From positions 1 through 40,144 of the forward strand of contig CAYNQI010000009.1 in NCBI GenBank assembly GCA_964399335.1: 40,144 bases of DNA. The letters run 5' to 3'. Source of the stretch: an uncultured Thermoplasmata archaeon. GTDB taxonomy: Archaea; Thermoplasmatota; Thermoplasmata; Halarchaeoplasmatales; Halarchaeoplasmataceae. Below are positions 1 to 40,144 of this stretch, piece after piece (position 1 is the first letter of the stretch; each line of letters opens with the position of its first letter). Position numbers and translations under genes: made by a program. The notes under the pieces were generated by a model. That model was not told the DNA's origin, made no database searches, and saw nothing but the letters and a program-made list of their open reading frames with translations.

Positions 1-2
1 CC

Positions 3-596
3 GCAAAAAAAGCTTTGGAACTATCTAACGAGGTCAACGAGATATATTCATTTATAGAAGAAGGGAAATCTAAAATCAAAGAACTCAGGAATAAGGGCGG
101 AGAGGTAAAACCATTTTTATCGAAGCTAAGAGAGGGGAAAGAGTTAGCAGATAAAGGGGATTATGAAGAATCAAAAAGGTTGTATAAGATCACGATCAAA
201 GATATGGGGACCATTCTAGATGGAGGGACCTTGGAGCTTGTTGATGAAAAAGAAGAGGATGAGGATTCCCTAGAGGAAGTTAAAGAACTCTTAGAAAAGG
301 CAGAAAGGATAGGACTTGATACTGGATCAGCTTTGAAATTGATCGAAAAGTCAGAGGATGAAGAGGTAGATATCTCAAGAATCCAGGAAGAGGTCTTTAA
401 AGAACTTGAAGGATACATGGATAAGAAAGTTGAAGGGGCGAAAGAGGAGTTAAAGAACGCGAAATTATCTGGTGCTGATATCGACGTATCTAGATGTATT
501 CATCTGCTAAAACAGGCTAGAAAAGCCCAGAAACGAGAAGAATATGAGAGTACCCTCAAACACATGCAAGAGTATCAGGATGAATTAGAGGGTTGA
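3..596 (+). CDS. Hypothetical acidic helical/coiled-coil protein, 5' partial
   Basis: Frame is open to the window edge (GCA AAA AAA GCT TTG...), so the TTG at 15 is probably internal. E/K-rich helical repeats; TGA stop at 594-596. Confidence 0.7.
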   Translation, partial: AKKALELSNEVNEIYSFIEEGKSKIKELRNKGGEVKPFLSKLREGKELADKGDYEESKRLYKITIKDMGTILDGGTLELVDEKEEDEDSLEEVKELLEKAERIGLDTGSALKLIEKSEDEEVDISRIQEEVFKELEGYMDKKVEGAKEELKNAKLSGADIDVSRCIHLLKQARKAQKREEYESTLKHMQEYQDELEG

Positions 597-1316
597 TAGA
601 ACTTTTTTATGTTCCTCGCAAAGGCTACCGTTGATCTGATTTTTGATTACTTCTTCCTGCCAATGTGAATTGAAGAGAGGGCACCCTTTTTTACTACAGA
701 ACGGGTCCCCGTTTAATCTCCAGAAAATAGTTTGAAGAGCGTAAGATTTGACGGCCTCAGTCATCCTATTATCACCGTGTTCCATAGGTTTGAAATCAAA
801 GTCTTTTGCAGCATCGAGATAATACTCCTTGGGCTTTGCAGGACCTTCAACTATCCCACTTGTTGAGATTATAGATGGGTGTGAGTTGATCACAGCCCTA
901 ACGTGATAACGAGCATCACCTTTTTCAAGTGTACCGATCAACCTATCTGTTACCGCGATCACATGCTGTTCATATTCTTTTTTTGGAAGTAATCCGAACA
1001 TCAGCTTCGATAATTTCCAGCCATCGTAAAGAACTCCCTTTATATCTTTACCCTGGATTATCTTTTTTTCTAACTTTATCTCCAATGGTAAAGGATCTTT
1101 TTCTTTTCTGGAGTTCATATCACTTACTCTAGTTGAGGCTATTTTTTCGTACAGATCCTTTGTTTCAAATTCCTTGAAAAAACCGTCTCTGATTGTTACT
1201 GGTTTATCCGTGATATTATGTAAATATTCCTTCAACTCGCGGCTATTGACTTCCTCGATCCGATCTGATATATAGATCGTGATTCCATCGAATGGAAACT
1301 CAGCCGAGCATCTCAT
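585..1316 (-). CDS. Conserved archaeal hypothetical protein, DUF6775/DUF7001-like putative metallopeptidase
   Basis: Motifs YDG, TDRLIGT, RYHVR, STSGIVEGPAKPKEYY and a C-terminal PFC-x4-C-x-LFNSHWQEE...LCEEH. Start overlaps the thi4 stop. Confidence 0.55.
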   Translation of the reverse strand: MRCSAEFPFDGITIYISDRIEEVNSRELKEYLHNITDKPVTIRDGFFKEFETKDLYEKIASTRVSDMNSRKEKDPLPLEIKLEKKIIQGKDIKGVLYDGWKLSKLMFGLLPKKEYEQHVIAVTDRLIGTLEKGDARYHVRAVINSHPSIISTSGIVEGPAKPKEYYLDAAKDFDFKPMEHGDNRMTEAVKSYALQTIFWRLNGDPFCSKKGCPLFNSHWQEEVIKNQINGSLCEEHKKVLSTL

Positions 1317-2070
1317 CGACCACTTTCGCTCCTTTCCTTCCGGACATCAACATTGACCCAAATGTAGGTCCCATACGTGGTAATCCATATGTGGTTGAAA
1401 CCGCCATGCCCGTGACCACTAAACCATCATGGACTTTACCGGTATGTTCAACAACTAGATCTTCTGATTCTTCGACCCACATACCACCGAAGCCTCTGGT
1501 TTCGATGAGACCTCTTTCCTCCATCTTTTTAACAACACAGGCATCGTGACCGGTCGAATCTATAACTACTTTTGTTTCCAAAGCGATCGGGTCTACACAG
1601 GTCAACTGCCGTGGTAGTGAAGATACAGGTGTCCAGTTCACGACCACTCCTCCGACACGATCGTCTCCTCTAAAGACAACGTCATCGAATTCTGTCATAT
1701 TCAATATCTGGATCCCTTCGTCACAAGCTTCTGATATAAGTTTAGAACAAGCATGGGGGCCAAGTGCCCTAGATAGATTTCCTTCTGTTTTATAAGGTAT
1801 ACCTAGTTCATCAAGTATCTCTTCAGCAGGGCTCCTGACAGTGATTGTATTCATAAGATAACCTCCAAGCCAGAAGCCTCCCCCCAAGTAGTTGTTCCTT
1901 TCTACGACGAGTACTTTTCTATCTTTTTTTGCAAGATCCCGTGCCGCCATCAAACCACTGGGCCCTCCGCCTATGACGATGACGTCGGATTCAGCGTACT
2001 CATCGATCACTCTTCCAAATTCTTTTACAATAGTCCTGGTTACGTCTTTTTCAGATGATTTTTCGAACAT
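1300..2070 (-). CDS. thi4: Thiazole synthase Thi4 (adenylated thiazole synthase), Cys-type
   Basis: GGGPSGL FAD/NAD motif, GGGFWLGG, TCVDP active-site motif (Cys158), DSTGHDA, MW, GLPRMGPTFGSML. Confidence 0.95.
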   Translation of the reverse strand: MFEKSSEKDVTRTIVKEFGRVIDEYAESDVIVIGGGPSGLMAARDLAKKDRKVLVVERNNYLGGGFWLGGYLMNTITVRSPAEEILDELGIPYKTEGNLSRALGPHACSKLISEACDEGIQILNMTEFDDVVFRGDDRVGGVVVNWTPVSSLPRQLTCVDPIALETKVVIDSTGHDACVVKKMEERGLIETRGFGGMWVEESEDLVVEHTGKVHDGLVVTGMAVSTTYGLPRMGPTFGSMLMSGRKGAKVVDEMLG

Positions 2071-2074
2071 AGTT

Positions 2075-2110
2075 ATTCAAAAATCACAGTGTTATATATT
2101 GTTTTTGAAT
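2075..2110. promoter_or_regulatory. thi4 promoter: TATA-like box flanked by a perfect 9-bp inverted repeat (candidate operator)
   Basis: ATTCAAAAA (2075-2083), 18-nt spacer, TTTTTGAAT (2102-2110). The spacer contains ATATATAA on the minus strand, about 25 nt upstream of the thi4 ATG. Confidence 0.55.
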
Positions 2111-2138
2111 GTCTCACTTTGTTAATCATCTAACTTTT

Positions 2139-2432
2139 TCAAATCTTTCTACAAACTTTACACAAAAGTTCGTCTATGTCTCTAAAGTTGAGGTCTCCAT
2201 TTTGATATGATTCATATATCTCATCAGCCACCTCTTCAGTGGTTTTTTTCACATCATCATCTAGGGGATATTCACCACGTGCTCCTGAGAGATATTGGGA
2301 AACAGCCGGTTGAGTTATACCAAGTATCTCAGAGATGGTGACCTGGTTCATCCCATGTTCGTTATAAAGTTTCTTGACTATGGTCGCTTTGACTGCAGGT
2401 AGGAATTCGACAACGAAATCTTCACATCTCAT
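2139..2432 (-). CDS. HTH transcriptional regulator, COG2522-like (resembles the ThiR N-terminal HTH domain)
   Basis: MRCE..VVEFLPAVKA.IVKKL...GMNQVTISEILGITQPAVSQYL..RG and a terminal CxxC. ATG at 2432 preferred over TTG at 2441. Confidence 0.85.
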   Translation of the reverse strand: MRCEDFVVEFLPAVKATIVKKLYNEHGMNQVTISEILGITQPAVSQYLSGARGEYPLDDDVKKTTEEVADEIYESYQNGDLNFRDIDELLCKVCRKI

Positions 2433-2533
2433 AACAGACAAATCATAATCAAAAGTAATATAATAAGTTACCTGAAAAGTGACACATTATCCGGTAAAAA
2501 AACTCATATAACAGTTACAACCCATATGAAACC

Positions 2534-3184
2534 ATGGGAAATACTATGTACGAAATGGTTGTCTTCGATATGGATGGTGTTCTAGTCGATGTGGAGAGTT
2601 CATGGTGTTGGGTGCACGATCACTTCGACGTGAATAACGATCACTCCCTGAAAGCTTATCTGGAGGGGGATATCGATGATCTAGAATTTATAAGGAGGGA
2701 TATCGCACTCTGGAAAAGTAAGAAGGATGACATCACAAAAGAGGATATCAAAGATATCCTGAAAGATACTCCCGTCATGCCCGGTTTCCATGAATGTTTA
2801 AATTTATTCAAAAAACACGATTTCAATACCGCAATAATCAGCGGTGGTTTGAAACCTTTAGCCCATATGATCGGAGATCCGTACTTCGACGTTATTAAAG
2901 CTAATGATGTAGACTGCAGAGAAAATAAACTAACCGGGGAAGGAGTACTCGAGGTACCGTTGAACGACAAAGGGAAGACCTTTGATGAATTGATCGAAGA
3001 GTTCGATGTATCTCCAGAAAAAACGGTAGCTGTGGGGAACAGTTTCATAGACGTGCCTATGCTTGAAAGAGCTGGTTTGGGCATAGCTTTTGATCCCGCC
3101 GATGAAAAAGTTCGCTATGCTGCAGATATAGTTATCACTGAAAAGGATCTAACTAAAGTCTGGGAAGCCGTAAAAAAGACATGA
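2534..3184 (+). CDS. HAD-superfamily phosphatase (HAD-IB, phosphoserine-phosphatase-like)
   Basis: Motif I FDMDGVLVD, motif II IISGG, motif III K, motif IV VGNSFIDVPML..AGLGIAF. Confidence 0.85.
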   Translation: MGNTMYEMVVFDMDGVLVDVESSWCWVHDHFDVNNDHSLKAYLEGDIDDLEFIRRDIALWKSKKDDITKEDIKDILKDTPVMPGFHECLNLFKKHDFNTAIISGGLKPLAHMIGDPYFDVIKANDVDCRENKLTGEGVLEVPLNDKGKTFDELIEEFDVSPEKTVAVGNSFIDVPMLERAGLGIAFDPADEKVRYAADIVITEKDLTKVWEAVKKT

Positions 3185-3243
3185 TTTGATTTAATAAGTT
3201 TTCATCGAAGATTTTATCAATATTGTTTAACATATTTTATATT

Positions 3244-4146
3244 ATGAAAGGTAATGAATTCGCAGGGTTGGGTTTAGAAGAGATCGCAGAGAAGATCGAA
3301 TCCATGGAGATAAGGGGGGCAGCTAAGATCGCTAGAGCTGCAGCGCATGCTCTAAAAGAGGAAGCTGTAAAAGATGAAGGAGAATTAGACGAACGTATCA
3401 ATGAAGCGATAGAACGATTAAAAAGGACTAGACCTACTGCCGTATCACTTCAAAACGCTATCAGGTTTGTTACCATGAACAAGAACTCAGACTTCACCGC
3501 AGATATGATCAAAGAGAGGGTTGATATATTCATCGAAAAATCTCATTCTGCAGGTGAAAAGATAGCCGAGTATGGAGGTAAACGTATCAGCAGTGGTAAC
3601 ACGATTCTAACACACTGCAACAGTTCCATGGCATTAAAAGCTATCAAATATGCTTGGGATGAGGGTAAAGAAATAGATGTGATCGCTACTGAATCTCGTC
3701 CTAAGAAACAAGGTTACATAACCGTTAGAGAAATGGCTGAATACGGCATACCCGTAACGCTAATAGTTGATTCTGCAGTCAGATACAAGATGACAGATGT
3801 TGACCATGTGTACGTAGGTGCTGATACCATAGCCTCCAATGGTGCCGTGATCAATAAGATCGGTACGTCCCAGGTAGCACTATGTGCCCACGAAGCACGT
3901 GTGCCGGTAACAGTTTGTGCTGAAACCTACAAATTTTCCAGGGAGACCGCCTTCGGAAATTTAGTGGAGATCGAAGAACGAGATCCTGAAGAGATCGTAG
4001 ATCCAGAGAAGTTCCCTGGTGTGGAAATAAGCAACCCGGTATTCGATGCAACCCCTGCGGATTATGTAGATTGTGTAGTTACTGAGGAAGGTGTTATATC
4101 ACCTTCCGAATCATATAGGGTTATAAAGGAGATGATGAAAGGATGA
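3244..4146 (+). CDS. e2b2: Ribose-1,5-bisphosphate isomerase (eIF-2B alpha/beta/delta family)
   Basis: MEIRGA, RPTAVSL, LTHCNS (catalytic Cys), ESRP, VGADTI, NKIGT, FDATP. Directly upstream of RuBisCO and AMP phosphorylase. ATG at 3244 preferred over TTG at 3223. Confidence 0.93.
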   Translation: MKGNEFAGLGLEEIAEKIESMEIRGAAKIARAAAHALKEEAVKDEGELDERINEAIERLKRTRPTAVSLQNAIRFVTMNKNSDFTADMIKERVDIFIEKSHSAGEKIAEYGGKRISSGNTILTHCNSSMALKAIKYAWDEGKEIDVIATESRPKKQGYITVREMAEYGIPVTLIVDSAVRYKMTDVDHVYVGADTIASNGAVINKIGTSQVALCAHEARVPVTVCAETYKFSRETAFGNLVEIEERDPEEIVDPEKFPGVEISNPVFDATPADYVDCVVTEEGVISPSESYRVIKEMMKG

Positions 4147-5372
4147 CCATAGATTATTTGGCGTTGGGTGAAGAGTTAGATGAAGATGAGTACCTTATCT
4201 GTGAATATACGGTGAAAAGTGACCTAGATATCGTAACAGCTGGAAAACGTATCGCCGAAGAGGAATCCACCGGTACTTGGACTAGACCGACCACTTTATC
4301 GGAAGATATCTTCAAAAAATACGGGGCAAAAGTGACCAAAGCTGAAGGGAATAGGGTCGAAATCGGATATCCAATCATAGATTTCTCAGGCGAGATCGGT
4401 GAAATACCGCAGATATTGAGTATAGTAGCTGGTAACCTTTTCGGTTTGGACTCCTTAGATGGAGTGAGATTGGTCGACATACATATCCCACAGGAGACCA
4501 TAGATAGATATCCGGGACCACAGTTCGGGATCAAAGGTCTGAGAAAGATACTAGATCGACCTGATAAACCACTGATAGGAACGATCGTTAAACCGAAGAT
4601 AGGACTTCCTCCAAAGGAGTTCGCAGACTATGTTTACCAAGCTGGTAAAGGAGGTTTGACCAATAGTAAGGACGACGAAACTCTAGTCGACCAGGATTTT
4701 TGTCCCTTAGAAGATAGAGTAAGTCATGTCAGCGAATCCCTAGATAGGTTAGAAGAGGAAGGGCATAAGATGATACACGCTCATAATATCAGCACCAGCG
4801 GTCATCGTATGCTAGAAGCTGCTGACGTAGCTCTTGAAAATGGTGCTAGACAGCTCATGGTGGACGTTTTAACGGTCGGTTTCGCCGGTGTTCAGGCTTT
4901 AGCTGAAGACCCTTCTATTAAAGTTCCCATACACGTTCATCGAGCTATGCACGCGGCTATAACAAAAAATCCAGAACATGGTATATCCATGCCCGTGATC
5001 GGTAAATTAGTACGTTTAGTCGGAGGAGACGCCCTCCATATAGGGACCTACGGTATCGGTAAGATGCACGCAGATGTCAGTGAAGAGATGTACAGTAGAG
5101 AAGTCATCACGGAAGATATGAAAGGGTTAGATCCCATGATGCCAGTGGCCAGCGGAGGATTACATCCCGGCATGATCGATAAACTCATGGAGAAAAGTGG
5201 ACCCGATGTTCAGATCCAAGCAGGTGGTGGGGTTTCAGGACATCCTGAAGGAGTCAGGAGTGGTGCCGCTGCACTTAGACAGGCTGTAGATGCCGCCTAC
5301 AAGGATATAGGTCTTAGAGATTATGCAAAGGATCATAAAGAATTAAGAAAGGCGTTGGAGAAATGGATGTGA
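4143..5372 (+). CDS. rbcL: RuBisCO large subunit, archaeal form III-type
   Basis: EESTGT, AGN, TIVKPKIG, KDDE, HVHRAMH, HIGT, GKM, ASGG and AGGG all present, so the full carboxylase residue set is kept. ATGA overlap with the isomerase gene. Confidence 0.9.
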   Translation: MTIDYLALGEELDEDEYLICEYTVKSDLDIVTAGKRIAEEESTGTWTRPTTLSEDIFKKYGAKVTKAEGNRVEIGYPIIDFSGEIGEIPQILSIVAGNLFGLDSLDGVRLVDIHIPQETIDRYPGPQFGIKGLRKILDRPDKPLIGTIVKPKIGLPPKEFADYVYQAGKGGLTNSKDDETLVDQDFCPLEDRVSHVSESLDRLEEEGHKMIHAHNISTSGHRMLEAADVALENGARQLMVDVLTVGFAGVQALAEDPSIKVPIHVHRAMHAAITKNPEHGISMPVIGKLVRLVGGDALHIGTYGIGKMHADVSEEMYSREVITEDMKGLDPMMPVASGGLHPGMIDKLMEKSGPDVQIQAGGGVSGHPEGVRSGAAALRQAVDAAYKDIGLRDYAKDHKELRKALEKWM

Positions 5373-5376
5373 GAAG

Positions 5377-6900
5377 ATGTTGGAATTGAAAGGTAAAAAG
5401 ATAGACATCGAAGCCGGTGAACACACAGTCCTCTTGAATAACATCGATGCAGAAAGATTAGGGGTTAGAAGTCAAAGTAGGGTCAGGATCGATAATAAGG
5501 GCAGTACAGCCAGTGCTATCGTTGAAACCTCTAATACATTGGTAGATGAAGGAGAGATCGGACTATTGGAGAAGGTCTTCGAGGAAGTTAAGGCAAAAGA
5601 AGGAGATATCTTGAAGATCGTAACTGCAGGGAGGCCGGAATCTATAGAGCATATCAAAGAAAAATTGGAGGGTAAGGAACTATCAGAACATGCTATCAAC
5701 GAGATAATCCAAGATATCACAGATCATAAACTATCAGATATAGAACTGTCTGCATACGTTTGTGGAGTTTACTCTAAAGGTATGACTAATAGAGAGGTAA
5801 GGAATCTTATCTTGGCCATGATCAAAACAGGCGATACCATCGAGTTCGATAAAGATCCGGTTTTCGACCATCACAGTATCGGAGGTGTGCCAGGTAATAA
5901 GATCACCTTGCTTATAGTTCCTATCGTGGCAGCTGCAGGGATGATGATACCTAAAACCAGTTCAAGAGCTATATCCAGCGCAGGAGGGACTGCAGACATA
6001 TTCGAGGTTCTAGCTGATGTCACTTTGACTACGGATGAAATAAAGAGGATAGCAGAGGAGGTCGGCGGAACCATAGCATGGGGAGGTGGAGTTAATCTAG
6101 CTCCCAGTGACGATATCATCATCAGAGCAGAGTACCCACTTAGAATAGATCCGTACCCACAGGTTTTAGCATCTGTACTATCGAAGAAAAAAGCCACTGG
6201 TGCCAATTACCTCGTCATGGATATACCCGTTGGACCTAACACCAAAGTGGAGAACATGGAAACCGGTAGAAGATATGCTAGAGATTTTGTTTCATTAGGT
6301 GAAGAGATAGGGATAGAAGTCCGATGTGCCTTGAGTTATGGTGGTCAACCTGTTGGTGTAGCGGTAGGTCCTGCGGCAGAAGCTAGAGAGGCACTCATGG
6401 CTTTAGAAGGCAAGGAAGTGCCAACGAGTCTCATCGAAAAATCTACAGCTCTAGCCGGTATGGTTTTAGAACAGGGCGGAGTAAGAGAAGGTAAAGGTAA
6501 AGAAGAGGCTAAACGGATACTGGAAAGTGGAGAAGCCTTGGCTAAGATGAAAGAGATCATAGAGGCACAAAGAGGAGATCCTGAGGTGACTTCAGAAGAC
6601 ATCAGATTAGGTGAATTTACAAAGGATGTTTTAGCTTGTGATGAAGGATATGTAGGCTCTATCCATAATGGAGATATTATCAAGATAGTACGCAGTGCCG
6701 GTGCACCACATGATAACGGTGCCGGATTGATCCTAAATAAAAAGAAAGGAGACAAAGTAGAAGTTGACGACGTTCTTTTCACTATCTACTCGGAGCACGA
6801 AAAAAAATTGGATGAAACTGTTAAACTTGCCAAACATCTAGATCCGTTCGATATCGAGGGGATGATACTGGAATCTCACCCTGATTTTAAAACGGTTTGA
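5377..6900 (+). CDS. deoA: AMP phosphorylase (thymidine phosphorylase family, archaeal type)
   Basis: N-terminal double-psi-barrel-like domain, DHHSIGGVPGNK, KTSSRAISSAGGTAD, C-terminal GAP..GAG...KKGDKV. Operon context with R15P isomerase and rbcL. Confidence 0.93.
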   Translation: MLELKGKKIDIEAGEHTVLLNNIDAERLGVRSQSRVRIDNKGSTASAIVETSNTLVDEGEIGLLEKVFEEVKAKEGDILKIVTAGRPESIEHIKEKLEGKELSEHAINEIIQDITDHKLSDIELSAYVCGVYSKGMTNREVRNLILAMIKTGDTIEFDKDPVFDHHSIGGVPGNKITLLIVPIVAAAGMMIPKTSSRAISSAGGTADIFEVLADVTLTTDEIKRIAEEVGGTIAWGGGVNLAPSDDIIIRAEYPLRIDPYPQVLASVLSKKKATGANYLVMDIPVGPNTKVENMETGRRYARDFVSLGEEIGIEVRCALSYGGQPVGVAVGPAAEAREALMALEGKEVPTSLIEKSTALAGMVLEQGGVREGKGKEEAKRILESGEALAKMKEIIEAQRGDPEVTSEDIRLGEFTKDVLACDEGYVGSIHNGDIIKIVRSAGAPHDNGAGLILNKKKGDKVEVDDVLFTIYSEHEKKLDETVKLAKHLDPFDIEGMILESHPDFKTV

Positions 6901-6906
6901 TCCTGA

Positions 6907-8589
6907 TCAAACGTAATGCCTAACTCGAACAGCTTCGCCCCTTTCAGCATCTATCATTTCAACACCAGACATGGATGCTGGACCGACACCTCTTAACTCG
7001 CCTTCATGCACGAGTATCACCTCGTCCTCTGGATGTATTTTTTCATCGGCATCTGTTACACCCACTGCAAAGACACTACCTTTAGGTCTGAAATCATCGA
7101 TTTCCGCCTGGTATTCTTCGGTTTTTAAGATCTTCTCGGCACCATCTATGGTCAAAGATATCAATCCTCTTTCACTGACCAACATACCCAATTGAGTCTC
7201 ATCTTCCATAATACGGTACTCCGGGTATCTACCCTTTATATGTGAATCTTTCAGTAGTTCTTCTCCGGCCTCCATACCGAACTGGAATATCGCTAGAGAT
7301 CTCATATTTTGCCATAAGAACTGTTTTACACCCAGATCGTTCCCTTCATTCAAAGAATTTATTTCATCTCTCAACCGATCCAATGCATCTTTATCTAAAT
7401 GGTAACCTTGAGAAACGGTATCGATACAATCCACATTTTGTTTAACAAAATTCATGTCAGGAGGTAAGTGTGAGATGATGTGTTCGTAACATCCTTTATC
7501 GATGATATGTCTCAATTGTTCCAAAATCAAATCTTTTTCTTCTTCAAACCAAGTTTTAGACACAGGTATATCATACTGTTTTGCTGGATAGAACATCTCG
7601 ATATCCCGTGGTACAGCACCCAGCGGTGATGTCAGTATCACTTCATGGATGGATGTCCAAGGAGTGCCCTGTAAAGCTTGGCGGATACGGGAGTGTGTTC
7701 TAGATAGAAAATACGGTTTAGATGCGGAACAGGGAAGAAGTAGCAGTAACGGTCGAGAAGGGGGTGAATAACGGTTTTGGATCCTAGTGATAAATCTATT
7801 TATGTCAGGTCTATTCAAAGCTTCACGGGTGGTGACGTTAACTCTATCGCCTGTAACAGGAACTTCCTTGGAGAATCTTGGATAAGAATCATCTAACATC
7901 CGTAAAACCTCGACCTGCCAGGGCTCACTGCGAACACGTGTTTCAACGAGTTCTCGGATCCTCCCTTTTTCGATGGAATTCCTTATGAGTTTCAATTCAT
8001 CCATCATCTTTCGCTTATTATCTGTTCCATCACCGGAGAATCCCATCCAATCGGAAAGCTGCACTCCTTTCATATCAAAATACCCGGCACTCACAGAATC
8101 GAAAAGGTCTACACCTAAATAAGCAAGAAGTGCCATGTTCTGGGGTTGGGCTATACCTGGAGTGTATATCAGTTTGTGGTAAGGTATCTTTTCCCTTAAA
8201 GTTGTGATCTTTTCAAACAGATCTCTACTGCGTGAAAGTAACTGTGGCGAGTTCCCGATGACGTATATATCTGCATCATCACTGGGTTCCTGGTCGTAGA
8301 GTATCTGGATTCGTTTACTCCCACCCCTCTCACTGACCAAACCCCCACCTATGTTTTCAGGATAACCGAAGGCAGTGGGTAAAGTTCCTTCACCGCTAAG
8401 AACATCAAACAAAGTTTCTGGTACCTTGATGTCACCTTTTCCATCTGTGGATATGGTGATCTCCGCATCCTCCGGTGGTGAAAAGTATTCACCATCTAAA
8501 AACAATATGTTCGGGCAGGTAAATTCCTTATCACCTAAACTGAATTTCCCTTTTTTTGCAAGTCCCCATTGTTCGGTTATCTCGATCAT
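6907..8589 (-). CDS. arcS: Archaeosine synthase ArcS (TgtA2) with C-terminal PUA domain
   Basis: LAYLGVDLFD, ELVETRVR, LPCSASKPY..S..H, ILTSPLGAVPR, YDIPV, and PUA domain (SVFAVGV..ADEKIHPEDEV). Confidence 0.9.
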   Translation of the reverse strand: MIEITEQWGLAKKGKFSLGDKEFTCPNILFLDGEYFSPPEDAEITISTDGKGDIKVPETLFDVLSGEGTLPTAFGYPENIGGGLVSERGGSKRIQILYDQEPSDDADIYVIGNSPQLLSRSRDLFEKITTLREKIPYHKLIYTPGIAQPQNMALLAYLGVDLFDSVSAGYFDMKGVQLSDWMGFSGDGTDNKRKMMDELKLIRNSIEKGRIRELVETRVRSEPWQVEVLRMLDDSYPRFSKEVPVTGDRVNVTTREALNRPDINRFITRIQNRYSPPSRPLLLLLPCSASKPYFLSRTHSRIRQALQGTPWTSIHEVILTSPLGAVPRDIEMFYPAKQYDIPVSKTWFEEEKDLILEQLRHIIDKGCYEHIISHLPPDMNFVKQNVDCIDTVSQGYHLDKDALDRLRDEINSLNEGNDLGVKQFLWQNMRSLAIFQFGMEAGEELLKDSHIKGRYPEYRIMEDETQLGMLVSERGLISLTIDGAEKILKTEEYQAEIDDFRPKGSVFAVGVTDADEKIHPEDEVILVHEGELRGVGPASMSGVEMIDAERGEAVRVRHYV

Positions 8590-8675
8590 CTAAGTACGCA
8601 ATATCTTCTAGATTAAAAAGTATTTCTTACAGAACAGTAAAATAAAAAGAAAGGGGGTTTGGATTGGTTAGAGTT

Positions 8676-8894
8676 TTATTCCTTCATTATCTTCATCCAA
8701 CCGCCAGATTCGTAAACGGCTAGATCTCTTTCGTCAAGTTTGTCTTTGAATTCGTCCCAATCTATTTCTTTTAGCCTTGGATTGTTACCTTTTGTAAACT
8801 GGATTCCATCTGTACCTTTTACCAAACCTGGTTTCAACCCTTTTTCCTCAGCTATTTTTCTAGCCTTGGAAACGCTTATTTTTTCCATGCTCAT
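8676..8894 (-). CDS. Small hypothetical protein (72 aa)
   Basis: GGAGG at 8902-8906 (minus strand) 7 nt before ATG 8894. Natural-looking sequence (KGLKP..VKGTDGIQFTKG...VYESGGWMKIM) followed by a T-rich trailer. Confidence 0.75.
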   Translation of the reverse strand: MSMEKISVSKARKIAEEKGLKPGLVKGTDGIQFTKGNNPRLKEIDWDEFKDKLDERDLAVYESGGWMKIMKE

Positions 8895-9439
8895 TTTTTT
8901 GCCTCCGGTTGTCATCCTTTTTTCGCAAGGTCGATTGACCCGACCCCAGTACCTTAATTAAATATTAATATAAATAAGTTTCGCTAATATCCAGCTATTT
9001 TGTATGATTTTTTAACCAAATCAGCAGAATTTTGGTACAAAAATTGTATTTGTCCGACACCGTATCTTGGATAAAATATTGTAAAAAAGATCGCTCCTCT
9101 GAAAATTATCAAACATATATATAATAATTGGATTGGCCGATTTAGGTCAGACAAATGTATGATAGATCACCAGATTATAATTAAAAAACTGGTATTCTAT
9201 ATGGAAAAAGTGAAACGTCATGCAGATTGTTGAGTCTTCCAATTTTTTAAAAATTCTCCCTACCCACTGATACTGGTTTTGTAATTAATGAATAATAAAC
9301 TAAAAAAACTGGATATTGTGTCATATCGACCGGTAAAACGCAAAAATAATGTTTAACTCGTCCTTTTAGTGCAAAATAATTTATATAAGATGAATAGTTT
9401 ACGTATCTGTATAAATAACCTTTAATGGAGAGTATATTG
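8895..9439. other. Long AT-rich divergent intergenic region with short repeats
   Basis: 545 bp with no convincing ORF. Near-copies of AAAAAACTGG(A)TATT at 9183-9196 (+), 9303-9317 (+) and 8986-9001 (-). Confidence 0.5.
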
Positions 9440-10540
9440 ATGGAATCAATTGTTGAAGAAGCTCTTTCCCGTGAAAGTTCTAGGAAGAAAGAGGCAAAAG
9501 AAGAGCGTGACCCGCGCGAATTATCTGCAGACGACGAAGAACTAAGGGAAGTACTTTCGGGTTTAAAAACAGACATCAAGATCATTGGTGCAGGTGGGGC
9601 CGGATGTAATACGATCGATAGAATGTCTGAAGAAGGTATACAAGGTGCGAAATTGATCGCTTGTAACACCGATGCCCAACATCTTCTGACAGTTCATGCC
9701 CAAAGAAAGATACTGCTCGGTAGAAGGAAAACAAGAGGACTAGGAGCAGGTGCTTTACCACAGGTAGGGAGAGAGGCTACAGAAGAAGCAAAAGAAGATT
9801 TGAGCGAACTGATTGAAGGGACCGACCTTGTATTCGTGACTTGTGGTCTTGGAGGAGGAACTGGAACAGGAGCGGCACCTGTTATAGCTGAGATAGCTAA
9901 AGAACACGGTGCTTTGACAGTTGCTGTATGCACTACTCCATTCAAAGCCGAAGGCGCTTCACGTATGGAAAACGCCGAATGGGGATTGGGTAGATTGAAA
10001 AGTGTTTCAGATACAGTTATCACCGTACCTAACGATAAACTTCTCGAACTAGTACCGAGATTATCATTGAATAAAGCATTCAAGGTAGCTGATGAAGTTT
10101 TGACCCGTTCTATCAAAGGTATCACTGAAATAGTTACTAAACCCGGTCTTGTAAACCTTGATTTTAATGATTTGAAAACCATCATGGAAGGAGCCGGTGT
10201 AGCTATGATCGGAATGGGGGAAGATGACTCTGAAAACAGGGCAGAAAAGGCGATCGAAGAAGCCATTAATTCACCACTGCTTGAAGTAGACATCAGTAAT
10301 GCAAACGCCGCATTAGTTAATGTCGTTGGTGGTAATGATATGACCGTCTCAGAAGCGGAAAGAGTCGCAGAAATGGTCGAAGATAAGATAGGATCCGATG
10401 CTAGAATAATATGGGGTGCATCAGTTGAACCTACTCTCGAAAAAACCTTACGTGTTATGGTCGTAATAACAGGGGTCCAATCAAAACAGATATTCGGTAA
10501 AGAAATAGATTCACAGGAAGGAATTCAAAGCGTTGCATGA
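9440..10540 (+). CDS. ftsZ: Cell division protein FtsZ (FtsZ1 type)
   Basis: [24 protein letters not shown] tubulin signature, NLDFND. GGAG upstream of ATG 9440. Confidence 0.97.
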
Positions 10541-10551
10541 GGTAATTACAA

Positions 10552-10785
10552 ATGGACATATTGGAAGAATCTTGGAAATTACAGAAAAAAATCGAAGATA
10601 GCGCCAACAAAATCGGTAAAGGTAAGTACGGTCGTTTGTTAAAGATGGCAAGGAAACCAACACCTGAAGAATACAATAAAACTATCATAATATGTGTTTT
10701 AGGTGTTTTATTGATAGGCGGATTAGGTTTCCTTATCTATTTGCTTTTCCAAAATGTTCCAGATTACCTGCCATTATTTATGTGA
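10552..10785 (+). CDS. secE: Protein translocase SecE / Sec61-gamma
   Basis: GKGKYGRLLKMARKPTPEEY followed by one TM helix. Conserved ftsZ-secE-spt5 order. Confidence 0.93.
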   Translation: MDILEESWKLQKKIEDSANKIGKGKYGRLLKMARKPTPEEYNKTIIICVLGVLLIGGLGFLIYLLFQNVPDYLPLFM

Positions 10786-10794
10786 GGTTTTTTT

Positions 10795-11706
10795 ATGGGA
10801 CTTTTAGAAGATTTCGAAGAGGAGGAGGTCAAGAAAGAAGTACCAGTTAAAGAAGAAGTCGAAGAAAAAGAAGAAAGACTTGGCCTACGACTTGTTTGCG
10901 AAGAGAAATCTAAATCGATCACAACTGGTGATGTTATCGATTATGATGTTAAACTCATAAATGATACCAACGAGGATCATAAGATAGAGTTGGCTGTGCA
11001 TCTGTTATACAGCAGCGATAAAGAAAAGCGCATACCATGGTACGTAAAAATACTAGGTGAAAAAAACTTCTCTTCTGCAGAAGAACCTCTTAAAAAAGAG
11101 ATACAGATGAATGAGGGGGATGAGAAGTCTTTACCCGTTAAGGTCGAGGCACCAGAGGGGGCCCGTTATGGTGAAAGATTTGAAGTTGTGATCGACGCGA
11201 CATCAAAAAAAGATACATTAGTTTCTGACTCGTTAACTCTGGTAACCACTGCTAGACCAACAGTAGTAGCGGTCAAAACTCAGATAGGACAGGAAAAAAA
11301 TGTAGCAGATTACCTGTCCGGTCTTTCAAAAAGTACTGATAACAACCTTGGTATTTTTTCAATATTAGCGCCAAAACCAGTTAGAGGATACATCTTTATG
11401 GAAGTGATGAACCCCCATAGAATAGAAGAAGCTATAAGTAGCATGAGAAAAGCTAAAGGAGTTGTTGGAGGAGAAACTAGCTTTGAAGAGATTGAACATT
11501 TCCTTACACCTAAACTGGCTGTAGAAGGGATAGCTGAAGGTGACATTGTAGAGCTCTCAGCAGGACCATTCAAAGGTGAGAAGGCAAGAGTAACACAGAT
11601 AAACGAGGACAGTGATGAGATCACTGTGGAACTATTCGAAGCGACTGTACCGATTCCGGTAACAGTTCGTGGGGATCATGTAAGAGTATTAGAAAAAGAG
11701 AAATAA
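10795..11706 (+). CDS. spt5: Transcription elongation factor Spt5/NusG with a ~155-aa N-terminal extension
   Basis: NGN domain (VKTQIGQEKNVA...RGYIFME) and KOW domain (GDIVELSAGPFKGEKARV...ATVPIPVTV) occupy only the C-terminal half. Confidence 0.93.
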   Translation: MGLLEDFEEEEVKKEVPVKEEVEEKEERLGLRLVCEEKSKSITTGDVIDYDVKLINDTNEDHKIELAVHLLYSSDKEKRIPWYVKILGEKNFSSAEEPLKKEIQMNEGDEKSLPVKVEAPEGARYGERFEVVIDATSKKDTLVSDSLTLVTTARPTVVAVKTQIGQEKNVADYLSGLSKSTDNNLGIFSILAPKPVRGYIFMEVMNPHRIEEAISSMRKAKGVVGGETSFEEIEHFLTPKLAVEGIAEGDIVELSAGPFKGEKARVTQINEDSDEITVELFEATVPIPVTVRGDHVRVLEKEK

Positions 11707-11731
11707 TCAATATCATAGGAGTGACATAAGT

Positions 11732-12208
11732 ATGCCAATAGAAACGATAGAAGCACTTGTTGACGCAGGCGAGGTGTCCGCAGGACCTCCTCTCGGACCA
11801 GAATTGGGTCCTTTAGGAGTTAATATAATGGAAATCGTTGAAGCTGTCAACGAAAAAACCAAAAGATTTGAAGGGATGAAAGTTCCCATCAAATTAGAGA
11901 TAGATACAGAATCTGGGGAGTATGACATTACAATAGGTACTCCACCAACCTCTGCACTCATAAAAGAGAAGTTAGGAATTGATAAGGGAAGCGGTACTCC
12001 TCATTCGAATATAGTAGCTGACATGTCAATAGATCAAGCTATTGCAGTCGCTGAGATGAAAGAGGACGATCTACTGGGTAAAAGCACTAAAGAAAGAACA
12101 AAAGAGATCGCCGGAACTTGCGTTTCCATGGGAATAACCGTAGATGGTAAAGATCCTAGAGAGTTTCAAAAACTTGTAGATGAAGGAGAGTACGATAAAT
12201 ACTTCTAA
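11732..12208 (+). CDS. rpl11: 50S ribosomal protein uL11
   Basis: GPPLGPELGPLG, GTPPTSALI, EIAGTCVSMGITVDG. Confidence 0.96.
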   Translation: MPIETIEALVDAGEVSAGPPLGPELGPLGVNIMEIVEAVNEKTKRFEGMKVPIKLEIDTESGEYDITIGTPPTSALIKEKLGIDKGSGTPHSNIVADMSIDQAIAVAEMKEDDLLGKSTKERTKEIAGTCVSMGITVDGKDPREFQKLVDEGEYDKYF

Positions 12209-12954
12209 TCTAAAACTATTTTTCTAGCTTTTCCTCTATTTATCAATACATTTGCTATATCTTCTCTTAAAGTAACCACATCTTCTTTTTTAAGGTCGTA
12301 GGTGGCATCCATATCTACAAAAGGAGGTATCTTTTCAATCACATGTATGAGAATTTCAGAGGGTGAACCACCTGAGCTAACTTTAGAAGAGATTTCGTCA
12401 GAGGATATTTCCGATAATTTTTCTGCAGATTTTTTTTCTTTACTGAATTCATCGGCTCCTGTGTCTTCATTTGACGGCACTCTTTCTTTTTTAGGTTCTT
12501 TTTTATCTGAGTTTTTAACAACTTCATCAACTTTTTTATCTTCTTTTTTAGGCTTAACTTCCCTTTTATATCCCCCAAAAAAGATCTCTTCCTCCATCTC
12601 CTCTATTAAATCTACCATATCAAAAAAAAGCTTTTCTTCCCTTTTTGTCATATTGTCAGTATCGACCTTTTTAGACCCGCTAGAATAGTGTACGGAGGCT
12701 AGAGCGACTTTTTGAGCCCTTCTAGAAAACAAGTCTTCGGCATGGTTTTTGGCTTTGCTATATTCACGATGAACTGCTTTACTTCTAGAATCAGAAGGAA
12801 AACCTAATTCTTCAACCTCCTCTTCCAATTCTTTAAGGTACTGCCTAAGTCTACGATAAAAGCTATCCTTGATCTTAGTCAACTGTTTCGAATTTCTTTC
12901 TTGCAAAAGAGCTTCTCTGAGATCTGATATTTTAAACTCGTCTTCTGGCATCAT
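12205..12954 (-). CDS. gins: GINS subunit (Gins15/Gins51 type: A domain, acidic linker, B domain)
   Basis: ERNSKQLTKI..SFY, LFSRRAQKV, MTKREEKLF, and C-terminal IPPFVDMDATYDLKKEDVVTL...A.VLINRGKA. Confidence 0.85.
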   Translation of the reverse strand: MMPEDEFKISDLREALLQERNSKQLTKIKDSFYRRLRQYLKELEEEVEELGFPSDSRSKAVHREYSKAKNHAEDLFSRRAQKVALASVHYSSGSKKVDTDNMTKREEKLFFDMVDLIEEMEEEIFFGGYKREVKPKKEDKKVDEVVKNSDKKEPKKERVPSNEDTGADEFSKEKKSAEKLSEISSDEISSKVSSGGSPSEILIHVIEKIPPFVDMDATYDLKKEDVVTLREDIANVLINRGKARKIVLD

Positions 12955-12987
12955 TACAACACTATATTTACAAGTAATATGATTTTC

Positions 12988-13043
12988 GGAGAAAAAAGAA
13001 AAAAGAAGGAAAAAAAGAGGGTGGGATTGCGGAGACCCATTCT
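12988..13043 (-). terminator. Weak hairpin plus a long pyrimidine/oligo-T tract (terminator-like)
   Basis: Minus strand reads AGAATGGGT-CTCCGCAATCCC-ACCCTCT followed by TTTTTTCCTTCTTTTTTCTTTTTTCTCC, downstream of the Zn-ribbon gene. Confidence 0.35.
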
Positions 13044-13095
13044 TAAGGTTAATTTATACCTAATATATGATTTGGTACAAACATCGAACTAAGTT

Positions 13096-13311
13096 TCACT
13101 CAAAAAGAGTTCCACAATTTGAACACTTTTCCTGATCTAAATCAACATCTATACCACATGAAGAGCAGACATATTTTGTCGAATCTTCTTCTACAGATTC
13201 AAATATTTCATATCCGCATTTTAGACATTCAAAATCATCTGGAACATAAGCAGCACAGAAAGGACATTCGACTAAAATTTCGATATAACCAGACTCTTCT
13301 TCTTCAGTCAT
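13096..13311 (-). CDS. Small double zinc-ribbon protein
   Basis: Four CxxC pairs (CPFC, CLKC, CSSC, CSNC) in 71 acidic residues. Confidence 0.8.
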   Translation of the reverse strand: MTEEEESGYIEILVECPFCAAYVPDDFECLKCGYEIFESVEEDSTKYVCSSCGIDVDLDQEKCSNCGTLFE

Positions 13312-13362
13312 GATGTTTCATAATTTGCAGGCGTGTATTTAATCATTTTTCCTAAAGTGGGT

Positions 13363-13845
13363 TCAATTACCGTTTAAAACTTCCCCATCAACCCTCACTT
13401 CACCCCATTTCCCAGGTTGAATTTGTAAGCCATACCCTTTATCCTGAACGTACCCGTTGATCACTTTGATAGAAGAGCCCTGTTCGATCTTATCCCCGAC
13501 CAATTCAGTTTCTTCGTCCCAAAGTACAAGTTTCACAGAAGAGGTCCCATCATCCAATCTAACGTTCCTGACTTTACCGCTGTTGCCATTCTTTCTGTTG
13601 AAGGTTCTGAGTCTACCAAGATCAACGACTTTAGCACTGATGGTAGCCTCATCTCCGTTTTTCAAGTCACTGATATCCTTGATCATGGAATCGTAGCGTC
13701 CCTGTTCGGATACCAGCATCATCCCGATGGTTTCCATGTCCAGTAGGTCATCATATACTTTCTGCATCTTGAATATCCTTTCTTTGAATTCTTCCATAGA
13801 ATAGATGTCTTCGACCATCTCATGTAGATCCTCGATACTGGGCAT
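13363..13845 (-). CDS. rpa: Single-OB-fold ssDNA-binding protein (replication protein A type)
   Basis: AKVVDLGRLRTFNRKNG..GKVRNVRLDDGTSSVKLVLWDE...INGYV OB fold after a short helical N-terminal domain. Confidence 0.85.
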   Translation of the reverse strand: MPSIEDLHEMVEDIYSMEEFKERIFKMQKVYDDLLDMETIGMMLVSEQGRYDSMIKDISDLKNGDEATISAKVVDLGRLRTFNRKNGNSGKVRNVRLDDGTSSVKLVLWDEETELVGDKIEQGSSIKVINGYVQDKGYGLQIQPGKWGEVRVDGEVLNGN

Positions 13846-13925
13846 ACTTATGTATCGAAAAGAGGGATTAAAAATTATCGGTAAAAGCCCGTTTAAAAAT
13901 AGAAAGAAAAGAGTTTGTGGATTAT

Positions 13926-15287
<1,362 letters not shown>

Positions 15288-15469
15288 CTAAATTTGGATG
15301 TGCATTAAACTATCTAAATTTAAGTGTTTCTATTATCAATCATGGGTTATAATTAAATGTATGTATGCCAAATTGTATACTCAGAAGACATCAACTAAAG
15401 ATATTGGATATCGTTAGCAAATTTTTTAATACACTAGATATTCACTTCATTTAGAGAACGAAACGAGTT

Positions 15470-15513
15470 AACCGAGATCATCGGTTCACCGATCTCGTCA
15501 TATCCTATGGAGG
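15470..15513 (+). promoter_or_regulatory. Overlapping inverted repeats in the bfuC 5' leader, plus SD (GGAGG 15509-15513)
   Basis: AACCGA-GATCA-TCGGTT (15470-15486) overlaps CGAGATC(ATC)GG-TTCA-CCGATCTCG (15473-15497). TATA-like TTTTAATA at about 15424-15431. Confidence 0.5.
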
Positions 15514-15522
15514 AATCATATC

Positions 15523-16002
15523 ATGGAAGAACCCCAGATATCAAAAGAAAGCATCGAAAAGGTCTTCGATAAGTACGAAGCTCAGCCAAGTAATCTTATA
15601 CCATTACTCCAAGAATCTCAAGAGGAGTTTGGATACCTGCCTAGACAGGTTATGGAAAAGATAAGCGACTATCTCGAACTACCGGTTAGTAAGATATACG
15701 GTGTTGCGACTTTCTACGCCCAATTCAGGTTCGAACCTCTGGGGAAACACATGATAAAATTTTGTCATGGTACTGCCTGTCACGTGAAGGCGGCGGAGGC
15801 AATAACAGAAACAATCGAAAATGAATTGGGTATTAAAACTGGAGAAACAACCGAAGATGGTATGTTTACCATCGAGAGAGTAGCATGCCTTGGATGCTGC
15901 AGTCTAGCCCCTGTAATAATGGTTGATGGCGAAGTCCATGGTAACCTTACTAGAGAGAAGGCAAAAAAGGTAGTTGAACAATACAGGGAGGGGGAAGAAT
16001 GA
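15523..16002 (+). CDS. bfuC: NuoE/HydC-like [2Fe-2S] subunit of a Bfu-family oxidoreductase
   Basis: LIPLLQESQEEFGYLP, GVATFYAQF, CHGTACHV...VACLGCCSLAP. Confidence 0.9.
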   Translation: MEEPQISKESIEKVFDKYEAQPSNLIPLLQESQEEFGYLPRQVMEKISDYLELPVSKIYGVATFYAQFRFEPLGKHMIKFCHGTACHVKAAEAITETIENELGIKTGETTEDGMFTIERVACLGCCSLAPVIMVDGEVHGNLTREKAKKVVEQYREGEE

Positions 16003-17753
16003 ACAGAAGGGTCTTAGTAGGATACGCATCTTGCGGTATCGCAGCCGGAGCTAGAGATGTATATGAAGAACTGATCAGGATTTTAGAAGAAAAAGACATA
16101 GATATAAAAGTCGATAAAGTAGGATGCGTTGGGATGTGTCATAATGAACCGATTATCGAGATAGAAGATGACGAAAATAAATATACCTATGGAAACCTAG
16201 AAAAAAGCGACGTTGAAAGTATTGTAGAAGACCATATTATCCATGGGATCCCGTTGGATGATAAACTTATCCAGACTACGGATAAAGAATATGATTATTT
16301 CTCTAAACAGCACAAGATCGTCCTTCGAAACAGCGGTGTCATCGATCCTGAAGATATCGAGGAATACATAGAAAGAGACGGCTACGAAGCTCTGAAAAAA
16401 GCTCTAGATATGGAACCCGATGAGATCATCGATGAGGTCAAAGATAGTGGCTTGAGAGGTAGAGGTGGGGCTGGTTTTCCCACTGGATTGAAATGGCAGT
16501 TCGCTAAAGATGCTAAAGCCGACAAGAAGTATGTGATATGTAATGCCGATGAGGGCGATCCAGGTGCCTTCATGGATAGGTCAGTCCTTGAAGGCGATCC
16601 ACATGCAGTCTTAGAAGGTATGACCATCGGAGCATATGCAATAGGTGCGGATGAAGGCTACATATACTGTAGAGCGGAATATCCATTAGCTATCAAAAGA
16701 TTGGAATTGGGTATCAAGGAGGCTAAAAAGAAAGGCTTCCTAGGCGATAAAATATTAGACACGGATTTCTCCTTTGACATACATGTTAAAGAGGGAGCAG
16801 GCGCATTCGTTTGTGGGGAAGAGACAGCTCTGATGCACTCCATCGAAGGGGAAAGAGGTATGCCTAGACCTAGACCTCCTTTCCCGGCACAGCAAGGTTT
16901 GTTCGGCCATCCAACTAATATCAATAATGTCGAGACTTGGGCCAATATACCTTGGATAATGAGGAACGGTGCTGATAAATTCAAAGATGTAGGAACAGAT
17001 AAAAGTGGAGGAACCAAGGTTTTTGCTTTAGCAGGTAAGGTGAAGAGAGGAGGATTAGTCGAGGTCCCGATCGGAACAACACTTAAAGAGGTTATATTCG
17101 ACATAGGGGGAGGGATCGAGAACGATAAGGAGTTCAAGGCTGTACAATTAGGTGGTCCATCCGGTGGATGTTTACCCAAAAAGTACCTTGATACACCTGT
17201 AGATTATGAAACACTGACTAAGGCCGGAGCTATCATGGGTTCCGGTGGGATGATCGTCATGGATGAAGATACATGTATGGTAAACGTAGCCAATTACTTC
17301 TTAGACTTCACACAGGAGGAATCGTGTGGGAAATGTACCTTCTGTAGGATCGGAACAAAACGTATGTTAGAGATGTTGATCTCATTCAGTGAAGGTAAGG
17401 GAACAACAGAAGATATCGAAAAGCTGAAAGAACTAGCATACCAGATCAAAGCCCATTCACTCTGTGGATTGGGACAGACGGCACCGAATCCTGTTCTCAC
17501 CACTTTGAGATATTTTGAAGATGAATACACTGCACATCTTGAAGAAGGAACATGTCCAGCCTGTGTATGTAGGGAGCTGATCACATTCACCATAACTGAA
17601 AACTGTATCGGATGTACCAAGTGTTCTCAAGAATGTCCTGTAGATGCAATCTCTGGAAAACCAAAAGAAAAACACGTTATCGATCAAGATGTATGTATAA
17701 AATGCGGAGCATGTGAAGAAGTTTGTCCTGTGAACGCAGTGGAGGTGGAATAG
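15999..17753 (+). CDS. bfuB: NuoF/HydB-like FMN/NADH subunit with N-terminal thioredoxin-like domain and C-terminal 2x[4Fe-4S]
   Basis: GLRGRGGAGFPTG, CNADEGDPGAFMD, GAFVCGEETAL, PPFP, GGPSGGC, ESCGKCTFCRIG...CGLG, H..GTCPACVC, CIGCTKC...CP and CIKCGAC...CP. Confidence 0.92.
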   Translation: MNRRVLVGYASCGIAAGARDVYEELIRILEEKDIDIKVDKVGCVGMCHNEPIIEIEDDENKYTYGNLEKSDVESIVEDHIIHGIPLDDKLIQTTDKEYDYFSKQHKIVLRNSGVIDPEDIEEYIERDGYEALKKALDMEPDEIIDEVKDSGLRGRGGAGFPTGLKWQFAKDAKADKKYVICNADEGDPGAFMDRSVLEGDPHAVLEGMTIGAYAIGADEGYIYCRAEYPLAIKRLELGIKEAKKKGFLGDKILDTDFSFDIHVKEGAGAFVCGEETALMHSIEGERGMPRPRPPFPAQQGLFGHPTNINNVETWANIPWIMRNGADKFKDVGTDKSGGTKVFALAGKVKRGGLVEVPIGTTLKEVIFDIGGGIENDKEFKAVQLGGPSGGCLPKKYLDTPVDYETLTKAGAIMGSGGMIVMDEDTCMVNVANYFLDFTQEESCGKCTFCRIGTKRMLEMLISFSEGKGTTEDIEKLKELAYQIKAHSLCGLGQTAPNPVLTTLRYFEDEYTAHLEEGTCPACVCRELITFTITENCIGCTKCSQECPVDAISGKPKEKHVIDQDVCIKCGACEEVCPVNAVEVE

Positions 17754-20675
17754 ATGTCTGATAAAGTAACTCTAAAAATAAACGGTAAAGAATACGAAAC
17801 CCACGCTTCAAACAAAGTACTAGATGCATGCAGAGAGAACGGTATATTCATCCCTACACTCTGCGAGATAGAGTTCATCAAAGAACCCTTCGGCGGATGT
17901 CGGGTTTGCTTAGCTGAAGTAAAGACAGATAGAGGAACTCTAGTGACGACGACCTGTGATACGCCGGTATCGGAGGGTATGGAGATAACTACGGATACTG
18001 AACAGGTTCAAAAGGGCAGAAAGATGGCTCTAGAACTGCTCTTATCGGAGCATACCGGAGACTGTATAGCTCCGTGTTCGATCGAATGCCCTGCCAGCTT
18101 GGACGTCCAGGGTTATCTAGCCCATATAGCTAATGGGAGACCACAGGAAGCTGTCAAACTGATCAAGGAAAAAAGTCCGCTTGCTTTATCTCTAGGTAGA
18201 GCTTGCTTTGCTCCATGTGAGGAAGAGTGCAGAAGGGAGATGGTAGAAGACCCCATAGCGATACGACAGGAAAAGATGTACGCTGCTGAGATCGATATCC
18301 AAGACCCGTGGACACCTGAGGTCCCAGAAAGCAGTGGTAAGAGCGTTGCAGTTGTAGGAGGCGGACCTGCGGGGTTAACTGCCGCCTATTTCCTTCGATT
18401 GAAAGGCCATGATGTTAAGATCTACGATATGATGCCGGAGCTCGGTGGTATGATGCGCTATGGCATACCGAATTACAGGCTCCCTAAGGATAAATTGGAC
18501 AAAGAGATCCAGTGGATCCTCGATCTGGGTATCGATTTTGAAACCGGGGTCAAGATGGGAGAGGACATACATTTAGATGAATTACGTGAAAACTATGATG
18601 CCGTATTCGTTTCCACCGGTGCATGGGAAAGCTGGATGGTTCCTATAGAAGGTGTGGAACTACCAGGTGTCATGGGTGGTATCGAATTCTTGATAGATCA
18701 CACCTTGGGTAAGGACATCCCACTCGGTGATAAAGTAGTAGTCATCGGCTGTGGTAACACGGCCATGGACGTTGCTAGAACACTCAAACGGATCGGGAAG
18801 GAAGTTGTGATAGCTTACAGAAGGAGTGAAGAACAGGCCCCTGCTAATCAGGAGGAGATCGAAGAAGCCAAAGAAGAAGGGATCGAATTCAAGTTCTTAG
18901 CCAGTCCAAAAAAGGTCTGTGGATGTGACGAAAGCGGTATCGAGAAGGTTACCTGTTCTGCAGTTGAATTGGGTGAACCAGATGAATCAGGTAGACCTAA
19001 ACCCATCGAAATACCAGACGAAGAGATCGATATCGAAACGGATTGTGTAATTCTAGCCATCGGCCAGCAGCCGGATCTCGAACTACTAGAAAAAGAAGGG
19101 CTTGAGAAGGACAGATACACTTTAGGTACGAACGAGAAATTCCAGACCAATCTTGAAGATGTGTTCGCAGCAGGTGATGCAGTCATCGGTGCTTCATCGA
19201 TAGTCGAATGTACTGGTCAGGGTAGAGAGGGTGCCTTTGCAGTTGACTCTTATCTTAATGGGGAGTTAGAAGATCACAGCATACCTGAAGATTACAAGAT
19301 ACCCTTTGGATACGTTCATAAAGACGAGGTGACAGAAGAAGACCTCGCAGATTGGAACAAAGAACCTAGAACTGTGATGCCAAAGAGAGAACCCGATGTT
19401 AGGATAAAGGATTTCGATGAGATCGAACTCGGATTTCAAAATCGAGAAGCCGGATCTGAAGCTGAGCGATGTTTAGAATGTGGATGTCTTGACAGGTTCG
19501 AATGCCTCCTTCGAGAATACGCTGATTTATACGATGCCGAACAGCACATATATGAAGGTATCAAGTTCGAATACGAAAAGGACGATTCACATGAGAATGT
19601 AGTAAGGGAGCCCAGTAAATGTGTTCAATGCGGATCATGTGTTAGGACCACTGAAGAGGTACACGGTGAAGGTGTTGTACAGTTCGCATATAGAGGATTC
19701 AAAACTATCGTTGAACCGGCTTTCGGTGACCCTCTAGGTGAAGTCGACAGTCTTTTGATCGGTGATATCGCTGATTCATGTCCAACAGGTGCCTTCGAAG
19801 AAGTTATGAACGATGTCAAACCGGGACCTCATGAAACCGGATCAGTCGGTGAAACTTATTGTTTAAGATGTGGACTGACCTGTCCTGTAGATGTTAGAAC
19901 CGTAAATGGGAGACCGGTCATGTTGAAGCCTGCAGAAGATGAGGTATACCAGGGACATCTGTGTGATTTAGGTAAATTCCAAAGGTTACCAGATGTTGAA
20001 ACTATAGACAAGAAAGGTGATCTAGAAGAAGCTGTTGAGCTACTGAAAGATGGAGCGGATATACTGATCTCACCACAAACCACCATCGAAGAGGCTGAAA
20101 CACTGAAAGAACTCGCTGAAAAAGTAGGTGGTTCTGTTTACATATCTGAAGGAGGTAAAGCATCCACGGCTAATTTGAAAGACCTGTTATCTGCTGAAAA
20201 GATATTTGTGGAAGATGAAGTCTATGAGACTGCTCCGATCTTGAAGATGTTCGTTAAAAGAGCTAAAGATGAGGGGGTAGAAGAAGTGGACAGTATAGAA
20301 CAGTTAGATAAGGGAGTTGCAGTGTTGAACTACGATAGTGAATTGGAAACAGAAAACATGATAGTTGCACAGCCTGGAGCTAACACAGCAGGACTTATAG
20401 AGAATAATTTCAAAGTTGGGATCCCCGATTCCAGGACTGTATTTGTTTATGGTAAAGTGGAACAGTATCCAGATGCTGAAAATATAGTACATCTCACAAG
20501 CGAAGATACAGAAAATATCTCCAAGGCTGACGTTGTGATCCCTATCCGGTCCTGGTTGGAGAAAAGCGGGACATTCATCAATACCTTCGATGAAGAGATA
20601 AAGTTGACTCCGCTTTTGGAAAGTGAACTTCCTGAAAACCTAAAAACGTTAGAAAAGTTGAAAGAGCTACTATGA
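17754..20675 (+). CDS. bfuA: Large subunit: [2Fe-2S], GltD-like FAD/NADPH domain, Fe-S domains and a truncated non-catalytic molybdopterin-oxidoreductase-like domain (NfnA/Nso-like)
   Basis: IPTLC...GGCRVC...TTC, CIAPC...CPA, GRAC.APCEEEC, VVGGGPAG, VIGCGNTAMD.A, AYRRS (NADPH-type), FAAGD, CVQCGSC, CLRCGLTC...HLC. No H-cluster motifs and no catalytic Cys/Sec of FDH seen. Confidence 0.85.
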   Translation: MSDKVTLKINGKEYETHASNKVLDACRENGIFIPTLCEIEFIKEPFGGCRVCLAEVKTDRGTLVTTTCDTPVSEGMEITTDTEQVQKGRKMALELLLSEHTGDCIAPCSIECPASLDVQGYLAHIANGRPQEAVKLIKEKSPLALSLGRACFAPCEEECRREMVEDPIAIRQEKMYAAEIDIQDPWTPEVPESSGKSVAVVGGGPAGLTAAYFLRLKGHDVKIYDMMPELGGMMRYGIPNYRLPKDKLDKEIQWILDLGIDFETGVKMGEDIHLDELRENYDAVFVSTGAWESWMVPIEGVELPGVMGGIEFLIDHTLGKDIPLGDKVVVIGCGNTAMDVARTLKRIGKEVVIAYRRSEEQAPANQEEIEEAKEEGIEFKFLASPKKVCGCDESGIEKVTCSAVELGEPDESGRPKPIEIPDEEIDIETDCVILAIGQQPDLELLEKEGLEKDRYTLGTNEKFQTNLEDVFAAGDAVIGASSIVECTGQGREGAFAVDSYLNGELEDHSIPEDYKIPFGYVHKDEVTEEDLADWNKEPRTVMPKREPDVRIKDFDEIELGFQNREAGSEAERCLECGCLDRFECLLREYADLYDAEQHIYEGIKFEYEKDDSHENVVREPSKCVQCGSCVRTTEEVHGEGVVQFAYRGFKTIVEPAFGDPLGEVDSLLIGDIADSCPTGAFEEVMNDVKPGPHETGSVGETYCLRCGLTCPVDVRTVNGRPVMLKPAEDEVYQGHLCDLGKFQRLPDVETIDKKGDLEEAVELLKDGADILISPQTTIEEAETLKELAEKVGGSVYISEGGKASTANLKDLLSAEKIFVEDEVYETAPILKMFVKRAKDEGVEEVDSIEQLDKGVAVLNYDSELETENMIVAQPGANTAGLIENNFKVGIPDSRTVFVYGKVEQYPDAENIVHLTSEDTENISKADVVIPIRSWLEKSGTFINTFDEEIKLTPLLESELPENLKTLEKLKELL

Positions 20676-20724
20676 CCAAAACCCTTTCCAAAAGTCTTTA
20701 TTTACCCGTTAGATTTGATATTAC

Positions 20725-21678
20725 ATGGACATCCTAGAAGAGGTCGAGAAGTGCAAATCTAGAACGTCACGTTCTGATCGCAGAGATCTGGTCAGCAGCT
20801 GGACTGAAAGGGAGCTTTATCAGGGTGATTTGAAAGACGTTTTTTCAGTTATATTTCGGACTACAGGGTGTTCATGGAATCGAGCTTCTGGATGTACAAT
20901 GTGCGGTTATTACACCGATACCAATCCGGATATAACTCAAAAAGATCTGACTGACCAATTTCAAGAATTATCCGATAAATACTCTGGGGAGGAGATCGTC
21001 AAGATCTATACTTCTGGAAGTTTTTTCGATGAAGATGAGATCCCACAGGAGTTCGCACTTAAAGTCTTAAATTTTCTCGATGCTGAAAAGGTAGTGGTCG
21101 AAACAAGACCGCAGTTCATCACTGAAGATAGATTACAGAGATGTTCTTCTGAAGTTAAAAAACTGGAATTGGCCATAGGACTGGAATCTAGTAACAACTT
21201 CGTCTTGAAGAATTGTATAAACAAAGGATTCAGACTAGAAAATTATCTAGAGAAAAGAGATTTGATTTTCGAGAACCAGTCCCTACTGAGAACCTACCTC
21301 CTACTTAAACCTCCTTTCTTGACTGAAAAGGAAGCCATGAAAGATTTGAAAGACTCTATATTACGTGTTTCTCATCCAGGTAACATCATCTCGATAAATC
21401 CGGTTAACATCCAGAGGGGGAGTCTGTTAGAGAAGTTATGGAACGAGAGAACCTACAGACCTGCATGGCTGTGGTCTCTTTTGAAAGTGATATCAGAAGT
21501 AGATGACATTGATTCTACAGTAATATCAAGCACAGTAGGTTTAGGGAGTGAAAGAGGAGCCCATAACTGTGGTGAATGTGATCCAGAAATAGTTGAACTT
21601 ATAAAAGAGTTCAATCTGACACAGGATGTAGAACCCATAAAAAGTAGATTGAAAGATCCAGACTGCTCCTGCTACTAG
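20725..21678 (+). CDS. raSEA: Archaeosine biosynthesis radical SAM protein RaSEA; frame continues past the TAG to TGA at 21766-21768
   Basis: VIFRTTGCSW....GCTMCGY (CX6CX2C), KIYTSGSFFD, VETRP, IGLES, YLLLKPPFLTE, INPVNIQRG, GAHNCGEC. arcS lies in the same window. Confidence 0.92.
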   Translation: MDILEEVEKCKSRTSRSDRRDLVSSWTERELYQGDLKDVFSVIFRTTGCSWNRASGCTMCGYYTDTNPDITQKDLTDQFQELSDKYSGEEIVKIYTSGSFFDEDEIPQEFALKVLNFLDAEKVVVETRPQFITEDRLQRCSSEVKKLELAIGLESSNNFVLKNCINKGFRLENYLEKRDLIFENQSLLRTYLLLKPPFLTEKEAMKDLKDSILRVSHPGNIISINPVNIQRGSLLEKLWNERTYRPAWLWSLLKVISEVDDIDSTVISSTVGLGSERGAHNCGECDPEIVELIKEFNLTQDVEPIKSRLKDPDCSCY

Positions 21679-21738
21679 CAGTGGAAAAAGGAATCAGAAC
21701 TAGAACCTTATTTGAACTTCAGAGGTAGAGTAGGTATC

Positions 21739-22164
21739 TTAAGCGACAGATACGCTGGATACGTCTGAATGCCTCATCATTATCTTTCTAGCAATAGATA
21801 AGTTTCTACCCTTCTTACCGATAGCTCGAGCCTTGTTCTCAGGAGCTACTTCGACCGTACCATGCTTGACACCGTTCTTCTCCTCAAGTTCAACATTTTT
21901 TACATTATAACTGTAAAAGATATTCTTCAGTAGTTTTTTAGGATCATCACTATACTCTATAATGTGGACATTCCGATCTATCTTATTACTGACTTTTGTT
22001 ACGTTCTTCCCACCCTTTCCTATAGCCTTCTCAATATTACCTGGGTTTACTAAAAATATCACTTTTTCAGGTATGTCTATACAGTCTTTAACTTTAGCTC
22101 CAGTGGTTTCCTCGAAAAGAGAAATATACCTAAGGGTTTTTTCATTGAAAGTTATATCTTCCAT
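21739..22164 (-). CDS. nusA: Archaeal NusA (two KH domains)
   Basis: FEETTGAKVKDCI, AIGKGGKNV, IEYSDDP, AIGKKGRN. Last gene of the rpo operon. Confidence 0.95.
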   Translation of the reverse strand: MEDITFNEKTLRYISLFEETTGAKVKDCIDIPEKVIFLVNPGNIEKAIGKGGKNVTKVSNKIDRNVHIIEYSDDPKKLLKNIFYSYNVKNVELEEKNGVKHGTVEVAPENKARAIGKKGRNLSIARKIMMRHSDVSSVSVA

Positions 22165-22193
22165 ATTAATTCCGCCTTTTATCTAAACACTCC

Positions 22194-22478
22194 TTATTCG
22201 ACCAACGTGAGGATATCCGATTCGCCGGGGTCCATGACAGCGATCGATGAAACTGTAAACGGTTTTCCCGCAGTAGAACCGAGCTCATGGTTGTTACCTT
22301 TGAAATTGTAAATAGGTACTCCTTCATACTCTTTTTCTTTGAAGCTTGGTTCGGGACAATTCTTTGCCACTATAAGCATTTTGACTTTCCCATCTTTTAC
22401 GTTCTTCTTGACCTCTTTGATTCCTAGACTCGCTTCGCCGGTGTTCACGGCCAATCTGATCTCTCTATTTATATCCAT
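22194..22478 (-). CDS. rpl30e: 50S ribosomal protein L30e
   Basis: AVNTG...LG, IVAKNCP, ELGSTAGKPFTVSSIAVMDPGESDIL. Confidence 0.95.
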   Translation of the reverse strand: MDINREIRLAVNTGEASLGIKEVKKNVKDGKVKMLIVAKNCPEPSFKEKEYEGVPIYNFKGNNHELGSTAGKPFTVSSIAVMDPGESDILTLVE

Positions 22479-22566
22479 AATATACCTCCTTCAATTTTTA
22501 ATTTTCGATTTTAATATAGCTAACTCAGATGTAATTTCCATTGATAATGTTTTATTTATTATTTTA

Positions 22567-24009
22567 TCAGTCCTCTTGGCTTCTATTCGGTGTATACTTG
22601 ACTTTTACGGCACCAGTACCTTGAGTGATGGGTTGCCCAACGATGACGTTCTCTGCTACACCATCTAGTTTATCCTCTTCACCGACTATAGCGGCTCTTA
22701 GTAGATGTGTACTGGTTATCTCGAATGCCGCCCGGGCGAGGACACTGGTCTTCTTTCCGGACACACCGTGCCTACCGATGGCTTTAATATCTCCTTCGTT
22801 GGTCATCATATCAGCAACAAGCATGATATGTCTTGTATCAACCTCTAAACCCTGTTCATTCAATGTGTCCTTGGCTTCTTTGATTATAGAGTTCCTAGCT
22901 GCTTCTACACCTAGTACGTTATATATCTCTACCATACTGTTAGAAAATGTATTGCTTATGTCTACGCCTTCTACTTCTAGAACCTTTTTTAGGTTCGTTC
23001 CTTCCGTATAAATCACGTATTCATGACCTAGATCCCTGATTATGGCTCTTTCTACTCCTTTCAGACCTTTGATCTTAGTCTTTTTAGCATTCTCAACGAT
23101 CTGATGAAGTTCACTGAATTTCCCTTCGGCGGAATAAATGTATATCATATCGCCTTTTCTCTCGACTGTACAATCGATACCCCTCATCTTACCTAGCCTT
23201 TTTACAGCTTCGTCTAGATCGATGTTTTCTTCTTCAACTTTTTCCATGTCTGGACTTATGCTAACTTTCATATCTGCCATATCGATCTCCAGATCAGCTA
23301 TATCGATCAACCTAGTAACTTCCAACTTTGAAGCTATGGTTTTAGCTTTACCTCGATCTTTCTTGTATTCGTCGATAAGGTGAACTTCCATGACAGGGGT
23401 GCTAGGGACCTTTCTAGCATCCACGACCTCGATCATCCTAGGGAGACCCTGTGTTACACCTAATTCTGCAACACCCGCATGATGGAAGGTCCGCATGGTC
23501 ATCTGCGTACCAGGTTCACCTATAGACTGGGCTCCGACGATACCTACAGAATCCAGTGCATCAACTTGTCTACTTTGATATTTTTCGTGAATGATCTCAA
23601 GGATAGTTTCATAATCTTCTTTATCCAAACCTTCTTTTTCAATCCTATCTCCAGCCTTAGCTATCATGGCCCTTGGTAGATCATAACCCTTCTCCTGCTG
23701 TATCTCATCGAGTTCTTTAGCTACACCTTTCAACGGTTCGATTTTATCAGGAGCTTCAAGGTCGATCTCTTCTTCCTTTTTCTTTTTCTTCTTCTTGGAC
23801 TTTTTCTTAGTTTTCTTCTGGGGTTTAGGCTTTTTACCGATCTTCTTCTTAACGTCCTTTGCCTGCTCTTCAGTCATCAACTCACTGAGTTCTTCAATGC
23901 TGGCAGATTTCACATCACCTAACAAGAATCCTTCGTCTGCCAGTTTCTCAGATATCTCTTCGTCTATACCCCTCCTAATCAAAGCATTGATTGTATCTTT
24001 TTTTGCCAT
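22567..24009 (-). CDS. rpoA2: RNA polymerase subunit A'' (Rpo1C) with N-terminal extension
   Basis: [57 protein letters not shown] upstream of ATG 24009. Confidence 0.96.
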
Positions 24010-24011
24010 GT

Positions 24012-26678
24012 TCACTCACCTCCTTTCATAGCCCTGAACTCTGTCATCACGTCGTCCATATCAACAGCTTCTCCACGTTTACTCCTCTGTGGATCGACCC
24101 CGTCTTCACCATATTCGAACTGGATGATAGTGTCTGCCGTATTCCTCACAGTACCATCTCTAGAAACCATCAGATCTTCAAGAGCATTGATCAAACGTCT
24201 CTGCATGTAACCTGACCGGCTCGTTCTGACCGCAGTATCAACCAACCCTTCTCTACCACCCATACTGTGGAAGAAATATTCTAAAGGATCTAAACCGTCT
24301 TTATATGAGGATTTTACAAAGCCGCGGGATTTCGCACCCAATTCACCCTTCTTGAAATGTACTAGAGTTCTCTCATCGTAACCTCTTTTAGGTCGCTCAC
24401 CTCTAACAGCTTGCTGACCTAGAGCTCCAGCCATCTGGGTTAAGTTCAACATACTCGCTCGTGCGCCAGTACGTGCCATAACTACTGCATTATTACCCAT
24501 ACCTAGATGTCTAGAGGCTATCTTACCGGCTTCGTCTCTAGCTTTACCTAGTTCCTTCATAATCCTGACCTCTAACGTCTCTTCTAAAGACCTTCCAGGC
24601 ATACCTTCTAAATCTCCATCTTTATAGGCTTCAACTAGCTTGCGGACTTTGATTTCAGCCTTATCCATAACAGCTTTGATCTGTTTTTGGGCCTTCCTCG
24701 GAACGTCCTCATCCTGTATACTAGTTGTGAATCCTCTTAATGTGATCGAACCCAATGCGATATTTGTGATCTTGTCTATAAATTCCCTAGCTACATCATT
24801 ACCAAAGTCCCTAGCAAGTTTATCAACGATATTACCTGCAAATGCCCCAACTGCATCTTCATCTATGGTTCCAGAAATAAGTTTGCCATCATTTATCTTA
24901 ACATAAGCATCGTGTTCACAATCTTCTAACTGACATTCATCACACTTCTCGCAGATCGACGCTCTGAACTCTATGTTAAGTCCGTCTGGTAAGAAGTGGG
25001 TGAAGATATCTTTTCCGTGCCAATATCTTTCACCATCGATCTCAACAGACTCGGGAAATTTATCTGTAACCAAATTTGAGAAGATTCCTACCACTTCTCT
25101 TCTGGAGAAGAGTGGATTCTTGTACGTCAAGAAGAATAAACCGCTTATATGGTCCTGGATAGCACCTATAATAGGACCACCGAACCTAGGTGACAAAATA
25201 TTCTCTTGAACACGCATGATGACCTTGGCTTCAGCTCTTGCTTCTTCACTCTGTAGAACGTGAAGATTCATCTCATCGCCATCAAAGTCAGCATTGTAAG
25301 GTGGACAAACTGCTAAGTTCAATCTGAAGGTTTTACCGGGTACTATCTTGACTTCATGGGCCATCATCGACATCTTATGTAGTGATGGTTGACGGTTGAA
25401 AAGGACCACATCGCCGTCTTTAAGCTCTCTTTCTACAACAAATCCAGGCTCTAACTTTTCAGCTACTGTTTCGGCATTGGTCTCTGTAACCCTGATCCTT
25501 CTACCATCCGGCCTTATGATGTAATTAGCACCAGGTAAGTAATTACCTCTCTCTCTAGGTTCCGGACCTCTTGCCACTAATTCCCTAACATATTCTATAT
25601 TAGATGCAGTAACATTTAATGGAACGGTCAATTCTCTAGCGGCCTTCTCGGGTACACCGACCTCATTGATAGAAAGCCATGGGTCCGGAGAGATAACGGT
25701 TCTAGAAGAGAAATTGACTCTTTTACCACTCAAATTTTGTCTGAACCTACCTTCCTTACCTTTCAACCGCTGGATCAATGTCTTCAAAGTCCTTCCACTC
25801 CTATGTCTAGCCGGTGGAATTCCAGAAGTCTGGTTATCAAAATAAGTAGTAACATGATACTGTAGGAGATCCCAAAGGTCTTCAACGATGAGCTGAGGTG
25901 AACCGATATCCCTGTTCTCCCTCAACCTCTGATTGATCCGTAATATGTCAACTAGTTTGTGTGTTAGATCGTCCTCGGATCTATCTCCAGATTCCAGTGT
26001 GATCGAAGGGCGCACCGTTACCGGCGGGACCAACAAAACAGAAAGAACCAACCATTCTGGTCTAACAACATCTGGATTCATACCTAATGGTCTAAGATCA
26101 TCATCTGGGATCTTTTCCAATCTTGAACGGACTTCTTTGGGAGTGAGCTTGGCATTATCCTCTCTAAATGTAGTGGGTTTGTCAAGCATTATCTTCTGTT
26201 GTTCTTCTTTACAGTGTGGACAAACTTTGTTCCTTCTAGCTTTCTTAGATACATCCTTAGCTAACTTTCTGATATCTAAAGAATCAGCTCCCATCTCCTC
26301 CATCTGGTCCATCTGGTCTTTATATTCAACTATCTCCTCTTCAGGAAGCAGCACTCTACCACAGGCACGGCAGGTAGATCTTAAAAATTTCTTGATCTCT
26401 TTAACATATCCTGCATGGATTACCGGCATGGCCAATTCTATACGTCCAAAATGGCCAGAACATTGATCAACCCGTCCACCACAGGTCTTACACCTCAAAC
26501 CTGGTTCTATAACACCTAGGTGGGTGTCCATCAAACCCATATCGATAGGGAAACCATCGTCATCATAGGTATCAGGTGTGATTATCTTGGTGGCAGATAA
26601 GTTTCTGATCTCCTCTGGGGACATGTATGCGAACTTTATACTATTTACCCTTTTCGAAATTCCACCGGATCCTCTCAT
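24012..26678 (-). CDS. rpoA1: RNA polymerase subunit A' (Rpo1N)
   Basis: [28 protein letters not shown], catalytic [27 protein letters not shown]. Confidence 0.98.
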
Positions 26679-29600
26679 TTCAAATCCTCCAATTGTAATC
26701 TCATAGCCACTCCAAGTGACCTCAACTCATCCATCAATAATTTGAAAGCATAACTTGTCTGTATCTGGTGGACATCTGATTTTTCACCACATACGGGACA
26801 TCTCAATTCGCCATTGCTATCCATGATAGCAACGTGACCACAGTCTGGATTACCACAGATGAATTCAGTAGTCCCATCGGATTGATCAAGTAATCTATCC
26901 TTGATGACCATTGCAGTACCATGTCCTATCAGACAATCTCTTTCCATCTCACCGAACCTTAGACCACCCTGTCTTGAACGACCCTCGGTAGGCTGTCTAG
27001 TCAAGATCTGAACAGGCCCTCTAGAACGCATATGCAGCTTACCTGAAACCATATGATGTAATTTCTGGTAATATATAACACCAACAAATATCTCAGACTG
27101 CAACATCTTTCCGGTACGTCCATCGTATAAAACTTCAGTACCATTATGTTTGAACCCGGCATTTTCTAATGATTTTCTAATCGCTTCTTCAGTTTCACCA
27201 CTGAACGGGGTACCATCTATGAATCTCCCTTCTAATGAACCTACTTTACCGCCCAACATCTCCAGTACGTGAGCTACTGTCATCCTCGATGGGATCGCGT
27301 GAGGGTTCAATATAAGATCAGGAACCGTCCCGTTCTCAGTAAATGGAAGGTCTTCCGGTTCTACCAACTTTCCGATAACTCCTTTCTGACCGTGTCTAGA
27401 AGCGAATTTATCACCGAGTTCTGGAACTCTCTGGTCTCGAACTTTAGCCTTCACTAATCTACTTCCATCTTCAGATTCTGTAAGCATCACGGTATCCACC
27501 CATCCCTTCTCTCTCGGTCTGACGATCTTAGAGGTCTCCCTTCTTTTCTGTGGTGCCATGAAATCCGTATCTTCTTCAAGGAATCTAGGTGGAGATGTCT
27601 TTCCAACTAATACATCACTTCCTTCGACTCTAGTTTCTGGATTTATGAGTCCACCATCATCAAGATGCTTATAGAATTGATCACTCCTGGCACCTCTAAC
27701 ATCTGGATCAGGTATTTCAAAATGATCTTCTTGGCCACCTGGATATCTTCTTTCTTCCGTAGTATATGTTCTAAAGAATGTTGAACGTGCTAATCCTCTA
27801 TCTATAGCTGCTCGGTTCATAACTAAAGCATCTTCCATGTTATAACCTTGATAGGACATAACGGCTACTACGAAATTCTGACCTGCTGGACGTTTATTAA
27901 AATTCACCAAGTCCATGGTCTTTGTTTGTAACAATGGTTTCTGAGGATAATGCATAAGATGTTCCCGGGTATCAGGTCTTTGTCTGTAATTAGATGATGG
28001 TAGTCCTAAGGATTGCTTCATCATGTTAGCCCCCATTGAACATCGAGGAGCGGCGTTGTGTTCAGCATAAGGAACTATGCCTGTAGAGGCACCTAATATA
28101 AGCAATGGATCGACTTCAAGATGAGTATGATCATCTTCTATCAAATTGTCTCTTTTCATCAGTCCTCCACACTTATGACACTCGACCTCAGCTATATCTT
28201 CACCCTGGCCCATATTGAGCCAAGATATATCAGCTTCCGAAAGGGGAGAATCACATTCATCACATAATGATGGGATCTCAAAAGGATAAAGAGCGACATA
28301 GATGTCCTCTTCTTCTTCAGCATCGATCCATTCGATTATGTTTTCTTCGAAAAGTTCGCTCATCCTTGTCTTTCCTTCCAATAGTTCATCCAATCCCTCT
28401 TTTGTAAGGTTGATATCTCCATCTTCAACGATCAATAAGGGTCTCCTTACTCTACCTTCGTCACAATTCAATATGACTTCACCCATTGTATGGTCGTATC
28501 TAACGTTAACTTGATCGGATATCATCCCATGCCTTCTTTCACGCCTTACATTGTCAACGAATTCATGGGGGTCTTCTACCAAACCTATAAGGTCACCATT
28601 GAGGTATACTTTTATCCCGGCCTCACTACCCTGACTCATCTGTTCCAAACCGATATCATACAATTTCCACCTTACTTCCATGGGTTCAGTACCTTTGGAT
28701 ACATCAACTATCAAAGCAGACGTTTTTACAAGGCCACAATTCTGACCTTCAGGTGTTTCGTTTGGACATAATCTACCCCAATGTGTCGCGTGAAGTTCTC
28801 TAGCTTCAAAATGAGGTTGACTTCTAGATAACGGTGATTTAACCCTTCTAAGATGACTTATAGTACTCATATTTGAAGTCCTATCTAATAATTGTGAAAT
28901 GCCAGTACGGCCACCTACCCAGTTACCTGTAGCCATGGCGTGCTGTAGCTTGTTCTTCATAAGGTCCGGTCTGATCGATGATTTTATACGGACCTCGCCT
29001 TTCTTACCGTAATTTCTTTCCAGTTGATACTTTAAGTCCTTTAATAGATTGACCACTGAAACTCTAAAAAGATCTGCCATCAAGTCACCAGAGAGTTTCA
29101 ATCTTTTGTTTGCGTAATGATCTTTATCATCTGATTCTCTATGACCTGCTTTAAGTTCTAATATAGCTCTAGCCATCCTTCCTAGGAATACCGCTTTCTT
29201 CATCCTATCTTCTTTGTGATTTCCTAGATGAGGCAGCAATGAGCGGTCCAATATAGAATCAATTTTACGCTGTCTGTATTCTTCAGCTTGACCGGTGGCA
29301 AATTTTTTCTCTAGATAGGCCATGGCGTCTTCTTGATTATAAACACCTTCAGGTGAATAATCTTCTTCCTCTTGACACATCTCGATATTTGCAAATATGA
29401 TACTGGACATATCTTCGTCAGTTGTCATGGAATTAAAGATCTCCTGATCGTTCTCCATACCCAGTGCTTTCATCAATATGACTACGGGTATATCTCCTCT
29501 AGCTGAAGGAACTGAAACGGTTATTAGACCATCCTTTTTCTTTTCCATTACTGTTAATGCTCTGTATCCATGACGCTGTGAAAATATCTTTGCAACCTCA

Positions 29601-30298
29601 ATCTCCCTACCATATTTCTCATTGATCTCACACATAACCCTGTTCGAAGCCATATCCTCTACGGCCATAAGACTCCTTTCAGTACCGCTTACTACGAAAT
29701 ATCCCTGTGGATCGTGAGGATCTTCTCCCAGCATCTTTAACTTGTCCCGGTATGCTTTTTCTTCGTATTCAGGACTGTTTATATCCACATTCAAAATTTC
29801 CTCTGCTGTACTGTCGATATTATCAGGATGCAAATTACATTTCTTTGAGCCTATCATTATCGGAATCTGACCTATAGGTATCCACTGAGGTTCTTCTTCG
29901 ATTCCATCTTTAATGATGCTCATCCTCATCTCGATCTTAGCACTGTAGTATAGATCCCTCAACCTAGCTTCCTGAGGGGTTAATTTGTGTTCGGAACCAG
30001 TGGCTTCTTTGACAGTAGGTCTTTTTATCCTGAGGGTACGTTCAGAATTTGGATCAACTCTCCCGTCTTCAGTCCTTTCTCTGCCTACTCTGATCTCGAT
30101 CTCCTGGCCGTCTACTTTCTCGGGGTTTAACCTGATCTTGCCCCAACCACCTTCACCGTAACCTATCCTGATATTATCGATGATCTTCTGAGCCCTGCTG
30201 TTTGGATTGTCCATAGAGGGAAGAAAATCGTTAAAGGATTCCAGATGATGACTAACCACACTAATTTCTCGAAAGAAACTGTCAACTAATTCTCTCAT
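26675..30298 (-). CDS. rpoB: RNA polymerase subunit B (Rpo2, unsplit)
   Basis: ETPEGQNCGLVK, GDKFASRHGQKG, RQPTEGRSRQGGLRFGEMERD, C-terminal Zn ribbon. Single 1207-aa ORF. Confidence 0.98.
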   Translation of the reverse strand: MRELVDSFFREISVVSHHLESFNDFLPSMDNPNSRAQKIIDNIRIGYGEGGWGKIRLNPEKVDGQEIEIRVGRERTEDGRVDPNSERTLRIKRPTVKEATGSEHKLTPQEARLRDLYYSAKIEMRMSIIKDGIEEEPQWIPIGQIPIMIGSKKCNLHPDNIDSTAEEILNVDINSPEYEEKAYRDKLKMLGEDPHDPQGYFVVSGTERSLMAVEDMASNRVMCEINEKYGREIEVAKIFSQRHGYRALTVMEKKKDGLITVSVPSARGDIPVVILMKALGMENDQEIFNSMTTDEDMSSIIFANIEMCQEEEDYSPEGVYNQEDAMAYLEKKFATGQAEEYRQRKIDSILDRSLLPHLGNHKEDRMKKAVFLGRMARAILELKAGHRESDDKDHYANKRLKLSGDLMADLFRVSVVNLLKDLKYQLERNYGKKGEVRIKSSIRPDLMKNKLQHAMATGNWVGGRTGISQLLDRTSNMSTISHLRRVKSPLSRSQPHFEARELHATHWGRLCPNETPEGQNCGLVKTSALIVDVSKGTEPMEVRWKLYDIGLEQMSQGSEAGIKVYLNGDLIGLVEDPHEFVDNVRRERRHGMISDQVNVRYDHTMGEVILNCDEGRVRRPLLIVEDGDINLTKEGLDELLEGKTRMSELFEENIIEWIDAEEEEDIYVALYPFEIPSLCDECDSPLSEADISWLNMGQGEDIAEVECHKCGGLMKRDNLIEDDHTHLEVDPLLILGASTGIVPYAEHNAAPRCSMGANMMKQSLGLPSSNYRQRPDTREHLMHYPQKPLLQTKTMDLVNFNKRPAGQNFVVAVMSYQGYNMEDALVMNRAAIDRGLARSTFFRTYTTEERRYPGGQEDHFEIPDPDVRGARSDQFYKHLDDGGLINPETRVEGSDVLVGKTSPPRFLEEDTDFMAPQKRRETSKIVRPREKGWVDTVMLTESEDGSRLVKAKVRDQRVPELGDKFASRHGQKGVIGKLVEPEDLPFTENGTVPDLILNPHAIPSRMTVAHVLEMLGGKVGSLEGRFIDGTPFSGETEEAIRKSLENAGFKHNGTEVLYDGRTGKMLQSEIFVGVIYYQKLHHMVSGKLHMRSRGPVQILTRQPTEGRSRQGGLRFGEMERDCLIGHGTAMVIKDRLLDQSDGTTEFICGNPDCGHVAIMDSNGELRCPVCGEKSDVHQIQTSYAFKLLMDELRSLGVAMRLQLEDLK

Positions 30299-30319
30299 TT
30301 TTTACACCTTATTTTAATT

Positions 30320-30574
30320 CTATCTACTTATTACCAACCTATACACTTTCGCTACACCAGCTGTTTTACTTTCTCGTATAACTTCGATCATCCTACCTTC
30401 CTCAATGTCCCCATGCATCTTCTCCATATGTTCAATAACTGGATCACTTTTTAGAATTTTAGGAAGGTCTTGTTTACCAACTTCCAAGCCTTCTAATATC
30501 TCCTGTTCATCTTCCTTAGGTACGAGATGGTGCTCTGGTACGAATCCGTGTTTCATAACATTGAATTTACCCAT
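30320..30574 (-). CDS. rpoH: RNA polymerase subunit H (Rpo5)
   Basis: HGFVPEH, LPKILKSDPV, IRESKTAG..KVYRLV. Confidence 0.95.
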   Translation of the reverse strand: MGKFNVMKHGFVPEHHLVPKEDEQEILEGLEVGKQDLPKILKSDPVIEHMEKMHGDIEEGRMIEVIRESKTAGVAKVYRLVISR

Positions 30575-30651
30575 TGTTTACCCCCGATTTTGAATTTGTT
30601 TTTTCCATGATAGATACCACTCTCGATTTTTTTAAGATGGGCCTGTGGGGA

Positions 30652-30680
30652 TTTCCGTGAACTGCCTGACAGCAACTCTA
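30652..30680 (-). other. tRNA intron 2 (29 nt) at T-loop position 59/60
   Basis: BHB motif: outer helix is the T stem, central helix TTCG/CGGA (one G-U), bulges AA|T and AA|T, intron hairpin GAGTTGCT-GTCA-GGCAGTTC. Confidence 0.88.
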
Positions 30681-30719
30681 TTCGAACCCCAGACCACCTG
30701 GTTAAAAGCCAGGTGCTCT

Positions 30720-30750
30720 TTCTAGAGAAAGAGCAAGTTAGCTCTATCTT
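30720..30750 (-). other. tRNA intron 1 (31 nt) at D-loop position 20/21
   Basis: BHB motif: central helix CTAG/CTAG, bulges GT|A and AA|A, intron helix AGATAGAGC/GCTCTTTCT. Confidence 0.88.
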
Positions 30751-30808
30751 ACCTAGCTGAGCTACAGGCCCTATTTTAAGCAGTGTTTTAGCACCTAGAA
30801 GTAACTAT

Positions 30809-30816
30809 TATATAAA
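30809..30816 (-). promoter_or_regulatory. TATA box of tRNA-Lys
   Basis: TTTATATA on the minus strand, 38-45 nt upstream of the mature tRNA 5' end. Confidence 0.6.
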
Positions 30817-30949
30817 TCTGTTCCTCCGACGAGGCATACCATACCCTCTTTAAACTGCGGATCAAAAGCGACTCGCTCTAGACAAAGATATGAACTATAT
30901 ACTATTAAAATATTTTGAGAGCTTGTTTTTTCTGCAGTTATCTAAAATT

Positions 30950-31873
30950 TTAAAAGAAGGTTTTTACAGGATATTCAGCACTAGCTAAACCACTTAAACT
31001 AAACTTTTTACTATCTATATTGACTTTTAAAACGTACTTACCTTTTAATAGATTTAGTTTCAACAAGGGAATTATCTTAAAAATATCAATTTCTAATAGA
31101 TCTTTACGATTTACATCTAATTCTAAATAAACATCCATATCATCTTTATTGGCTGCTACTTCATATGATGAAGGCAGTCCATGGTCATACTTGACTTCTA
31201 AATCGTATTTTGGTGAGTTAAATAAGTATGTGTTTTTACCCTTGGAAAAATAGATTTTTCCTTCACCACTATCACGTAACTCAAAAAGAGTAAAACCCAT
31301 GGGTTTGTCATCTGTTTTACCTTCAAGTCTGATCCAATGCCAGGGATTTTTAGAAAATTTACAATTTCCATAGTTCGAATCGTGATAACCTAGACCTTTT
31401 ACCCTTACACTCTTTTCATCTATTTTGACAGAGCCTTCTACCCCTGCAAGATTACTAAAAACATCCCACCCCATCCATCGATCACTTGATTTGATAGAAT
31501 ATCTCGAAGTACCGCCGGTTTGGATATTTTTAAATTTGAGACTCCACTTTAAATCGGAGGTATGCCCGATTATATTCCAACCTGATCTTGTTTTTTTGAT
31601 CCTAAAGTCTTTAAATACCCATGTTTCAGAACTGGATAGATTGCATGATTTACCATCTACAGTATATTGGCCTATTTTTGAATCACCTTCACTGTAAATC
31701 GCATATGAGATGATGCCTTTCCTTAAACCGAATATGTTCCTAGGGTTCCCAATTGAATAACAAAAAAAACCGCTGACCCTATCAGATCTAAAGGAAAAAT
31801 ATTTCCATTCAACATATCGAAAATCATCAAAATTTCCTGAAAGATCTTTTTTAAATCTCCAATCGTCTTCCAT
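30950..31873 (-). CDS. CrtC/AttH/tocopherol-cyclase-like beta-barrel protein
   Basis: N-terminal EWKYF, W/aromatic-rich beta strands, VEGSVKI....V.VKGLGYHDSNYG followed by W.W, as in the hydroxyneurosporene synthase/AttH/tocopherol cyclase superfamily. Confidence 0.55.
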   Translation of the reverse strand: MEDDWRFKKDLSGNFDDFRYVEWKYFSFRSDRVSGFFCYSIGNPRNIFGLRKGIISYAIYSEGDSKIGQYTVDGKSCNLSSSETWVFKDFRIKKTRSGWNIIGHTSDLKWSLKFKNIQTGGTSRYSIKSSDRWMGWDVFSNLAGVEGSVKIDEKSVRVKGLGYHDSNYGNCKFSKNPWHWIRLEGKTDDKPMGFTLFELRDSGEGKIYFSKGKNTYLFNSPKYDLEVKYDHGLPSSYEVAANKDDMDVYLELDVNRKDLLEIDIFKIIPLLKLNLLKGKYVLKVNIDSKKFSLSGLASAEYPVKTFF

Positions 31874-31922
31874 GGTTTGATAAGATACACTTTCTTTAAG
31901 TTTTTTACTACATGAAAATCAA

Positions 31923-32855
31923 CTATCTTCTAGCGTGCAGAATTATATAATTAGACACTGATTTATAAAATGCATCGTAAGTGATCTGAGTACCTTTTAA
32001 AAATGCATCAAAATCGATATTATGCTTTTTAAAATGATCCTCGACCATCTTTTTTAGTTTGGGTAATCTCGTCAAGATCTTTACGAGGTTGTTTAGGTAT
32101 GGTGTTCCTTCTGACATATATTTTAGATTGTGGGAGGTTATATCCGTTAAAGAGATGTCTTTAAAGCCTATCTTTTCTAACTGTTCAATATAATCTGATT
32201 TCGTGTAAAACTTCGGTGCATTCAACATCTTCTTGTAGGCATAGAGTATCTCTCGTTGAGTTTCTGAAAATCCTTTTTGATCGTTTTTTACTATGTCCGC
32301 GATCAAAAGTGCCCCGCTGTTTTTTAAAATTCTAAAACATTCATTTAGAAATCTATCTTTCCTCTCAAAGTGGAATGCTGCTTCACAACAGTAAACTGCA
32401 GAGAATGTCTTGTCTTCAAACGGAAGATGTTCAGCATCTCCATTTATTAATTCGACATCACGTTGATATCCGTGTTTTTCCAGTAACTTTTCAGTGTTGA
32501 TCAAATTCGATTTTACAGTATCTAGGGCAAATATTCTTCTCCCTGTGAGTTCGTACAGTTCGACGCACTCTCCACCGCTCCCACAGCCCACCACTAATAT
32601 ATCGTTTGCATCTCCATTATTGTTCAAAATAGGTTCAACTAATTTACGAGTTAATCTAGTAGATGAAATACTAGGAGGGATCATCCAATATTCAAAAAAT
32701 GAATCTGCGTACCCAATATTGGTATAACCTTCTAAGCCGCCTAATCCGTTTATCATCCTTATAGCATTGATGATATCCGAGCCGGGGCCAACTTTATCGG
32801 AAGTGTACATATTAGCTATGTTCTTTAGTAAATCGTTAGTTCGATCCGGATCCAC
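31923..32855 (-). CDS. Class I SAM-dependent methyltransferase (sterol/tocopherol/RebM-like)
   Basis: ILVVGCGSGG, ALD, GDAEHLPFEDKTF.AVYCCEAAFHF, ECFRILK..G.LLIADI. GTG start with GAGG upstream. Confidence 0.85.
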   Translation of the reverse strand: MDPDRTNDLLKNIANMYTSDKVGPGSDIINAIRMINGLGGLEGYTNIGYADSFFEYWMIPPSISSTRLTRKLVEPILNNNGDANDILVVGCGSGGECVELYELTGRRIFALDTVKSNLINTEKLLEKHGYQRDVELINGDAEHLPFEDKTFSAVYCCEAAFHFERKDRFLNECFRILKNSGALLIADIVKNDQKGFSETQREILYAYKKMLNAPKFYTKSDYIEQLEKIGFKDISLTDITSHNLKYMSEGTPYLNNLVKILTRLPKLKKMVEDHFKKHNIDFDAFLKGTQITYDAFYKSVSNYIILHARR

Positions 32856-32962
32856 GATTAAACCTCATAAAATGCTTTTATGCCTCTGTATTACTTCTTT
32901 ATTATTTAACCTCTACCTTTCGCATACCTAACACTAATATATATGTAAAGGAATTCTAGTTT

Positions 32963-34300
32963 ATGGGTATTGCGGAGCCTAGAGTCTTATTTGTGACTAC
33001 ATATGTTGAATCGGGTGACACATATGATTACTGGGGCACAAACATATCAGGAAGAGCTAGATTTTCTTATCCTAGATTTTCGTCATACGGGTTACGATTC
33101 CTTAAAAAGAATATACCACAGATAGAGATACTCGAATACCCAACTATCGATGAATATAAAGAAAAGTTAAAACAGGACTATGATATCGTTGGGTTCTCCT
33201 TTTTCACTCACGAAATACCTAAAATAAAGGAGATGGTAAAATTAGCGAGGAAGGCCGGAGTCGAAGAGATATGGGGAGGGCATTACGGTGTTTTGACTTA
33301 CGATATCGAAAAGATATTTGATAAAACGTTCGTGGGTTACGCTGAAAGAAAAGTTGCCGAAGCTTTGAATGTGAGATTGAATCGAGTTAAACACCCTTAC
33401 CTTGTCGATCTAGTCGGACTTCCCGGTAAACTTAGAGCTTTTCCCATAGGGGTACTATTCACCTCGAGAGGCTGTCATCTAGAATGTGAATTCTGCCAGA
33501 CTCCTGTTTTCTGTCCAGAATCGTATCCCGTACCATTTGAATCCCTGAAGAAGACGATCTTGGAATATAAAAAAGATGGTATCAGTGAGATCCTGATACC
33601 CGAGGAACATTTCGGTCTGCAAAAGAAACACACGGAAAAGGTGATCGATTTACTCGATGAAAATGATATGAATTGGTATGCTCAAACCAGCATCAATATT
33701 TTACATAAAAAACTCGACGATTGGTATGAGAGAGGACTCAGTGGAGCCATGCTGGGTATAGAAGGTCTAAGGCAAGAGCAGGTAAACAGTGTCAACAAAA
33801 ATATAGACGTAGATAAAACTATCAGTTTGTTGAATCGATTGAAAGAGAAGAACACCTTCATAATAGGGAACTATATGATAGGATTTGAGGATGATACTGA
33901 AGAAAATATCAAAAGATGTATCTCAAGGTTGACCAAATTCCCTATCGATATCATCCAGATATGTATTTTGACTCCATTCCCAAAAACTCCACTTTGGGAT
34001 GATATCCAAGAAAAATATGGTATAATTGAAGACGACTGGGGTAAATGGGATACGAAGCATCTAGTTTGGAAACATCCTAATATATCCCAAGAAAAGATGA
34101 AGAGATTGTTGAAGTGGTGTTTCAATAAAGCTTATCCACGATACCGACTTTTCCAAACACCTATGAAGTTTTACAGGTTACATTCGAATAGATACAAAAA
34201 TAATGATGTGAAGCTTCATAGATTCAAAACTATGAAAAAGATCTTTTCTGACTTTTGGAAAGCAAACGTGAGATTTGAAGAACCGCCATTGAAGATATGA
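32963..34300 (+). CDS. Cobalamin-binding-domain radical SAM protein
   Basis: DIVGFSF...IWGGHY (B12-binding-like), TSRGCHLECEFC (CX3CX2C), LGIEG, GNYMIGFEDDT, ILTPFPKTPLW. Confidence 0.85.
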   Translation: MGIAEPRVLFVTTYVESGDTYDYWGTNISGRARFSYPRFSSYGLRFLKKNIPQIEILEYPTIDEYKEKLKQDYDIVGFSFFTHEIPKIKEMVKLARKAGVEEIWGGHYGVLTYDIEKIFDKTFVGYAERKVAEALNVRLNRVKHPYLVDLVGLPGKLRAFPIGVLFTSRGCHLECEFCQTPVFCPESYPVPFESLKKTILEYKKDGISEILIPEEHFGLQKKHTEKVIDLLDENDMNWYAQTSINILHKKLDDWYERGLSGAMLGIEGLRQEQVNSVNKNIDVDKTISLLNRLKEKNTFIIGNYMIGFEDDTEENIKRCISRLTKFPIDIIQICILTPFPKTPLWDDIQEKYGIIEDDWGKWDTKHLVWKHPNISQEKMKRLLKWCFNKAYPRYRLFQTPMKFYRLHSNRYKNNDVKLHRFKTMKKIFSDFWKANVRFEEPPLKI

Positions 34301-34406
34301 GAGAACGTTAAATCTCATGAAATAATACTGCAAAAAACAAATCCGATGTAGGTACTTCTATTAAACACTAAAAATTCTATATACTCCTTATATATTTGAC
34401 AAAGAT

Positions 34407-35945
34407 ATGGAAAGATGGTTAAAGGAAGGTAGACCATACCTGATCTATACGTTCTTTTTCATCCTCATAATATCAACAATCAAACATGGTTTTGAAATTA
34501 TTCTCTTCCAGGAATACCGTTTCTCGATCCTGCTGATCTCTATCAATGTATTCACACTTGGTCTATTTTCTATTATCTTAACATTCTTCGTAGTAAAATT
34601 AAATCCTGAAATAAACACAGAACAAACTTCTAAGATATTGGTCCCCGTAATGGTGTTAACGATACTTTTCCCGATCTTGGATAAATTCATAACAAGCTTG
34701 TCTATCAGTTCTTTTACCAGACATGAACTATACGATCCTTTCTGCATATTTTCAAATCACTCGATTTCCTTACCTGCAATATTTCTAGCTCTTGCTGTGT
34801 CAATATTTTTTTCAGCAGGAGTTTTAAGATTAAAAAAAGATAAAGTGATGATCTCTTTTGTATTAGCTTCCATGGCTGGTCTTTTTGCCTTCTTGATCTC
34901 AACCACACCATATATTTTTACAGAACTGTTAAGGGATGTATCCTTCCTGACATTCGAAAATACCAGAGAGTTACACCTAATTTTCTTATGCATTCTGATC
35001 ATAGTTAATTTTTTAGTCATGACTTTAACGTATCACCGTTCAAACAAAAGCGAGTTTTTATCGCTTATCAAAAATCTGAAACTGTTTAGAACCGTTCATT
35101 TCGTGGTCATGGTGATCATAGGTATAGTGGTAGTTAGGGAGATAGCCCCTGCTAATGCACTAGATGTTTTTTCGATCCAATATTTCCCATACATATTTCT
35201 TCCTGCGCTGTGCATGGCCTTAACCTGGCAGTTCACCGCTATGATCAATGACTACTACGATATAGACATCGATAAATTCGTCCATCCGGATAGGCCGTTG
35301 ATAACCGGGAAAATCAGTTCTGATAGATTCTTACAGCTTGCAGTCATTGCTGGAGGTATTTCAGCCTTTCTTTCCCTCTTGATCGGAATCTTACCTTTCA
35401 TTTTAAATCTGACATTTATAATCGCTGCATTACTTTACTCTATACCCCCTATAAGGTTGAAAAACAGGATATTCGGATACGTATGTGTCGGATGGGCAAG
35501 TGTAGTAGCTTTTTTGACCGGAATATACTCACCAGTAGCTTGGAGAAGTGAACTACACTGGTTTTCAACTACCACTCCACGAAATATCCCTTTCTTTCCA
35601 GACATAGCTGTTATCTCATTGATCCTGTTCTCAGTTCTTTCCATCTCACCATACATCAACGCTATAGCTGATTACGAAGGAGATAAAGAGGGGGGTGTGA
35701 AAAGTATATACACTATATATGGACTTGAAAAGGGTAAAAAGATCGTCTCGATATTGATAATGTTCTTATTCCTTTCACCACTGCTTCTGTTCAATTCCAC
35801 TATTGATATCCTGATACTATTATCTGCATCTCTCGCTAGTGTTTTGATATTTTATTTCATCGAAAAATATCAAGCTATATTTGGAATCTATTTTTCAGTT
35901 TTGATTTACGTGTTAGCACGCTTTTTAGGGATGATTTCCTTTTAA
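34407..35945 (+). CDS. UbiA-family prenyltransferase with an N-terminal multi-TM extension
   Basis: Motif I NDYYDIDID..HPDRPL..G (35247-35273), YSIPPIRLK, motif II NAIADYEGD..GG (from 35658); many hydrophobic helices. Confidence 0.85.
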   Translation: MERWLKEGRPYLIYTFFFILIISTIKHGFEIILFQEYRFSILLISINVFTLGLFSIILTFFVVKLNPEINTEQTSKILVPVMVLTILFPILDKFITSLSISSFTRHELYDPFCIFSNHSISLPAIFLALAVSIFFSAGVLRLKKDKVMISFVLASMAGLFAFLISTTPYIFTELLRDVSFLTFENTRELHLIFLCILIIVNFLVMTLTYHRSNKSEFLSLIKNLKLFRTVHFVVMVIIGIVVVREIAPANALDVFSIQYFPYIFLPALCMALTWQFTAMINDYYDIDIDKFVHPDRPLITGKISSDRFLQLAVIAGGISAFLSLLIGILPFILNLTFIIAALLYSIPPIRLKNRIFGYVCVGWASVVAFLTGIYSPVAWRSELHWFSTTTPRNIPFFPDIAVISLILFSVLSISPYINAIADYEGDKEGGVKSIYTIYGLEKGKKIVSILIMFLFLSPLLLFNSTIDILILLSASLASVLIFYFIEKYQAIFGIYFSVLIYVLARFLGMISF

Positions 35946-36012
35946 AAATCCACATTAGATTCCTCTTCTACCAAAAGACAATTATATAGTAAAAGTTTCT
36001 CATTCAATTAAG

Positions 36013-37779
36013 ATGTTGGAAGCTTTATCCGATTTTAAAATAGAAAACATAATCGATTTCCTTGAGAAGGATAGGTTCACACCCTTTACAGCTTTTGTGT
36101 ATCTTATTATTTTAGGGGTTATCAGGTCGGTATCAGAATCACTCTACTTCGAATATCCGATGTTCAGCATGTATTTGGTAGCACAGCATATCGCCTTTAA
36201 CTTACCTGTACTGGTTTTAGGGGTTTTAGTAATTCAAAAAGCAACAGAGACCTCCATGAAAAAAGTTTTCAACGTTGTCCTTTTGGGTTTTTGGATCACG
36301 GCATTACCCCCTTTCATAGACAAGTTTCTGTTCGGACTTTCGGGATATGAATACTCTGCAATGTATTCCTATTACGCGGGATATGAAGGAGCATTATTTA
36401 TAGAAAAATTGGCCATGATCGTACCTACTCATCTACTAGCTGCTGAACACATCAGTCCAGGACTGCGTTTCATGATCTTTTCGATCGTAGTTTTCAGTGT
36501 TTTTTACATCATTGTAAAATTAGATCTACATAAATTAAAGGTCATAAAATCAAAGTTGAACCGAAGGATGATTATCAAAAAAATAGCTGCAGTATTCTTT
36601 GGATTTTTTGGTATTTGGCTGGTAGTTTGGTTCATCACGGCAAGCGTACCTTCCGTCATATCATTTGAAGGGGACAGGATAATCATTTTAGATTTTATTA
36701 GAACAAACATGTCCCCAGAATATTACTTCTTCTTCTCAGAATATGGATACAGTATAGAAGCCGGGAGTGAAGTCTTTCCTGGAACTGGCTCAAATACAAT
36801 TGGCTTAGCTCATGGAACGGTTATACAACAACGTTCTCTATTGATCACAATGTATTTTACGATATTGACAGCTTTCTCTTTTTTAGGTACTTTGTACCGT
36901 GCAAATAAACAGATGCTTAAAAAAATATTAAAAACTGTGAACACCCCTCTAGTTTATTTAACAACCCTTTTAGCTTTACTTGGAAATGGAGTGTTATTTC
37001 AACTGGATGGGGGTTTTTCCAAAGGGTGGGCTATCGATCCCACGTACCCTTTACATATCCCTTATATTTTCTATATATTGATCATTGGATTTTTTTTAGG
37101 TTGCTTTGCCATTTTCATCGATAGAGTATTTAATCCAGATAAAGTTGATGACACGGATAGGCTTTCTATTTACCATAATAAAAAACTAGCTATCGTTTCA
37201 TTTTTGGCTGTAGCATCATTCTCCTTTTTGATGGGACCATTCAATACTTTTCCAATTGCAATGGTATTTATGGCAACCATATTTCTCATATCCATCATTT
37301 CCGAAGATATATCAGGATTACCTAAAGTTTTACGTTTTTCGATGATCGGTATCTTTTCATTTTTCTTGGGATTCTATACACCTGGAATATGGAAATCTGT
37401 GATATGGACGGTGCGGGACAATGTGCCAGATCCTGAAACTTTCACGACTATCGACCTAACAAGAAATCCATCGATAACCGGCTTCATAATCGGGGTGGTC
37501 GTGGTTATGTTCATTACTCTTGTGATACTCGGTTACGTATCTCAGATTCTTGAAAAAGACAAATTCCCGTTAGATTACCCCGTATCCTATGCATTATTGC
37601 CGGTTTTCTTTCTCCCATCGTTAGTATTCTACGATCTAACACTATTTGTTATATTTGCAGTGCTTGGATCAGTATCGATAACATTCATGGATGATGATCC
37701 TGATGTGGTCTTAAAAATATTGATTGTCCAAATAGTTTGTATCTTATTATGGTTATGGGGGATGATACCTTCTATCTGA
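36013..37779 (+). CDS. Polytopic membrane protein; probable degenerate paralog of the upstream UbiA protein
   Basis: Colinear similarity to 34407-35945 (LPPFIDKFL vs LFPILDKFI; FFLGFYTPGIWKS vs FLTGIYSPVAWRS), but the Asp-rich motifs are lost. Confidence 0.65.
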   Translation: MLEALSDFKIENIIDFLEKDRFTPFTAFVYLIILGVIRSVSESLYFEYPMFSMYLVAQHIAFNLPVLVLGVLVIQKATETSMKKVFNVVLLGFWITALPPFIDKFLFGLSGYEYSAMYSYYAGYEGALFIEKLAMIVPTHLLAAEHISPGLRFMIFSIVVFSVFYIIVKLDLHKLKVIKSKLNRRMIIKKIAAVFFGFFGIWLVVWFITASVPSVISFEGDRIIILDFIRTNMSPEYYFFFSEYGYSIEAGSEVFPGTGSNTIGLAHGTVIQQRSLLITMYFTILTAFSFLGTLYRANKQMLKKILKTVNTPLVYLTTLLALLGNGVLFQLDGGFSKGWAIDPTYPLHIPYIFYILIIGFFLGCFAIFIDRVFNPDKVDDTDRLSIYHNKKLAIVSFLAVASFSFLMGPFNTFPIAMVFMATIFLISIISEDISGLPKVLRFSMIGIFSFFLGFYTPGIWKSVIWTVRDNVPDPETFTTIDLTRNPSITGFIIGVVVVMFITLVILGYVSQILEKDKFPLDYPVSYALLPVFFLPSLVFYDLTLFVIFAVLGSVSITFMDDDPDVVLKILIVQIVCILLWLWGMIPSI

Positions 37780-37780
37780 T

Positions 37781-39955
37781 TTATTTTGATCCTTGATCAG
37801 TCCCTTTATATTTCGTTATAATTACAAATGAAACTATCCAAAGTCCAAGAAGAGAAATGCTAGCGATAGCTGTCATAGGTCTTTCATTAAAAACGTTCCG
37901 TGCTGCAGTTACTTCATACCTCTCAGATGATTCACTTTCTCCCATTGCATTCACTGCAGTTATATTATAAACATAACTACCGTGAGTTTCTAATCCCCTG
38001 TCAATATAATTAGTTGAATCGACACTATCTATCAATTCACCATCCCTATAAATATTATAGTACAAGATAGGTGATCCATTATCTATCGGTGGAGACCAAG
38101 ACAACTCAATAGTTCCATAATCTGGCTCTACCTTGATTTCACTGACCTGTCCTGGAACGTTTGCTGGTGTTTCATCTGATGCTTTCTCCAAGGACAGTGT
38201 GTATCTTCCATAGTTTCCGTCTATGGATTTATCACCTTCTTGCGGTGCATAAACACCGATATAGTATGTCCCTTCAGAAAGTACGATTTCATCGTCGGTT
38301 AAACCATCATCAGGTATATCTGGAGGATATCCTTTATAAGTTATAGATAGAGCTGGAAATTCACTATCACTTACATACAAGCTTGGATTAGTTCCTCCTG
38401 ACGATTCGAGGGATATACGTGAAGTTTCGTCTATTTCCAAGGTATATAAATCACCACCACCACGTCCAATATATTTCTCTACCGTGCCATATCTCATATT
38501 TGGAATCGATTCTTTATAGTGACTGGTTACATCAACTATGTCCTGAGCTTCAGGTTCTTTTTCAAACCCCGTTCCGAGAATAAAATAATGTTCTATTTCA
38601 TAGTCATAATAGGGATTATCTCTGAAATAAAGCTCAGCAATAGTTCCGTAAACACTACGTGAACTGTAGCTCTCTCCGATAAAACTCCAATATGTTTTTT
38701 CTGCTACGTACCATTCTGCGTTCCATTCATCGGCATCTACTACATACCAATCTCCATTATCATTTCCCCATGATTTATCATACATGGAATCTTCAAACCA
38801 TACCTCTACGGCAAAATGTCCCATCATCTCTGAATCTTCTATGTGCTCCCTCCTAGGGTGAAGAGATACAGTCCGGCTTGGTATGCCTACAGATCTTAGC
38901 AAAGCGGTCAAGGCTATAGAGGTCTCATCACACCAAGCATTTATCAATTTAGTTCTATCATGTTCTTCTGGATTCTGTATACTATCTAGAGTCTGATCAT
39001 TACTTGCTAGTATTGCAGCATCCTCTAAATCCAAACCGGTGTATTCTAGTTCTTCACCATGATAATTCATAGCTCCTTCACCGAATAAAATATCTGAAGC
39101 ATATCTTTCCTGAGGTTGATATTCGGTTAATGGTGTTGGAACTGCTTCAGCTCTCTGAGCTACTATTCTCGCCAACTTAACAGCTGCTTGTTGAGGATCG
39201 TTTGTTCCGCTTATTGCTTCTAAACTGAACTCATACATGGACGGCATTCCTTGATTCCCTTTCTCATAAAGGTCCAACCTAGCTTCCTGAAGAAGTCCAT
39301 CCGTGGAAAATATATACGTTTGTTCTTCCCTAACACTATCCTCATCATATACATAGGCTCTTCTTTCATCATCAGATATAGATAGTTCCCAAGGATCATG
39401 TATGACAAACATCTCCATTGAGGTATATCCTCCATCCCAATCACCTTCGATTGTATACCTACCGATTGTTCCATCAGACGGTATCTCTATGGTGATAACA
39501 TCATCGTAGGATACATACTCCTCAAGGGAAATCATCTCTTCATTTGAAGGAGTGATATCTAACTCGGTTCCATTCGGGGCGGATATTTTCAATGAAGTCC
39601 CCAACCTAGAAACCACTGACTCGCGAGCTATCGTTATTGTTTCATTTGAATCTTTTAATTCATACTCCTCCCATCCCTCATAGTTTCTTGTGTGATACGA
39701 ATCGTCATATGGGATATAAAGACCAAGATCGTTTTCATCTTCAAAATCGTTGATCGAATCTATCAATTTATCAGTGAGTTCATCAAAATCTCTTTCGATA
39801 AGGTCCGATCCCTCGTGATAGTTATCAGATGAAGATATGTATGAGGCTGATAAGGATGTAAATGCGATATTAAAATTGATTAAGACTAGCATGAAGATAA
39901 TTAACGTAATGAAAATTGCTCCCGATATCTTAAAAGGTCTACTAGTAAATGACAT
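37781..39955 (-). CDS. Membrane-anchored surface protein with transglutaminase-like core, PPC-like and fibronectin type III domains
   Basis: N-terminal signal/TM; triad WCDE..ALLRSVGIPSR / GHFAVEVW / WYVVD; FN3 (LSWSPP...YNIYRDG...Y.ITAVN..GES); C-terminal TM with a basic tail. Confidence 0.8.
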   Translation of the reverse strand: MSFTSRPFKISGAIFITLIIFMLVLINFNIAFTSLSASYISSSDNYHEGSDLIERDFDELTDKLIDSINDFEDENDLGLYIPYDDSYHTRNYEGWEEYELKDSNETITIARESVVSRLGTSLKISAPNGTELDITPSNEEMISLEEYVSYDDVITIEIPSDGTIGRYTIEGDWDGGYTSMEMFVIHDPWELSISDDERRAYVYDEDSVREEQTYIFSTDGLLQEARLDLYEKGNQGMPSMYEFSLEAISGTNDPQQAAVKLARIVAQRAEAVPTPLTEYQPQERYASDILFGEGAMNYHGEELEYTGLDLEDAAILASNDQTLDSIQNPEEHDRTKLINAWCDETSIALTALLRSVGIPSRTVSLHPRREHIEDSEMMGHFAVEVWFEDSMYDKSWGNDNGDWYVVDADEWNAEWYVAEKTYWSFIGESYSSRSVYGTIAELYFRDNPYYDYEIEHYFILGTGFEKEPEAQDIVDVTSHYKESIPNMRYGTVEKYIGRGGGDLYTLEIDETSRISLESSGGTNPSLYVSDSEFPALSITYKGYPPDIPDDGLTDDEIVLSEGTYYIGVYAPQEGDKSIDGNYGRYTLSLEKASDETPANVPGQVSEIKVEPDYGTIELSWSPPIDNGSPILYYNIYRDGELIDSVDSTNYIDRGLETHGSYVYNITAVNAMGESESSERYEVTAARNVFNERPMTAIASISLLGLWIVSFVIITKYKGTDQGSK

Positions 39956-40144
39956 CTATTACGATTATGCCTGAAACTACATTATAAAGTTTTGGCCCTC
40001 CTTGGTATTATTTTCATTCTCTGGAAAAAAGTGTATACGTTACCCGATTACATCGAACCATGGGTTTGTATTATAATTAAGAAAAATTTCCCTAATCTAT
40101 AAATAGATATAAAAAACCTTTAATCAACAGACCTAAACATGAAA

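Follow-up and report, generated by a model that had tools for sequence, protein, structure and literature searches.

A twice-interrupted tRNA-Lys(UUU) gene with predicted D-loop and T-loop introns in a Thermoplasmata archaeon encoding a two-unit splicing endonuclease

Directly upstream of the RNA polymerase genes rpoH and rpoB, a DNA stretch of 40,144 nucleotides from an uncultured Thermoplasmata archaeon (assembly GCA_964399335.1, contig CAYNQI010000009.1; hereafter the window) contains a segment which can be read, on the minus strand from 30771 to 30638, as three exons of 21, 39 and 14 nt separated by two inserts of 31 and 29 nt. The locus raises the question of whether it is a working gene for tRNA-Lys(UUU) and, if so, how inserts placed within the D-loop and the T-loop could be removed from its transcript. 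The features of the region are listed below.

30809-30816, minus strand: TATA-box-like TTTATATA, preceded by a purine-rich stretch and lying 38-45 nt upstream of the tRNA 5' end
30751-30771, minus strand: exon 1, tRNA positions 1-20 (acceptor 5' strand, D-stem 5' strand, D-loop to U20)
30720-30750, minus strand: predicted intron 1, 31 nt, at site 20/21 (D-loop), with a relaxed HBh' motif
30681-30719, minus strand: exon 2, positions 21-59 (D-stem 3' strand through T-loop to A59)
30652-30680, minus strand: predicted intron 2, 29 nt, at site 59/60 (T-loop), with a strict hBHBh' motif
30638-30651, minus strand: exon 3, positions 60-73 (U60, T-stem 3' strand, acceptor 3' strand, discriminator A73)
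30575-30637, minus strand: tRNA-rpoH spacer, 63 nt, with no run of four or more T
30320-30574, minus strand: rpoH (RNA polymerase subunit H/Rpb5 C-terminal domain, 84 aa; Pfam PF01191)
26675-30298, after rpoH: rpoB, unsplit, with Rpb2 domains (Pfam)

Exon 2 comprises the 3' strand of the D-stem, the whole anticodon arm with UUU, the variable loop, the 5' strand of the T-stem and part of the T-loop. ARAGORN folds the 74-mer obtained by joining the three exons into a regular cloverleaf and calls it tRNA-Lys(ttt); in standard tRNA numbering, U20/A21 and A59/U60 mark the junctions, and CCA is absent from the gene sequence. As read from the sequence, the anticodon loop is unbroken and the locus has no 37/38 intron. 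An earlier note, made from the letters alone, had proposed exactly this arrangement, with BHB introns at 20/21 and 59/60 and none at 37/38; its quotation of the minus strand matches the sequence in full, and the spliced cloverleaf agrees with it. The note had also suggested that standard scans could miss the gene, and both methods used here do so: ARAGORN called no tRNA across the whole window with the gene unspliced, no Rfam family was above threshold anywhere in the window, and in a permissive whole-genome search with the Rfam tRNA model the unspliced locus scored 17 bits, against a threshold of 29. Self-splicing introns of groups I and II have a ribozyme core of hundreds of nucleotides, which is matched by Rfam models; with their small size and no Rfam match in the window, the two inserts do not have the features of either group.

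The splice motifs were read in the register of the canonical 37/38 case, in which exon nucleotides -6 to -3 of the 5' site pair with intron nucleotides -6 to -3 of the 3' site, and the cut falls two nucleotides into each 3-nt bulge. In intron 2 the 5-bp T-stem provides the outer helix and is continuous with a 4-bp central helix, formed by U54-G57 and CGGA (one G-U pair); the bulges are AA/U and AA/U, the slash marking the cut, and the inner hairpin has 8 bp beyond one A-A mismatch. In intron 1 the central helix pairs CUAG (D-loop positions 16-18) with an intron CUAG, the 5' bulge GU/A is intact, and the inner hairpin is AGA-U-AGAGC / GCUCU-U-UCU. Its 3' site, AA/A21, is not a true bulge: with A14 and G15 opposite, it forms part of a 2x3 internal loop that the D-stem closes. 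The description given earlier for both inserts, a 4-bp central helix with two 3-nt bulges and an intron hairpin, is accurate for intron 2, while for intron 1 it has to be amended at the 3' bulge. A register shifted by 1 nt would give the same product for intron 1, but forms no central helix; since this is the only other register of equal product, the assignment to 20/21 stands. The minimum free energy fold of the precursor (-59.8 kcal/mol, z = -4.3) holds both central helices and both intron hairpins, and none of 200 shuffles was equally stable.

A BHB-like motif alone proves little, because by a relaxed rule 530,026 such patterns occur in the 1.57-Mb genome. When all of these candidates were removed as single inserts and the products submitted to ARAGORN, only canonical 37/38 introns were recovered, in tRNA-Glu(UUC), tRNA-Val(UAC) and two CAU tRNAs; the other matches were artefacts at known tRNA ends. 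Two-insert removals were then made for all nearby pairs of candidates, 6.48 million genome-wide, and the tRNA-Lys(UUU) locus was the sole genuine new tRNA among the products. A 'tRNA-Pro(UGG)' on contig C212, with inserts of 85 and 96 nt, has a poor cloverleaf and was discarded as a false positive. This SPLITS-like scan revealed no further tRNA with an intron outside 37/38 in the genome; it needs a perfect 4-bp helix and 3-nt spacing and is blind to three-intron genes and more relaxed motifs, so that the figure of one tRNA with non-canonical sites is a lower bound. Outside the window, a tRNA-Val(UAC) with a 19-nt strict-BHB intron at 37/38 (contig C1, 8954-9045) is missed by ARAGORN even in intron mode and is found by Rfam (53.5 bits) and by the splice scan. 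At another locus outside the window (contig C7, 6403-6531) ARAGORN in intron mode calls a tRNA-Ser(cga) with a 55-nt intron; BHB-guided splicing yields instead a 74-nt tRNA with a CAU anticodon (Met or Ile2).

The locus was compared by BLAST with 40 relatives, and intron lengths were obtained for 35 of them by a parsing anchored on the exons. This parsing was used in place of a strict motif rule, which failed on several relatives owing to single mismatches in the inner hairpin; two loci not cleanly parsed (G030 and G029) were left out of the tables. The whole interrupted gene is present across the family, in all of the 23 sampled genomes; intron 2 occurs in every one of them and both introns in 20. 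Exon 1 is almost unchanged in 37 relatives. Intron 1 is missing, exactly at the junction, in the three genomes of genus g2 (G005, G014, G020), and intron 2 is missing in the same exact manner in G035 and G036.

Changes within the inserts are found on both sides of the helices. In intron 1 the central helix is either CUAG/CUAG or CCAG/CUGG (U-A in 9 sequences, C-G in 13) and the inner helix AGA/UCU, GGA/UCC or AAG/CUU, all four inner pairs covarying; in the inner hairpin of intron 2, seven of the eight pairs are changed on both sides. The central helix of intron 2 keeps all four pairs in 30 of 32 intron-bearing relatives, and its 5-bp outer helix is found in all 32. Intron 1 has the HBh' form in each of the 29 relatives examined, none of which has an outer helix adjoining the 3' site. 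In an alignment of 22 sequences, evaluated against the cloverleaf plus BHB structure, 93.9% of the cells are paired and 21 pairs are changed on both sides; the observed values are reached by none of 500 shuffles, and controls in which the partner was slid are 33-54% paired. The comparison with related MAGs, which the earlier note had recommended, is thus favourable to its reading, the helices covarying and the introns being present or absent exactly at the junctions. The locus is confirmed as a genuine tRNA-Lys(UUU) gene, interrupted twice and predicted to be spliced by EndA.

Need for the gene was evaluated from the tRNA complement. ARAGORN with intron search found 26 tRNAs in the MAG, which is 80% complete, with tRNA-Lys(CUU) on contig C96. 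An intact tRNA-Lys(UUU) elsewhere, together with the lack of a spliced 74-nt product, had been named in advance as a mark of a pseudogene; ARAGORN, Rfam and BLAST detected no second copy in this 80% complete genome, only Lys(CUU), and BLAST with an intron-free orthologue, which retrieves Lys(CUU) and the exons of the present locus only, detected none in four relatives that are 95-99% complete. In relatives of this completeness about 40 tRNAs lie above the Rfam threshold, and the Lys(UUU) locus lies below it. The codons of rpoB include 41 AAA versus 28 AAG. The locus is apparently the sole tRNA-Lys(UUU) gene of the genome and its product the only tRNA reading AAA.

A TTTATATA or TTTAAATA box is located at a similar upstream distance in most of the relatives inspected, which belong both to the same family and to others. 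The TTTATATA box is probably the promoter, which would imply a leader of about 15 nt. Downstream, tRNA-Lys(UUU) precedes rpoH by 20-160 nt in 32 relatives, intron-free ones included (loci L005-L042), and the direct succession tRNA-rpoH-rpoB is found class-wide, with or without introns; in some relatives a TATA-like box lies within the spacer. The lack of an oligo-T 3' of the tRNA, remarked upon earlier, is borne out: no T-run occurs before rpoH, and the adjacency is a property of the class. Co-transcription of the tRNA with rpoH, or with the RNA polymerase operon, is plausible from this arrangement.

The distribution of the introns was studied by searching a covariance model of the precursor against 151 genomes of the class. 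Full-length matches were obtained in the sampled genomes, and their length follows the intron content, being about 134 nt in family f1, 144 in f4, about 143 in f11 (a sample of 15 genomes, one of which, G113, is unpublished and bears no claim made here), 106-120 in f8, 94 in f10 and 160-207 in several others. Sequence spot checks confirmed three introns in f12, f21 and f22, and a D-loop plus a canonical intron in f17. Intron-free matches of 74 nt are confined to f14, f18, f6 and probably f19 (the last judged by score), and include most closed genomes. Families f18 and f14, which we take to be Thermoplasmatales-like and Aciduliprofundum-like (G036) respectively, are intron-free by match length, and tRNA-Lys(UUU) has no introns in G028, the only f6 genome checked. 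The mcrA gene was found in G079, the tested member of f6; the family, as represented by this genome, is therefore methanogenic.

Outside the family of the host, but within the class, both introns are found in G026, G027, G033 and G038, intron 1 only in G035, intron 2 only in G032 and neither in G036 and G028, while G037, G039 and G031 combine both with a canonical 37/38 intron. In the majority of families of the class, tRNA-Lys(UUU) has introns at 20/21, 37/38 and 59/60 in differing combinations. A phylum-level search, supplemented by sequence checks, found the same three sites in use in 10 families belonging to other classes; some have the T-loop or the D-loop intron alone, some a D-loop plus a canonical intron, and some all three. 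The D-loop introns of these groups have in common the junction-proximal sequence A-GG...CC-CUAG-AA, and differ in their interiors. The same sites in most families, together with a shared junction-proximal sequence and diverged interiors, fit old inheritance with losses. From this distribution we read the introns as probably old and vertically inherited, with lineage-specific losses.

Secondary matches of the covariance model proved to be 59/60 introns in other tRNAs, as listed.

59/60 intron in tRNA-Arg(UCU): three f6 genomes, f4, f11
59/60 intron in tRNA-Arg(CCU): f24
59/60 intron in tRNA-Met(CAU): f29
59/60 intron in tRNA-Lys(CUU): f1 genus g8, f8, f9, f12

These introns have strict BHB motifs (loci L108-L110, L119, L120, L122, L111, L113, L116, L121, L123). 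In G023 and G034 the 59/60 intron of Lys(CUU) is 80-87% identical to the T-loop intron of Lys(UUU) in the same genome, and the two Lys genes of G023 are 92% identical in their exons; copying between isoacceptors, or gene duplication, has therefore occurred. The possible intron mobility put forward in the earlier note finds limited evidence here, namely a related 59/60 intron in tRNA-Lys(CUU) of some relatives. A separate observation concerns locus L124 (G097, contig C57), a tRNA with the anticodon loop CUUGUAA, which one splice solution makes a Thr-UGU; it contains a 32-nt insert at D-loop 20/21, and the D-loop site is therefore not exclusive to tRNA-Lys.

A single EndA ORF of 349 aa was identified in the host genome (contig C6, 5828-6874), with the N-C-N-C layout PF02778-PF01974-PF02778-PF01974. 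Only the C-terminal unit has the Tyr-His-Lys triad; in the N-terminal unit Phe and Pro occupy the Tyr and His positions, and this pattern is kept in 18 orthologues. Although it has lost the catalytic Tyr and His, the N-terminal unit gives a good alignment with the alpha subunit of M. jannaschii. By its two tandem units, of which the C-terminal one is predicted to be catalytic, the gene is of the alpha'2 type, and the protein presumably acts as a homodimer; its structural unit is full-length, whereas those of the A. fulgidus and T. acidophilum alpha'2 enzymes are not. Within the structural unit, at the expected catalytic His loop, lies a clade-conserved PRGGxPxKTPxKYW stretch (orthologues L052-L079), absent at that position from the aligned M. 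jannaschii and M. kandleri sequences. An RtcB gene is located on contig C33 (8304-9608). A search for EndA in named genome records returned six loci, four in MAGs named Thermoplasmata or Thermoplasmatota archaeon and two, weak matches at 28% identity, in Bathyarchaeia MAGs; the closest named relatives accord with the Thermoplasmatota host surmised from the sequence at the outset.

The best solved match of EndA is the artificially fused beta-alpha M. kandleri enzyme (5x89), aligned over the full length with E = 6e-40. Aligned pairwise with M. jannaschii 1a79 and with M. kandleri 5x89, the catalytic unit has no insertion larger than one residue, so that none of the CSL (L1), ASL (L2) and L3 loops described in PMC5829648 is present. 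A second EndA gene was found neither in the host genome (80% complete) nor in five relatives at least 95% complete. The hallmarks of broad-specificity enzymes, i.e. separate alpha and beta genes or a three-unit chain, together with an inserted specific loop bearing the key lysine, are lacking in this EndA. A single chain of two units, aligned to the strict M. jannaschii enzyme without insertions, it belongs to neither the (alpha-beta)2 nor the epsilon2 type.

We propose, with a probability of about 0.9, that the locus is a functional and apparently sole tRNA-Lys(UUU) gene, whose two introns are spliced by EndA and RtcB. Transcription from its own TATA promoter would produce a core precursor of about 134 nt, in which D-loop nucleotides 16-18 and T-loop nucleotides 54-57 would pair, each set with the 3' portion of its neighbouring intron, giving rise to two BHB-type motifs. 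The single two-unit EndA would cut two nucleotides into each 3-nt unpaired stretch, for a total of four sites, the RtcB ligase would join the three exons, and RNase P, RNase Z and the CCA-adding enzyme would complete the 74-nt tRNA. Splicing, cut sites, ligation, processing steps and promoter are all inferred from the sequence. The T-loop motif, being a strict hBHBh', needs no relaxed specificity and should be accepted by any archaeal EndA. The D-loop motif is an HBh', and the only closure at its 3' site is the D-stem, at a distance of two nucleotides; this motif would most likely be cut by the same loop-less EndA, perhaps less efficiently.

The D-loop intron has to be set against what is published on these enzymes. 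According to reviews, alpha4 and alpha'2 enzymes cut only canonical motifs (PMC4033280; PMC5829648), and motifs of the HBh' type are said to need CSL, ASL or L3 loops (PMC5829648). In published assays in vitro, a D-loop HBh' intron at 20b/21 was poorly removed by two loop-less enzymes, the A. fulgidus alpha'2 enzyme and the fused M. kandleri EndA (PMC5829648), so that an efficient removal of intron 1 by the present EndA is not assured. It would be a bold and rather unlikely supposition that this two-unit enzyme cuts the D-loop HBh' efficiently, through a recognition that dispenses with CSL, ASL and L3 inserts; such recognition might read the D-stem or the tertiary frame of the pre-tRNA, or use the PRGGxPxKTPxKYW stretch. 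If true, this would define a further functional class of archaeal splicing endonuclease, and contradict the published rule by which such introns are handled by loop-bearing enzymes alone.

Three other explanations of the locus were weighed. The earlier note attributed to the lineage a relaxed-specificity endonuclease, and in its stronger form this explanation holds that such an enzyme has evolved and that the D-loop intron is tolerated only because of it. The D-loop intron alone raises the question, by its constant HBh' form without an outer helix by the 3' site (29 of 29 relatives) and by the stated need of such motifs for CSL, ASL or L3 loops (PMC5829648); the full-length structural unit, with its clade-conserved PRGGxPxKTPxKYW, would also suit a modified enzyme. 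The two-unit, loop-less architecture gives the idea no support, however: the catalytic unit is free of insertions above one residue relative to the strict M. jannaschii alpha subunit, the protein matches the loop-less M. kandleri enzyme over the full length, and M. kandleri already pairs a loop-less enzyme with a D-loop HBh' intron. Moreover, one tRNA of the genome has a non-canonical site, whereas lineages with a broad-specificity EndA usually have many disrupted tRNAs (PMC5829648). We hold this explanation possible but doubtful.

Recent mobile introns, repeatedly gained at the same sites and kept as a protection against integrating elements, are a still less probable origin. They would account for the 80-87% identity between the Lys(CUU) and Lys(UUU) 59/60 introns within G023 and G034, and for the 59/60 introns in tRNA-Arg(UCU), Arg(CCU) and Met(CAU) of other families; but the interruption of one and the same tRNA at these two positions, seen in the majority of families of the class and again in other classes, fits old inheritance with losses, and where the exons are 92% identical as well, as in G023, duplication or gene conversion explains the shared intron equally well. 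That the locus is a decaying pseudogene, or a tRNA carrying unspliced D- and T-loop insertions, would agree with its score under the Rfam threshold and is hardly credible on every other count, since the exons are nearly unchanged and the variation of the inserts includes compensatory changes by which the splice motif is preserved, the inserts are missing exactly at the junctions in related genomes, the locus is the only tRNA able to read AAA, and the promoter box is conserved. The functional, twice-spliced gene is accordingly the reading preferred here.

The gene is a known kind of element, barely documented in the Thermoplasmatota lineage. The pre-tRNA-Glu(UUC) of M. kandleri has an HBh' intron at 20b/21 and a 37/38 intron (Kaneta et al. 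2018, PMC5829648); it shares with the present gene a euryarchaeal-type host, a D-loop HBh' intron at essentially the same site and the presence of several introns. It differs in that the second intron lies at 37/38 rather than in the T-loop; the host tRNA is here Lys(UUU), with a phylum-wide arrangement, and the M. kandleri EndA is encoded by separate alpha and beta genes, as opposed to a natural single two-unit chain. In ARMAN-2 (Candidatus Micrarchaeum), pre-tRNA-Pro(GGG) has strict hBHBh' motifs at 53/54 and 59/60 (Fujishima et al. 2011, PMC3239211) and pre-tRNA-Cys(GCA) a relaxed hBH at 59/60 (PMC3239211). The T-loop position and the strict BHB built on T-stem and T-loop are the same as here, while the ARMAN-2 EndA is a three-unit epsilon2 enzyme with a specific loop, in contrast to the two units without loop of the present one. 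In Thermoproteales a gene may contain as many as three BHB introns, and several non-canonical positions are used (PMC4033280, PMC8450103). Several such introns in one tRNA gene are a feature in common; in Thermoproteales, however, many tRNAs are affected and EndA is an (alpha-beta)2 enzyme with CSL, whereas here one tRNA is affected at non-canonical sites.

For the class itself, the tRNAscan-SE 2.0 census has entries for 3 Methanomassiliicoccales genomes, with 6 non-canonical introns and one gene containing two introns, and for 5 Thermoplasmatales genomes, with 1 non-canonical intron; in 144 Euryarchaeota it lists no three-intron gene (PMC8450103, Table S7). The entries for the two orders concern the same class as the host, but are counts only. 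The multi-intron tRNAs reviewed to date are from Crenarchaeota, N. equitans, M. kandleri, M. thermautotrophicus, Korarchaeum and ARMAN (PMC4033280; PMC5829648). In the searchable literature no descriptive paper was found on non-canonical tRNA introns of Thermoplasmata or Methanomassiliicoccales, or on a tRNA-Lys(UUU) with D-loop and T-loop introns, and a preprint with an Asgard intron census does not mention the phylum Thermoplasmatota. The novelty claimed in the earlier note was made to depend on such introns being neither common nor already documented in Thermoplasmata: they are common in the phylum, and their documentation in searchable papers consists of the census counts cited above.

Since ARAGORN and Rfam miss the gene, annotations relying on them would lack the only AAA-reading tRNA. 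The same gap would apply to many relatives with an interrupted gene, and would distort assessments of tRNA complement and of genome completeness. An essential tRNA with a relaxed D-loop intron and a loop-less EndA coexist in these organisms, apparently over a long evolutionary period, and form a natural setting in which the proposal that intron motifs and EndA architecture have coevolved can be put to the test. The way in which an EndA of two units, lacking the loops, deals with a conserved relaxed D-loop motif is the key testable point of the locus. One tRNA interrupted at three fixed sites phylum-wide, in genomes whose other tRNAs have introns at 37/38 only, argues for ancient site-specific retention rather than random insertion.

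On the other side of the tRNA promoter, just upstream of it, the window contains an ORF of 307 aa (30950-31873, minus strand), which matches no Pfam family at E <= 0.001; the neighbours of this ORF encode a class I SAM methyltransferase and a radical SAM protein.
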